Assembly: GCF_026571515.1 (NCBI RefSeq)
Contig: NW_026861694.1
Location: 186,001 to 250,000 of the forward strand
Direction: 5' to 3'
Length of the DNA stretch: 64,000 nt
DNA from: Ruditapes philippinarum
Lineage: Eukaryota
Part shown: positions 1 through 64,000 of the stretch, piece by piece
Position numbering within the stretch: position 1 is the first letter of the stretch
Layout: every line of letters begins with the position of its first letter
The notes under the pieces: model-generated
What the model saw: the letters and a program-made list of their open reading frames with translations, nothing else
The model's database searches: none
What the model was told of the DNA's origin: nothing
Position numbers and translations under genes: made by a program

Positions 1-50
1 TGGTTTAGTGACGTATATAATACAGCAGTTAACATTTTTATATATCAAAA

Positions 51-839
51 AACAAGAGCCATTGAACCGGGTAATGCTCCCCGACTAGGTTTTGGACACA
101 TAATAGTATATCTATTGTAGTTTCATAGTTATGTTCCAAGTGTGACAAAGTTCAAAGTGTGATAATTCCAAACTTAGGTAAGGCGGAGTTTCTATTCTTT
201 GCACTTCTACTCAATGAGATCTATCTACCGACACGTCGCCTCGATATGGTGATTATTTCTGTGAAATAGTTGTAAAATCGGACTTCAAATAACAAAGTTA
301 TGGGTCGGACACGATTTTGCTGCAAGGTCATGCTGTGACTTTGACCTTCAAGGTAGCGACCCGAATGTTGCGCGCGACACGTCGACTCAATATGGTTATC
401 ATTTTTTTGAAATAGTTATAAAATCCGACTTCAAATTACGAAGTTATATGCCGGACACCATTTAGGTGCAAGGTGATGCTGTTACCTTGACCTTCAAGGT
501 AGCGACCCAAATTTTGCTCGCGACACGTCGTCTCAATATGGAGGTCATTTCTGTGAAATAATTGTAAGATCCGACTTCAAATAACGAAGTTATGGGCCGG
601 ACATTATTTTGCAGCAAGGTCATGTTGTGACCTTGACCTTCAAGTAAGCGACCCAAATGTTGCGCGCGACACGTTGTCTTAATATGATGATCATTTCTGT
701 GAAATAGTTGTAAAATCCGACTTCGAATAACGAAGTAACAGGCCGGACACGAATTCGGGAGGTACGGACGGACTGACGGACTGACGGACGGACAATCCGG
801 CGACTATATTCTCCCCCGAATTTGTTCGGGGAGCATAAT
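51..839. mobile_element. Non-autonomous Helentron-associated element (HINE / pearl / DTC84-like) with internal satellite
   Basis: Starts aacaagagc. Subterminal motif atgctcccc (74-82) is inverted as ggggagcat (828-836). Internal 146-bp repeats carry tgaccttgacc, followed by a (GACG/GACT)n microsatellite at ~765-795 and the terminal palindrome ctcccccgaa-tttg-ttcggggag. Flanks are A-rich. Confidence 0.75.
229..752. repeat. 146-bp tandem repeat, ~3.6 copies
   Basis: cgacacgt recurs at 229, 375, 521 and 667. Confidence 0.95.
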
Positions 840-1916
840 AACCTAAGTTACTTTGTCAATGTCACTTAAACTCTTTTTTTGAGAAACATAATAATAGATG
901 TACGTAACAAACCTATAAAATTACAAGATGTGTCAGAGGTTATAATCGTGACTAAAGTAAACCTTGACTTAATCAATGTTTGATAAAGCAGGGACAATCG
1001 ATGTAGCATAAGACACGAATTCATCTAATTCGAAATGCTACATTTTAAAGGAAATAAAACAGTTATTAAATATGTATTGTATCCAGTCTAATATAATACC
1101 TTCTCTCAAGATTTTTTTCTCTCATAATTTCTCACATTCATAACTATAACATGATAATAAACGTCTGTGATAAAAATGTTTTTAAACACTGTAAGTTCGT
1201 TTGCTTGTTTTTGATGTTTTTCCATGTAAGTTATTTGCAGAAAAGTTTCAGTAGAAACAGTGTTATCACATTGATAATGCAAGTATTTTACATTGACACG
1301 TGAGCGTTTAATAAACGTTTAGAATAGCTTATCCTTTCACCACTAAATAGATATGTATGAATAATAATGGTAAGGGTTGATATGTTTGATAATTGAATGA
1401 TGAAGGTGGCATTTAAGTAAGTGAAATACATTTGTTAACTACATAACTTCTTTATGTAAATATGATAACATAAATTGTTGAAACCATCATATTTTCTCGT
1501 AGGTTAGAGTGCATATGACCTTAAAAAGCCGTAAGTAATCAGGAGGACTTTATCGTTAGTGTATGTGCATGTTTTATGACAGTCACTGTTATTAAAAATC
1601 AAGTTCGTTTGAAAGAATCATGTTTTGTTTCAAACAGTGGTCTTATCGTAAATGCACTGACAACAGTAAAACTTTGTTTAATGATCCAAATTAAAAGAAT
1701 TTTAAGTTGGAAGCAAATGGTTTATTTGCTCCACCCTTTTTTGTGTCAATATTTATATTTAATTACTCATTCGAATACGAAGGCAAAACAAAATCAACTT
1801 AAAAAAGAAGTGTTTATTTGAAATCAAAGTCAAAACAAAACAAGTTCCAAAGTTTTAATAAATGAATTGAATCATAAAAAGCAAAATGTAATGAATGCAT
1901 CAATAAGAACTTGAAA

Positions 1917-2113
1917 GACTTCTCAAAAAACTATATCTGACCCTTGCTTTGGTGCCCGCTAATTGACATCAATTGATTTAGATGCAGTGCTTATTGGGAT
2001 GAGGTTCATATAGGCTGACAAATGTGATGTAGTTTAATGCATGAGTTGAAAGTTATTAATCAATCAGGGCAATAAATAAGAGAGAAATTAACCACAGTCG
2101 AAAATTGCAAATT
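1917..2113. other. Conserved ~197-bp non-coding element X, copy 1
   Basis: Nearly gapless alignment to 26384-26580, 3764-3960 and 28928-29124. Confidence 0.8.
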
Positions 2114-2824
2114 ATATTCTCTACACCAGTTCTGATTATTTACATTGTTTATTACGAACGGAAGGATGAAAATGACCTGCTTATAAATATCGCCAACCAT
2201 ATTATCACATTACCAATATCATAGAGTTTTGAAAAAGATATCTAGAGCAGGTATACTAAAAAAACTTTATCATAATTTTATTTTAAATACAAAATATTAG
2301 ATATAAAATATACTAGTAGTTTCCTTGCACCTTGCTCGTATAAATTACAATGATGATTAAAGAAAATATCAGAGGTCTTTGTTTATCAGATTGTATCCCG
2401 AAAAACACCAAGAGCTAAACAGTTGCCCATTTAATATAACTCTATAATTAAAGCAATGAATAAATAATAATAATAAAATCAACTTCTTTCTTAAATTTGT
2501 TTATGTGAAACAAGTAGAGTATTGATGCCGATTTCAAGTTTGATGTTCTTCATCTATGTCATTCATTTACTGGCATTCATCTTTTGTTTTGTTTTTCAAG
2601 ATTCAGATATATAAAGTAAGGTATAATTATTTAAATAGTTGAAAATATGTATTCTTATCTGCAAATACCTATATGTAAATTCATAATAAATTATATCTTA
2701 GTAAAATAATTCAAAGACTTCCACTACTCGGCATAAGAAGTCCTTGAAAAATCAAAGAAACATGATTTGAAAATATTATTAACCTTAATAGGGCGCGCGC
2801 CACTCAATGTAATCTGCATACAAA

Positions 2825-2940
2825 AGTCACGGAAAAGAATGCAAAAATAGATAATTTTACTTAAAATCTATATTATATATGCAGTCACGGAGAAGAATAC
2901 GGAAAGAGATAATTCTACTTAAAATCTATATTATATATGC
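2825..2940. repeat. 58-bp tandem duplication
   Basis: agtcacgga...tctatattatatatgc occurs at 2825 and 2883. Confidence 0.9.
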
Positions 2941-3763
2941 ATGTGGAAAGTTATTGTTTAAACGATTTTTTCTCAAATAACATAACAGTTGTTTGAAATG
3001 CACATTAACATCATCTAAAAGCTCTTTAACATGCAATCTTCTGATTCATTAGGGGGTCCTGCAATAATGTTTTCATTCTACCGGATATTGATGTCACTAC
3101 TAATATCATTGACAATGTTGACGTTTGTAATTGAACCGTATAAAACAAATTTGTTACGAGATCTCTGTTTAATAGATAACAAATTTATTTCTTATCGGTA
3201 ACAGAAATTCATTTGAAAATACATGGTTTATACATAAAAGGCGAAAAGTTTGGTTGTTATATTCCAAAATACCCGAGTAACTATGTATAAATGAACATAG
3301 TGCTCTGAATATCATTATTACTTCAGAATTTGTAAAAATGTTGATAATCAGCAGCTTAAGCATATGGAACACAGATTTTTGCGAATGCATTTCACACTAT
3401 ACTCACTAGAAATAATAAATATCTTCATAACAAACAAAACAAACTTGACAGTAATTTTTAGAGATATTCCCTGCAATTATGAAGAACCTGATCATATGCA
3501 CGATGTGAAGACTAATGATTACATATGTTAAAGACCAGACATTACAGCAGAATGAACATAAGGCAACATTTTGTACACAATTTTCTTTACAATTTCTCCT
3601 ACACCAATGAATTTCCTTATTCTAGTCTATCAGTAAACAAACCAGTAAACAAACTTTACTATTAACAATCAAAATGCTACAATTCGAGTTTTTTTGTCTA
3701 GGCATTTAAATACGAGTTGATTAGGTCAGTTAATTATGCACAGTTATGTATACGATCATGAAA

Positions 3764-3960
3764 TACTTCCGCTCAACTTTCCTTGACCCTAATTAGTATG
3801 TTCGCTGATTTGTGCCGACTGATTCAGATGCCTTGGTAATAGGGATATGTTTCAGATTTTCCGTCAAATGCGATGAAGTTTACAGGCTGTGTTGAAGGTC
3901 TAACATTACTCATGACAATAAATTTGACAGCAATTTACCATAATCAACACATTGTACATA
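3764..3960. other. Conserved non-coding element X, copy 2
   Basis: Gapless paralog of 28928-29124. Confidence 0.8.
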
Positions 3961-6276
3961 CATGTAACAGAAGCAACGCTTGTTACAAGTATTTTGTTGT
4001 CACATGTGTGACTTAAAATGTACCCGGGTCATGTATAATTATGATCAAGGTTAAATCAAATTCTGAATTCTGAACTACAACGATATTAAACAACTAAGTA
4101 CTAAATTCAATGGAAAAATTGCCCAAATTAAAAATGTTGCAATGACGACTCTCCAGAAGTACAACTGCTTCTGCTTTATTAAAAAAACCTGTACAGATTT
4201 CTTAAGTGAACTGACGACCAATTTTGTAAAGATTAACTTGTTACTTTAAGCTCCATTATGCCTCAGAAATGCTCACATTTTTATTTCACAAAGAACCTTT
4301 AAATTTGTGGTATCTTGTTATAGTTACTGAAAAAAAAAATCATTTGCCATACAGATGAGTAATCTTATTTTGCTTGATTGGCAATAAGTATATATTCATA
4401 GTGAATAAGTTCTTTTGTATGGAAGTGAAAATACTACTTTGTTTACATTTTGCTGCCTTGTTGACACATTACTGGACATTTGGCGCTACTTCATTGAGCT
4501 GTTGAGCGTATAACTTGCATAAATTCCATTATATAAACATTACTATACACATTTTGACTTTTCAAAAGACTTAAATACATCTAGATATTTGAAGCACAAT
4601 TTGCCTTTAAGTAAAAAACTTGCTAATATAATATCAATGAGATGTGGACATAGCACTATATTAATTAAACTAAAACGCGTTTTTATTCAATGGACACTTT
4701 ATTGGAATCCTACGATAAAAGCAAATGTCACTGCGTTTTATAGACATTTTATATTGCAATCATTTAATGATTAACGTATGTCATTTATTGATTATTTGAT
4801 AGATATTGATTATATAATTGCAATATCATATTTTTGTTTTGTATTTGGAATCAAACCATACATTTTTATTGTGGAGGCGTTGATGTTATAAATTATCTTC
4901 TGATATGCGATTAAACTCTATAAATTATTCAACAATACTGTGAAATAAACCAATTTCGAAAAAATCACTTTGAAGTTCTTGTTTGATTTTAATCGTTTGT
5001 CATATAATTTGTTGTGTACTTATTGTTATATACTGTACTACATACATCTGTAATCATTTATTGGTTCGCCCCTTTGTATCCTGAACTAGTTCCATCCATC
5101 ATATGCATCTTCAATAGAAAAGTTAAATGTAGTAAACTACAGTGCGCTATTTAAGTTTTTACCATAATCATCTACCATTTTAATTGAAATGATAAGAATC
5201 AAATATCAAGTGATTTGTAGCAGGTTATTTGAATTATGATATGCTTTCTACTCATTTCCTTAATATGTTAAGGACTTAATTATGGTTTAAGATGTTGCAG
5301 ATATATTATTACTAACCTAAGAACATTACAATCAAATTCACACTAACACAAGAGGCTTCCCTGTCTGATTAGACATACCACCACCGGCTTTCAACATCAC
5401 TTTGCTTAATCCCAGTCGAGCAATTACAAAAGAAAATACCATTAAGCTGTTTTTTGTAAAAATAATGTTTTGATATTATATTCATTATCTTTGTTTTTAT
5501 AGTTAAATTTTTGATTAATTTGGGCGAAATATATTTTTCATATAAGGCCGTTAACAAAACTTGCCTATTTATGTTCCCTTCTATATATGCAGGATATGTT
5601 TACATGGAAACACAAGTGTTACTTCAATCACTTGTCATACATCATCCAATTTGAGCGCTAACATTGATAAACTAGTTTTAGAAAATGAGCTGGGTGATAG
5701 ATTAATTACTAGCAACAGGTACATACAGTGGCAACTGCTCCATAATACAACATTGTTTTATCTGTTTGCTTTGAAAAATGCAAAATGGCATTCTCATCGT
5801 GAAAGTCCATGATTATCGGTAAGGTTTCATGCCGCTTATCTTCTTCCGTATATCCCGTCGGTAGACTATATTACTAATTTAAAGTTCATGCATCAGTTCT
5901 TTTATCTTGTTATATTGGTTTAATTTGTGTCAAAGGAACCCAGATGGCCTTCGGATACGCCATTTTGCAGATAGAAACACGTTTTTTTTTAAATTTTCTA
6001 GTGTACTTTTGGGAATTAACAAACAAAACTGATATTTTTGTTTGGACAGATCTGTAATATGTAACATCTTCGTCTTGACCAGACAGCGTTAAGGGACTGT
6101 TGCAAAAATATGAATTACACAGTTTCAATTAATATACAGGGCAACTATATTGCATGATCAAATAACATAATTTTTTAATGACGTGATAATTTAGACGCGT
6201 CACTTCAAATGCATCTTAACTTTGTGTTTCAAAGCGGCGTAAATGCATGAATCTTTTTGCATGAATTTCAATTGAT

Positions 6277-6353
6277 ATACATTAAACTTTCGTTATCTCG
6301 AACTCGTTCAGAGCGTCAACAAACCGAGATAACGAAATGTCGAGATAACCGAA
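6277..6353. mobile_element. Fragment of a Tc1/pogo-like MITE terminus
   Basis: aaactttcgttatctcgaactcg...cgagataacgaa...tcgagataaccgaa, with repeated and inverted gttatctcg motifs. Confidence 0.35.
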
Positions 6354-7822
6354 AAGGCTTCTTACAAAAACAGACTGATAAGCACTATTTACAAATAGCT
6401 TTATGTCCGTATAGGTAAACAAAATGTGTATCTTTTTAAGGCCGAAATAAGAGTTAACATAGTGGGAAATACAGAAACATAAATCACATTTATATCTCCA
6501 ACAAGGAGGGGATTTACATACACATTCTTATGTGTACATCTTATAAAATTCTTCATAAACCTTACGATATCGAGTGTCAGAAAGTATTGTTTATTTTGAC
6601 AGGATAAATTAGCTTTGATTGAAATACAATTGCAAATTGCAGTTATAGATAATTTTGAAAACATCGTTGCAGGTAATGAATAAGGAAAAAGGTATTAATG
6701 CACGCTGAAAAAACAGAATTAAATAAACAGCATGTAGTAAACATTTACGTGAAGCATTATACATTTTTTAAAACAATTTGGGTACCACTGAAATAAAGAT
6801 TTAATAGATCGTTATGTCAACTAAACTGCATAAGACTATATGATGAAGCGGGGCAAAGGACCCGAATGCGTGTGCATGCTTTAACGAAGACCGCAGTTGC
6901 GCAATCATACTCCTTTTTTTCAAACAACGACCGTAACAACATGTACACAAAGGTACCTCTACTCCCGAAACCACGTTTTTTGGGTGTAAAGCATTTTTAC
7001 TTCATTGTGTTGTCCATGTAGGTAACTGAGTGCACTGTCCACTTATTTGTAAGTCTAAATATCAAATTATTTCAATATTGTCATTGAATACTTTTTATGC
7101 TTTACGTGAATGGCGTTACTGCAGCATATCTACACGTATAGAAATATTCCTTCGTACAAGAAGAAAAAATGTACTGGAAAATATTTCTGCTGCAATATGA
7201 ACCTTATTCTTAAAGGGTATTTATGCATTTTGTTATCGTTTGAAGCTTTTGAACGTTTTGTTGTGGGTTATTAAGTACTGAATGATTGTTTCTTTGTCTG
7301 CTAAATAATTCCCAAGGTTCTTACACGCCTTTGGCCGTGTCCACAGTAAAATCTTTTGTATGCATACTTTCTTTTTATATATCTTAAGCGTAGACAATAA
7401 TGACATTGATTGATCTGAAACATCAGTTTTGCATAAAATAGCCATGAAATTACATGAAATCTGAGAAAACAAACTTCCTTGAGCACTATAATGAAATAGA
7501 ACTTTACGACTTTTAAAAAATATTTGTCTAATAGGAAGTATATAAATCTAAGCGTTAGCATATAACTTTGTCTCCGCTGTCCTCTCTCACATTATTTATG
7601 ATTTTGGATTGTATACAAGAATTTTCTGAGCAAACAAAATATAGTTTATATTGATGCTCGTTAAAACACTAGACAGAAGTTGCACTAAACGTTTTGAACT
7701 TAAGTTTAGTGTTATAATAACAACAAATTGACAGAACTTTGACTCATCGTTTTACATTTATTGGAGTTCGAGTATTTATATGATTTTAACAAAATTTAGT
7801 AATACTTTGTATTAAACTGATT

Positions 7823-8003
7823 TGTTATGCCGATGTGACTTACGAACTTCATAAGATCTTGGGTCATGGTAATTTTACTTCTGTTTTTACTAAAATCATT
7901 AATTTTTCGTACTGTTCGTCTTCTGTCTTGCTTCGTCGGGTCCTTGTACTAGGTGATTTCTTGTTCCCCTGTTTTCCTTTAAGGCATTGAGTACTTTTGT
8001 TAT
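7823..8003 (+). mobile_element. Naiad-like Penelope retroelement 3' remnant (RT C-terminus plus start of 3' UTR), interrupted by a DNA transposon
   Basis: 7823-7903 translates CYADVTYELHKILGHGNFTSVFTKIIN, matching the minus-strand copy at 61.9 kb and the recalled C-terminus of mollusc Penelope-like RTs. It continues at 10884. Confidence 0.65.
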
Positions 8004-10878
8004 CAGGGCTGGGAATCAAAACTGCGTCGTATCCTACAAAATGTAAACAAACGCCGCCATCTTGGAACGAAAAATGTATGTTTTTGTTTATAACTCTTTT
8101 TGTTGGAAATGATTGAAAACCAGATATATGTATTAACACGCTACACTATTTTCCGCTTCGTTCGGTATATGTTGCTTGCACAACTATTTTGTAAAACAAA
8201 AGTTATAGCGAACTTGCAACTCGAAGCGGAGCAGAATTTTTATGAAAATGTGTGGATACGACGCAGTTCATATTGCATTTTCTATCGTTTTTTCCTTCAA
8301 ATTAATTATATATTTGTTTCAGAGTTCACCATAAACTTCAAAGCATAATTTTGCATCATTTACTAAAATTTCATTAAAAAGAGATGTTTATTTTCCAAGA
8401 TAATAATGGTTTTTACGAAATGATACGACGCAGTTGAAAATAAAATATGATACGACGCAGTTGTATTTTCATTGCAGTCTGCATATTGGATAAACTATTT
8501 AAATTATGTGCTAGGCATGCTAATAACGTCCAACAACATTTCTTGTTTACAACTTAAGTCAAAAGCAGAGGTCACGAAATGGTTCCATAAAAATGGAAAT
8601 GTAATACAATTCTATTAGGTCGCATTTTAGTACCTATCATAAGCATCTACAAATTCCGAAAAGCTGTATCAAATGCAATATACATTGAAACACGTGATCG
8701 CACACCCATATGATAACATGTTCCAGTTTTGCCTTAGTGTGCTTCTAAAATTGTTGCCGTGGGTTTGAAATTGGAGTGATAACAATTTTTCATACAAAAT
8801 TCAATATTCCAGTGTACCTCTCATGGACCCTGTATTAATCAGGAATGACCTTTTAAGAAAAAAGAGAAATAATTACTATTTTTGAAAAGGTCTCTTGCTA
8901 TCGGAAGAGAGCTATGCGCTAATTGCATGCTTACCTTTGTTACTTGTAATTAGCAATAATTTCCGTCCATTCCGTTATTACTTATGTCTTTTACGTGCCG
9001 ATTTTATTGTATTCATTTTCTTAATAATCGGTGAGAACAGATGAGCTTTATTATTTGAAACTGAACATTTAATTTTTTAAAATCATATTATAAATGGTAA
9101 GGCTACAATATATTTTTGCAAGTAGGTTATGCGTTCAGTTTAGTCATTTTATGTCTGCTCCGCGGAACTTTGCCGCTGATTTTGTCGTATTGCATTTCTT
9201 TATCGCCGATAAGGAAAGGTCTACGGAATGTATTTTCTATATTTGCACTAAAATATTATTTTTCTCCAATAAAAAAACTTTAAATTTTCAAAATCGAGTT
9301 ACATATGATACAACTACAAATCATTTTGTAAAGAAGGTGTCCGTTTTGCAAAGGTATTTTACGCTGTGTACCGATAAATTTGATACAGATATAGGCAGAC
9401 ATGATCTTTCAACAGTATTGAAAAAGTTTTCACAATATTGAACAGAAAATTTATGTCAGATTATCGCATCGAATTTTCAACAGGCTAGAGACATGGCATT
9501 TTAACATACCTTCATACTAAAGTGTGACTTTTATTTGATAATGAATTGCTTGAAAACCTACACAAAAGTTTTTAGAAAATGACTTCACAGAGGATTACCC
9601 CCTGTTTACATTGAAAATTTCTCTGCTAGTCATACCGAAATAAGAAATGTAAATGTTATTCTCTTTATAAATAATTAAAATATTTATAATCTTAAAACTT
9701 CATGCCAGAAGTTAATAAAAAGCTGCTTAGATGTACAGCTGACGTTAACAAATTTTGTTGAAAAAACAAATCAGACAGGTGTGTCCGACCGAGGCCGAGC
9801 TGTTTATGTTTACCGAATTCAAATCACTTGAACTGAACTGCTATGAATTCGAAAACCACCAGGGACTTTTTATTCTTTTGTGTGGAAAACCTATCAAGCT
9901 AGTTTAAAAATGTCGATCGGTTCTCTGCAGGTGCAACATTTTGCCTGAAATAATGCACAAAGACGCACCTGAGGTCCTCGCCCCTAGTAAAGCTTATGTG
10001 TAGAGTGAAAGTTTGAAAACAAACAACAAAAAAGCAGTCATTACCATAAACATGCAGAACCACAGTTAACTTAGAGCGTAGCTAGCCAAAATGAATTCAA
10101 GTTAATAGATTTCTACAATATTTTTGCGAAAAAAATTAGGGATAATATTGAACATACAGGAAAATATAAGAAATTATTTCAGATATTATGATCAATTAGG
10201 TAACATGTTCATGTTTAACTGAAAAGTAGCTTCCGCAATGTAAACTTTCAAATTCAATGTTATATTGGACATGACACAATGTATTCTAAATAATCAAAAG
10301 CAACAGAACATTGCTATACACCGCAAATGATCTGGGTTTTTTAGTTTGCGCAAGTGATTATTCCATAAAATAGAAATATATTGCCAAAATTATCCCTGTT
10401 TAAAAGACTGCCAAAATTGCAACTGCGTCGTATCATATTTTATTTTCAACTGCGTCGTATCATTTCGTTAAAATCATTATTTTCTTAGAAAATAAACATC
10501 TCTTTTTAATGAAATTTTAGTAAATGATGCAAAATTATATTTCGAAGTTTATGGTGAACTCTAAAACAAATATATAATTGATTTGAAGGAAAAACGATAG
10601 ATAAAGCAATATGAACTGCGTCGTATCCACACATTTTCATAAAAATTCTGCCCCGCTTCGAGTTGCAAGTTCGCTATAACTTTTGTTTTACAAAATAGTT
10701 GTGCAAGCAACATATACCGAACGAAGCGGAAAATAGTGTAGCGTGTTAATACATATATCTGGTTTTCAGTCATTTCCAACAAAAAAAGTTATTAACAAAA
10801 ACATACATTTTTCGTTCCAAGATGGCGGCGTTTGTTTACATTTTGTAGGATACGACGCAGTTTTGATTCCCAGCCCTG
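8004..10878. mobile_element. Non-autonomous DNA transposon, ~460-bp TIRs, CAGGG ends, 5-bp TSD GTTAT
   Basis: 8004-8463 is the near-perfect reverse complement of 10420-10878. gttat flanks both ends (7999-8003, 10879-10883). gatacgacgcagtt occurs four times per TIR. No internal transposase ORF. Confidence 0.92.
9785..9995 (+). mobile_element. Degenerate tRNA-derived SINE (V-domain/RUDI-like)
   Basis: tRNA-like head (ggccgag...ttcaaatcactt...ttcgaa), then ccagggact...gcctgaaataatgcac...cacctgaggtc...gtaaagct. Related copies lie at 54.9, 56.5 and 63.7 kb. Confidence 0.6.
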
Positions 10879-10883
10879 GTTAT

Positions 10884-11280
10884 GGTCAATGGGTTTGCTT
10901 TTATATGTATCTACATGATCATTTATATGTTTTACTTATTTCTCCTTTTGTAACAATAACAACTGTTAGAGTTTTGCTTGGCAGGGATTCTCGTTTTAAA
11001 GAAACATGGTGGGGCTAAGAGTGAGGTTTGTGCACCATTTACAGGTCTAAACTCCCCAGCAGTGCTTATGCTGCTGACCGTTCCAAGGCGGCGTCCCTCT
11101 GTGTTCCTCAGATGTATGCTTTTGTTGTTTCGTACTATTATGGTGACACTTGTGTGTCCCTTGTTGATTTCTCGTCTACGATAAGTATCTTCCCCTTGCC
11201 CCTAGCTTTGTTTATTTTAAATTTGCCCCCCTCCCCGACCTTCTATCCCCCTTCCTCAATATTCCCTTTACATTTTTAAT
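10884..11280 (+). mobile_element. Naiad-like retroelement 3' UTR (continuation of 7823-8003)
   Basis: Reverse-complement similarity to ~61240-61650, including ctgaccgttccaaggcggcg. Confidence 0.75.
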
Positions 11281-11864
11281 CGTCTCTTTAATTTCATTGT
11301 CGGTTTCTATTACTAGTATTTCCTTTATACATGTATATATTATTATAGTAATCAACCGTCCGTGCTTTGCCTTCTGTGCTGTCGTGTTTTAATGTCCCAG
11401 ACGGAATTCTAATTAAAGGCAGTGAGGGACAAGTTGTTCTTAGTAACAGATGGGTTCCATTTCTTAGGGCACTAAAGATTTTTTTTGAATGATTGTGCAT
11501 GTTCATTTTAAATAGTAAGACCAAACATAACTAAATATTAATGCATAAAATATCATAATCATTAACAATACCTGTAATGTTATGCTTTACTTTACACAAA
11601 ACTTACTTTTGAACACTATTTGTTTTTCAAAACTATACAACACTATACACTATGTCTTAGGTATCATATTTCCATATGTCTTAGTGCCAAAAACTTATTC
11701 TTATTTAATTAATCTTACAGAGAATTTATTTTTACTGATACCCGTATAAGGGTATGGTTAAAAATAACATTAACTGTGAATTCCATGCAATTATTGTACA
11801 TGTTTACCTATTTGTTTTCGATACCTTTTGTCCAAGTCCTTGTGCTGTTTCAATCGTCAAGTTG

Positions 11865-12140
11865 TTTAAGATGGTCGGTCAACACCCCATTATTGTAACA
11901 GCTGTGTTTGTGGTACTTAAAGGTATTTCTATTAGATTTTTAATAATGTTTCCTCACACATAAGGTTAGGATATGTTGCCTGCTTTGTCTCTTTAGACAA
12001 CGTATCTGTAATAAGCAGGCTTCATAGCCTCTGAATGAATCCCTTTCTAAATTCCGTTTTATTTAGTTGCGTCCATTGTTTATACGTTTATGTCACACAC
12101 ATTTTACCTGCAGACCATACGCCGTCTTCCATGGAGTGTC
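11865..12140 (+). mobile_element. Structured non-coding repeat family L, diverged fragment
   Basis: ttaggatatgttgcctgc...gcaggcttcata...tttatttagtt...gaccatacgccg matches the reverse complement of ~58320-58600. Confidence 0.8.
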
Positions 12141-12424
12141 GACATGCCAACACAAAATCAAATATAAAGGTACATCTACCATCTATAATTGAACACTCGG
12201 GTTTAATTTCAAAATTAAGAGTAACAGTACTTTGTTTTTTTTCTTAACTTCTTTATATTGTTTTGAACAACATTTTGTTGAAATAAAGAACTCATATTCA
12301 TGTATTCAATAATTGTTACAGTTTTGTAACTGGAGAAGTGGTGGTGATACATAACCATTATTGGTGCTTAATACCTGAATACATCTTTGTTTAAACTGAT
12401 TACAGCCTGGGTTGCTAATAATAA

Positions 12425-12708
12425 CACTCCGCTTTTCTTGGAATGGCACTAATGTGTCACATTGAAGGTTCCCTGATAACCGCCATATGAACACATCTGC
12501 GGATGTTTCCAAATTCACAATTTTACTATTTTCATGTTTAAATTTTGAATTCTGCTTAAGCCGGTGCTAGGGGCCGTGGACGGTAGTTTGCATTTGAAAG
12601 TACCGTCCATGAACAGGCTCAATCAAACCAAGCCTGCAACATTGTCCATTTTGTCGTTTTGGGCATTCTTTAGGGATTTAGTTTAGGGATGCAGTTTCTC
12701 TCTATTTT
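12425..12708 (+). mobile_element. Family L, 3' half
   Basis: Reverse complement of 58073-58340; ends ...tttagggat...tctatttt. Confidence 0.9.
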
Positions 12709-12737
12709 AGCAAACTATCTAAATGATTAATAAAGAA

Positions 12738-12973
12738 TTCTGGAAACAAAGTGATCCCTCGGAAGCATTAATCACAACAAAATAACATAAGAATTGCAGA
12801 CTCGGTTTGATTGAGTCTGTATGGGATAATTTAAGTGCAAAATCCTCACGCCTCTAGACCGGCTGAGCGGTACTCATTCTCACTTAAGTGTTGCATCAAT
12901 GATCCGAAGGCCAGAAAATATAACAACACTGAAGTGAAGTACGGGGCAACTTTTTACGGCCGCCACACGGCAC
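12738..12973 (-). mobile_element. Structured non-coding repeat family S (short relative of L)
   Basis: Shares the hairpin cagactcggtttgattgagtctg, the ctag(c)accggct motif and a 35-nt terminal motif with L. Paralogs at 27356 and 35228. Confidence 0.8.
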
Positions 12974-13049
12974 TTGACACCATCTACTAACATCATCTTC
13001 GCTAAATTTTGAATAAATTTTCTTTTGAGGTACAGGTAATAGAATCTTT

Positions 13050-14460
13050 GCAACATATTTACTGTGAATGATATACTTGGTATTGATTCTTTAATTGCCT
13101 CTGACGTAGTGGCTTGGTCGTTGTCACAAAAAACCTGTGAAGCATTCTTTGTGGAAACAATACTGTCCTTAAGAAACAGTTATTTATCAAAATATATCCG
13201 ATCGAAAATTGGACATCTTTCTAAAAACGAAGGCCCGCAATAAATTTGATTATAAAAAATATTTTTCAAAATATCTTTAGGCTTTACAGGTACTTCATTC
13301 CTTGGGTTGGTGGTTTGTTCATGCTCTAAATCCAACACAAAGAATATGCATCATGTAGTACACATTTAGCATCAGCCATCTCACGTGTCCAAGAAAGAAC
13401 TGATAAAATGTATAAATAATTACAAAGATGTTGTCAAATTCTCTCAAATAAAGGATAGGCTATGCCGCCTAAAATGTAACAAAGGCTACCTTGTGGATAG
13501 CATATCACACATGTACAAGTCTGGAAGTCTGCGTTTTCAGTCGTTCACATACACCAGATATTTGTCCATTTTGACTGGAGCCCCATCACTTCCAGGACAA
13601 CTTACCCCTTCTAAAATCAATACCATTTTCTTTAAAAAAAAACACAGTCATAAACTGTTTCAGCCTTTACATCATTGGACATATATTTGCACAAAGTTTA
13701 ATTTTGGGTTTTATTTTACAAAATAAGTTTTATTTATTCACTACAATATCAAAACTTTCATCCAAAATGATATCAATGAATGGGCTGCTTTTAATTCTAA
13801 CAAGCATAGTGTCTCTCACATTGGCTATATATTTTTTAAATGTTGAAGTTGCTTAGTTGTTAGTGAATATACCTTTCTTACCATCAAAATATTGTTATTG
13901 CTATCGGTCTGTTAATCAATTTAATTCCGGAATTTTCTATTTGGCAAATTTTCTCAGACATACATTTTATCTGTTTTCTGTTGGGCAACAACTGTGAAAA
14001 TCTTGGGAGATGCATACTTCTTTGCTGTCTCTATAAACACCTGCAGAAAACAAATATATGTATAAAATAATAAAAGTCTATAAAAACTCATTCAGTGCAT
14101 TTACCAATTTTAATTTTGTGTGATATGTAATACTATTTTCAATATTATTATTTTATCACGACCATTTCGCTATAAATGTATTAATGAGGAGCATCCCTTA
14201 ACTGATTTTGTTTATTTCATGATAATTATTTTTGAAAAATAGTCACTGAATTAGAATGTATGAAAGGATAAATGGCATTAAAAGCCAGAAAATACGGCCA
14301 GAATGCTGTGCCAATGTCCTTTTGTCAAAATGGTGATTATGATGAGTGCTAAAAGTGAGGAGTGCTTTCTCTGGCATTGCTTGCCTTCACTTATTTCTCA
14401 GAACTTGTTCGTACCATCACATCTAAGCCAAACAAATTGATACTGGCGGCAACTTTGCCA
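13050..14460 (-). pseudogene. Decayed hAT-superfamily (ZNF862-like) transposase
   Basis: Manual minus-strand translation across stops and frameshifts, in the expected order: TTF-like QFVWLRCDG (~14405-14460); GSDGAPV..ISGVCERLK..LVHV*YAIHKVA..PILYLREF (13400-13600); VRWL (13373-13384); LDLEHE..KPKDILKNI..KFIAGLRF*KDV (13210-13340). Confidence 0.7.
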
Positions 14461-14789
14461 TTTTAAACCGTTTTTTGTTGTTGTTTGGTGCTGCTCACTT
14501 TGTTCATTTCATATGCATAATAAAAGTTTTTACCGAAAATTTGCATAATTATCCGAAACTACTAGATTTATAATAGTTTATATATATCAGTCTTTTAAAA
14601 TGAATGTATGTAGTTTCGGATATGCGGTATATGCAGCGGATATGCGTTATAGACGGCGTTTAGACTGTCCCTAAAATTTGTAGACGGCAACAGTATTAGC
14701 GGTTTAGACCATCTCATACACGGTCCTGAAGTTTTGCACCCATTCTGCAATTGTATGCGTGCATGTAGAATTTTATGCGCACATTTTCA

Positions 14790-14860
14790 CCGTAGTGAGC
14801 ACATGGTAATAATGTGTCACATAAACAATGATAACCGCCGTATGAATGAATTTTGCAAAA
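14790..14860 (+). mobile_element. Family L short fragment
   Basis: atgtgtcacat...atgataaccgccgtatgaa matches the L sense strand. Confidence 0.55.
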
Positions 14861-14874
14861 CGATTTCCTTATAG

Positions 14875-14908
<34 letters not shown>

Positions 14909-14924
14909 AAGAAGAAGCAAACTT

Positions 14925-15100
14925 GAAGATGCTGCACGATCGGTTTGATTAAACCTGTCCATGGACAGTGCTGGGAGGTGCAAGTTACCGTCAGCGCCCG
15001 CCCTAGCACAGGTTTAAGCAGAATTCAACCTTTAAACATAACTTATAGTGATTTTTTTAATTTAGAATTATTCGGGGAGGTGTCCATACGGGGGTTAGCA
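14925..15100 (-). mobile_element. Family L diverged fragment
   Basis: tcggtttgatt..cctgtccatggacagt..gtgcaagttaccgtc..ccctagcacaggtttaagcagaattcaac matches 58130-58290. Confidence 0.8.
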
Positions 15101-15289
15101 AGTCTACATTTTGGTTGATGACTATTATAATTCAAAAACATTTTTTTTTACAAACATTTTGGATAGTCAGTAAAGAGAAGTCAGTTTTGGGGAACTTTTT
15201 AAATGACTAAAATGCATGCCATATGAACATGTTTACTCTTTTACATATACATGAATTTGCCCATTTTATAAACACCTTTATTTAAATAC

Positions 15290-15690
15290 CATTCTAAATG
15301 TTGCTATACTTGGAACCAGGAGTGCCAAATGCTGAAGACAATTGATGACATGACAGTTTTCATCTCTGGGATTAGTCTGTCTAGACAGTAACTAAATGTT
15401 TGATTAATCACTCAATTAAAGTTACGTCCTAACTATTCTATCATTATAATTGCATTTGTCTTGTAAAAAGCTATTTTATCCAGACTTGATAAATTCTTTA
15501 CAGATTAAGTTTAATGGTCAGATATTTATAAAAAGAAATTCAGGAAATGTCTTGTACAACAGACAAACAGACATAACTTAAGTAATCAACAGATATCAAA
15601 AGCTGATTTGCACTAAGAAACAAAGAACAAGAATAGGTAATTTCAAATTGACAAATCAGTTGTTACAATCTCGTTCAAATGTACATACAT
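15290..15690. promoter_or_regulatory. Conserved non-coding block Q with Smad-type palindrome GTCTAGAC (candidate enhancer)
   Basis: Inverted paralogs at ~59290-59530 (plus 57680-57715) and ~40000-40090. ctgtctagaca is retained in all three copies. Confidence 0.4.
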
Positions 15691-16149
15691 CGATCTTAGA
15701 TCATTATTTCTGGGATTCTGAAAGTTGCTGCCGTCATCTGTTACGGGTGACGGTGGATTATTTATGTGCTCTAAAATGAGATGTTTTCGGTACATTTCAT
15801 TTACTGAATGAACTACATGTTATGGATAACATTTCGGTTTGATAAATAAAATTGTAAATTCATACGCTTCTAGCGCTCTATAAGAAAATACAAATTTAGT
15901 TACTGCAATGGGTGAAATAAAAATATTTTGCATGCCAAATTAGTAGCATGCAATTGTGGTAATCTTAAAAATTTGGTGGTACACATGAGTGAAAACAAAA
16001 CAAATTGCTCTTGGGTCTTTATTATATAATTGTTATCTAAACATCAATGTAAGGAACCTTTTTGTATTTGGATGAAAGATCTAGACGTTACAACAATCAA
16101 ATATTGTGGAAAGGCGTTATTTGACAATAACAGCGTCGGAGTGAAAAAC

Positions 16150-16200
16150 AAAATATGATAAACAAGATCAACAAGGAAAAGCGGCGTTCAACGCAAAGCC
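16150..16200 (-). mobile_element. Extreme 3' tip of the Naiad-like element
   Basis: aaaatatgataaacaagatcaacaaggaaa(a)gcggcg, matching the 61062 terminus. Confidence 0.8.
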
Positions 16201-16259
16201 AACCACTACAAAAAGGTACACTTTGTGTTAGCTTTACTAACTTAATAAAAATAAAATAA

Positions 16260-18100
16260 TAAAAATGCTACAAAATAAATTTTCTTAAAAAATTACGGGA
16301 AAGGCCATTTTGCAAGGAAAAACTCGAATTTTTGGTAATTTCAAGAATTTTCATCAAATTTCTGTTAATTGATTTAACCCATTATCTCATATACACAGCT
16401 TTCAACGCCTTCTTCATCCCCAGTCCCTTTTAAGGTCTCAAATGGGGAAAAATGCCGTATTTTAGCTCCAAACAATTGTTTTGTTTTGAACAATGTTGTT
16501 AAAAAGTGATCACTTTTTCGGCGCCAACCCCTGTCAAAAAAGATACATTAGGGGGTGCCAGACGGGGGGGGGGTGTCCCCTTTCTGCTTGTGGGTGTGGA
16601 GGAGGGCAGCAGTTTCCCTCACGCTGAAATGCCTGTGACTCTTTGGGGATTCTTTTCTTTCTCTATTCTATCTCAATCCATTGAGAAGTTGCAGCACCTT
16701 GAAATCAATTTTCGTGGGAAACATCAACGCAAAATAGTATATTTTTTTTAGCAATTTTCATGTGTCCCCTCGTTGCCAGGGTAACAGGAATTTACGACTG
16801 AGCATGTTATTAAAAAGGCAATGGTCCAGTCAAGATTTGTGACAAGTTTGATAAGGATTGAAGGGTTTTTAAAGTTTCATAGCAATTTGAACTTGTGACA
16901 GGTGGCTTATCAATAAAAAAACGATCCTTTTAAAAAAAAAAAAAAAATTCCAGGGGCCCAAAATGGGGGTTTTTTAAAAAAAACCCGACAAAAAAGGTTC
17001 TTATCTGGGTTGCATGTAAGGACAGCATTTTTTGGGTTTTTGCCCCAAAATAAATAAATAGGGGAAATAAAACTAAAAACTAAATCTACGAATACTTTAA
17101 AACTTTAAATAAAAGATACACCCAGGGTTTCTAATTTAAATTTTATACATCGGGCAAGAACAAAATATATTAAAAAAATTCTTTTTAAAAATAAATAAAA
17201 ACTTTTGGCCCTTTTTGGAATTTAGATCCAAAAGCATAAACTCAATCAGGGGTTTTAAATATAAACGGCGTTGTCAAGGCCACTTTAAGGGGAGGATAAT
17301 TTTTTGCCATCTATGAAGCGCCATATTTAAACTAATATCGTTGATTCCCCATTTTTTTTATATAATAAAATTTTAAAGGGCATGACCAAATTTTGAACAT
17401 AAATTTTTTAAATTTAAAAGGGCCTTTTAACATTAGGGTTGATTTTTTGGGGCTTTGTCCTTTAAATTTCAAACGGGTAGGGGGGGTCATTCAACCCCTT
17501 CCAATTTAAAACTTTTTTTTTAAAAGGAAAAAAATTTTTTTCAATTGATTTTTTCCAACCAAAAAATTGCCTTTTGTTTTCAAAAAACATTTAAGCGGTT
17601 AAATTAAAACCCAAAATTTTAATTAAAACACAACCCTTTTTCACAAATTCAATTCGAAAAAATATTATCATAAAAAGGGTAACCATGTTGGTCATAAATA
17701 GGGCGGTAACATGTATTAAAAAAAATTTTAATGTATTTTAAACATTTGAAAAAGATTTTTTAAACTTTAAAAAATTTAATATTTTTTTAAACAATTGTTT
17801 GGCAAAAGGTTAAGAAAAGGGGACTTTAATTTTCTAGTCCCTTTTTTTAATCGGGGGTGTCCTATCACAGCAAAAATTTTCACGGGTTTTGGCGTATTTT
17901 AAAAACAAAAAATAAAAACGTTAGCTTCAAAAATGGGCTTTTGCTTTTAAACCAACAAAATAAGCAAAACCCCAACATTTAAAAATTATATGAAATTTCT
18001 AAAGGGCCGTGACGCCTAACGTCGCAAAAAAAGCTACAGCAAGAAAGGTTTTATATTTTAAAACGTTTTTCGGGCATCTTTTTAAATAAATAGTCACACC
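16260..18100. other. Probable low-quality (unpolished long-read) sequence
   Basis: Abrupt excess of homopolymer runs of all four bases compared with the flanks. Confidence 0.6.
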
Positions 18101-21100
18101 ATCCGTTTAGGAAGACATTTTTTATTGGTAACAGTGATTGAATAGAAAAAACACATGAATACTTAATCAAGAAGACAAATGCTTGAAAGAAAGACCTGAT
18201 ATACAATTAAAGTTTGGCAAGTTTTATTATAAGGCAGGAATATAAAAACAACTTCGTATGTACAGGAAAGCAGCGACGAAATGACGCTGAAAATAATTAC
18301 GTCGTGATTTGTTGATAAATATCGCCGCTGTTTTCCTGTACATGCGAAGTTGTTATAAATAGTTTCATCAACATTATATAAAATCGTCGTCGATGTCAAT
18401 AAAATCGACGAAGGTATTTTCCCATGTATTCATATAGGGAAAATAATAACCGTGCGGATGTGTACTATGGCTTTCCATTGTATACAATATATATAGCTTG
18501 GATATATTCACATATGTTTATTATAAATCGAAGTTTACTAAGTAATTTGCATTTAAAGTCATTTGGCGCCGCTCCGTTTCTTGTAATTTGCAGTATCCTT
18601 TACATTCATGTCTTAAAGGAACGCCTTTATCAATTGCGTGTGTTTTGGTTTTGTTGTTAAATGAATCAAACTCGTGTCTCTGATGGAAAAGTTAATTAAC
18701 TATGCAAACAGCATATGTTTGTTTCATTCCGTCATAACACGTGGATTATTAGTTAAATTATTTATTATAATTACATGTTTAATAAATAGACAAATTGAAT
18801 ATATTTTTGTTATAATACAAAAAATAATGATAACACAATTTCGGTTCGTAAAAAAGTAATTTCCAGGAAATGAATGAATAATGCATAATATTCATTTCGA
18901 CTTACTTGAACTATAAAGTATATAATTTGACTTGACAGTAATAATAATAAATCGACGAATAATTAAAAAAAAACAACAATTATCATAATTTATTTATTAG
19001 CGTCATTAACAATTAATCGAAATTGTCATTGCATGTTCGAATCATATTTGTCTCATTTTGCCCAAAATCGTCATATTAATATCTAAGGTACTGAAAAAAC
19101 AAAGTTATCTAAATTCAACAAAAAACTAAACTTTTTTTCCATTTACCAGGAATCAGCTTCTTAATATCCCTATAAACGCAACAGAGTTGTGTGTGCATTC
19201 CGAAGCATATTACGGGTTACTTCTTTTTATTAACTTCAAAATATGTGTGCGCGTACAATGTGTAATTGATACTTTATTTTATTTGTGATGGAGATCTATT
19301 TTTCATATAAAATCGAATATTATTTATTTAAATTAACTTTCAATTTAATTCAAAAGAATTTGATTTAATTATATACGGCGTCATATATATTCACATATTG
19401 TTTGCTTGTTTATATATCTAATAGTGGACAATACTGTCAAAGAGCATCCTGGCCTGTTAATTTAACTGTTACTTTGAATTGTTTTTTGTTCTTTTGGATG
19501 CGTTTTCCTTGGTATGTCAATAATTCATGTTGACTAGTCTGGTTCTTTTTGTATATCATCTTTTGAAAGCGATGCCAATTTGTGGATGCATTACGTGTTC
19601 GTCGTTTTATATTTTCTTAACCTTGTTGTATTAACAATGAAGTACATTTGCTATTTTAACTAGTTTCGATCTTGTAACTGAATTTTTAACAAGCCAAACT
19701 TGATAATTTAGGAGACTTTCTTTCTCCTGAGAATGTCTTCAAGACAAAAATGTTGCATGTTACCAATTAAATGCCAATAGCTTTAGACGTATTCAAATCA
19801 CCGCCTACAGACATATCACTATTTCTATGGAACTGTTACTTTACACGCGATAAATACTATTTTTGACATACTTGTACTCGCAGTTAACAATTGAATATCC
19901 ACACATTCAAACAAGAAATAATTTACTTTCTTATAACTTGTTTGTTTGGTTTGCGTTTACCATGCACCCCGACAATTTAGCTCATATTGTGCGAAACAGG
20001 AAAGATGCTTCTAATTAGTACGATGCAATGTTAGATATAATAATGTATAAACAACAATATACCGGTAGTTTTTGTGAGAAAGGCAAAGTTCTGTCCTTTG
20101 TCTAGAAGCTTGCCTTTCATCGCAGTTGTGTCTACATAAACAACATAATTAAAACAAATAAGGACTGCCACATACGTACAAACATTCTCTAAGTTTTGTG
20201 AATTTAATGACAATTTTAATTAGCAAACGGAAGAAATAATTTCGGACAGGTATTTTACTAAAAGTAACTAAATGCTCATTTTTATTGAAAATTGTACATT
20301 TTTAAGATAATAAGCCATATATCTATTGCAACAGATTAACCAGTTAAAGTAATATAATCACTATCAGATGGCTTTTTATTTGGTACTTAACCTAGCTGAT
20401 TCCTCTCCGGTAAATTATCTAAAATATCACTGAAAAAGATTCCAACAATTCATTATATTTATTTCTGCAGTTCCATAAATAATTATTGAAAAGTTATATC
20501 AAAACATGCACGTAGCATTACAATGATCATTAATATCCGTTTGTTGGTATAAGTATTAATAAATTAAACAATAATTATTAATAATTTACTGTTATAATGA
20601 TGCATATCATAAATGCGAAATTATCAAGAATCTGACAGAACATGAATAGTTGATGATATATTAACAAGTTCCTAGATTTTCTATGTTACAACAACAGCAA
20701 CAACAAAATAATAAAAGATGAATGAAAACAAAAAATAAAAAAAAATAAATAAATGAATAAATAAATTAAAAGAAAAGTGAGAAAAAAGAGAATCCAAAAG
20801 AACGGAAAAACAAACCACCACCAAAGAAACAAACAGCAAAGAAAACCGGCAAAATGGAAAATGTTGTTCATGGGCGGTAATTATAACTCCAAGAAAGTGT
20901 CCACGTCATACAAAGCCACATTTGAATTTGAAAACGAGAAAATCAAGCACTGAGTATAGATTTACTTTATTCGTTCTCGATAGGAAATATTTCTCGTATT
21001 ATGAACGTAAAATACCAGGCTAACGTTTCGGTGAGACATAGAGCTAATAATTTTTTAATCAGAGGCGAGGTCTTGGCTTTTATTGAGTTTACTTTAAAGA

Positions 21101-22269
21101 TTGAATTGTTTCCTGAAATAATAATTAATAATAAATTTGTTAACTAATTTTTTCCCATATGTTATAAATTATTTTATGTTTTTGTCCAGCATGTTTGGTA
21201 GAGCAATAATTGCTGGGTACATTCTGTTTCTTCTAATTATTGTTCAAAGACACATAATCTTTTCTTTTTTCATTATCTTTCAGACAAAATATGTTGCTTT
21301 GAAAGGCTTGACTGTCATTTTCGTATAATTTACTCACAGAAATTATAAAAACCCTTAAAATACATAGTATTACATACTAATACCAATAGACACCAATCTT
21401 TTACACAAATGAAACAGAGATAACTAGTCTGATACTAACCAAGTCATCAGTTAGAGAAAAGTGTATGCCTGATGTAAAGGGGCACCATAGAAACGTTCGT
21501 GTGCATAATTGAGAAATACATCTCCTTTATTGCATTGTCATGCAATATGGTAGAACTTATATATCATTTTAGCTTTTAGAACGTATACATAAACATCATT
21601 TTTAATTGCTTTCGATGTAAGACATGAACATATAATTGAATACTGAGAAAGTCAAACGAAGCAAAAGTTTTACTATATTTTTACGAGAAGATATAATTAT
21701 TATGTCCTAATAACAAATACATCTGGTATCTAATTGAATAAGTTTTGAAAGTTTTGCATAAATTGTCTTTATTGTACTTAGAGTAAAGACGTTACTGTGA
21801 TCTAAGTTGATATTTCAATGTAATATTTATGCTATTTTCACACCGATGGTAAAGTAATATATCTCGTAGAGTAACCTCAATACGCATTGAAGACTAATGT
21901 TTCTTAACAATACTGGTTTTAAGTTTTAGTTATTTATTACTTTTATGGTGTTTTTAGATAAAACTAGATACTATGTGCGAAGGCATTTCCTATATTGTCC
22001 TGTTTCTATAAACATTTTGAAAGAGAACCGTAATGACATATATAATGTTACCATGTTGATATATCTATTAATTTCGTAATATATCCTGTAGAGTGAGGCA
22101 TTTCAGGTTTTAAGAATTTGTCATATAAATAAGTGCAGTAGAATTTAACATATCCAGACCTGAAAAAAAATCACCTAATATATCCTGTAGAAAGTGTTCC
22201 TAATGTATTGGTAGAATTTAACTTGTTAATTGAACCAAGTATAGGTCAATAGTATTCACTGTACAATTT

Positions 22270-22870
22270 AACCTCAAATTCTTTACATATTAAACTTTTA
22301 AAAATTATAAAAAGCTGATTTCATAAAAAAAATTTAAATTATTATAGTTTTTACAATATTTAAAAAAAATTTAAATAAATGAATTTTAAAATCGGCTTAA
22401 AAGCAAATTTATTATAATTTAAAAAGTTTAACTATATAACAAATAATTTTTGGGTAAAGGGAAATTCAAGCATTCCGACAGTTTGGGAAATGTGAAAAAC
22501 ATTATCATTACAAATTTCCCAACTCATGGGCCTTTAAAACAAAAAATCTAAAGGGTTTAAAAGAAAGGAAATTTTAAATATCAAAAAATAAACGTGATTG
22601 TAAACCTATAAAAATTGGGGTTTTGGTTTAAACAATGGACATTACATTTTAAAAAAAAAAAGGAACCCCGGGGAAAAGCAACGTTGCATAAAGGTTTATA
22701 ACTGTAAAAAAACAAATTGGTTTCTTAGCGGGTTTAATTGTATAATTTCCCTGCAATTCCGTGCAAAACTTAAAACACAACTATATGGCACTGATATCAA
22801 TGTTTCATAATTATGTTGAAAGGATATCAAATAGGGTTTTGTGTTAAAAAAATAGCTGTAAATGAAAATA
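22270..22870. other. Probable low-quality sequence
   Basis: Same homopolymer-inflated texture as 16.3-18.1 kb. Confidence 0.5.
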
Positions 22871-25800
22871 TGCCGGCCATTTTAATTCCATGTCCTTTGT
22901 ATGCATTAGATTAATTTAGCAAGTTTATATCTATTTGTACGATACGTTTATTTAAATGATGTATCCAAATGTTTGATTTCATATAATTATCATGCAAATA
23001 ATTCACAATTCGCTTTGAGGAAGAAATACAATCATACACATGTTCCTTTGCGCCAATCCTCTTTGCTAACCTGCTTTATATTAAATGTTTTGAGAATCGG
23101 ACATAGAAGTGTTGTCAAACGGTGTCCATTATTTTGAAACCTTCAAAACAAACGATGTTATTCCAATCAAAACATACAATTGATAAAACCACATATATAT
23201 TGGAGAATATGATATGTGCGAATGTGCTTAAGTCATTAACACATTTATTATAATATTCTTTCTATCTATCAGATGAACGATTCCTATGTCGTATGGTATA
23301 ACTATAATTAAACTTTGATATTGTTACAACAAAAACTTATTATTATATTTATTGCGAGAAAATATTCTTTGAGCGTAATTATTAATATTGTTTTTATATC
23401 TGAAATTGCAAGATTTTTCAAGAAAAACAAAACTGTCTTGCGGTCGATTATTAAACATTTCTTCACTTTCTTCAATCTGTTATTGTCTTTCAATATTCAA
23501 AGTTATCAACTAACTTAATATAATATGTAATATGAATTTGACAAACAGAAAAAGCTCTGTTTGGTGTATTTCTATGTTCATTTCTGTCTCGATTTTTTTG
23601 TGAATATTTCTATTTGAGTAAATGCACATTTTTGCAAATATTTAATTAATTAAAAGATAAATAAGAATTATACGAAGATCAATATTGAATCCATAATACA
23701 TTTCCAAACAAGCAAACTATAACACCATTGATATCATATGATGATCTTGAGACTAAATAAGTCAATTAAAGAAATTACTTTGATTTCCATGACGATTTCA
23801 TCTTAAATAAAAAAAATACAGGATTTCTGCACAAAACTAGCTTACCCATGATTATGAATGCAATATAAAATGTTATGGCAAGTTTAAAAAAATATGTATC
23901 ATAAAATATCGTTAAACTCATAGCATAAGTTCAGGATTCTCAGACAAAGTAATTGAAAAGCCAAATTCAAAGTTGAGTCATAACTTATCTACATCAATTA
24001 CATTATACAATTCAGATTTAAACTTTTGCTCATTAACAATCCGATAATGTTAATAATTTTCAACATTGCGAAGAATTTCTTGAATGATCCACACATATAC
24101 AACAAAACTACAATAACAATGGAAGCACACAATTTGGTAAACATGTTTGAAACAAGACAATATATGTCAATATCAATAATCAATACATGTATGCTGAGAG
24201 GCGAAAAAATATTGTTTTATTTTTATTCAGAAGAGAGAGAGAGAGTTAATTAACGATGACAATCATTTAAGAGAAATGGTCAAGTGGTTGTGGCCCTACG
24301 ACCCATGTGTTACAGTAACAATTTGAGAGGAACTAAAAAACATATCAAATATACTTATTAGAGGTCTAAAATGTTTGAAATAAATGAAAAAAATATCTTC
24401 CATTATAGGTCTATATATCAAGTATATAAAGACCATTGCGTCAACAACTTGTTTATCATTTAAGCATGCCGGTGTTTATATTTGTGATTTTAAGCATTGC
24501 TTTTTCTCTTCAAGTTGTTACAATAAAAGCATATCAGATATGTTCTAGCTATTTGAGTGTCCTAATTCTTAGATAACTTTTGCACGATTAAATATAACAT
24601 AGCATTCCCCTTGCTATTGGTCATTTGCAACGTTTATATAATTGAATCAATTTATGTATATGGAAAAATGGTTACATAAGTAAAATTAGTAAATTAATCA
24701 TTTGAAATAGCATGAGATGTTCTAAATAACAAAATGTATTGTGAATAAAAAAGAGGTTTGATGGAAAAATTGTTGTATACGTAGAAATATATAAAGGCAC
24801 AGGTGTTTAAATTTCATGAATGTTCTTTTTACAACCATTTCTGAATATTGAAACCTGGGTAAATCGTATTGACAACAAATACACGACAATAGATCAATAC
24901 AATATTCCGGTATATTTCAACAACATTCTATGTTCTTTGCTTCAATACAATTGTAATAAAAATGCCGAATAATTGAAAGTGATGTTTGTTTTTGTATTTA
25001 AAGAGCTGGCTCAGGTTACTTGATTTCGTTAAACAAAGGCTATAATTCCTATAATGTTTCTTTAGTATTTTGTTAGACAATTCTCGCCTTTGAAAATTTA
25101 ATTTGATTTTGATCATTTAACGATAAAACATGTCTGTATTCATTAACTATGCAAGTGTATGTCCACTATAAAATAACATATACTATATTCATTCGAATTA
25201 ATGAATGTGAGTCCCATGTGATATTCCTTTTATTTAAATAGTGTAGAATGATTGTTATTGAAAATTGTCGCCCTGACACCACGAGGTCTGGTTTGTCAGA
25301 GAAAAATTATCAAATTGCCGAAATCCTAAGAAGAATAGTTATCAATATACATCATAGAAAAATTTTTTAAACATTAATCTTTGTTATTCGTAAACGGTTC
25401 AACATTATGTTAGGCATAGCATAATGTATATTGTCGAAAAAAAAAAGTCATGAAAAAATAGTCATGTACTTTCATCGAATGTTTTAAAATTCACATATAG
25501 ATAAATAAGATCGGAAATGTAAAAAGTTTGATAAGTAAATGCAGTAACAAAATCTCATTGTTTTGTGTAAAAATGAGATTATTTCCTTTACTATTTAAGA
25601 TTAAAAATCGTACAGACGGTCAAAAATGCAATATTCAAGTTAAATGAACAGGTAGCAAAGTAGTTAATTACCGGTAACGGTATGCTAGAAATGAGACTGT
25701 TGCAATTAAAATTCAGCAGTTTTTTAAAATCAGAATGCTATATTATGTCAAAAATGTACGTTTAAACCCAAATGTTTTTCAGATTTTCTGGAAATACGAA

Positions 25801-26383
25801 GTTATAAAATAGTACTTTTACAATTTCATCCAGCCTGTAAGTTCATTACTATGCCTGCCAAAACATACATTGAACTTTATAATAAAAATAACTATTCATA
25901 TAATAATTATGAGTATAGTAATAAATGAATGTTGCTTTTATAAGTTCATTTGTTTCTTTTGTCAGATATTTTACTGTGATATTCATGGCAATTACCAATT
26001 TTGATGATTCTTGGTTTGTACCATTTATTGTTTATGTATTCTCATCTGATTGTATAGAGAAAAGTATGAAACAAAAGGTTATAATAACTTCAATCCATTT
26101 CCCTTAAGATGATGGAAGTTTATTCTGAGTGTGTTATAATCTAGATTGGTTTCCATGAGAATCATGTTAAATGGAAACAACAAACATGTCATGAATATAA
26201 GCATAAGTCAATTGGAAAATTATGTAGACAAAACAAATTCAATTCTATCACCTTTTATTAATCAACGTCTTCTTAGATATTAGGAATCTTAGAAAGAAAG
26301 AAAAAAAACGTTCTTAAATAAAAGAACTGAATCATCGTTAGTCAAAAAACATTAAGTAACGTATCGTCAATAGGAACTTTAAT

Positions 26384-26580
26384 GACTTCTCCTAAACTTT
26401 GTCTGACCCTCGCTTTTATGCCCGCTGATTGACATCAATTGATTAAGATGCAGTGGTAATTGGGATGGGTTTCAGATAATCTGCCAAATGTGATGAAGTT
26501 AACTGAGTGTGTTGAAGGTCTTAAATCAGCCAAGGCAATAAATAAGACAGTAATTTACCACAGTCGACAAATTGCAGATA
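26384..26580. other. Conserved non-coding element X, copy 3
   Basis: Gapless 197-nt alignment to copy 4, 149/197 identical by hand count. Confidence 0.8.
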
Positions 26581-27355
26581 ATATTCTCCAGCAATTTTGA
26601 GTTTTTACGTTGTTTATGCATACAATTTGTTAGAAATTATCTGCTTAAAAATATCGCCAAGCGTTTTATCACATAAACTTGAAAAAGTTATCAAGATCAG
26701 TTCTACTGTATTAACCAAACTATAAATACCTTTAAAATACGCACTATAAATATAGCTTGCCAGTTCGGTAATTCATTATATAGTTTGCCAAGGAAAGATA
26801 ATATAAAAATTATGAGGTCTTTGTTTTCAAGATTGCATCCGAACTTTTAACAAAATCCACCACAGTTCTGGAACAAACATAGCACTGACCCACAATAACA
26901 ATGCATTATTGATCAAAGTTCATGACACAATATCACAATACAAAGATAATGAGTTAAAGAAAATAATTGACAGCGTTTCAAAAATTTCGGAGTTCCGACT
27001 TCAATTGTTGTGATGCTTACATTGCGTTTGCTTGTTGATAGAACCAAATCTTGAATTCTTGTGAAATATGTATTATAATCTACAAATATCTTTATTCAAA
27101 ATAGATAATACTTAAGTTAATCAAAATTACTTGTGTACTTCAAACATAATTATAGACATGTTTGACATTCAGATCCCCTATGCATGATTTAAGATACGTT
27201 AGCTCAACCGACTGGTCCTCAGATAGAGTGCGAGCTCCCACTTATAAATAAAACAACGGTACTTGTGTGTTACAACAATACAGAAAGTCTTGCCCGGAAC
27301 TTACTCAAGTCGTTATTTGTTTTTTGGTCCTTGACAATTCAAAAAAAAAAGAAGA

Positions 27356-27512
27356 AAAAGTTATCCTCGGCAGCATTAAAAACAACAAATTACACTCGGT
27401 TTGAATGTGTCTGTACATGAGGGACAATAAAACGTGCATCATCCTTCTTGTCTCAGCACCGACTTGAGAGACACTGAACTTACTGTATTCAACGATCTCG
27501 AATGACCAGAAT
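27356..27512 (-). mobile_element. Family S, diverged copy
   Basis: aaagttatcctcggcagcatt..actcggtttga..tctgtacat..gtgca..agcaccgacttgag..gatctcgaatgaccagaa is collinear with the 35228 copy. Confidence 0.7.
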
Positions 27513-28927
27513 ATTAGAAACATGGTTTAAAATATATTGTATAATGTGATAATAACTTTAAATATTTATCATATATGCATGTGAAAGTTATTTTAAACGA
27601 TTTTTCCTCAAATTACATTAAAGTTGTGTCAAATGATCATGAAAAATTGCACTTGCGCATTAACATCATCTAATATCTTCGTAACATGCAATCTACTGAT
27701 TAATTTCAATGTGTTGATTCTCCCTGATATTGATGCATCACTACCGATATCATTAGCAGTGTTGATTTTTGTAATTAAACGGATATAAAACAAATTTGTT
27801 ACCAGATCTCTGAATCAGAATCTTTTGTAATGGCTATCAAAATGCTTTGTTGATAGCAGAGCTATTTGTGTCCTTTATTTTCCTTCCAATACCTTTTATA
27901 TTCTATCGTTATCTTATTCTTATTGGTGCAAAGTTACTTTGCATATATGGAAAACATATTGAATTTATTGAAACCGGTGAATGTAAAATAAAGAAGTTAG
28001 ACTTTGATTTTGGCATTATAATATGCCCGAGGAACGATAAACAATATAACAACTATTATACAAAATGATTTTCCTAATATTATTTAATTTCACTTCTGCA
28101 AAAATGTTCATAATCAGCAGCATACACATATCAGGCAAAAAGAGGCAGTGTAAGCATATTAGGTAGGCAAGTTTGCTAATGTATTTCAGGAAATAGACAC
28201 ACATTATAATAAACATCATCTGTTTGATTTGATACTTATTTAAATGTCAGTGTTGCATGTCATAAAACAGTTGGAATACGTTCGCTGGAGTACATTATAG
28301 ACTTGACTCTTAAACTTTGACAGATTTTCCGTGTGATTATAAACAGCTTCATCACCTTGCATGTATGTGCAGGCTGGCCAGACTTTTTAATGGAAGCATT
28401 GGTAATTCTCTAACGGTTTCAGCAGAATAGGGAGTAACAGGAAATGATACATGTATAAAATATTATATGAATTTCATCCTTAATACATATTCATTAGCTT
28501 TTACTATTCAAATATTTCCTAATAATATCTTTATATTAACAGTGTTATACATCAATTAGCAATAAGCAATAAACCTTGAAAGTAATTTATTCATCACAAA
28601 TCACCTCAGTTTTTATCATGTTTTCTGTTTAATGAAATCATGAGATCAGTCTATAAGGAGAAAACAACAATTGCGTAAATTTCAAGAAAATGCGTACTTG
28701 ATTATGCATGTAAATGTACATTTAGTAAAATGTTTTAAAGTTGAGTACAAACTCCAGTCAAATTTTCTCCGAACACATCAACAAAGCAAACTTTAATAAA
28801 TCAACATGAAGCAATTATAATACAATCAGTCTAGTTTATTTCACGGCCTTTGAATGAGAGTGTGTGTCGATTATCCTTGGTAAGAAGCAACAGTTAATTA
28901 TGCATATACATGTATACGTTCATGAAA

Positions 28928-29124
28928 TACTTCCGCTAAACTTAGCTTGACCTGTGTTGGAATGTACGCTGATTGGTACCGAGTGATTTAGATGCCTTGG
29001 TAATAAGGATGAGTTTCAGTTTATCTGTCAAATATGATGAAGTTTACAGCCAGTGTTGAAGGTCTAACATTAATCATGACAATACATTAGACAGCAATTT
29101 ACCATAATCGACATATTGCAGATA
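28928..29124. other. Conserved non-coding element X, copy 4
   Basis: Gapless alignment to copies 2 and 3. Confidence 0.8.
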
Positions 29125-29882
29125 ACAAGAGCATCGCTTGTTACTAGAGTTTTATTTGCAAGGATGATAGCGTAAGATAATAAGTGTGAGTGTACAAATT
29201 AAGTACTTTGCTTTGGTCGTGTAGATTAACGATCAAGGTTGTTATTAAAACATAATATAGAACAAACATTATTTAAAAGTAAAAATGTAAAACCTTTTAA
29301 TATAATATGTTTTTTTATAAAAATTATCTGATTTCTAAACCAATCACCAATTATATTAACTAAGGACCAATTTAAAATTAATAAAATTTAATAAGATATT
29401 TTTTTACTCAAGTCTTAACATGGCTAATATAATATCATTTACCATGTGGCACTTAACGTGAACAGGGAAATATGTTCATTAAATATCAAATGCTTATTGC
29501 TTCGGCAGACAATTTACTTGAATCCAAATAAAATAGTCCAAATCAGTCCAGTTTTTACAGACATTTAACACACAACCTGAAGATGATTTAGTCACGTATA
29601 GCATTTTTATTAAGAATGTGGACACGTTGTTTTCGTAAGATATGAAATAATTTGTTTCCTTATAATCCACTATGAATATTTACCAAGTTATTACACTGGT
29701 GTCTGCTAATATAGTACATTTCTGATAAAATAAGCTCGATCAGTCCCCTTCAGCTTTATCAGACACCCCACCAATACGTATTAAAACACAATGAAGTGAT
29801 TGGAATATTCTTTACCTCTTTACAGTTTTGAAATATAAGTATCTAACTGATTAACTTTGAATGTAATAGGCATTTAGACATC

Positions 29883-29940
29883 AAATAGATAACCACAGAA
29901 TCCCTAAAGAAAGCCCAACACGGCAAAATTGAAAATGTTG
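29883..29940 (-). mobile_element. Family L, 58-bp terminal-only copy
   Basis: Near-identical to 58073-58130, then stops abruptly. Confidence 0.9.
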
Positions 29941-32900
29941 AAAAGTCTCTCTAACATTTAACTAAAAGCATTCGGGACTATTTGTTATCGATATGACCCT
30001 TAAATTAGCATGTAACTAAGCTCGGCGTAATCTCGAGAGGTTTCTGACAGGTTTTTTCTGGTCAAGAAAAAAACACATATCAAATTGAAAACATGATTTT
30101 AAATAGAAAACCAAAAAAGTGTCTGATATTGTAAAATTTATAAGGCTCGGCACAAAAACAATAAAGGGCGAGGCTATTTTTTCTAAGCTTAGCCAGATTA
30201 ATTTTGTATTATCAGACACTTGTATGGTATTTTATGTATCAAATTCTTGTAATTATTTGTCATTTACATCTTTTTTTTTAATTTTATTTGTTTATACTGT
30301 ATAAGTATTAAATTTGAAAAAGATGTAGGATGATTTTATGTACATTTATCATTTATTATAACGCCCCTCCTTGTCCCGCCCATGAAACCGCTTATGAGTT
30401 TTGTTAGGTGCCCTTCAGTAAGTCTCTTGTAGAAGGATAATGACGCGATTGCATTCCTGCATATTGCTCTGCTTGTTCTCATATTCTTAATAAGAAAACG
30501 TGAAGATACTTGAGTTGTACAAAATAGAAAATAAACTATATGTATGAACATCATAGCTGCACACACTTGAATGATGCAATATTTAAGTATGTGTCGAAAT
30601 TGTCTCCGTACATTTGCAAAGCAAACAATAATTGTATTCACTTATGTAGAGTGTATCAATGTATAATGATATAAATGTTTTGTATGTTTGTTTGTTGTTT
30701 TTGATGTTTTTGTTTTGTTTGATCATGTGTGCAATAATAATCATAAAGTAATTGGTTTTGAAGCTATTTTAGGAATCAAACTTAGAGTTGGAGGTAGACG
30801 ATACTACAGAGTGGCACTTCAGTTTTAACCTTTATCATATGGCGGGATCAGCACAATTTAATTATGATGATTTAGAATCAAATATTAAAATGCATTTTGA
30901 AATATGGTATGTTTTCTACTGATTTTCTAAATAACTGAAGGTTTTAATTATGGCTTAGGTTGTTACCGACATGTTATCATTCGCCAAATAATATTGATAT
31001 AATCTCACTTATATACTCAGGTCGTATGTCATTATTGGCATTGTTTACATTTTACATGTACCGATAAACGCTTCTTGTGTTTATTTTGGGGACTGACAAC
31101 TATAAATTATGTCAGAATTATAAAGAGAAATGGTTTATTTCATTAATTGTTTACATATTTTCTTATAATCAGCGTACATTTAGCAAGAAAGTTGCATTTA
31201 TTGTAATTTTACTCGATACACTTTGACAGGTGTTGTTGTTGTTCTCTGATGCATTATGGGTTGTGTGACTTCCGTTGTCAATAGCAATTGCTGCCTAAAC
31301 TCAGTAAACAAACTGTTTCAAAGTTATGTATCATTAAAAGCAACAAACTTATAGTCAATCCATGGTACTAGTCATTTTTATAAATATTATATGTATCAAT
31401 TTATCGTATTTTTACGTAAACTTTCATAGAACTTTAGCTAAGAATTGTTGATGTTCGGACGTTCGGTTGGTTGACAGCGTTCTTTGTGTATGGAAATGAT
31501 CGTTTCCGAACGTCAAATGATCAGTTTTCGAACGTCGAACATTGTCCACCAAAACGTACAGTTGAACATTTTTCGAACCTTTTTATGTTCGTTTTCTCAG
31601 ATTTGGTATAAATAGGCCAGAAAATGATCAACTTCAGTCAGTTTTCATTTAACTTTCAGTTAGTCTACATTATTGTCGTGTTCTTCTGAACGGCAGATTT
31701 TACTTATTTTTAAGGCAAAATAAAACATAGTCTTTAGATTATTATTTTACATTTAATCAATTATTGTCTAAGAATAATTGATAAGAACTTTATAATTTTT
31801 GTTTCACATTATTACGGTCACTGACTCGACCAAACTTTATATTTACGTTGTCATATTTTTGAACAGAAATTAAACGGCAGTCGCGGTAATAATTTTATGT
31901 GAAGTCTATGTAAGACATAGCTATCGGATATTTAAGACTAAATTATATACATGTGTTGATGTTATTAACAATACTGTTATTTAAATATTTGACAATTGAA
32001 TTTATTAACAGTTTAACACTAATTAAAATTAGTAAACTGTGAACAGTCTTTCTTCTTTGTGACTCAATTTTAATCTTAAGCTGGCGTACCTCCAGAAGTA
32101 AGGAAATGTTATCAAGTACTGTGGAGTACAGTGTCCTAGCCATACAGAGTCATACAGAGTAGCCCACTATTGACATATGTCGTAATAGCATATTTCAGCC
32201 AAATAGATCTATATAGACTTTGACAGTCATCCGAATCAAGTATCAACAGTCCCCCTAACCCTAACAATTCTATTTTATATAGAACATTGTTATATTTGTG
32301 ATCGTTTCATCGTTCGTAAATACAATATCGTTCTCTACAGTCCAGTCCGATTATTGGTCACCAAGTCTTGAGCACGTTACCACATATTTAAGAAGATTAA
32401 AGGGCCTGGTACCATATAGCTGGACCGTAGCGTAACAATATTACAATCAAATTAACACTAACATAAGTAAATTACCTGTTTGTTTTGAAATATACCAACG
32501 CAATTATAAAATCAAAGAATACTGTTTAACATATATTTATAAAATAATTCTCCAAGGTTTTAATTGCCTTTATTTTAAACGATTTCTGGATGATTTCATT
32601 TATTAAGTGATGTTTCTGTTAATGATGGTTTTAATTGAATGATTTACATAAAATGTATATTAGGGTATATTTGTCTAAATAATGAAGTTGGGAATTCAGT
32701 TTGCCAATAAGTTTAATTCCTTAAATTCGGTAACAAAAATTTATTTTTATAATCAGTTGCATATTTCAGGTTATATACAGGTATGCACTGAATCACAAAT
32801 GTTACTTGGTTCACTTGTCATTTATCACCAAATATGACCTTTAACAATGATAAAATGGTTTTCGAGAATGTACTGAATGACTTATTTATTATTCTAACAT

Positions 32901-35227
32901 GCTTCACACGATTCCTGTATCAAACAGATGGAGCCATCAAGTGCAATATTACACGATATATGCACAGCATAAAAAAGGAATGCTTACACGCCATAAGACT
33001 TCAAATATTTCGTTAATAAACCAAAGAACGTCAGTGAAAACTATTTCTACGCTCATTGTATGTATTCAACATAATCACTTTTATCAATTCATTTTTATAA
33101 GCATGTTAGAATTGAAATAGATATCAATTTGACTTGCAATATAGTATGATATTACACGGTTTATCTTTTTAATGCTTTATAATAAATCACTCAGTCCTAT
33201 CAGCCTTCGCGAATATATACCTAGTACGCATTTAAACACAATCTGTGCATTATTCTGAAATCTATTTCCTTAAAAGCAACATGTACAAAAAGTTCTAACT
33301 GCTCCTAAATGCGCGATTGACTTATACATTTGCTGGCATATAATATGTAGTGCAAAAAGGGCTTTTACATCATAAACGTAAATGATAATCATTAAGGTTA
33401 ATCATTAATGCCGCATAAATTTAATCTTGAAAACCGAAATACAATTTGATATTGTTGGAAGTAAAGTAACATTAATCACGAGGGGAGATCAACATGGTGT
33501 TAACCTGGTAAGTACGTCATCCTTCCAACATCAATAAGTGCAGCGTAAGAGAATCGTGTTTATTTTGACAAGCTTAAGTAGCTTTGATTGAAATACCATT
33601 GCAGATTGCAGTTATAGATTACTTTTCAAAACATCGTTGCAGGTAATGGATAGGAAAATAGGTATAAAAACACGCTGAAGAGTACTTGATAGAAAATACA
33701 GAACTGATGATACAGCATCAATTTAGGTACTTGCGTATCGCAATTCAAATTTGCTTAAACTTTTAGTTATTTACCCGATCCAGAAAAGTAAGTTTTGAAA
33801 ACCTACGCGCCGGCCGAATCCGACCGACAGGAAGATAAAGCAACACAACGCGGTACCAGTGATGGAATAATCAGACACTGCCAATAAAGCCGTCGTTTTG
33901 TCCGGCATTACGAATGTTTTCCAACACATTTTTAGTCCCAATCAAAGTTGTTGACATTTAATTTTTCAATTGCCATCAATTCTCGTTATTTTTTTTCCTC
34001 GAGATGTTTTCTTTCTTATGTGTTTTGATTTTCCGGGATAGTTTGTTTAAATATCTTTTAATGAATAAGGCAACATGTTGATATGCATATGGGTTATACA
34101 AACGGCATAAAATTTCAGTTCTATTGATTGTTCAGTCAACCAGATTTTATGTATACATCTTGAAATGAATTTTGATATCAATTGGTTTCTTTAAGATATA
34201 TTATGCTTAAATTTGATATGTTTTAAAATCTATACACTACAGGTAATGGCAGTATGAATACATAGTGACATTAAAAAACTGGAAAGTTTTTATGAGAATA
34301 GACCAAACTTGACAAGATATAGGGTATGCATCTTCCCAAAAATAGTTTATACATTTACTTATTCAAATTAGACGTTATTCAGGGGGTGAATTTAGTAGAT
34401 TCCAATACATTTCTGCAATTAAAGTATTTTAGTAAAAGATGGGCTAGTATTTCTTTAAAACGACATAAAATTAAGCATATTATGTATAACATTAAGTGTT
34501 AACATTACCTTAGGTCATATTATTACTCCTTTAACATAAATTATATACGCATATACCATACAAATTGATAAACATTTCAAACAACACAGTAATTTAAAAG
34601 CAAAATAAGCAGTAAATTATTAACTTATTGTATCTACTCATCGATTAATTTATTCATTATCCAGATACTAATTAAATTTCTAATTACCAAATTTCTTCAG
34701 AGATCTATATTTGGTTACATTGTCAAACAATTACGTTCAAATGGCTATTTAATAATATAAATGATTAAATATTATTTAATGGCAAGTAGTTATACTCTAC
34801 AGTGTCTGCGTTTGTTCAATAGTATTTAGTCATTTCTGAATTAGCTAAGATGTTAAGGTAAATAGATAAATCATTTCTAAGTAATATACTAAACCCCAAA
34901 AGCACCTAATAATTCTTTTAACCAAACGTAACCGATTGACGCGATAAGGAATTAATATATCACTTCGTCTTTCAAACTAAAAAAAGACAAACGAGGGTCA
35001 AATGAAAATGATCAAATTGTCCGCAGCTTGCTATCAGAACAATCTTACGTTATTTTTGTTGATTTTTCCTACTGTTTGTTTAGGTGTTGTAATATTTTGT
35101 TACAATAATTATTGTTTGCAAAATTGTAACTTCCTTAGATTTCATAAATGTGTAAGAATTAGATCTAGGCATTTAAATTAATCAAATTGTATTGCCTTTT
35201 TGTTTCTATACAAAACATATACAAAAA

Positions 35228-35453
35228 TCTGGAAACAAAGTGATCCTTCGGAAGCATTAATCACAACAAAATTACATGATCATTGCAGACTCGGTTTGAT
35301 TGAGTCTGTACATAAGGGATTATAATGAATAAGTGCAGCATCTCTCCCGTCCCCTAGCATCGGCTTGAGCAGTACTCAATTCTCAATACTTAACAGTGCT
35401 GACATCAATGATCCCGAAGGACCAGAAAAATGAAAAATATAACAACACTGAAG
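35228..35453 (-). mobile_element. Family S copy
   Basis: Collinear with 12738-12934. Confidence 0.85.
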
Positions 35454-36459
35454 AACAAAGTCACATGCAAACATAAGGAAAAACATTATCGAATAAATTC
35501 ACAGTCTTTACATGGATGCTGTAGTTGTTAATAAAAGGCAAAAGGGTCGGACAACAAGTTGTAACAACAAAAGAGGTTTGGCTACGTGTGACAACTGATC
35601 GCGAACATTTACTCTGTTGGATTTATTCACCGCTGATTTAAGTATCATGAGGAATAAGTAGGCATTCACTTGCGGAGAAATTAGATATTATAGCTATGAT
35701 ATCGAGGAAGACCGGTTTGTTGATGCAAAAACCTTGATAAAGGCCAAGAAACGCGTTAAAACTAAGTAAACGTAAACACAGAAATGAAGTCTGGAATTTA
35801 GAAGTTAGCTTATCTTAATGCTCACATCTCTCTATATTATTAGATTTATCAGGGGTTTATTAATTTCAATCGTATGCGATATAAGATAATGTTTCACGCC
35901 ATATTTAGTCAGACAAAAGTGGAACAGAAAAATTACTTAACTGGGATCGTAATTTAGTTAACCGGTTAGTAACATTTCATTTAAATGTCTATCAGTACTT
36001 GTAATAACCACAAGGGCGTAACCAGGTCCACGGTTTATTTAGTTTTTTTACATGTGTCTTTGTTTACCAACAAAGCGCTTTGAAAATGAGAATAAATTTT
36101 CAGCAATATTGCTTTTCTTCCGCCGAATCCTTTCATTTGGTTGTGTAAAATATGCATACATAATAATTATATTAAATAGACAATATATTTTTTACAGAAT
36201 AAAATATTTCAAGGAACGACCATAAAGTCATGAAAACAACGTTCTTTTTTATGAAGATAATTTCATTAGATATAACTTTATAAACTTATAAAGACTTGAA
36301 ACAAGAAAGAATCGTGTTTACATGTATCATGAGCAAATTTAAATCAAACAGAAAGACACATATTTATTTTTAAAAATATAGTTAATTTTTACAGTGATTT
36401 TATTTATTATGTTATGGTTACAAATATTTGTACAATATATTTTTTCTTTCTGCTTAATT

Positions 36460-37018
36460 TACTCTAGCCCAGTATTAACTCTGTTACTAAATATAGGTTG
36501 AGAAATATTATTCAATTATATGCTAACTTTATCCAGCCTTTACTTATGGTATTCTGTCAGACGGAATATCTCTTAGAAACAATCATTCGTTATTTAATTG
36601 CTCGATATCGTTTGATTGAATTATCATGAGTTCTATGACTTTAAGATTTGACGTGAGATATCTTAATAAATAATAAACTAGGTCAGCGAATCAGGCTAAT
36701 ATATAATGTAATTTAATCAATCTTGTGTTCGTTTATTCTTATCTTAAGTAAAAGCAATTATTTCAGAGTATGACATTTTTCTTTCTGTACGTGTTTCATA
36801 ACTTAGATTCTTCTTCTAAATACTTCAGTTTTCTTTAAGGAAACCGAATTGAAAAATTTCAGTTCCGTACAAATGTGAGATGATATAAAAATGTCAAGAT
36901 TATTATTACGTTCGAGGGTCGTCCTTATCAAACGGTAAATTTAAATACGTCAAGAAATTATTTTCTTAAATCATTAAACCATTTTATTCAATATATTATT
37001 ATTATTATAATTATTATT

Positions 37019-37074
<56 letters not shown>

Positions 37075-40000
37075 TCGTTTAGTCTTCTTGATTATTACTT
37101 TTTTTATTAACTAAAAGTATGTAAACGATTATGACCATTGTCTGAACGCATTTTTAATTTTTTAACTATTTCTTCGATTTTGATTATTATTTTGGCGGTC
37201 TATCCGCCTAAGCGGCTCCCATTAATAACTTACAAGTTAATAAATACTTTTCATTTAGCGCGAAATTACTCTAAATGCATTTTTGTTTCTATTAAGAATA
37301 AAAACATCTTTTTGCAAGAATGACATTGGTAATTTATCGACACTAGGGAAATTGTTGCAGTGTTAAAGTGCTATTCGTTTATATGTTTCATTGCAATGGA
37401 TTCACAAAATGAAAATAGAGATTCCAAGCATTGGTTTTTGCTTTCATTTTCAAAAAATCGATTCAATTCTTTAAAAAGGCATTTAACTTATATTGAAGGT
37501 GATGTGTCCCACCATGTATAAAATACATTTTCCTTGAAACAATTACGACTAAGTATATGGTTTTGATCCTATGTTCCTGTATACATTCAGTTGCCAACGG
37601 AGGGCCATAGTTTAGACAGTTTATTAGTATTCAAGTAAACAACAGATTGAAACATATAGGCCTACTCTTATGTTTTTATACATTTTTCTTTGGATTAGAC
37701 GGGAATTGTAACCTTCTTTATCATTTTATTAATATTACTTTTATCTGATTAGAAATGCGAGACATTGTTTTGAAGATATTCTCTTATTATTATATAAAGG
37801 AAACAAATCTACACAAGAACGTATGACTTTAAAACGGCGTCACAAATATTAATCTTCAGTCTGAATTACGAGTGTTTTAGATCTATCAAGATTTCTGAAA
37901 TCTTAAAATTGTCGTAAATACTTCATTTAGCAGTGATAAGACAAAACAACATACAAAAGATCTTTCAATATATTGTTTTCTGATGTAAAAGCTCTCAGCT
38001 CTAATTTAATTACTTCTCCTATGTCTGTTGAACCGGAAACTACAAATGGAAATATTTGTCTAGAGTGATATATCGTGCATACAAAATTACTTTCAGGAGT
38101 GACTTCCACTAATTTTGTTTTTACTGTGAGCTATACATGTATATGCTTGTGTTTTTGTTTACTTAACCGAATTGAAATTTGTAGACTATCTGCGCTCACA
38201 AAATACGACTCCTAAAATGTTGGCATTTTTCGTAAAATATGTACATTTTTTTCAAATGTACCTTGCTACAAATAGCATTATTGAATGGAATTTCGGTCTC
38301 AATTTGTCTATGACTTCACATCAAGTCCATGAAAATGAGGAAAAACAATCAAATCATCTGTTATGGCGATACAACAGCGCATTACGGTTATGACTGTAAA
38401 AGAAATCACAGAAATCATTTTTTCACTTGTAATTCATTTTTTGAGCAACATTTCTATTTTTTTTTGTTGTATGGAACAATTGTCACGTATTCATATACTC
38501 GATTTTGATTTGTTGATTTTAAAGGTTCATTTAGCTCAAAGGGATATTTATAAAACAATTAAGAATCATAAAGCTTTAATGATTTTTATTCTTGGTGTCA
38601 TATTTCAATTTCAAAACTGTTGCTCTTTGGCCATAAAGCTAAATGATCTTATGACTATTTTGCGATTTTGAACTAAGTACAATAAAAGTGATTTGATAGT
38701 TATATTTGAAAGTTAAAATATCATTTTGTTTACATTTTACTACCTTCATTAAAACATTTTTACATCTGACATTTTTTTCTTCAGATTATGCTTCAGATTA
38801 TTCAGAAATAAAAAAGGTTTGATGTGTCTTATAAATTATTATTATAATTATACATATGAAAGGTGTCCAATTTTAATATTTCAAATTTGCAATTACAAAC
38901 ACTAACATCGTGTAGATATTTAGAAAGACTTAGTACGGAATAATTATAATCAAATTTGAATTTCAAGGCAAATCTGTAAATCGTGACCTCGGATAATTGT
39001 TAAATATATTGTACAGGAAAAATGTTCCGTTCCATATACATGTGTATGAGTTACTCAAACATAGACCAGCGGACCTTTTCTCACTCAACAAGTCTAAGAT
39101 TAGAAATTAGGCTAAATTGTCTATCAAACACATTAACCTTAGCAAGACACATATTTCTTAAACATCGAATGTGTCTTAAAAAGATATTAAGGCATAATGT
39201 TCCCGGTTTCTGCTATAGCTATTTTATGTTAAAGTGCTGTTTCTATTCGATCACTGTTACTAATGTCTGCCAAAACGGAAGGTGTGGCTATATATGTGAA
39301 CGAACGATGCAACAGATAGAATATATAATGCTTGTCTCGAATGTAATGTGAGATGTACCTGTTAAATGTTATATAATATATGCAATATATCATTATTTCA
39401 TTTGAACTGTCGTATTGACAGATTGCGTTTTTTCCTTGAAATTTCAGAAAGATTCTCAAATGATAACCATACACATCTTTAGTCCAATAAATTTTAATTG
39501 TTTAATACATACACTTAGGAGTCTTTTAGGGCGAAACAGCATCGCATAAAGTTTTTTCAATTATAATTGTATAAACTCTTGCAAAGTAGTATTTTCTTGT
39601 TATAATGCAAAAAGGTTAATAACCATATTCGTTAGCAGAAACATATACTTTTCACATATTTCACACATTTTTGTTGTTATTGCAAAACATTCATTGACAA
39701 TAACATTCATTTCACCCATTTTTTCATTCACGAATGGGTGATATTTAATGTAGCAGATTGGTCAGATGGTATTTATAAAATAACTTACAGTCGCATTGCT
39801 TAATCTATAACAGATAATTCAGTGCAAATCTCTCTTGCAATCAATTCACCACATAAAGTCAATTATTTAATCTGTCTTTCCATAAATCATTGATCATTGA
39901 ACTAAACCGGTAAAAAATACATCAAGTGTGGATAAAAAAGCTTTTTACAACTGGTATGCAATTGTAAGAATAGGATATCTAAGATGTAACATTAATTGGG

Positions 40001-40090
40001 GTTTTATCAAACATTTAATTACTGTCTAGACACACAATCCCCCAGAGGAAAATTGTTAGGTCATCAATTGGTTTGAGCAATTGGCAAACT
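36460..40090 (+). repeat. Segment duplicated in direct orientation at ~51845-59530 (the latter expanded by insertions)
   Basis: Blocks 36490-36920/51850-52280, 37730-38170/53075-53500, 39080-39340/54300-54480, 40000-40090/59405-59495. Confidence 0.85.
36993..37074. repeat. (ATT)n(ATTT)n microsatellite
   Basis: Read directly from the sequence. Confidence 0.95.
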
Positions 40091-40448
40091 TTCTATTCGG
40101 TTTGTGTAAAACAACATTGAACACCAAACGATATTTAAACTGAGTTGTTCATAAAACATAACATGTATAAGTAAAAACATAACATTTTCTGATGTGTTTT
40201 AAGTTTATTAAAACGTTCTCAAAACTGCTTTACTCCATTTACTATCAACAGTAGTTTGGAACAAACATGGTAATAAATAGTAATGGAAATCAAACGTATT
40301 GACTCTTCTGCCTTTAAGTTATATTGTGTTTTAAAGTACAACAAACAGAAATCAAAACATATGCTTTGACTAATCAAATTATTCGAATCAATTTGAAACA
40401 ATTATCGTGAGGAGTCACATTTAGAAGCCGGAAAATCGTTTTGTTTAG

Positions 40449-40734
40449 AGTTACATCGACACTGTCCAAACTTTATAGCGACATTTTGGCTTTCCTGTCG
40501 AAAGAACTGACACCTTATGAGAACTACAATCCCTTTGTAACCTTACTGTGTAGATAAACTGCAAGTAGAAATTCAAAGGAATTATACAAAAAGCGTAGAG
40601 AGGCCAGTAATTTACAGTCGGCGACCTTAGCTACTTGTACAGAACATGGATACCGCACCGAAAGATCAAATCAATATAAAAAGCGCCTATTAATATTGGA
40701 AAACATCGGGATGAATAAAATAATCAATTCATAG
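40449..40734 (+). pseudogene. Possible decayed death-fold domain exon
   Basis: After tttgtttAG the frame reads VTSTLSKLYSDILAFLSKELTPYENYNPFVTLLCR*TASRNSKELYKKRREASNLQSATLATCTEHGYRTERSNQYKKRLLILENIGMNKIINS*. One internal stop; helical pattern resembles death domains. Confidence 0.3.
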
Positions 40735-40957
40735 ACTTATTGATGTAGAACTCTTGAATTACCTATTGACAACAAGACATTGGAAAAGAAAGAATGTAGA
40801 ATCAAATTCATGAATCAAACATGATATTTGATTGCCAAAAAACGAAACATATACATACATGTAAAAAACGTAACAATACAACAGTATCAGTCGGTATATA
40901 CACAGCAAAGAATACGAAAGCACAAAATAATAATGTTAACTTTACTTAACGTTGTGC

Positions 40958-41765
40958 CAAATCGTATCCGCATTGGAATCAGACAAACGGTGTTTAAACG
41001 GTTGGCTCAGGAAAATGGTGTTTTTATACAATTTATATACAGAAACGACCATTCCATGCGGTAATGTTCCTGACATATTTCTTGGGTTTGAAATTTGGGC
41101 TTTGTATTCTGCAAGAAAGACCCTCCAATGTTGTATAAATTTGCATTGGAATCAGACAAACGTTGTTTAAATGATTGGCTCTGGGAAATTGTGTATTTTC
41201 GAAAATTTATACCATCTACATACAGAAAGAACAAGTCGACGGTCCAAAAACGACCATGCCATGCAGAAATGTCCTATTTCTTCGGAAAGCTTGGGTTAGG
41301 CTTTGGGCCTTATCTTGTGCACAGAAGACTCTCTAAACGTGTACAAAATCGAACCTGCATTGAAATAAGACAAATGGTGTTTAAACGGTTGGTTAAGGAA
41401 AATGGTTTTTTTTATATACAATTCATTTACAGAAAGAACAAATGGCCGGATGAAAACGACCATGCCACGCGGATATCTCCTGGACATATTACTTGGGCAG
41501 AGCTTTGGGTCTTATTTCATGCACAGAAGACCCTCCTTACTTGCACAAAATCGAATCCGCATTGGAATCAGGCAAATGGTGTTTAAACGGTTGGCTCAGG
41601 AAAATGGTGTTTTTTATACAATTTATATAGTACAGAAAGAACAAATCGCCGGAACGTAAAACGACCATGCCACGCGGAAATCTCCTGGACATAATACTTG
41701 GGTAAGAGCAGCTTTGGGTCTTATTTTGTGCATTGAAGACCCTCCAAGCTTATTCAAAATCGATT
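40958..41765. repeat. Diverged tandem repeat, ~200-bp unit, 4 copies
   Basis: gcattg(g)aa motif at 40970, 41143, 41357 and 41559. Confidence 0.9.
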
Positions 41766-44700
41766 GTACATGTGCATGTTAAGTAGGGTTTGCTTACTGA
41801 CAATCTAAATAATGAAAATTCACTTGTTTTTAGGAAATTTTAACAGAACTGTGTACAAAAATTAATTGCTGCTGCTTATTATTATCTTTTTCCATAAAAG
41901 TAATACTAAATGATATTCATAAATTCATATTAATGCATACATAGTTACTCGGGTATATAAGAATGTCGCCCCTTTACTTTTCATTTACCAATTTTATTAT
42001 ATTCAATACGTAATCCAATATGCACTGCAAATGTGTTTTCCAAAACAATTCATTTTGTTCAACATAACAATGGACTCTGATTCAAAGATTTGTTACATGT
42101 TTGTTTAATATCGGTTCAAATACAAACGTCAACATGGTCTATGAAATCGTTAGTCACATCAATATCCGGTAGAATGGAGAAAAAAATGAAATGCAGGGCT
42201 TCCTAATAAATTAGAAGATTTCATGTTACATAGCTATTTGATGTTTTTTTTTAAATTATAATGCGCAAGTGACATAATTATATTATTATCATATTACACA
42301 ACTATAATGCAGTTTGAGAAGAAATCAGTTGAACAATTTGTTTTCACATGACTTTCTACACATTTATATGATATCGATTAAAAGTTAAATTACTTTTTGT
42401 TTAATTTATGTCCATTAAAACGTGACATGTGCTGCAAGGTTATTTTATGTATACACTGTTCTGATATTTCGATACTTTTCAGACAATGTTCCTAAAGTTC
42501 TTTTAATCTCTATATAACTATTGATGCTGTTTAAACAGATTGATATGAAGATGTTTAATTCTTTATGCACTAAACACCTTGTTGTGATCGGAAAAAAATA
42601 TTTAATTTCAATTCGTTTGGACATTGCAAATCAATTCTACCATGTCTGTTTCGTCTTGATTATTTTCTATATTGTGTTATTTTATTTCTTTTCATTAGAC
42701 TTGTCCGTTTTTATATATACCTGTTTTCTTATAAATTCATTGCATTTATATTTGACGAGACACTAGACTGTAATCAACGACTTTGTGATCAACATAATTC
42801 GAAATTTAATGCACTATTTGATCATTAAAGTATATACCCGTCTCCTTGAAGCTTTAATCTTGATAAACAAAGGTAACGAGAAAGTAATGGTTAATATGAG
42901 TTTATCCCGTATTAGTTCTTATCAGGACTTTCAAATGAACTGTGACAGAAATTCATGACAAGTTTGTTGTTTCCATTCCCATAGAAAACAATATAGATTA
43001 TAACATAGTATAAATTTCAATCATGTTTGTTTAAACTTTTTATCCCCTTTTGTCTAATGCTTTTCTCGATGCGATCAGACAATATATATAGCCAAATGGA
43101 TAATTGTCATGAATATCCCAGTAAAAATGACACTATCTGACAAAAGAAATAAATGAATTCAACATCATGATAAATAACTGTTACTTTATACTCATTTATA
43201 CGAATTCATATGCAAAGCCATTTATTCATGTGTTCATGGAGTGTTTTTTGAGAAACATAGTAATGAACTTTCAGGTTGAAAGAAATACTATCTTACTATT
43301 GATAATTTCGGATCAAAATGTTATCAGAAACTACAATTGTTTTGATATGTTTGATGTCGCAGATGTGTATGTGCTGTTACAACTTAAAAAGTAAAAGTGT
43401 CATTCTAGACTATATAATAGACTATATAATATTCACAATATATCAAAACAAACAGTTGGATTAAAGTAAATGCTGTAATTAAATTCCTAAGATTGCAACA
43501 GTATTATATAATAACATGTTTAAATATCATCTTCACGCAATTTTTCACAAAATCAATTTCATAGAAAATGACAAAAGAAATTAGAAAGTCTGCAAAGTAA
43601 AAATACATAATAATAATGCACTGAAAGTGTGTCATGATTTCTGTAGAAACATCCTTTCTGTTATGTAGATTGACAATTATTTTTTGAGCGTTCGGCAATT
43701 TAATAACTTCTGTCTGACAATCCAGACCTCGTGGTGTCAGGGCGACGATTTTCAACGATGATTATTCTATATTATTTTGAAGTCTGTAAGTGGCCAAAGG
43801 GACTTGGGAAGTTGTAATTCGTTATTTCAAATGAATAGAAATGCTTTTGAAAAGTAGCTTATCAAGTTCTATTGTGAATAGTTATAGTCACGTTTTTGTA
43901 TCATTATACAAGCAAGATCGAGTCAGAACAATTGGAACAACATCAATCAAAGTTAAAATTCTTAAATCTACTCAAATGTTATCATTTTTACTACAATATA
44001 AAGATATAGTTGTTGATATTAAACAATTTAAAATCATATTATAACACAGAGAAACATTATTGAAAACTAAACATTTTAAATGACTGTAGTAAAAATACTT
44101 TTTAGTACATTATACATATTATTGCTTTTTCGGAACATATCAGTAAAGATATATAAAAAACAACTATGAATTGGGAGGAAACTTGTTTCCAAAGACCATG
44201 ATTATATTATTATAAAGGTAGGTTCCAGCAGATCAATATAAACATATTTAAAGAACGTTTTAATTATTACAGCATATGCGGTACCGTTAAAATAGCTAAA
44301 ATCGCTAGAACTCGTGCTCCTGAATTTAACTTCTGAAAAAACCTGTGTCCTCCTCCTTAGTCGAATAAAACCCAGCGGATTTGTAAGCGCATGAAGTTGA
44401 AATCATCATTCGTGAAGATGAATCCAAGTTTAAAATGTCTCTACCATTCCTTCGTAAAATTGACCGTTATTTTGTTGCTGTGGCTATTATTAACAAATTA
44501 TGTTTAGAAACAATATTTCCGACAGGAGTTAAAAATCACCTATTATATATAGTAAGAAAATAAAATGATTTTATTTTACAGACTGGATAGATTCAATGCA
44601 GGAGTATGTATGGATAAACATTTCATTTATAAGGTCATATCCACCAATTTTTCGAGTATATATTTGGGTATCATAATGTATAATGTAAAACGTATGGTAA

Positions 44701-46519
44701 ACATAAATTATGTCAACTTTTAGTAGTGAACAATGCTTATTGAATAAATGAATAATTGATGATGAAAAAGATGTGACTGATAAAAAAGAGAAATGATTAC
44801 TTAAATACTATTAAACAATTAATCAAAATACAGAGAAAGAAAGGTATATTCAACTTTTTTGTGATGACTTGATTAAGATAAGCAATATACTTATGGATAT
44901 ACGAAACAATCACAGTTTAGCTCTCTTATGTATTATCAAACTGTCAGATTATTTCAAAACTTTCGTATTTTTGAAGAAACAAAATTGATGTAATTAAACA
45001 GTTAAGTTTCGTGAAAATATTTAAATCTCATTTTTAAAGACAAAATAAAAAAAGGATCATAATGCGACATCAGCTGGCTCGCACATTAAAGGTAAACATT
45101 TTATATGTATAGTATTTTCTACAGAAGATATGGTGATCTGTATGAAACGGCATTTTTTTGTTCTTCCATGAATAAAGTGTCCTAGCTAAGGTACATTTAG
45201 ATAACTTTGAGAGTATCTAACATTCCAGGCTGGTTTGTACACTGTGCACTGCTTTTGTTCAGTGTACAATTCAATACACAAACAAACATTTCTTACATGT
45301 ACAGTTGTCTTAACATCGTTGCATTTTTGCAAAGGAAAGCAACGTAAGATACAGTGGAACTATATAGGATTATCTGTTTGATCTATCGTCGTGTATTTGA
45401 CATCAATAAGATTAACCCGAGTTTTAATATTTTAAGTTTTTTATAGTATTACATTAAAAAAAGTCGTGCATATCAAACAACTGTACCTTTATATATTTAT
45501 ACATATCCCATAAAACCTTTATTGTTCAGAATATATTTTCCGATATGAACATGTGATGCCAAGACATTATGGTTATGTTTACGAGATAATAAATTAGATA
45601 AATAGATTAATAAATTTAGTCCTTGCACGATAACCGTGATGCGGTATCAATTTACGTAATTGATTAAATGATTTCACAAATTTAATAAGCCATGGAAAGC
45701 AATATCACACGACGAATAAAAGCCATACAAACAGTATATCTGAATCACGTGTCAAAATCAACAATCAATTTCTTAGCTAGGTTTACTATATGCTTACTGA
45801 TTGTCAAGACGTTTTGTTGTCCAATGTCAATAGATTCTATTTCGTTTTTTTACGCTCGAAGATGTTTGGTGCGTATTATATTTTAGACGTAACGTGACAG
45901 GACGTAATAAGATATTTGAAATTTTTATTTAAAAAATTAAACAAAAGAGAAATGTAAAAAACATGCTCGAGGCTAGTGTGGTTTAGAGGTTGAAATGATT
46001 CTAAAACAAATAATTGATTGGTATTAGTAACGACATACAATGCACCACACATGTCCGGTAGGGTTTTTTTCTCTTTTTTTTCTTTATGCTACTTTTATAT
46101 TTTGCTTGTTATTTCGATAATGAATTAAGTAAAATGTAATATCTATTAGTACGTAACTGTATCATTCTACCTTTTCTTGTGGTTTTCAAATAATATTTTT
46201 GTATGTTTGATATATGATTCAAAAAGTTTTGGGTAATGTTGAAACAGAATTTCCATCAATCTTATCAGATTATGGATGTCAGATGAATGATATTAAGCTC
46301 GATTTTTAGTCTGGATTTTATAATGTGATTGATGCAGATTATTTATGATTCCACTTTAAGTTTGGCTTTTCAATTATTTTGTCTGAGTATCCAGACCTTA
46401 TGGTAATAATTCAACGATATTCTATAATACATAATTTATATTTATTTACAACTTGTCGTGGCATAATAATAATATATCTCCCAAAACTTATAGGTAGACT
46501 GAAAAAATAACGTTATTCT

Positions 46520-46697
46520 CTAACAGAGCTTTTCGCCAGGCTTCCAAAACAATACTCGTAAGAAAATCAAATAGCTGTTGTATTTATTGATTCAATTTCG
46601 TAAAAAAATCTAACAGAGCTTTCCGTCAGGCATCCAAAACAATACTCGTAAGAAAAACAAATAGTTGTTTGTATTAATTGTTTCCATTTCGTAAAAA
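46520..46697. repeat. 90-bp tandem duplication
   Basis: ctaacagagcttt...ccaaaacaatactcgtaagaaaa at 46520 and 46610. Confidence 0.9.
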
Positions 46698-49600
46698 TAC
46701 ATTAAAGCAATTTAAATGGACATTGATTATCTCATGATATGTAACTGTATCAATGGTCGAATGCAATGCAATATTTTACTGAATAAAGATTTAAATTTAT
46801 AATATTTATACTGATATAATATTTAATTGCAATTATTGTCCTGCATCTTTTACATATTTCTTTAACTTCAAAAAATTTGACGACAAATTTGAATTTACAG
46901 CAAACATTATATATTTTAAATAATGTCGACTTACAAACGTATTTAGGTATAGTTTTCCCTTATTAAATACTTAATATTACAAATTTCTTAACATTTAATG
47001 ACGGACTACAGGCATAAGGAAAAAAGTATTTAAATTACAACTGTAAAACTTTTACATTAAGAAATAACGCAATTTAAGATATAAAATCAAAAAGTTATTC
47101 TCAAATTATCTATCTTCTCAATGGTTTTAAGTATAATTTGTTTGTGTTGTAACAATATATACAATATAATAGTAATACCATATGACGAATAGATGCAATA
47201 CGTTAAAATTTTGTTAATGGCTTTGGCAATTGGCATAATTATAAGAAATTAAAATGATTTTCTTTCCAATGTCATACCATGGAAATGGATTTGTTTGATT
47301 TATAATTTTAAAGTCATTCGTGGCAATTGCATAGGTTTGGAAGTTTCATATAAGGATGCTTCAAGATCAAACATTTGAATTCATTAAAGATGGTTTACTA
47401 ACATGTTTGCCGCGAAGGTATGATTGTATTTCCTTAGCAATCGAATTGTATATTTATTGTATTTAATATGAAACAAACAATTTGTTTTTGTTTTTTTTTT
47501 CCTAATCTCATTTATTATAAACAAAAAACACGTTTTTGCAACATTAACCAACTCGCGAATTGATTTTCAATACGTACCAGTGGCAGGTAATGAAGTTGCT
47601 GACATAGTTCTATAAGTATTATAAGGATCTTACACCGGCTGCTGGTACAGATTGATATATCTAACTTGAGGGTTAAGAGGCTAAGTCGAGTTTCCTCTAA
47701 ATAGTTACCCGAGTAATAGATATTCCCGTCTGTTACGAAGCTGGTGTTTTATTTTATTTCTTGCATACATGCATATTAACTATCAATCATATTTCGGAAA
47801 AGAAATTATGAAAATTGATATTCTCATGTCGCACATTTTTTTAGTAGCGTAAGAATTTACAGCCTCATTCGTAACGGCAAAATGACGTAATTTTAAAACG
47901 CAGTTCATTTCATAAAATGCGCGCGGTAATGTCGTCATTTCAAGCACGAAACTTCTCTTACAAGGGGGTGGGTGTAAGACAGGTTTTTCTAGCACCGGTG
48001 TAAACGGTAGATAATCCTGTTTGATATGCAAAATATTAATGTCTAAAAAAGACACTTGTCCCACGTTGCTTAGTGTTTAAAATTGTTCGGTATAACAATT
48101 GTCTTAAATGTGTGCCATTTATTTCTGAGAGTATGATTTGTTATTTTAAACAGTTTATTCACCTTAATGACAACTTGCACCGTTCTACTTTGAAAATAAT
48201 AATGTTATTATCAATTTGTTTGTAATAGCCTTCGCACTAGAACACATAAAGAATAATTTATGGAATGCGATAACGATATCTAAGATTATTAATCATTTCC
48301 TATTGAACCTTAGATTATTTATTTAAAAGAATGCTTTTTATTTATTTGACTTGTGTTCGATGTGTTTACATGTCATAGCCGGAATGCAAGTCGTACTTTA
48401 TGATTATTGTTATATAATTAAAGTCAGTATTCGATGAAAAAAAATCTGAGTTGAGGTTAACAAGCGAATGATTGTTAATAATTAAAACTGAAATTATTTG
48501 AAAATAAATATTTATTTTTAAAATGATGTGATATGAGTGTATCGAAAGTTAAAATACAGACAAAGACATGTTCAATATTGAAATAAAATAAAAAAAAAAG
48601 GTTCAATCTATTATATTACTACAATGAAAGACGATATAATGTAGTAAGTATTAAGATCTTCGATTAAAAAAGCAAAAAATGAAAAGATAATGGACTCAAA
48701 ACATGGTTTCTTTTATGTAAGACCATTGGAAATATTGATATTTTTTTTCCAAAAATGTTCCCTTAATGCGTGATGTGTTTGTTACAAGTTAATCGTTCAT
48801 ATAATCTCAAAGAATCTACAGTATTGGTTAAATGTCTTATCCCCTTTTACTTAATAATTATAAATTATTAGTCTTATTTTTCTAAATGTTCAATATGTTT
48901 AGAAATCGTACGTGCTTGGGACGTTATACCAAAATAACTAAGTAATTTATGCCAGTTTAACAAAACTGAACTCACTTAAAAATAGGTAAACTTAAATAAG
49001 AAAGCGTATTACAATATGTGGTATTACATCGCTTGTTGTTAATTGAACTAAAAATGGCGACGTCAACATATCTGGCAAAATACGGCGTGAAGAACAAAAT
49101 GGCCATGTCAACGCGATGAAGTATATATAAGAACGTTCGAATGTTCCCTTGATCTTCTCTAACAACAGTCACTTATATTTCACCGGTAAATATCACTAAT
49201 AGTATCTGACATGTTGTCACTGTCGATTGAGTGTGTCATATTGTTCGCCATGATTCACTTTAACAACGGTAAGTGTCTTTAGCATCAATGACAGTGTTTT
49301 TAGATAAATACCTTGGTAGCGTGGCGAAAAATGTCTAACTTGCAAAATATTTTCAGCAGCGTTGTAGAAAGTTTTCTTGAAACACAAGCAAATATGTGAA
49401 TCCGAAAAGTGAGACATCAGAAATAGAAATATAATTTTGTTTATAACGTGTGCTGGCATGTATACTATGAACAAGTTGAAACAAACCAAGCTTGGAACAT
49501 TTTGTACGTTTGTTTGAAAGCAATGCCTTCAAGTTTATGATGAAAAATAATTATATTAGGTATGAAAGATATCTAGAATAAATAAACAAAAGATAAAAAA

Positions 49601-52600
49601 TATAACTGAAGAAAAACAAACAAACAAACCATACACCTGCAATAATCATTATCATGATAATACATTGGTGTTAACAACTGGTCTTAACAACTAACCTGAT
49701 CTGAAGGCTAAGTCCCTCGCCCTTGATTACAATGCATTTGCCCCTTTTGTACTTTCTGGAAACGTTTGCTTTAATTTACGGTTCATTAATACGAGAATGA
49801 ATTGATCTATGAACATATATGAAGTATTTTTTAATCAATGATTGATTTCCCTTTCTAATTTTTAAAACTATATACATTGAACTGCCTTTGAAACAACATT
49901 GTAATCTTGTGAATAGAAGAGTAGCTGGAAAGTGTTTCTGTAATATTTTGAACAGGAATCAGCAAAATTAAATATCAGCTTTCTTGTATTTTTTTTCGGA
50001 TGGCTGATAATCCTAATAGTGTACAATTGTCATCCCTTTAAATAATGAAAAATAAGTATTTGTTTTATAAATATACCTCTCATAGTTGTTATTTTTTAAT
50101 AACTACTCTATATCTATATCTAGATTAAATCCTTATTTATTATTTAAATTTATTATCAAATTTATTAAGACAAAAAATAAAATAGGTTCATGTAATTCAA
50201 TGCATAGTATAAAAAGAACAATATTTCCTGTATAAATCTAAGAAAAACAATCAGTATGCACGAATGTCAAAAACAGTAGAAATCGCATGTCAAGAAACAG
50301 TTGCCTAGCAATATGTTTTTCTGCAGAAAATGAATTTCATATGTCAAAAGCTATTGACCTTTAACTGATTATATGACTGATGTTTGTCTTGAAGACTTTC
50401 TCAGGGGATAGAAAGTCTCCTAAGTTATAATCTATGGCTCGTAAGAAATTAATATACAAGATTTTGAAGCTAGTTAAAAGAAAATTGTCTCATTGCTAAT
50501 AGAAATGATTAAAAGAAAATTGAAAAAAAATCAACCTACAAGTAAGTCATTGGCACCACTTATACAATGAATTTGTTTAAACAAAATGATGATAAAAACA
50601 ACCAGTAAGAATGCATTGATTACAAAACTAAAACATATGAGTAATTTAATAAAATAGATTACAATTAAGAAGGAAATATTGAAAGTTTACATGGTTTTTA
50701 CATGTTTTTCATATTTTATATACCTATATATTACTAATTTTAATCTAACAGAAGCAAAATACAAAATGACTTGAGAAAAAAGAAGAATTATTTATTATAA
50801 ACTTGAAAATGTTTCTGGCAGAAAATTACCCTATGGGTTTATTTTCTATTTTTTAAAATGATATCGACTGGGAATCTGTATTAAATAGATTATAAAATAA
50901 GATGTAGACAATTCTGGCAAATAGTTCGGTTCTGTTATTTCCAGTGTGAAGTCTATTCGTTCTTTTCAGATTTTTTTTTTCATTTTGAAATAACTAAGAT
51001 AAACTATTTTAAAAGAAATAATCCATGAGTTTCTTCTACTGTACCAATAAAAATGAACAAGTCAGGTATAAAATCATTAAATCAATGATTTTAAAGAAAC
51101 ACGTATAGGTAATTTTCATGACCAATTATACTTAAAAAATGGTCAATAAGTGGAACAGATAATATTTCTTTAAAATTAGTTTCTATACATAATAAAGGTA
51201 GTATGCTCAAACGCGTTGGTCTTACTTTAACAAAATAAAATCGCCGTATACTTTGCTTAAAATAAAACGCATCTGTAAAAATAAAACATGATTGTCTATT
51301 AAATAGCAATTAAATATGCCTTTGGTTATACAAACTTGAAAGAATAAAAAAAAATATACACTAAGTCTTGTATTTGAAGTTGTTATTATCAATTTTAAAG
51401 TAAATATAATTGTTTCACGAAGTGTTGTTATTTATGAATCTTGAGCTCACCTTAAACATTTTTAGAATAAAATTTTATTACATTTTTATTTAATTTACAT
51501 TACTTTTTTTCCTTCCATATAAAATAAGTCCAACCAACAAGGATTATAACAGATATGAACAACAGAAATAAATCACGACTGAAGAGAGAATTAAAATAAT
51601 TCTTTAGTTCTTTTGTCATGATTTTAGATTTGATACAAGGAATAACAGACATGTATCTAAAAAAATAAAAACACCTGAACATTAATGACAACATGACTTA
51701 AGAACAAGCAAGAGATAAAACTTGAAAATCTCCGTCTCAGGATAGGTCAGCATATAATGAAAGTCTGTTATGATGAACCAATAAAAATTGGTCCAATAAA
51801 TGTGTTGTTCGGCTTTGTTTTATTTAGCTTAATATAATGTCTTTAACCAGAAAAGGGATGCGAAATATTACTCAGTTATATGCTAATTTTGTTCATCTAT
51901 ACTTGTGATCTCTTGTCAGACTGAACAGCTCTCAGAAAAAATCACCCGTAATTCAATTGTGTAATATCATTCGTACGATCGAAATACGAGATCTATGACT
52001 TTAAGAGTTGGTATCTATCTTAATAAATAAATAGGTCAGCAAATCAGGCTAATTTATATTGTCAATCAATAAATATTGTAAGCACAGGTCGTTTATTCAA
52101 ATTTCATGCCAGAACAATTTTTCCAGAGAATCGTGTTTTTCTTTACGTTTGTGTAAACTGAAGATGAGCTGACGAAATGTTTTGATATAATTAAGAAACA
52201 GACTTGATAACATTAGTTTCGTATCATTATATACAAATGCTACCAAAAATAAAAGGGGTTGAACAAATTATTACGTTCAGTTGTGTGGAGTTAACAACAA
52301 ACAATCGCTAAATAACCAAATTTATAAAGAGCATCTTTGAAATTATGCATTAACTTTGACGATGCATCATGATCCAGATAAACAATTGAATTGTCGAATA
52401 AATCTAAAGGGTGTAGCAAATAACATGACACGAAACGCCAAATGACTCTAAATGCAAAACACTTTGTTATCTTTGATTTAGAATAAAATCTCTTTGATTG
52501 TGCAAGCAATTTATTCCTCTCAAAGGTTCCATTGTCTTTGACCAATGATCGAACTGTTGCAATTTAGGCGTGCTTTTCATTCATTTTATTCATTGCAGGG

Positions 52601-54819
52601 AATTAATATAATGGAAAAAGCGTTTCTCAGCATTGTTATTAGCCGTCATTTTCAGTAAAGCTATTCAATTCTATATGTATACAATTACATTAAATTACGA
52701 TGCATTTTTGAGATTCAATTGTATAAACTTAAGTTCAGTAATTCTTCTACTTGCAAGTTTTCATTCAGCTTATAATTTACTCATTATCATTATACAAACG
52801 AATCAGATACTCAATACATTAATTGAATGCTTAGAAAAGACTTCATGTCAAGACATAATGATCATTAAAAGATATGTTTCGTTTAAGAAAGAATAAGCCT
52901 ATGTCTTGATTCTACTTCGTATCATTTCATAATAGAAACGAAGAGATTCTTGTCGATAAGCCTGAAAGACAAGCACTTTACAGGTTTTATAAATACCAGG
53001 TAAACAAATAATCAAAAATTGAAAAGTTACAAGCCTACTTTAAAGTTTTCTAAGGAAGCGGGATGCAACTTACTAGTATTAATTATACTTTTATCTGATT
53101 AGGAATTCAAAACATTGTTTTGAAGAAATAAAATAAGTCTACAAAACAAAAAAGCATGACTTTAAAACGGCGTCACGATTTTTGATGTTAATTGTGATTT
53201 ACGACTGTTTAAGATCTATCAAGATTTCTCAAACCTTACAATTGTCGTAAATACTTCATTTAGTGATAAAACGAAACAGAAAATACAAAAATATCACTTA
53301 GAATATTGTTTTCTGATGTAAAAGCTCTCAGCTCTAATCCAATTACTGTCTTCCATGTCTGTTGAACCGGAAACTACAAATGGAAATATTTGTATAGAGC
53401 GATATACAGGGCATACAAATAGCCTATTATTTTCATAAGACACTAACACTTGACTTTGGGTTCACTGTGAGCGCTATATATCCTTGTGTTAATGTTCATT
53501 AAATCGAAGTCAGGTTTGATAAATGTTCTGTTGTGCTTTCTTAAATGTATGACTACTCCACGTTGACACATTTCGTAGAATAGATGCATAACTATCTATA
53601 CTGAACCTTGCAAAAGATAGTATTATGTAATTAAATTGCAGTTTCATTTCTGTCCCAATTGCCATATAACTTAACATTAAGTATATTAAGGTGATATATT
53701 ACACTAGACAATGAAACAACAAAACGTCCATTCTACCACCCATTATGATATTGAGTCTGACTGATATCAGTTTTGCATTTGGCATTTATTTCTGAGCAGC
53801 TTTTCGTTTGTTTCTATATGTAACGATTGGCGATTTCTGACACCATAATTCCATATTTTTGTATCTCTATTTTAAAAATTAGAATTGAGTGCTGTTTATT
53901 TCTGAGATTTATTTTCAATATGGAAATGCTTGAGGGACTATTTATGTTTGCTAAGATTTGTGGCGGAAGTAAGTTATGTGCACCACAAGCTCCTACATTG
54001 ACATGCATGAACGATAATTGATATCTTATCAAACATATTGAATATTATTAAAATATGTGTATTTTCTATAGCTGCATTTAGGTATAATAATTGATAATTG
54101 CATTTTTCTTATAGTCATTGCAACTAAAAAAAATTTTTTTATTTGGGAAATATGGACTTTTTATAAATAGGTTGAAATGGATAATAAATCTTTAAATTAT
54201 GACATTGGACAACAAAGGTAAAATAGAAATCACATGTCTATGTTTAGCAAACAGAAATTGCCTCATTTTTCTAACTTATCAGACTAGAATATAGACACAC
54301 ACAAATCTAAGAAAGACACATATTTCTTTAACAGCAAATGTCGTAATAGGCTAGTTATGTTGCCGGGTGATACTATAGCTTTTTTATGCAAAGAAGGCTG
54401 ATTCTATTCTATCACTGTTTCAAATGTCTGACCAAACGGAAGGTGAATCTAAATATGTTTGTAATGCAGCGAGATCACATATAATATGTTTCTTGTATCT
54501 TAGGCTAGACGTACTAGTACAGTTCATAGAGAATTTATAACACAAATGATTATGTATAATTATTTCATTCAAAATATCACACCAAAAGATTTATTCTTTC
54601 TTGAAAGATTACTTAGACTTTAAAAGTATAACCACTTTTATTCTAGTCGTATAACTTTTAAAAACCGGCAACGAAGCGTCACATGCCGTTCCATAACTTC
54701 TTAATATGAATGCAAACAGTCTTTAATATGAAGCAAATGTGTTTGTGTGAGCTGTTTAAAAGGATGCCTTTGATAAACATGTTGATTTTCTTTTGATTTT
54801 TTTTTGGAGGAGGGGGTCT

Positions 54820-54970
54820 TTTTGTTTCGTTTTAAGTCACGCCGCTTGAGTGTTAACTTTCCTTTCAAAGATATTAATAGGAAACACTTGCTTGGGACCT
54901 AATGTCCCTCTGTGCATTATTTCAGGCTCAAATGCGCAGCTCATGAGAACAATCTTAAGCTAGTTGGATT
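54820..54970 (-). mobile_element. Degenerate SINE, same family as 9785
   Basis: gtgcattatttcaggc is the reverse complement of gcctgaaataatgcac. Confidence 0.5.
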
Positions 54971-55432
54971 AATAGAATCTATCATTGGGTTAAATAGAGG
55001 ATAGGGAAATCCCAAGTCAAGGGTGATCGGCTCCACCGGGAACGAACCTTGGCGAGTTCCGAAAAAGAACAAAAAAAAGTATGGTAAAATATTTGGTCAA
55101 CATAAATAAAAAATATCTTAATTTTGGGCCTTTATTTCAGTAAACATGATATTTCTTAAAATAGTGTCATGACTAAAATATAACCTTATGTAGCAACGGT
55201 CTTACATGTTATATTCATGTATGTGAACAGATGGAAGAAATTTTGCAATCATTAGCAACTATAGTAAATTCATTGGCACGAAATCTGAAATGTTATTACG
55301 GTGGTTTATCAATTGAAAATAATCTGTCTTAGCAGGTTAAGTTCATATTGACAATGATTAAAACACCACTATTATATGAAGTGTCATCAAGAAAATACTC
55401 GTCAAACTTTATATTCAAGAAACTTTTGATTA

Positions 55433-55985
55433 AAATAGAGAAAAACAAAATCCCTAAAGAAAGTCCAACACAACAAAATTGAAAATGTTGCAGGCTCGGT
55501 TTGATTGAGCCTGTTCATGGACGGTACTGGAAAGTGCAAGTTACCGTCCACGCCCCTAGCACCGGCTTAAGCAGAATTCAACATTTAACACGAACATGGT
55601 GAAATTTTGAATTTAGAAACATCCGCAGATGTGTTCATACGGCGGTTATCATGGAACCTTCAATGTCACACAGTAGTGCCATTCCATGAAAAGCGGCGTA
55701 TGGTCCCCAAGTAAAAGAATGCTATTACCCTAAACGAGAAAACAATGGGCGGAACTAAATAAAATAGAATTTTGAAAGGTGATCTGAGGTTATGAAGCCT
55801 GCATATCACAGATAAGACGTCAAAAGACAAATTTAAAAAGAAGGCAACATATCCTAAGGGTGATTATACAGTATTCAAGTAGGAATACTGGAACCAACCA
55901 AGTTGAAAATTGCCAAATAGAAGAAACTTAAAGTACAACATAACACGTATACACAACAATAATGTCGTGCTTAACGATCTTCAGG
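55433..55985 (-). mobile_element. Family L, ~550-bp copy
   Basis: Collinear and highly similar to 58073-58615, with the same fixed terminus. Confidence 0.92.
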
Positions 55986-56439
55986 CATTGGTGTTGCACT
56001 CATTTTCTCAATCTTAATGACAAACTATGTTATAAATAGGAAACAGATCAGCAGTATTATAACACCTACCGATAACTTGTTTAGATAGACAATAAAGTTG
56101 AAGTCTGTACCGATCTCATATCAAAGCCAATGGCAGAGTTACATGCAAGGTTCCTACATTTTGTAGGTAAATGTCCATATTTTATGGCAAAATTTTTTTA
56201 TTTTCTTACATCTTACATTCAGTATCTTCATAGAATGAGAACGATAATTATTAGTGTCAAAGTTTAGTGATAGTGTTTCAATACAATTCAAACTGGACGA
56301 AAACAAAGAATGCTTGCACAAACCTACAAAAGACGACGCAGGTACATGTATTAAGATAAATTAGTATCCTTGTTAAAGTTCTTGTGAGTAGATAAAGCTT
56401 ACGCTCAAACAGTTGGCAAATTATACCTTTATATTATTA

Positions 56440-56540
56440 GTTAGTTTTAAGTCACACCCATATGACGGCTCTCCAACTTTAAGAACCACATAAAACAACC
56501 AACTGGATAGCTCTCCCACATGAAAGAATACCAAATCATT
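56440..56540 (-). mobile_element. Internally deleted SINE, same family as 9785
   Basis: Reverse complement reads attctttcatgtgggagagctatccag...taaagttgga...gtgtgacttaaaac. Confidence 0.45.
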
Positions 56541-56566
56541 ATATGTTTTAGCTTCGAGAGAGAATA

Positions 56567-57378
56567 ACTGGTTCCTGATCACCGACATTATTAATCCGGC
56601 CAAGTTGGTTCCTGATCACCGACATTATTCATCCGGCCAAGTTGGTCCCTGATCACCGACATTATTCATCCGGCCAAGTTGGTCCCTGATCACCGACATT
56701 ATTCATCCGGCCAAGTTGATCCCTGATCACATCACCGACATTATTCATCCCGCCAAGTTGGTTCCTGATCACCGACATTATTCATCCGGCCAAGTTGGTC
56801 CCTGATCACCGACATTTTTCATCCGGCCAAGTAGGTTCCTGATCACCGACATTATTCATCCGGCCAAATTGGTCCCTGATCTTCGACATTATTCATCGGG
56901 CCAAGTTGGTCACTGATCTTTGACATGATTCATCCGACCAAGTCCTGATCACCGATATTTTTCATCCGGCCAAGTAGGTTCCTGATCACCAACATTATTC
57001 ATCCGGCCAAATTGGTCCCTGATCTTCGACATTATTCATCGGGCCAAAAAATATGATAAACAAAATCAACAAGGAAAGGCGGCGTTCAATGAACGCAACC
57101 CCCACATGACCCAGCAACAAGAATGGTTACTGATCTTCGACATTATTCATCCGACCAAGTCCTGATCACCGACATTATTCATCCGGCCAAGTTGGTCCCT
57201 GATCTTCGACATTATTCATCCCGCAAAGTTGGTTCCTGATCTTCGACATTATTCATGCGTCCAAGTTGTTTCCTGATCTTCGACATGATTCATCCGGCCA
57301 AGTCCTAATCACCGACATTATTCATCCGGCAAAGTTGGTTCCTGATCACCGACATTATTTATCAGGCCAAGTTGGTCT
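56567..57378. repeat. 37-bp minisatellite, ~20 copies
   Basis: Unit gttggttcctgatcaccgacattattcatccggccaa, head-to-tail with no spacers. Confidence 0.95.
57048..57123 (-). mobile_element. 3' tip of the Naiad-like element inserted in the minisatellite
   Basis: Matches 61062-61126. Confidence 0.85.
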
Positions 57379-57807
57379 TTCTATTTTATATATTCGGTAA
57401 TTAATATACAGTATTGAAAAACATATCTTAACGATCAATGAGCAATCTGAATCTGTGTTGTGTTCATTCTTGCATAATTATCTATTTTCATATTTTAATT
57501 GGTTTTCCACAGTAAATTGATTTTCCATTAAAAGACGTCATTCATAATACAGTAGTTTATTCTAATATGTGCTTATAAGACATCATTTTAGAGCAATTGT
57601 ATTTTTATTATTGGCATCCCTATTACAGATGACGATTTCACCAGTCTTTTGCACACAAAATAATAATCTATGAGCAAATTATTTACATCTGAACGAGATT
57701 GTAACGATTGATTCATATATATATAATCTAGTCTCTTTTAAGTGTGCAGATCCGCATTTGGTTTATACAGAATTTATCATATTTCGATTGTGTAACAAGC
57801 TATAACC

Positions 57808-57972
57808 TAATAGACACACTTTCGAATCCGTTCCTGGAGCCAACCAGTACTGAGTAATGAGTGTAAAGTTTCGTGCTCAAGGTAACAACGACTTGCCCCT
57901 AACGGGGTTTGAACCCATGCGGCTAGTAATCATTTTACTTGTCCGAAGCGCTAAGCACTCGACAATGCTGCC
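57808..57972 (-). mobile_element. tRNA-derived CORE-type SINE
   Basis: Minus strand: A-box-like tgtcgagtg, B box ggttcaaacc, then CORE-like ccttgagcacgaaactttacactcattactcagta. Confidence 0.7.
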
Positions 57973-58072
57973 ACATCATACGAACGTTTACATTGCATGA
58001 AATAAATGGTTACTGTTCATATAATTGTTGGACCTATAATACTATTAAGAAATCAGCATTTGTTACCAATTC

Positions 58073-59256
58073 AAATAGATAAATACAGAATCCCTAAAGA
58101 AAGCCCAACACGGCAAAATTGAAAATGTTGCAGGCTCGGTTTGATTGAGCCTGTTCATGGACGGTACTGGAAAGTGCAAGTTACCCTCCACGCCCTCTAG
58201 CACCGGCTTAAGCAGAATTCAACATTTAAACGTGAAATAGTAAATTTTTGAATTTAGAAACATCCGCAGATGTGTTCATACGGCGGTTATCATAGAACCT
58301 TCAATGTGACACTTACGTGCCATTCCATGAAAAGCGGCGTATGGTCCCCAAGTAATAAAAAGCGTGTGCCCTAAACGAGAAAACAATGGGCGGAACTAAA
58401 TAAAATGGAATTTTGGAAGGGGATCAGAGGTTATGAAGCCTGCGTATCACAGATAAGACGTCAAAAGACAAATTTAAAAAGCAGGCAACATATCCTAAGG
58501 GTGATTCAACATTATTCAAGTAGGAATATTGGAACCACCCAACTAGAAAATGCCGAAAAGTTGAAACTAAAAATACCACAAGCACAACAATAATGTCGTG
58601 CTGAACGATCTTCAAGGATCGAAAATATAACATCATTGATTAAATGTACGGGGAGACTTTTTACAGCCGCCACACGGCACAAATAACACGGATGTGATCA
58701 TAAAATAGATAAATACAGAATCCCTAAAGAAAGCCCAACACGGCAAAATTGAAAATGTTGCAGGCTCGGTTTGATTGAGCCTGTTCATGGACGGTACTGG
58801 AAAGTGCAAGTTACCCTCCACGCCCTCTAGCACCGGCTTAAGCAGAATTCAACATTTAAACGTGAAATAGTAAATTTTTGAATTTAGAAACATCCGCAGA
58901 TGTGTTCATACGGCGGTTATCATAGAACCTTCAATGTGACACTTACGTGCCATTCCATGAAAAGCGGCGTATGGTCCCCAAGTAATAAAAAGCGTGTGCC
59001 CTAAACGAGAAAACAATGGGCGGAACTAAATAAAATGGAATTTTGGAAGGGGATCAGAGGTTATGAAGCCTGCGTATCACAGATAAGACGTCAAAAGACA
59101 AATTTAAAAAGCAGGCAACATATCCTAAGGGTGATTCAACATTATTCAAGTAGGAATATTGGAACCACCCAACTAGAAAATGCCGAAAAGTTGAAACTAA
59201 AAATACCACAAGCACAACAATAATGTCGTGCTGAACGATCTTCAAGGATCGAAAAT
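58073..59256 (-). mobile_element. Family L partial tandem: full 630-bp unit (58073-58702) plus 554-bp truncated unit (58703-59256)
   Basis: Exact 630-bp period; I found no differences over the shared 554 bp. The junction coincides with the family terminus. Confidence 0.92.
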
Positions 59257-60699
59257 TTTAATACTTATTACATGTATGTCGTTGTTTCCCAAATTTGTGA
59301 TGATAAAACTAAATCGCTAAGTAATTCATCAAGTCTTAATAAAATAGCTTTTTACAAGACAAATGCAGTTGTAATGATTGAATAGCTAGACTGTTACTTT
59401 GATTGAAGTTTAATCAAACATTTAGTTTCTGTCTAGACAGACTCATCACCTAGATGGAAGCTGGTAGGTTATCAATTGTTTTGAACAATTGTCAATAATT
59501 CCTTTTGTATCGCATTAAGCAACATTGAAGTTTTGAATGTTATTTAAGTAGACGTATAAGTAAAGAATTATTTACATGTTGTAATTGCATGCACTTTAGT
59601 AACTTGAGTAAAACTTTAGTAAGATAGCTAGATACATGAATACAATAAAATTAATCTAAAAATTCCTACCGGATTTGAAGCAACCCCAAAGAGGGCGTTA
59701 TGGTTCAAAGTCGGCGAAAATAACCAAAATGCCAGGAGACCTGCGCAAGGAATTGAAAATTTAAAAGGTGCACAGGTAAACCTTTTGTATAAAAGACATG
59801 GTTACTGTTAATGTAATTGTTGAATCTACAATACTACTAAGATTTACACAATTCCAGATAGTTACCTCGTGATACTGGCATTTTACTGCAAATATTATGT
59901 ATGTTGTTAATAATTTTATGGGATAACAGCCAAATACACAATATTGTTTTTTCAAAAACAAATACAAGAACTGCAGCAATGAAACTTTAAGTACAACCTC
60001 TGTCGTTCACTTTGCAAAGTGATTTTGCGTTCTTCCTTATTAACTATATTTCATATGATCATGCAACTTCTAATAACATACAATCCCAAATCATAAAATA
60101 TTGCGAGAAAGGACAGCGGAGACAGAGTTATATGCTAACGTTTGGATTTATAGGCTTCCTGTAAGAACAATATTTCTATAACCGTAAAAAAGCCGTAAAG
60201 TACTGTTTCATTAGAGTGCTCAAGAAATGCTGTTTCAGTCAGATGTCATGGATATTTTATGCAAACAGCTGCAACAATTCAATCAATGTCATCATTGTCT
60301 GCGCAAAAGACATATGAAAAAGGAAAGTGCATACGAAATATTTTGCATCGGACATGACCGAGGGTGTGTCAGGGTCTTGAGAACCATAAAGCAGGCCAAG
60401 ATAAAACTGCAATCAAAATACTTCAAGAACTTTTGAAAGACGATGTATGCATTAGTTCCACCAACTTTATAGACCTTGTTATTATCAATATATTTGAAGG
60501 TGGCATTATGCCCGCCAAAGTGCAAATTGTAAGTCTACTGGAAAAGTAATTATAACTTTACCTTTTTGTTATAATTGTTTCCAGCTCTCTATATTCTTAC
60601 AATAAACAATACTAAAAGTCATCTTGTTCGCGCCAAAATCAACGAGGGCTTGGTCAGCTAACTCAATACCCCGACTTAGATGTGTTCATCTGATTGGTC

Positions 60700-60962
60700 G
60701 GCATACTCGTGGCAACGATAAAGCATTTTTTCTGAGTTAAAACTCGTGGCCACGAGATAGCAAATGTTTGGGATTTTTTTTTATGGCTAATATCTGGTGG
60801 GAATGAGATAGCGATCTTTTGTTAAAGTATTATTCTCTGAGTTATAACTCGTGGCCATGAGATAGCAATTTATTTTAGTTATATCTCGTGGGAACGAGAT
60901 AGCGATTTTTTCTGAGATAGGAAAACAAAATCAAATCGGAATGTCCCCTCTGTGCTTCCGTA
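60700..60962. mobile_element. MITE-like fragment with repeated palindromic ctcgtggccacgagatagc motifs
   Basis: About five motif copies, ending gtcccctctgtgcttccgta. Confidence 0.45.
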
Positions 60963-61061
60963 TTCGTGTTTAGTAAATTTTCATTGCCGTGAGTTAAAAT
61001 GAGATGAAATCTTATTCTTTGTATCGCATTTTGATTCATGGTATTGTACAGTGTACGGTGT

Positions 61062-61959
61062 AAAATATGATAAACAAGATCAACAAGGAAAGGCGGCGCA
61101 ACCCCCATATGACCCAGCAACAAGAACCAATGGCAAGGAGCCCAGGCGGACCCCAAACATAAAAAGGACAGGGTAAAGACAGGTTAATCATTAAATGATA
61201 AATAATTTGTAACTGATTAGGAATTCAAAGAAAATAATAATAGGCCCACAAAGGGGAAGGGGACAGGAGACCGGGGGAAGGGGGTTAATCAAAGAAATAA
61301 AAACTAGAGGCAATGGGGAAGATACTTACCGTAGACGAGAAAACAACAAGGGACACAAGCAAAAGTGTCACCAAAACAGTATGAAACAACATAGACATAC
61401 ATCTGAGGAACACAGTGGGGCGCCGCCTTGGAACGGTCAGCAGCATATAGATGACTGCTGGGGAGTTTAAACCGGTTATTGGTGCACCAAACCTCGCTCT
61501 TAGCCCCACCATGTTTCTATAAACGAGACAGTGTAAATAAAATGAATCCCCGCCAAGTGAAATTCTAACAGTTGTCATGGTTACAAAAGGTTAAATTAGT
61601 AAAACACTAAAATGATCATGTAGAAACATATAAAAGTAAACCCAATGACCATAACAAAAGTACTCAATGTCCTAAAGGAAGACAGAGCAACAAGAAAATC
61701 ACCTACAAGGGCCCGACGAAGCAAGGCAGAAGACGAACAGTAATACAATTCAGTCCCAAAGGGCTTTACGAACTATCCATCATAGAGTCTCCCACTTGGT
61801 CCTTCAGATGCAATCAAAAGAGGAAAGCTAGTGTCCAACTGTAAAAGGGTTGAACACTAAAAATGCAGTATGTCTTAAAATAGTAGGGTCATAACCTCTT
61901 TTAATAAAACGTTTAATGATTTTAGTAAAAACAGCAGAAAAATTACCATGACCCAAAAT
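61062..61959 (-). mobile_element. 5'-truncated Naiad-like Penelope retroelement (RT C-terminus plus full 3' UTR)
   Basis: From 61959 downward: ILGHGNFSAVFTKIIKRFIKRGYDPTILRHTAFLVFNPFTVGH, then frameshifted ..AFLFDCI..GDSMMDSS*. The 3' terminus is shared with the copies at 16150 and 57048. Confidence 0.7.
61735..61790 (-). promoter_or_regulatory. Degenerate type-II SECIS-like stem-loop
   Basis: ATGAT-ggatagttcgt-AAA-gccc.ttt.ggga-c-tgaattgta; the 3' GA of the quartet is lost. Confidence 0.4.
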
Positions 61960-63664
61960 CTGTCTAGGTGTTTACCTATTAAACAAATAAATTCTCATTT
62001 ATTGTCAGATGAATTGTAATAATAATGAAATGATAGAATCAATAGCATAGACGGAGTGACCTTATTTTTTATTAAATAAGTGAATTTTATATATTTAAAT
62101 AATTATATTTAATCACAAGTAAACAGAATTGAGTATTTTAAGGTGAATGTAACAATGATTATTGCATTGAAAACAGTTCTTTTATGTGTATTTGATTGTA
62201 AAACATTATGTTCGTACAGTATATTTTTATTCATGACACAATTTGATAATATTTTACGAGCATAAAATGGATAAAAACTTAACACCGTCTTATTAAGCTA
62301 TAATTCTAAATCGACTTTGTCAGCATTTACAGTAAAGCTTGCTATAAACTATTATTCTTGTACCATGATTATATTCTGCAGATGAAATAGAATCACTCAA
62401 AAGTGTTTCATACTGGAATAAGTGGACTCTTTTCAAGGACTGTTACTTAAAGCATCTAAAGCGAACTGAAGTCTTTTGGGTGAAATTATATGAGACCAAA
62501 TGAATCAATTTTGTCCAGAGTTATTAAAGAGCTTTAATGATTTTCTGTCAAATTTGACGTTGTACATTTGTTTATACTGTAACACAGTTCAAGGCTTTTA
62601 GTCAATCATCCAAAACAAATAAGAAAATGTTTGACTCTTTGACAGATGTTTACGAAGCATGTCTGTGGTCTGCGTTTAGAATCTAACTTGGTTACAAACA
62701 GAATATTTGTTAGCACCACTATCGGTTTAGTTTGTTATCTTTGGTGAGAATGTAATTTTAGAAATGAAGAAACAATTACGATTTCTTAGATTTGTTATAA
62801 TAGTTAATTCTTATAAAGGAGTGAACTATTCGTAGCTAAATTTAAATGTTCTTCTGCTTAATTTAAAAATCATAGCACTCTCTGCCCTCTCTTGAAAATA
62901 CTCAACGATATCTTAAACGAGCCCTCGCCTCATTTTAAAGCTAGTGTACAAATGCTATTTATCTCTTACTATGGTATTTTTTGATTTCCTCGAAATGTTA
63001 ATGACCAAACACTTTATTTTGAAATATTTAAATTAATGCAAAAAACTGCGAACTAAAATGTTGGTGTTTAAATCAAATAACTGCAGTGTTTTAACAGTTA
63101 TTGTTTATAACAAAAATTAACAATGCGATAATTTCACCAAGTTTTATACCCAATTTTAAAGTGTATGCACGATGAATCAAAATAAGTCATTGTATTGTAT
63201 ATATGGTCTTTTTGATATTACGTGTCTTAAGACATGTAACCTACTTTGTAGATATTCATAATTGTTATGAAAGGTATTCTAAATTCTCTCCTACACAGAT
63301 GTTGATAACACCATTTTATAACGAGCGTGCTTATGTTTAAATTCAGATACAAAACTGTGTGATTTAAATTCATATCTCTAGACACCGTTTTATCCGAAGT
63401 TCATGTCATAAATAAAATTCATAGCAACAATCTTGCGCACAGAATATATACAGCAACAAATAATGGGAAAATAACTCTTTTAGTGGGCTGATAGCGCCAA
63501 ATATGTGCATAGCTATTATACATAACCTGCATAACAAACAAAGGAATATTGTAACGAATAATTATTGTTATAACCGGAGAACTTCAAGAGGTGTTAAAAT
63601 ATATTATTAATACTTTAAAAACGCTTATTTTTTAAAAAAAATTATTTCATTTTCAAATTCCTAT

Positions 63665-63755
63665 GACCGATTGTTTAGGATATTTGACTTTAAATCACTT
63701 GCCCCTTGTCATAGTGGCTTAAAAACCCTCCAGGGGCTTTGATTTCATCATAAAA
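63665..63755 (+). mobile_element. Degenerate SINE head, same family as 9785
   Basis: gactttaaatcacttgcccct...ccaggggctttg. Confidence 0.4.
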
Positions 63756-64000
63756 GGTCAAAGACACAGAACGGCCCAATCGGGTTGAGTAAGAAAGATC
63801 CACTGGTTTCTGTACAAAAAACACAAATTTGAAACTTTCCGTACATACCGTACTTCAATAGTCATCCGATGTTTAAATATATAGGTTTGTATTTCCATTC
63901 TTATTAACATTCATGAACAATATTTAAAGTTTGTATTTTCTAAATATGAAAACAAATTTCTTGTTTGTAATTATTCATAATTAAAATTGAAATGCTGCAA

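Follow-up and report, generated by a model that had tools for sequence, protein, structure and literature searches.

A hammerhead-free, non-coding, probable retroposon family with a conserved folded core, possibly copied from circular minus-strand RNA by Penelope-type machinery

In the retrozyme model, as set out in section 9 of PMC7761336, a circular RNA template is copied into cDNA of more than unit length by a Penelope-type helper. Among the Penelope-like elements themselves, the Naiads described in PMC8557442 prefer (TA)n repeats as their target. Animal retrozymes have been found by hammerhead search, so circle-forming retroposons without a hammerhead would be missed by design. Here we describe a repeat family in a 64-kb stretch of DNA (the window, meaning the whole stretch analysed) that is 31% GC, has the look of animal DNA and holds no recognised genes. 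Our preferred reading, to which we give a probability of about 0.55, is that the family is a non-autonomous, retrozyme-like retroposon copied from circular minus-strand RNA by Penelope-type machinery. Its parts differ in strength: a retroposon of minus-strand RNA is very probable and a Penelope-type helper is probable, while a covalent RNA circle as the template is modestly favoured.

The full unit, L, occupies 58073..58702, with minus as the probable RNA sense, and its length of 630 bp is set by a joint leading from 58702 back to 58073 in sequencing runs and by a related locus, L006. Directly behind it, at 58703..59256 (minus), stands a 5'-truncated second copy of 0.88 unit. The first 554 bp of the unit are thereby repeated without difference (58073-58626 against 58703-59256, 554/554 identical, mismatch starting at 59257), which confirms the partial tandem that the initial annotation placed at 58073..59256. 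That annotation counted about 11 copies or fragments in all, a figure matched by nhmmer with eight L pieces and three copies of a short form, S, in which about 400 nt are missing while the 5' domain, the long-range helix and both hairpins (A and B) remain. Beyond the tandem pair (nhmmer starts 58074 and 58704), the L pieces comprise an older copy, 89% identical and ending near unit position 545 (55433..55983, minus; start 55434); a copy of unit 1-270 in opposite orientation (12424..12707, plus; 12682-12424); a piece of unit 246-541 (11870..12141, plus; 12141-11870) that is probably the rest of this 12.4-kb copy, past an insertion; a decayed piece of unit 40-220 (14916..15100, minus) with an inverted piece of unit 203-251 close by at about 14802-14850 (the weak eighth match, 14850-14802, E 0.18); and a 58-bp stub of the fixed end (29883..29940, minus; 29884). 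S1 (12730..12975, minus; 12731) has the 5' domain, a long-range helix of other sequence and both hairpins, without the 400-nt middle; S2 (35222..35453, minus; 35224) lacks most of the 5' domain, and S3 (27345..27510, minus; 27357) is decayed. None of the three S copies is over-length.

Several further repeats were seen in the window. The fixed ends of an L copy and of S1 face each other across about 25 bp at 12707-12730, and a covariance model of the core gave two additional weak matches, 49424-49552 and 20827-20933, which are very decayed, probable copies. Just left of the tandem is a SINE-like piece (57790-57975), which we liken, as an assumption, to mollusc SINE bodies. An inverted pair, 8004-8480 and 10405-10878 (477 bp at 95.6%, separated by 1.9 kb; related pieces lie at 61255-61961), is possibly an element with long terminal inverted repeats, and three degenerate tandem arrays occupy 229-758, 40945-41763 and 56566-57377.

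Scanning metagenome contigs with the hairpin A pattern returned seven loci, five of them distinct (L002 and L003 are the same place, as are L006 and L007), which align locally with the element at 70-87% identity and are conserved at about 70-76% between the two genomes. The L006 unit, 76% identical over 562 aligned bases, is 598 bp long and is followed by 27 bp of its own start, a 1.05-unit insertion, so that unit length, fixed end and junction are common to a second genome. Elsewhere in L006 (4402-4719), the fixed end of one copy abuts unit position 477 of another, which suggests insertion into its own kind. In L003 (3337-3546) a copy is cut at unit 203 with an inverted 41-bp fixed-end piece just behind it, head-to-head; this piece scores 38 against a best of 33 in 1000 shuffles, at one locus only. 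Viral contigs gave no match to two element motifs and plasmids did not match the element; the single match among prokaryote genomes (L008) was rejected as a chance match inside a bacterial gene.

The element is non-coding and non-autonomous, as first annotated: no credible ORF was found and there is no codon periodicity. A selenoprotein or other coding origin was also rejected, since reading through TGA opened no ORF and codon bias was absent. The proposal that a Naiad-like reverse transcriptase (RT) in this genome possibly mobilises the family is not supported. None of the 145 window frames of at least 62 aa matches an RT or endonuclease family, and motif scans of the window were empty; ten short motifs searched exactly against a published consensus file of Naiad, Chlamys and Hydra elements gave chance matches only; no sequence shared with the family was seen in two 3' ends read by eye; and the flanks are AT-rich without being (TA)n (0/11 fixed-end flanks are TA repeats). 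It is the anatomy of the insertions by itself that would point to Penelope-type mobilisation. The same frames bear on the idea that the unit merely belongs to a longer autonomous element, as its 3' UTR or pseudo-LTR, or that the tandem is an assembly artefact. In two genomes and in four runs the unit is followed, past 58702, by its own start, and neither the 145 window frames nor the 30 longest of 98 frames at five related loci contain an RT; we consider that explanation extremely improbable.

Insertion anatomy is most regular at one end. Eight of 11 aligned copy ends from two genomes start exactly AAATAGA and one is off by one base, as expected of the fixed end originally described; the other two start AAATGA, and each of the 11 has its own flank. 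This end (58073..58089, minus; delimited by aligned copy ends and by loose contig ends in the DNA run X1) is U-rich in RNA sense and is likely the start point of reverse transcription. The far end of L varies, supporting a fixed 3' end with 5' truncation; there is no poly(A) in RNA sense and no target duplication at the four far ends examined. Among the loose-end piles listed for X1, 563 contigs end at 58073, 529 at 58087 and 334 at 58088, and none of the six best-supported is a far-end pile. The pile at 58087-58088 (863 contigs), 14-15 nt inside the fixed end, may reflect either a second start site or artefactual clipping where A-rich ends have diverged. Three copies (ending at 55983, 59256 and 11870) stop at unit 541-554, where the 5' arm of the long-range helix lies; reverse transcription may stall there, or the position may be a start site.

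Summed contig depth in X1, which does not equal copy number, climbs from 18-30 in the flank to 2.0-2.7 million at 58089-58157 and declines to about 0.7 million at 58618-58686, and from it we infer a family of thousands of copies or more. The depth gradient and the order of the tandem place the 3' side of the RNA at 58073, in agreement with the G-U asymmetry of the fold. The repeat starts AAAT and ends AAAT, and is 554 long in the window and 27 in L006; pseudo-LTR, 5' truncation and short tail are all present across these two insertions, so the Penelope-like character assigned to the tandem stands. A TRIM or LTR retrozyme was rejected, since the repeat is AAAT...AAAT and not TG...CA, there is no flank duplication, and the repeat length is 554 against 27 in L006.

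Rolling-circle DNA elements likewise insert without duplicating their target, have a single fixed end and form head-to-tail junctions, and a non-autonomous Helitron or Helentron with over-length copies derived from a DNA circle would fit these features too. Helitrons and Helentrons are marked, however, by TC...CTRR termini or subterminal repeats and by a fixed target dinucleotide. The 11 flanks share no fixed target base, and the unit has no TC start and no CTRR end with a near-terminal GC hairpin; moreover, its G-U pairs favour one RNA strand and it forms uniform loops in RNA libraries. We consider a DNA transposon of this kind highly improbable.

Fold energies and G-U pairs support the minus-strand structured RNA that had been proposed. 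Hairpin A (58131..58153, minus) has a near-invariant 9-nt loop and changes from G-C to A-U in S, exactly as claimed. For hairpin B (58158..58192, minus), in which both sides change in 7 of 10 pairs, the loop claimed to keep TGCA is invariant in 11/11 rows and the stem pairs fully in the copies at 55433 and 12.4 kb, whereas both tandem copies carry a mismatch at C58186. The loop tetramer, UGCA at 58175-58178, is self-complementary, which would allow a kissing dimer; another potential partner is the identical tetramer at the base of hairpin A. Across the two hairpins, both partners are substituted in 8 of 17 pairs and pairing holds in 90.7% of cells, a result reached by 0/500 shuffles, though the structure came from the same alignment, which spans about three lineages. 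This covariation is support, not proof.

The long-range helix joins a 3' arm at 58090..58111 (minus) to a 5' arm at 58597..58619 (minus), and 19/19 listed pairs form on the minus strand, six of them as G-U. By energy the duplex reaches -31.8 kcal/mol on minus against -17.7 on plus (z -6.7 relative to shuffled arms). The listed pairs were read by anchored pairing with the S3 row left out. The minus-strand preference that had been asserted holds in L, the 55433 copy, S1 and S2, in all of which the helix is far stronger on that strand (z between -5.1 in S1 and -7.8 in S2), whereas neither S3 (z -1.5) nor L006 (z -1.6) shows a significant helix. In L006, nonetheless, the inner helix pairs at 9/9 positions with one C-G to G-C change, but four other 3' arms give its 5' arm a better energy than its own partner does. 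It was further correct that S closes its ends by a helix of different sequence, L and S arms pairing best within their own family: duplexes between L arms reach -28 to -35 kcal/mol, weakening to -20 to -22 when the 3' arm of an L 5' arm comes from S1 or S2, whereas S1 and S2 5' arms reach -27 to -34 with their own kind and -13 to -16 with L arms. The unit as a whole folds at z -4.7 on minus and -3.9 on plus (20 shuffles). Folded as circles (25 shuffles), the window unit gives z -4.3 on minus versus -3.8 on plus, and L006 -3.6 versus -1.0. In a circle or a tandem the long helix can also close locally, around a 105-nt junction region.

The 5' domain (58627..58702, minus), present once in the tandem, consists of a small hairpin, a YGUAR motif and a CCC-bearing loop, and all three are retained in L, S1 and L006 (3/3 copies reaching the domain) by a descriptor that was written after these copies had been seen. 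The layout resembles that of the SRP Alu domain, which we treat as a weak lead and the domain as a candidate only; hairpin A may resemble helix 8. The Alu domain, as characterised in PMC2905702 and PMC11581171, is defined by UGUNR together with helices 3 and 4. Such a fold could place the family among SINE-like derivatives of 7SL (SRP) RNA, in which an Alu-like 5' fold recruits SRP9/14 and a LINE or Penelope RT, with tandems made by template jumping. Hairpin, YGUAR, CCC loop, a long 5'-3' helix and the U-rich end recur in all three copies that reach the domain, S is about the size of 7SL, and 6 of 10 bases match the 7SL box A as printed in PMC7245038. Against this, four focused Rfam scans gave no match to the SRP family at E up to 10, a model of four bacterial Alu domains missed the 5' domain motif, and the element's core model matched none of four bacterial large SRP loci, all of these being tests on bacterial SRP models and Rfam. 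In addition, the RNA-sense strand carries 12 runs of at least four U, which would stop Pol III and therefore disfavour Pol III transcription; the annotated lack of Pol III boxes agrees, with 0 tRNA genes and a B-box-like string that is not kept in L006 or S1. We regard shared ancestry with 7SL RNA as unlikely, and this SINE-like reading of the family as highly unlikely.

To return to the circular-RNA reading, the evidence that bears on it most directly comes from sequencing runs. At least half of the element's words are contained in 20 of 24 listed runs, the share being 0.92-0.95 in 14 DNA or unlabelled runs and 0.68-0.71 in six RNA runs from five studies. Contigs were aligned to the unit for the DNA run X1 (69,668 contigs) and the RNA runs X15, X18 and X20, with RNA runs X16, X17 and X19 left out, and the 58702-to-58073 joint appears in all four (nine contigs in X1), hence in 3/3 RNA runs aligned. 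X15 holds one contig of 660 nt, equal to 630 plus a 30-nt overlap, and in X18 the junction is crossed by a contig of 599 nt (depth 124) with one bubble. In these two of the three RNA runs, then, assembly of the unit yields a uniform closed loop of 630 nt; X20 shows a genomic spread of 669 contigs and one junction contig at depth 93. The X15 and X18 contigs carry the same seven differences from the window copy, which are the majority alleles. Among 40 of 128 rows listed, the DNA minor allele reaches at least 15% at 14 sites, and at these both alleles are present at two in X18 and at none in X15. The break in the X15 contig lies 3 nt from the fixed end, possibly at a branch formed by linear ends. 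Zero depth over the 53-bp flank in the RNA runs is given no weight. A closed loop in RNA assemblies fits a circle and does not prove one: contigs reveal neither covalent closure nor strand nor level, assemblers discard tips and bubbles, and carry-over DNA of a high-copy family may collapse to a majority loop.

A second line of evidence comes from the tandem itself. The window copy differs from the majority at seven sites, and all seven are common to both tandem copies; five of these window alleles are rare, at most 0.5, 1.6, 1.7, 3.5 and 6.7% of DNA depth. Because mutations arising after insertion would not be shared, one template, a monomer already carrying the rare alleles, was probably copied 1.88 times, either in a rolling mode or through an exact template jump, at this site or in a recent source copy. 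Gene conversion would be a less probable origin of the shared rare alleles.

Many of these observations could also be produced by a linear RNA. A non-autonomous Penelope-like element might be transcribed from a start in the upstream partial copy, read through the junction, begin its cDNA internally and form tandems by template jumps between sibling RNAs. A terminal redundancy of at least 30 nt, or a tandem-array transcript, yields the same closed contig, and the unit 541-554 ends of three copies could be the start site; no ribozyme was found, either. Among described elements, the Poseidon RT as reported in PMC11167929 starts inside its template and needs no hammerhead cleavage in vitro, and, according to the account in PMC8557442, Naiads and most Chlamys are without hammerheads and non-autonomous Chlamys form partial tandems. 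What a linear RNA explains less readily is the shared rare alleles, for which a monomer would have to be copied twice with an exact junction, and the absence of partly aligned contigs, and thus of any flanks seen, in X15 and X18. On balance we judge a linear template rather unlikely.

If circular RNA is the template, as we prefer, a copy longer than one unit would first be transcribed by read-through, and a monomer would then be released and ligated, by an unrecognised ribozyme or by a host nuclease and an RtcB-type ligase. A helper protein might be bound by the conserved core, that is, the long-range helix and hairpins A and B, which are all that S keeps; the helper would nick AT-rich DNA, and cDNA would begin at the U-rich site, 58073. 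Most copies would stop early, and some would roll past the junction, rebuilding an over-length copy that can be transcribed.

Our searches for a ribozyme that might serve the second step agree with the annotated lack of a canonical hammerhead: a core with at most one mismatch and a 3-bp stem II has no match in four sequences on both strands, and a looser search gave three core-like strings, none common to both genomes. Because the hammerhead test failed, we do not file this unit as a retrozyme. Rfam gave one match in the whole window, by chance, and four focused scans gave sub-threshold matches only; no ribozyme conserved in both genomes was found. HDV-like ribozymes are nested double pseudoknots with a catalytic C in J4/2. 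A weak candidate of this layout at 58248..58325 (minus), absent from S, fits two of five copies (those at 55433 and 12.4 kb) by a descriptor that also fits 6/1000 shuffles and four other window sites. Its stems are kept in the second genome, where the catalytic C is missing in 2/2 copies, and it overlaps a rival stem that covaries, with changes on both sides. An HDV-like ribozyme here is very unlikely. More speculatively, the family may stand for an animal retroposon lineage with a hammerhead-free 630-nt circle, made by a self-cleaving motif of a new class or by host cutting and ligation, its head perhaps mimicking the SRP Alu domain and docking the circle on ribosomes that are making the Penelope-type helper; we hold this as a tentative and rather unlikely extension.

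A full-text search with element 16-mers found no paper, and no title in the literature on non-autonomous Penelope-like elements and retrozymes concerns this element, although it may carry a name in Dfam or Repbase; its motifs are also absent from 12 of the 33 supplements of PMC10294476 and three of the four of PMC4758252, the ones searched. Among described systems, animal non-LTR retrozymes, as portrayed in PMC7229834, PMC7761336 and 10.64898/2026.07.22.740005, are similar in being non-coding, low-GC, self-paired units found as monomers and head-to-tail repeats. The present family differs from them in that it has no type I hammerhead, is longer (630 nt, where retrozymes measure about 170-400 nt), has one end that is sharply fixed, and comes in long and short forms sharing a covarying core, and its conservation of about 70-76% between two genomes sets it apart from elements described as species-specific. 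SINE1 elements (Alu, B1 and the hagfish SINE1-1_EBu treated in PMC7245038) offer a possible likeness in an Alu-domain-like 5' fold closed by a long helix; what separates the family from them is that no significant similarity to 7SL was detected, that it has neither a poly(A) nor a LINE tail, and that it carries many runs of U and over-length tandems.

Closer in anatomy are the non-autonomous Chlamys and Naiad elements presented in PMC8557442, for example MRC1, with 5' truncation, a pseudo-LTR tandem, a short extension, an inverted truncated partner and no canonical hammerhead. Elements of the MRC1 type generally resemble an autonomous family at the 3' end, as stated there, whereas no such family was found here; the family also lacks their microsatellite target, and circular RNA is not reported for them in the relevant parts of that paper. 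Poseidon PAc, on the evidence given in PMC11167929, is similar in its AT-rich target and fixed internal cDNA starts, and our two loose-end piles 14-15 nt apart recall its two sites, although PAc is autonomous and has a hammerhead. Set beside these systems, the family offers an RNA that is small, conserved and covarying and that exists naturally in a minimal form, S, well placed for seeking a new cleavage or circularisation step, and its fixed start and identical over-length copies make testable whether Penelope-type tandems arise by rolling around a circle or by template jumps, while bearing also on how hammerhead-less Penelope-like elements process their RNA.
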